This document shows, one piece after another, positions 1 to 59,556 of a stretch of 59,556 bases of DNA (within the stretch, counting starts at the first letter, position 1; every line of letters starts with the position of its first letter). Source of the stretch: Saccostrea cucullata. Taxonomy: Eukaryota. The notes beneath the pieces were generated by a model. It ran no database searches. It was given only the letters and a program-made list of their open reading frames with translations, and was not told the origin of the DNA. Where the stretch lies: contig NW_026934361.1 of the NCBI RefSeq assembly GCF_032062105.1, positions 1 through 59,556 of the forward strand. Reading direction: 5' to 3'. Position numbers and translations under genes: made by a program.

Positions 1-12520: not shown

Positions 12521-14569
12521 GTAAGATTATTTTCAATTGTTTGCTATTTTTGACCTTTCTGTATTACGGAAACATGACCGCCTCGTGAAGTTGATTTATA
12601 CATCAAACTGACAAAATAAAATGAGTATCATCTGCTTATCAGGCACGTTGCAGGGCGGGGGTGGAGGCTTCTCCATTATTTTCTCAAACATAATTTTCCT
12701 GCTGATGAAAATGTTCATTAGAGTTCATTGCCCCCCCCCCCAACCCAACACTTCTTGTTGCTATAGCCAAATAAGGGTAGTAGTATAAGGCGTCTAGATA
12801 GATGGTTCAACTGAGTGCACTTTTTATGCAAATGAGGTCAAAAATGGAGGATTCTGAATGGTTGGGGGGATAGGGGGGTCAACGGAGTGCAGCCCCCTGG
12901 GGGATAGGGGGGTCAAGGGAGTGCAGATTAGAGGTCTGGGAGGATAGGGGGGTTCAACTCAGTACAGGTCTTAGGGTGGGGGGGATAGGGGGTCAACTCA
13001 GTACAGTCCTTGGGGGGCTAGGTGGGTCAGTACATAGCTCTAAATACGGTGTTTACACTCTACTATACGTGGCTACTACGATTCACAAACGCTGCTACTA
13101 CGATTTTTTGGCAGCGACTCAAGAATGTGATTATGACGTCACGCATTCATTCACAGTCTAAAGCCTAGTCTAGACAGCCTAACCGGTTTGAACTGGATTT
13201 TCTGAAAACAATAACAACCTGGATTTTCTGAAAACAAGAACACAACAAGACAGATTAGAACAAGGCAATTTTTATACAGAATCAAAAATACATCAATTTA
13301 CTTTTTTTTTCGTCTTCTGTGCCTTTTTAGAGATCTGTAATCAATCACTCTGTTATACCCCAAATTTTACAATAAATATTCCCAGATAGCAGGATGTTAT
13401 TGGACCTTTGTTGGGCCAACAATGCTCCTTATGTTGGGCCACCGTTTGTATTCAACATTGGGCCATCGGTAATTTGCTCATCGGCCCTTAATCAAACCAA
13501 CTTGTTGGCTTATTGTTGGGCCAATGTAACAGTTAATATTGGGCCACTGTTGGGCCAATGTATTTTTCAAATATTGGGCAAACGTCATTTTTGTACAATT
13601 GGGTCATTGTAAGTAGTTAATGTTGGGCCAACGGTAATTTGCTCATCGGCCCTTAATCAAACCAACTTGTTGGCTTATTGTTGGGCCAATGTGACAGTTA
13701 ATATTGGGCCACTGTCGGGCCAATGTATTTTTTAAATGTTGGGCAAACGTCATTTTTGTACAATTGGGCCATTGTAAGCAATTAATGTTGGCCAACGGTA
13801 ATTTGCTCATCGGCCCTTAATCAGACCAACTTGTTGGCTTATTGCTGGACCAACGAACGGATATTATTGAGCCATTGTTGGGCCACTTATTCTTTCAATA
13901 TTAGGCAAACATCATTTTTGGGCCAACGTTGGTTTGTATCTTATTGGTTCTCCATCATGACAACTCATTTGCTCTTCACTGGTTGGCCATTTGTCCTCAA
14001 AATTTACAAACAAATACATATATTAAGGTTATACTAGTTTTGTAGTACAGTTTAATGGTAAAAGCCCTTTAATACTATCTATATATGCTAGATTAATAGT
14101 TTAATACATATTCTCAATATATATCTCATAGCATTAATTAAAAAACTGAGGAAAAAGAAATCAAAATGTAAAATTAAATTATAACATACTAGTATTTTAT
14201 TGCTCAGTGCATGAAGAAAACATTAATAAAGAAATAAAAGTTGATGCTCACTTCAAGCGTACATGACTGTATACTCCCTCTCTGATGTAAATTTATGCAC
14301 AAGTTCAGTAAATTGCAGGCATCAATAAGCAGGTCCAACAAATAAACAAAGCCCCCCTGTTCTTAAAATAATACATAAATGAATCCCGTCATTTTGTTTA
14401 CTTACACAAAAAAAATGTTTCTGGCATCTGCATTTGTAACCGACAAACAGACACAGAAAAGGGTAGAACTACAGGTTTGTCACAGTATATAACAGAAAAA
14501 TGCTAGGCACTGCCACTTTCCATCTGATTCCTCTCTTAAGTCTTCACTTCTCTCTCCCTCTCTTCTCTC

Positions 14570-14690
14570 CTCCTCCCCCTTCTTTTCTTCCCTGTCCGTT
14601 TCTTCCTCCCCCATCCCTGTCCTTGGCATACCTTAGCTATTCTTTGATTGTGTTCTGAATGTCTTTTTAGAATCTCCAGTAGCACTAAAA
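14570..14690 (-). pseudogene. Remnant of an EnSpm-associated accessory (DUF4806-like) protein C-terminus
   Basis: The minus strand reads IQNTIKE*LRYAKDRDGGGR, resembling the I..WLR.A.DR.GG tail I associate with these proteins. Recognised from memory. Confidence 0.5.
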
Positions 14691-14793
14691 TTATAGTATT
14701 TGGTACTTAATACATTTGTTACTTTTCTCAGTAAAGAGTAAACATACGATTAAATTTACAAGTATATCACTATATGTTTAAGCTGTCAATTAA

Positions 14794-15731
14794 CGACGTT
14801 CGATCCTGATATTTAAAGTCTTAAACTTTTTTTGCCAAGTATATTTTAAGTTTCTACTTACATAGCTTAATTAAAATTCAAATAAAAAAATGGGGGTCAA
14901 TATGCTTCTTTTGGCGCTACAATACATTTAATATGACCTTCTTGCACTGAAATTTGTGTCTTAATTAAAAATTACACCTTCGACGTTTTCCCTGCAATGA
15001 TTTTATCCAATTAAAGCAAGAAACAAAATGAACTGCAAGTCTATTTAAAAAAAGACACTTTAAAATTGTAACTAAGAAAAAGTTTCAAATTAATTCGCAT
15101 AATCAATTATTTGACCTTTCTGCACTAATAAAATGTGATTTTTATGGCATTGAAAATTTAATAAGCAAGAAAATTATTTTAAAGTCTTAAACTTTTTCTG
15201 AATTTAAGCAAATAGGTCAAAGTTATCTTGAATATTTAGAAAAGAACATCAAAAGTGGGGGTATATGATGTTAATTTTCAGATATAACTAAAAAAGTGTA
15301 AATTTTACGTTAAATTTGGCTCAATTTTCCCCCGCGTTTTCAGAATATATTTACTATATTTGTCACACTTTGTTGATAGTATTCATAAGAAATAATTTAA
15401 TAGATATTTCAGAACCAGCATGGCACATTTTACTGCAAAAAACAGCTTTGTGTGCAACAAGCATGGAAAAATAGGAATCCAAATTAAAGAGTACTGTTAT
15501 ACTTCAAAAGGGAAAAACTGATGATTTTCGTCTAAAAAAAAACCTTTTGCCACAAAATATAGTCCCTATTTTAATTCAACTTGAATGGAATTTAATCGCG
15601 GTTTTTTCATTGAATATAGTTCAGTTTGCATTGTAGAATTCAGATCTAATGTTAGAGTTTTAAAATGATGCAGAATTTTATAAATAAAGGACATGACCAA
15701 AATCCACTCAAAAACTCAGGATCGAACGTCC
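14794..15731. mobile_element. Kolobok-like non-autonomous element
   Basis: TTAA|cGACGTTCGATCCTGA ... TCAGGATCGAACGTCC|TTAA. Confidence 0.85.
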
Positions 15732-16145
15732 TTAAGGAATAACCGTCTTTTTTGTTTCATGGTGTGATTAAGTGATTAGCTTGCATGATGAAGGCATTTA
15801 TGCATAACATTTCTACGCTTGATCATCATCTTCATAACGATTTTGATTCAATGTTGCCCCATATAAATACATGTATAGAAAAGTCGTTACACTGAACAAA
15901 TTTTAATTGAAAGAACCCAATTTATGTTCAACATGTTCAAGTTCAACATTTTCAAAATGTTTGATCATGTGCTTGACGTTAAGTGTATATAAGTAAATTA
16001 AGTGGTAGACTTCGGAAATGTATTTTACTAGTCACACATTTCAATATAAATAAGGGGCAAATTATTTATTGTTTTAACTGTATCAAAACACATTTGTTAT
16101 TTTATACTTTAATTTATTTTTCTTGTATAAAAACAAAACATTTAA

Positions 16146-16460
16146 GGTCAGACGAGACGTTCCTCAAAATCTGTTTTGTATATCTTCGAAATGTTTGAAA
16201 AATATTCAAATTTTAATAACTATGATTTCTAAACCAGTTTCTAAACGTTTTTTAAAAAAATCCAAACACTTAAACATTTGAAATTGGAAAATTATTTTTC
16301 TTCCCCAAAGGATTATATAAGAAAAACTACCCCAGGTATCTTGCAGAAATGCCTGGTAAGGTACCTCAATTTTTTGTGAGTAAACATGTTTAAGTAGCAA
16401 TACTTCAATGACAAACTCTTAGAAAAATTTATCTATTATTAAGGAACGTCTCATCTGTCC
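16146..16460. mobile_element. Kolobok-like MITE
   Basis: TTAA|GGTCAGACGAGACGTTCCT ... AGGAACGTCTCATCTGTCC|TTAA. Confidence 0.85.
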
Positions 16461-17769
16461 TTAATCACTGATAATTTATTTTGTTTTGATAAATTATAAG
16501 AATTTTAACAAGCCTTGTAAATTCATTTTAGCTAGCTTATACCTTCAAGTAGGATTGGTTGTAGATTTTTTTTTATTGTAGAGACGATCAGATTTGTTAA
16601 TACATGTATACAGATTTGTAACAATTGAATGTTTATACACATTAGCCCAATGTTGGTCCAAAATATCAGGCCAACATTGGGCCAAGTAGCAAAATGACAC
16701 TGGACCAACGTCATTTGCCAACATCGGCCCAATGTTCCTATTGACGATGGTCCAACAATGTCGCATTCATTGGACCAATGTTGACGCAACGTTGGGCCAA
16801 TATCTGTAGAAATAACACTCTACACTGGGCCAATTGGCCCAACATATCGGGCCAACATTGGGCCGATGAGCAAACTTAAATTGGGTCAATGTCATTTGTC
16901 AAAATTGGCCCGATGTAACCGATTACATTGGTCCAACGTTGGCCCAATGTTAGCATGCCATCTGGGGTACAGTGTTGACCCAACAGCACATGGCCTCTGC
17001 ACTTCCCTGTGTCTGCTTTGCGCAGATTTGTACATGATATCGTTCAAAAACTAAACGTTAATTCAGCTGTGCCGAGGCAAACATATTATAAATACTTACA
17101 AAGTGGATGCAGATATGCAAGGTATCAGTCTCATTACGCTCGCTCGTCTCAGATTAAAAATGGCGCGGATATTACAAGTAGCCCGGTTGTTGTCTACCCG
17201 TGATGCTCAGTCAGATTCATGGTATATTGGGCCAACGTTGGGCCGATGCCAATCCCCAAACAAATATTTTCTCTCATGATAATAATATTATGTTATAATA
17301 CGAACAGTTAGCCCAACATTAGCGCACCATTATACATAACCAGCGATCGATATTCCATGTTGGGCCATTGCTGGCCCAATATAGGTAACCCAACATAGAT
17401 AATACAACCATAATGTAAGATTGGGCCAACGATGTTCTGCTATCTGGTTTATTACAAATAAATATAAGCATAAACACAATTCAAAAAATAGAATAAAACA
17501 CTCTTTGGTGCTGTGATCACTTAAGTGCAAAGTTGAAATGTTGAAAATATCATATCTAAACAAGAGCAGTCATCCAATGGTAAGCATGGACATAGAAAGT
17601 CCTCTTAATTATTTCAGAATGTGCCAACGTTGTCCCAACGTAATGCTCAGCAGCTAATTATAAAATTGACACCATCAATTAATTGGCAGTATAATAATTG
17701 GGCCTACGTTGGCCCTATATAAATATCCCATCTTTTAAACACCTAAACAAAATAACACTTGTGTGTATT

Positions 17770-18230
17770 TCAAACATTGTGCCAATGTTGAGCCAACATA
17801 CTACTACCAACTTGATAGGACACGTTCTTTAAGGGTGTATTAGAAACAATGGGCCAACGTTGGACTAACATAATACTATCAACTTGATAAGACATTTTCT
17901 TTAAGGGTTTATTAGAAACATCGGGCCAACGTTGGGCCAACATACTACTTGAACTTGATAAGGAACTTTCTTAAAGGGTGTATTACAAACAATGGGCCAA
18001 CGTTGGGCAAACATAATACTACCAACTTTATAAGACATTTTCTTTAAGGGTGTATTACTAACAGTGGGCCAACGTTGGGCCAACTTATTACTACCAACTT
18101 GATAAGACACATTCTTTAAGGGTGTATAACAAACATCAGGCCAACGTTGGGCCAACATACTACTACCAACTTGTAAATACACTTTTCTTTAAGGGTGTAT
18201 TATAAACATTGGTCCAACGTTGGACCAACA
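17770..18230 (+). repeat. Tandem repeat (about 65-70 bp unit, about 6 copies) in the EnSpm-like subterminal region
   Basis: Unit resembles caacatactactaccaacttgataagacattttctttaagggtgtattagaaacaatgggccaacgttgggc. Confidence 0.85.
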
Positions 18231-18393
18231 CCAGGATCCTTCCTTCCTTGGGAACTAAAGTGAATGGAAGTTGCTTACGTTGGATCAACGCTGGGCCAAC
18301 CTAGGAATTCTGTCATGGTCAAGAAGGTTGACTTGTTAACATTGGTCCAACGTTGGCCCATCGTTGTTCCCCCAACGCCAACCATACAACCTT

Positions 18394-18915
18394 TTACAAA
18401 TGTTGGCCCAACATAGTCATGCTATCTGGGTTGAAGACTTTACTAAAGTGTATACGACCAATCAGGTAGTAGGCGTAACTTGGGTGGAATAACCTTCTCT
18501 TTTTCATGTCCTTGAGCAAATCTTGAAGACAGTCTTCTGAATTTCTGTACCAGTGGCTTACATCCAGAATACCAGGAACACCCTCGATTGACCACTTGTA
18601 TTCAGGATCACCAGGAACACCCCATATTGGGTACTTGGATTCAGGACCACCAATTATTCCCTGAATATAGCTGGAGACTAGGTTTCTTCTCTTAGGACAA
18701 TCTGCAGCATGAATTTTTTGTCTTGTTTCCAACCATACTATTTTGGTAATTTCTCTTTGATTAGGCGATTCTGTGGAATGAATTTTAAAATTCATGAAAT
18801 CCTGTATGGCTTCTTCTGTGGTTTTCATCCAAGGTCCCTTCTTGTCAATACCTCCGAATATCTCAATATACCAACGATGCTCCGTTTTCTCTGTCATATT
18901 TTTTGCGTGCTCCAT
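18394..18915 (-). CDS. TIR-encoded unknown protein, left copy; 3' end displaced by the EnSpm-like insertion
   Basis: Near-identical to 36813..37349. The native tail NIYCKIWGITE* lies at about 13345-13380. Confidence 0.75.
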   Translation of the reverse strand: MEHAKNMTEKTEHRWYIEIFGGIDKKGPWMKTTEEAIQDFMNFKIHSTESPNQREITKIVWLETRQKIHAADCPKRRNLVSSYIQGIIGGPESKYPIWGVPGDPEYKWSIEGVPGILDVSHWYRNSEDCLQDLLKDMKKRRLFHPSYAYYLIGRIHFSKVFNPDSMTMLGQHL

Positions 18916-19522
18916 TTTTACCTGTGTCCAGTTCCAAGTGCTCACCAAAAGTGATCTTTAATGTCCAGCTCTGGTTTATATACCTTTACTGTAAGGGGCC
19001 GTGTGCATCAATACTTTTTACCTGCGTTTTTATACCTGTTGCATCATCTGTAAAGGACCGTGTGCAAAAAATATGATAGACCTACGTTTTTTTTTTATGC
19101 TGACTATACAGGTAATACTAGGGGACCGTGTGCAAAAAATATCCGGAGGAGAATTCGACAGTTAGAAGCTTTTGTTAGTTTTTAAGAAATAAAAGAAAAA
19201 TCATTTAATATCACAGTTATGTTATGTTATTTTATGACGTCATCTTTTATACACTCGGGTTCGGGTTCCCTGGATTTGTCACTCTTAATGTAGTCGATAA
19301 ATTTACGGGCGAATGTTGATGATTTAATGTGTTCAATACTTGGATAAAACATTGTGTATGATTGAAATTAATGATTAAAAGTTGTTTAATATATATAGTA
19401 TTCCATGATTTAACTGTTATCTTATTTTATATTGTATTGCATACAGAGAATGGAAAGATGTTGAATATCCATAAGTTTATCCTTATTTACATGATTTCTT
19501 GTATTACACGTTAGGTAGCGCT

Positions 19523-19712
19523 TTTTCCAAAAGCGATTTATTTGTTTTAACCTATCACATGTCACGATTTTTGATCACATGATTGATTATTGAAGTTGCC
19601 GCCATATTGAACTGTCGTTTGCTTTTTGCAAAAGCGATTTTTTTGTGTTATCCTATCACATGTCAGGATTTTAATCACATGATGGATTATCGATGTTTGC
19701 CGCGATATTTGG
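19523..19712 (+). repeat. Two imperfect ~100-bp direct repeats upstream of the RING gene promoter
   Basis: aaaagcgattt...cctatcacatgtca.gatttt.atcacatgat.gattat.ga occurs twice. Confidence 0.8.
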
Positions 19713-19814
19713 CTATCATCTGGTATTGTGTATAAATACATACCCTCCTGAGAGCTCACTGTCATTCTGCATTTTATTCTGATTGACTTTAGAAGAAAGA
19801 AGAAGAAGAAGAAG

Positions 19815-20352
19815 ATGGAAAACTTATTTCAGGAAGAATTATACATGATCCCCGGAATTGCTATTGAGCACCATGTTGTCGTCAGGACGATTGACACAGG
19901 AGAGGAGATCAGTAGATTCAACATGGTGAGGATTCAGATGAATACCGAGCCACAGAACAGGACTAGGAGGGCACACCCTTACAGAAGTAGGCGAACACCC
20001 CGATCGCCGCCCCCACCACCGCCCAGACCTGCTGGCCCCCAAACCAGAGCCAGGAACGAGGGACGGATTCCCCGCTGGGGGTTCCGGCTGCCCACCCAAC
20101 CGATTATGTGCAGCCTGTGTCTGGCAGAGGGGGAACCCAGTAACTATTGCTGCAGTCGATGTTTACAACGACCCTCCTGTCTGCTCTGCACGGCCAGAGT
20201 GGTAGAGCAAAACCTTCCGTGCCCCCTCTGCCGGAACCATGACCGTCTGTTGGTGCCCTTGTCCCGGAGACCGGAATTTGGCCCCCCCTGATTCCAGTGA
20301 TTCGGATGATGAGAACATAGGCCAGATGGTTCAAGAACTGTTAGCCGCCTAG
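19815..20352 (+). CDS. Pro/Arg-rich protein with a C-terminal RING-like zinc finger (putative E3 ligase); probable +1 frameshift in a C7 run near 20282-20288
   Basis: Motif CSLC...CCSRC...SCLLC...CPLCR. TATAAATA at 19731 and TCATT at 19762. Removing one C extends the ORF by DSSDSDDENIGQMVQELLAA* to 20352. Confidence 0.7.
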
Positions 20353-20479
20353 GAACCTACCGGGGACTCCCCCTTGACAACAAAATTTGCAAAAAAAAAA
20401 ACAAAAAAAATTTAAAAACCACAAAAATAACAAAAAACGGCCGTTTTCACGGCCACCCAATTGTTTCGAAAAGATGCTT

Positions 20480-20750
20480 ACTTTACAAGAGGTAACTAAG
20501 AAACGTTCTGTGTGTCTCAGAAAAATCTTTTTTTTTTCAAAATACAGTCAAAGAAACGATTGTATCTTAGAAAGAAAAGATGATCTTTTTTTTTTATACA
20601 GTCAAAGAAACGAAACGATTTGTGTGTCTTAGAAAAAAAAAGATTACCTTCTTATACAGTTGATAAAAAGATACTTTGTGTGTCTTAGAAAAGAGTACCT
20701 TATACAGTGGGGTAAACAAGAAACGAATGTATGTGTGTGTGTGTGTCTCT
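20480..20750 (+). repeat. Degenerate tandem repeats (atacagtcaaagaaacga...tgtgtcttagaaaa), about 5 copies
   Basis: Directly visible. Confidence 0.75.
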
Positions 20751-21905
20751 CAAGTTATAACACCAGGTCACTTTTATAAGAACTTATAAATTTTTATAAC
20801 TTTTTAAAAAATTTTTAATAACTTATAATTTTTTTTTTTTAAATTAACTTTAACTTTTTTTCTTTTAACTTTTTTAAAATAACTTTAAATTTTTTTTCTT
20901 ATTAATTTTTTTTTGGTAAACTCCCCTTATAATTTAAAAAAAAAAATTAATTTTGCTAAACTCATAAACACTTTACACTGAATGTGTTCAAGTACGACTT
21001 AATTTTCTATGTAAATTAGGCGGTCATGATGAATCTCGGCAAGATTTTACCCCAGTGAAAAAGGCTTGTAATCCACCGTGCAGGTCGTTTAAAGTTTTTT
21101 CACATTGTTTATGACTGTGATTTTTTTAATCCTTCACCTATATGTTTAATGTCAGCTATGCTAAATAACCCAGTTCTCAATAATTTGAGAGAATGTTTTG
21201 TCATGTGCTTAAAGTATGGCCTGCTATTCATGTCATCATTTAAAGTCGATCCTAAATAAATCTGTCTTAAAAATACATTTTACGAATGACATTTAATATG
21301 ATTGATTAGAGTATAAATAAGGTATCCATATATAAGAGATATTAGTTTGCATTACATTTGTAAGAGGCATTGTTTCATATAGTAAAGTCATAATAACAAA
21401 ATGAGTTTTATTTTCTATACAGTCCTCAACCTGGGAGATATGTTTTGTTCCTAACCATCTATAATCCATTCTCTATGAAGTGAAGCGTGCTGGCTGCTGG
21501 TCTTCCTTTGGAAATACACAGTGAATCAACTTAACATAAAAACAAAACAAACTTGAATCTAAAAGTTTCAATGAGATATAATATTTAATTCTGTTTTATT
21601 TACATGTTTATATTTTAAAATGGATAAAAAATGGATAAAAAGAAAACTGATAATGGAAATCAATACCATAAAGATAGTAAGTTTTTATCTCTAAGTGCTG
21701 ATGAATTTCTGAATTTTCCATTAAATACTGACATTATATCACAGGGAAAGAAAACTACTTGAGTGTTTCTACTGCCCCCGAGATCTGCTTATGAGTGCAT
21801 GGGGACTGCGGTGGACCTTCTCTCCTGTTTAAACAGACTTTAGAGTATGACAGATAAAAGGTACTTTTTTTTTCATTTTATTTTACATCACATGAAAACA
21901 CACAA

Positions 21906-22406
21906 TTAATGATGACGAAGAATGTACACATGTTTTTCATAAGTGTGTGCAAATTGTTCAATATAATGTCTATAATGAGTCCAATTTCCTTTGGCTAACC
22001 CACATGCAATCTTGTAAGGAAAAGCATAAGTCTGGTAAGGTAAACGTCCCATTTTTTGTAAACAGGGTTGAAACCATTGCTCTCTATTTTGTGGGGTGTC
22101 TTGATAAGTGGAGATTCTTTTAGGTCTGTGACTTGCTCTGCCATAATCCCATTGAGCTAGTAAACAAATGACCACAGGTGTTTGTGAGGTAAACACCTTA
22201 ATGGTTCCTGGTATTCCTCTATCTTCTTCTACGGCTAAATTTCTAGTCCCTAGAGGTCTGCGAGTCGCATACACATTGGCTTGAGGGAATTTCTCTGCAA
22301 TACTTTGACTCAATCCATGAGCTTTTACAGTTAAACAATTACATTGATGGACAACGGCTTCTACCTCACAGTTAAGTAAATCACCTTGTATCTCCTGAAG
22401 ACTCAT
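21906..22406 (-). CDS. Macrodomain protein (Poa1p/TARG1/DarG-like ADP-ribose-processing fold)
   Basis: Motifs EIQGDLL, VVHQCNC....AHGLSQSIAEKFP, GTI, VICLLAQ, AFPYKIACGLAKGNW. TATA at 22448 and Inr at 22415 support the ATG at 22406. Confidence 0.88.
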   Translation of the reverse strand: MSLQEIQGDLLNCEVEAVVHQCNCLTVKAHGLSQSIAEKFPQANVYATRRPLGTRNLAVEEDRGIPGTIKVFTSQTPVVICLLAQWDYGRASHRPKRISTYQDTPQNREQWFQPCLQKMGRLPYQTYAFPYKIACGLAKGNWTHYRHYIEQFAHTYEKHVYILRHH

Positions 22407-22477
22407 GATGTAAATGAGTCTATTTTTAAAATGACCCTTGTTTTTATAGAACAACAATTTTTTTTTTAATATTTTGT

Positions 22478-23137
22478 TTAGGTAAATCTACAATCTCTTG
22501 GAACTAATTCTTTGTTTCTCACCTCAGATTTAAGAACCCCATATTCTTCATAGTCACCTTGTCTGTAAAATGTTCTTTCCAATTCTGGTGTGCTGTGAGA
22601 CATATCAAAACAGGTTAACCCATGAATCTTTTTGTACATGTATCTCTGATGACCGCTGTATTTCATTTGAATGAATCCTCTCACATGATGAAGTTTTCCA
22701 GTTTCTGGATGCATTTCTTTTTGTAAGATCAAGTATTGATAATCACTTCTAATGATTTGATCTACATCTTCCTGTCTGCACCCAGTTAAATTAAATATCC
22801 AGTTTTTGGCTACTCTAAATCTGTCTATTTTAAACTTAGCAATATAACGATTGCCTGTATTTTCTTTATGTTTGTTATGATAATGAGTCTTAATATCTTC
22901 CAAGAGTTGAGTTTGGACTTCTTTCATTATTTGTGGACTCTTCTCCTCTATGGGTTTAAACTCCATTGTCTTTGTCAATCTTTTTTCTTTTTCCTCCTCC
23001 TGAGGTTTATATTCTACAGGATGCTCTTCCATCAAGGGAGGTGGTATGATATCTTTTCCTCCCTCCTGTTTAAGTAACCATTCAGTTTCCTCTAATCTAG
23101 TGTTCTGACTCATTTCTTTGCTGAAGCTGTTACCCAT
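22478..23137 (-). CDS. Protein with an MGNSFS N-terminus and a C-terminal CRESS-DNA-virus Rep-like HUH endonuclease domain (degenerate; no helicase), 219 aa
   Basis: AKNWIFNL (motif I), YLILQKEMHPETGKLHHVRGFIQM (motif II region) and ERTFYRQGDYEEYG (motif III region) follow circovirus/nanovirus Rep spacing. TATAAATA at 23189 and TCAGT at 23157 define the ATG at 23137. Confidence 0.75.
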   Translation of the reverse strand: MGNSFSKEMSQNTRLEETEWLLKQEGGKDIIPPPLMEEHPVEYKPQEEEKEKRLTKTMEFKPIEEKSPQIMKEVQTQLLEDIKTHYHNKHKENTGNRYIAKFKIDRFRVAKNWIFNLTGCRQEDVDQIIRSDYQYLILQKEMHPETGKLHHVRGFIQMKYSGHQRYMYKKIHGLTCFDMSHSTPELERTFYRQGDYEEYGVLKSEVRNKELVPRDCRFT

Positions 23138-23374
23138 AAGAAAGCCAGTCCACAACTGAGGTGTGTTTGTACCATGTTTACTATTTATACCTTTTTTCAT
23201 TGTATCTATTTTTTCCCCCAATCTTTAAATCAAACCCTTACCATTTTGTTTTGTGTATTGAAAAATAATCTATGGTTAAAGGGAGATAACCTACTTTTAA
23301 AAATGACAAAAACCACAATTTTTTTCCCCTTTTATTTGTAACAACAAACAACAACAACAAACAACAACAATGCA

Positions 23375-59100: not shown

Positions 59101-59556
59101 CCCAGTGATTTGTTAAACTTTCTGTACAAGAAGTCACAGCAGAGGATGTTCACCGATTACTGCTCTTTAATGAATATTAAATTAGGTCACTATAAACTAC
59201 TTTAACACCCATACAAGACTAAAACAAATTGTAGCAAAATAAGATTCATATTCTGTGAATCATGAATGTATTCAGAATTTTATACTTATCATTGTTTTGA
59301 TTTAGAGGTGAATTATATGTTATCAGTCTTGTATATTTTCTGTAGAGTTATATATTTTGGCCTGGATTATGAATGCTCACACAACCCACTGCATAATAAT
59401 ATAAACTCTGCTAATAGACATAAGAAAGTGGTATTTTTTATGAGCAATTTAAAACTGGTTATTTTTCCAAACTGCAGGAAATCAGATGAAATCAAAATCA
59501 GATTATATTTAATTACTCTGGGTTTTGTCCCCTTCAATGAAAGAATGCTTTAATTT

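Follow-up and report, generated by a model that had tools for sequence, protein, structure and literature searches.

A degenerate CRESS-type Rep domain kept as an optional gene in Polintons of Saccostrea cucullata

A gene of a Saccostrea cucullata Polinton, here named RepA, carries a Rep nuclease domain of the type found in CRESS DNA viruses, with its catalytic residues replaced. It lies at 22478–23137, on the reverse strand, in the window that we analysed (the whole stretch of 59,556 nucleotides of contig NW_026934361.1), and codes for 219 amino acids, which make up a predicted myristoylation signal, a variable charged linker and a dead Rep HUH domain. This dead domain is an optional Polinton accessory under purifying selection. 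We put at about 45% the probability that it binds and sequesters single-stranded DNA (ssDNA) without cutting it, with a myristoylated N-terminus predicted to anchor the protein to membranes.

A Rep nuclease fold in a Polinton gene

The host element, at 12779–37901, is bounded by AGTAGT...ACTACT ends, with terminal inverted repeats (TIRs) of about 1.15 kb and a 6-bp target site duplication, AAGGGT. It codes for pPolB, an integrase-chromo protein (rve), an A32 packaging ATPase, an IAP and a protein with a weak adenain match. This agrees with the make-up of Polinton/Maverick elements (adintoviruses) given in the accessible text of PMC8502044: standard ends and duplication, pPolB, integrase-chromo, ATPase, protease and a variable region of accessory genes. 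The copy is damaged, its polymerase, capsid and penton frames being split, and its left TIR is interrupted at 13381–18433 by an insert of some 5 kb, which carries tandem repeats of 72 bp and 165 bp. Beyond both ends lie inverted 21-bp tandem arrays (12014–12520 and 38490–39200), which suggests insertion into another element, of the foldback type. Further out, a DDE_Tnp_4 (Harbinger-like) transposase at 1858–2751 on the forward strand faces a YqaJ-domain frame at 2887–4140 on the reverse strand.

RepA has an adenain-like protease gene as its upstream neighbour (23489–23878, reverse strand; Peptidase_C5 at a weak E of 0.13). The downstream neighbour (21906–22406, reverse strand), which shows the same promoter pattern as RepA, is likely to be a macrodomain gene: a search of PDB sequences with the gene of a sister copy returned four weak matches (E 0.15–0.71), all of which we take to be macrodomains. 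RING and IAP genes belong to the same element.

The Rep fold of RepA spans residues 109–202 (22532–22813, reverse strand). Its motifs follow one another in the order and with the spacing of Reps: WIFNLTG from W113, QKE from Q139, HHVRGF from H150, TFYRQGD from T189 and YEEYG from Y196. Pfam Viral_Rep (PF02407) matches residues 113–173 with E 0.0023 and 18.6 bits, under the curated cut-off of 26. A profile made of 16 family domains and scored against 1.84 billion representative proteins matched 55 of them, two being members of the family itself; 50 of the 53 others are Viral_Rep proteins at E of 1e-5 or below, and many of these 50 also bear a helicase family. Among PDB sequences the same profile reached no better than E 0.12 for the FBNYV Rep, ranked under spurious TPR matches. 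Structure predictions agree with the profile. A first AlphaFold model (pLDDT 85.6) matches PCV2 Rep both by Foldseek (6wdz, E 2.4e-6) and by VIA (Z 13.8, rmsd 2.4 over 97 aligned residues), while the alignment behind it included Reps and is therefore partly circular. For this reason a second model was built from family sequences only (pLDDT 70.5). It displays the same order of elements and gives a circovirus Rep, 7kij, as top Foldseek rank (E 8.2e-4). A language-model search of the Atlas pointed to Cressdnaviricota Viral_Rep clusters at 0.94. Profiles and predicted structures together confirm that the C-terminal domain of RepA has the CRESS Rep HUH nuclease fold of circoviruses and nanoviruses. 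The initial annotation had read a CRESS-type Rep origin from motif order and spacing, and this reading holds, circovirus Rep ranking first even with the model from which Rep sequences were kept out.

Lost catalysis, selection and patchy presence

RepA belongs to a family with at least 220 matches in the whole genome, 150 of 520 candidates having been scored. Sister copies reveal a paralogue, B, upstream of A (the RepA type) and absent from the present copy; the gene order in many copies is protease, B, A, macrodomain-like gene. We sampled 90 loci, chosen non-randomly as best matches, open frames, divergent B copies or capsid matches. They contained 88 domains, one of which, with compensating indels, was dropped, leaving 87 intact ones (46 A and 41 B).

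Catalysis by PCV2 Rep involves Glu48, His57, Gln59 and Tyr96, and possibly Lys99 as base, according to the part of the text accessible for 10.1101/2020.09.01.278671. The column of the catalytic tyrosine is phenylalanine in all 87 intact domains and tyrosine in all 50 Reps compared, and that of the motif III lysine is glutamine in 86 of the 87. Motif III (22559–22570, reverse strand) thus reads F190-Y-R-Q193 where Reps have Y-x-x-K, in a register fixed from both sides, paralogue B having the exact Rep spacing. At the former metal site (22679–22717, reverse strand) E141 is retained, as is the glutamate of the metal triad in 85 of the 87 domains, and HUQ has become H-H-V-R (150–153). Here the glutamine ligand is replaced by arginine in 86 of 87 domains, the register of the histidines being ambiguous by one inserted residue. 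The initial annotation had seen the change from YxxK to FxxQ, which is borne out; the arginine at HUQ is a further change and corrects it. The replacements of tyrosine, lysine and glutamine are common to A and B despite a divergence of dS about 1.2 between them.

Other features of active Reps have also changed. Motif I, FT(L/I)NN, has become FNLTG or FDLTG in A and takes forms such as FTIKE and FIISE in B. Segment 173–182 (22592–22621, reverse strand), counterpart of the PCV2 ssDNA-bridging motif, varies in its first half among subfamilies, and the histidine and Arg/Lys-Gly of active Reps are altered there. The frame ends 17 residues past the domain and matches no helicase family in Pfam, so that RepA is without an oligomerisation or SF3 helicase region; for the helicase, this is what had been proposed at the outset. 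With CRESS Reps (PF02407; PCV2, 6wdz and 5xor; Muscovy duck circovirus, 7kij; FBNYV, 6h8o) RepA shares fold, motif order and spacing, and the metal-triad glutamate. It differs from active ones in the loss of catalytic tyrosine and lysine, the broken HUQ, the changed motif I, the missing C-terminal regions and an N-terminal leader of 110–170 residues, and no capsid gene or origin stem-loop adjoins it. When we looked for an origin stem-loop with a conserved nonanucleotide, the matches on the TIR side had no evident stem and were not conserved across repeat units. Motif I, HUQ, YxxK, helicase and origin all place RepA outside the active Rep initiators, and active nicking is excluded by its sequence.

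Purifying selection holds the Rep domains of both RepA and B. A codon model gives omega 0.29 for the whole domain in A (46 copies) and 0.36 in B (41 copies), with 2dlnL against omega=1 of 48 and 57, and 0.23 and 0.29 for the domain core, where neutrality is again rejected; all these values come from copies chosen in part for their open frames, and recombination among them may introduce bias. The model had been fitted because pairwise counting has a neutral baseline of about 0.65–0.9. With that limit, and with one B row counted among A, pairwise omega is 0.46 for A, 0.43 for B and 0.26 for A versus B; neighbouring genes are held more tightly (capsid 0.10, protease 0.22, macrodomain 0.22). Near-identical A pairs reach 0.97, as expected of mutation after insertion. 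The variable segment of the bridging motif is relaxed, with omega 0.46 and 0.54. Positive selection there had been considered from a pairwise pN/pS of about 1, and was discarded when the codon model brought the ratio down to these values.

The gene is nevertheless optional. Ten of 16 loci picked by capsid match, which were those missing from the A and B lists, have no Rep-like gene, and in eight of the ten the protease adjoins the macrodomain gene. A capsid-protease tree with 38 rows requires at least 13 changes among the states none, A, B and both, where the minimum is 3, and copies without the gene form near-identical groups. Ten empty loci and 13 changes make RepA an optional accessory, repeatedly lost. 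The initial annotation regarded absence from sister copies as fatal to its proposal: the gene turns out to be both widespread, with its 220 or more matches, and missing from many copies. It also called RepA an assimilated gene, from its intact frame and a promoter in common with core genes. The shared promoter stands, as does purifying selection across the sister copies; optional presence and repeated loss qualify the claim, and, with the polymerase, capsid and penton frames split in this copy, an intact RepA frame proves little without the sister copies.

Traces of exchange are visible around the gene. In loci L088 and L096 the TATA box of the B promoter passes directly into the initiator of the macrodomain gene, a junction whose sequence suggests cassette exchange between similar promoters, and L093 retains a decayed A promoter. 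Several loci (L104, L105, L048, L066-L072) show A/B chimeras and 3′-truncated B variants, which suggest recombination between the paralogues in their common C-terminal stretch. Many non-autonomous copies are broken. One short non-autonomous element (L062, G000 C18011) has long inverted arms around a RepA domain, without core genes.

Start, leader and expression

The frame at 22478–23137 opens with MGNSFS and, as first described, runs for 219 residues. Upstream of it, a promoter-like site (23155–23189, reverse strand) combines TATAAA at 23184–23189 with a TCAGT initiator at 23155–23159. The element has 15 instances of the pattern TATA-(18–28 nt)-[TC]CA[GT]T, against a mean of 3.9 and a maximum of 11 in 50 mononucleotide shuffles. 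Twelve of the 15 sites run straight into a frame of at least 87 residues, and the first ATG after the site of RepA is that at 23137. The TATA box, the CAGT-type initiator and the MGN layout are also retained in a subfamily whose upstream DNA otherwise differs. Two other starts were considered. The ATG at 23200, which gives a longer ATG-to-stop frame, lies upstream of the TATA box, and the ATG between TATA box and initiator, in several copies, either lies in another frame or runs into a stop. The promoter pattern supports translation from the MGN at 23137, the start that the initial annotation had chosen for the same reason.

A modular promoter repeat of about 63 bp is found at 19075–19140 (reverse strand) and 36640–36700 (forward strand), as well as, in many copies, upstream of the genes for B and the macrodomain protein. 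Its constant blocks are GCACACGG, TACCTG, AGTCAGCA and ACGTAGG, and the repeat usually follows a TGACGTCA site.

The first residues, MGNSFSK (23117–23137, reverse strand), are a predicted N-myristoylation signal. MGxxxS is the motif rule for N-myristoylation, and this copy, with its start taken from the promoter pattern, has both Gly2 and a serine at position 6. Of 48 A-type starts, 47 have Gly2 and 33 have Ser6 as well; in a clade of 13, Arg6 takes the place of Ser6. Paralogue B begins with MWLSK and has neither Gly2 nor such a signal. MGNSFS, previously taken for a canonical motif, is thus well preserved in its glycine and less so in its serine. The leader before the Rep domain of A measures 110–170 residues, with a linker of variable length (211–285 residues for the protein). 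Two named relatives of the N-terminal part are proteins of Saccostrea cucullata.

The N-terminal part also exists on its own. The genome contains high-copy, near-perfect palindromes of up to about 14–20 kb, with arms 96–99% identical and similarity to Polinton ends (G000 C23042:100500-118000, C16720, C11641, C5653 and C6922; L118-L127, among 150 matches listed). In these palindromic non-autonomous derivatives the sole clear frame, present once per arm, is the N-terminal part of long-form RepA, 120–126 residues beginning with MGNTSSK. All eight examined open in this way and keep a decayed remnant of the linker after the stop; omega for these eight copies is 0.37, with an interval of 0.15–1.01. 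A search of the Atlas with this frame returned no usable match.

Expression of RepA is no more than weakly hinted at. Three poly(A) raw-read runs have background depth only (0–6) over RepA and its neighbours. RNA contigs from four runs out of four, belonging to three studies and chosen for holding this region, cover the frames of both paralogues. In these runs contig depth is near zero just upstream of the initiator of A, and one contig starts 5 nt before it. As contigs cannot reveal a start, and one of them runs further upstream, this gives just a weak hint about the start of A.

Possible roles and precedents

How would a dead Rep serve a Polinton? A single Rep would have been captured and inactivated before the duplication into A and B, and A would then have been fused to its myristoylated leader. 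In the remodelled groove, Arg153, beside the retained Glu141, may replace the metal and grip a phosphate of DNA. The protein would act in conflict rather than in replication, hiding ssDNA, be it the displaced strands of the element or that of a co-infecting virus, from rival enzymes or the sensors of the host. The patchy presence of RepA argues against a core role in replication, while its neighbours (the likely macrodomain gene, RING, IAP) and insertions of CRESS sequences in the host genome point to conflict between virus and host or between viruses. These insertions (G000 C1763:120.4 kb and C21072:2.5 kb; L112-L117) are degraded and duplicated, with Rep and Cap fragments and no Polinton gene within about 10 kb; one bears TAGTATTAC in a stem-like context. 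A more far-reaching version, which we offer tentatively, would make the captured nickase a membrane-tethered, metal-free ssDNA sponge, with duplicated variants of its specificity loop, protecting the element and the host cell against ssDNA viruses or DNA sensing. It would be one case of recurring dead-Rep conflict proteins, evolved independently in dsDNA viruses (poxviruses and Polintons).

Six near-invariant new residues, Q139, S180, S182, R153, F190 and Q193, are found in both A and B. They gather in the old active-site groove, which most likely still binds something. What it binds is where readings diverge. The altered Thr and Asn-Asn of motif I, the changed bridging motif and the acidity of B (a net charge of about −8, where Reps have +1.8) argue against ordinary ssDNA binding, at least in B. 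They favour a protein-binding scaffold, in which DNA binding is gone and the Rep fold is reused as antagonist or adaptor of host immunity. The resemblance of neighbouring genes to host-interaction genes fits this idea, as does the separate existence of the N-terminal 120 residues, with no Rep domain attached, in many of the palindromes. We find it rather doubtful, since the best-conserved new residues line the very groove of the former active site and tyrosine to phenylalanine is a conservative change that preserves binding in Reps. Indeed, Reps with this change retain ssDNA binding in crystal structures, as far as the accessible text of 10.1101/2020.09.01.278671 goes.

Sequence-specific binding is a second alternative: RepA would be a decoy that blocks the Rep of co-infecting CRESS viruses by sitting on their origin loop. 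The host insertions, with TAGTATTAC in one of them, and the variable specificity half of the bridging motif would suit such a role, already proposed for avipoxvirus Reps in the available text of PMC10193959. The decoy seems unlikely to us: several residues of the former DNA contact have been replaced, the variable segment is relaxed rather than positively selected, the protein has no oligomerisation domain, a membrane anchor is ill-suited to the nuclear replication of CRESS viruses, and the Rep of a host insertion is not sister to the RepA family.

The initial annotation had thought of an origin-binding regulator, and we considered one acting on the replication or excision of the Polinton itself. 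What speaks for it is the position of TAGTATTACC and AAGTATTACC, immediately inward of both TIRs in this copy; two such matches are reached in 3 of 100 shuffles. As nonanucleotide-like targets they were rejected, for they prove to be one homologous repeat, a T-run length variant of the promoter repeat with TACCT as constant part, and most of 75 aligned units differ. Since enrichment of the motif against letter permutations is weak (P 0.02–0.33 over six settings), and copies without the gene exist as near-identical groups, a role at the origin is very unlikely, the sites near the TIRs not being conserved. So, too, and at least as improbable, is a myristoylated minor virion protein for membrane entry whose DNA-holding core domain would be the Rep fold. 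The gene does come next after those of capsid and protease, and the accessible text of PMC11071296 discusses myristoylated membrane-active capsid proteins in related virus groups, but the gene is optional, its linker varies in length (211–285 residues for the whole protein) and B has no signal. A neutral passenger spread by a young element, as omega 0.97 in near-identical A pairs and the many broken non-autonomous copies might suggest, is hardly credible given the rejection of neutrality at omega 0.23–0.36 over core and whole domain and the frame and fold retained across A and B at dS about 1.2.

RepA has its closest precedent in avipoxviruses. In the text available for PMC10193959, apvRep-1, -3 and -4 are captured CRESS Reps reduced to the endonuclease domain, with HUH and tyrosine lost, under purifying selection; they exist in several copies, with occasional loss and some N-terminal fusions, and their function is described there as unknown. 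RepA resembles them as a nuclease-only, selected domain deprived of catalytic motifs, a likeness of functional class. It differs in its recipient, an integrating invertebrate Polinton, in its patchier presence and in the predicted myristoylation signal of A, a word absent from the main text of that paper. Capture of a parvovirus Rep by dsDNA viruses is also on record, for U94 of HHV-6 and ORF12 of fowl adenovirus (PMC10193959 and PMC11071296, in their accessible parts). U94, as portrayed there, has inactivated endonuclease motifs like RepA and, unlike it, a parvovirus donor and retained helicase motifs. Circovirus-like Reps count as replicases in virophages of the Gulliviroviridae, where they are nickases (10.64898/2026.10.13.758929, accessible text), and in some (CressRep) adomaviruses (PMC11071296, accessible text). 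Such Reps thus occur in small dsDNA viruses that include the broader group of Polintons and virophages. The element of RepA, by contrast, codes for pPolB and carries a Rep domain that is dead and optional. Nickases of this kind make an indirect donor, through an intermediate virus, possible for RepA.

The full-text literature that we searched, which included the accessible parts of PMC8502044 and PMC11296320, few subscription papers and no supplementary genome annotations, contains no Rep-derived accessory gene of a Polinton, and as far as these searches go the gene is new for these elements. The initial annotation was not aware of any earlier description; this stands for Polintons and gives way, more broadly, to the avipoxvirus precedent of PMC10193959, in its available text. 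RepA thereby extends the capture and inactivation of ssDNA-virus Reps from poxviruses and herpesviruses to an integrating invertebrate Polinton; placed beside those cases, it implies that the same reduction, to a selected nuclease-only domain without catalysis, arose more than once. A further suggestion is that at some time one cell contained both a Polinton and a CRESS-type replicon. The role of dead Reps is a question left standing by the avipoxvirus paper (PMC10193959, accessible text), and the RepA family, a small well-folded domain with two paralogues and dozens of natural variants, is suited to a direct test of binding.

As to the donor, A and B group together as a single branch (support 93/88, under the starred threshold) in a tree of Reps that took in no apvRep or krikovirus sequence. 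The Rep of the host CRESS insertion is not sister to them in this tree, and is no close relative of the donor. Pattern scans for other hosts or free viruses, which detect close relatives only, found no locus in viral contigs, metagenome contigs or phages. Two degenerate Reps, P0011 and P0019, join the branch next, possibly through long-branch attraction. With P0043 they come from metagenome data; P0011 is some 40% identical to the RepA family, and P0019 is a full-length Rep with an N-terminal extension, phenylalanine and glutamine at motif III, and a decayed helicase.
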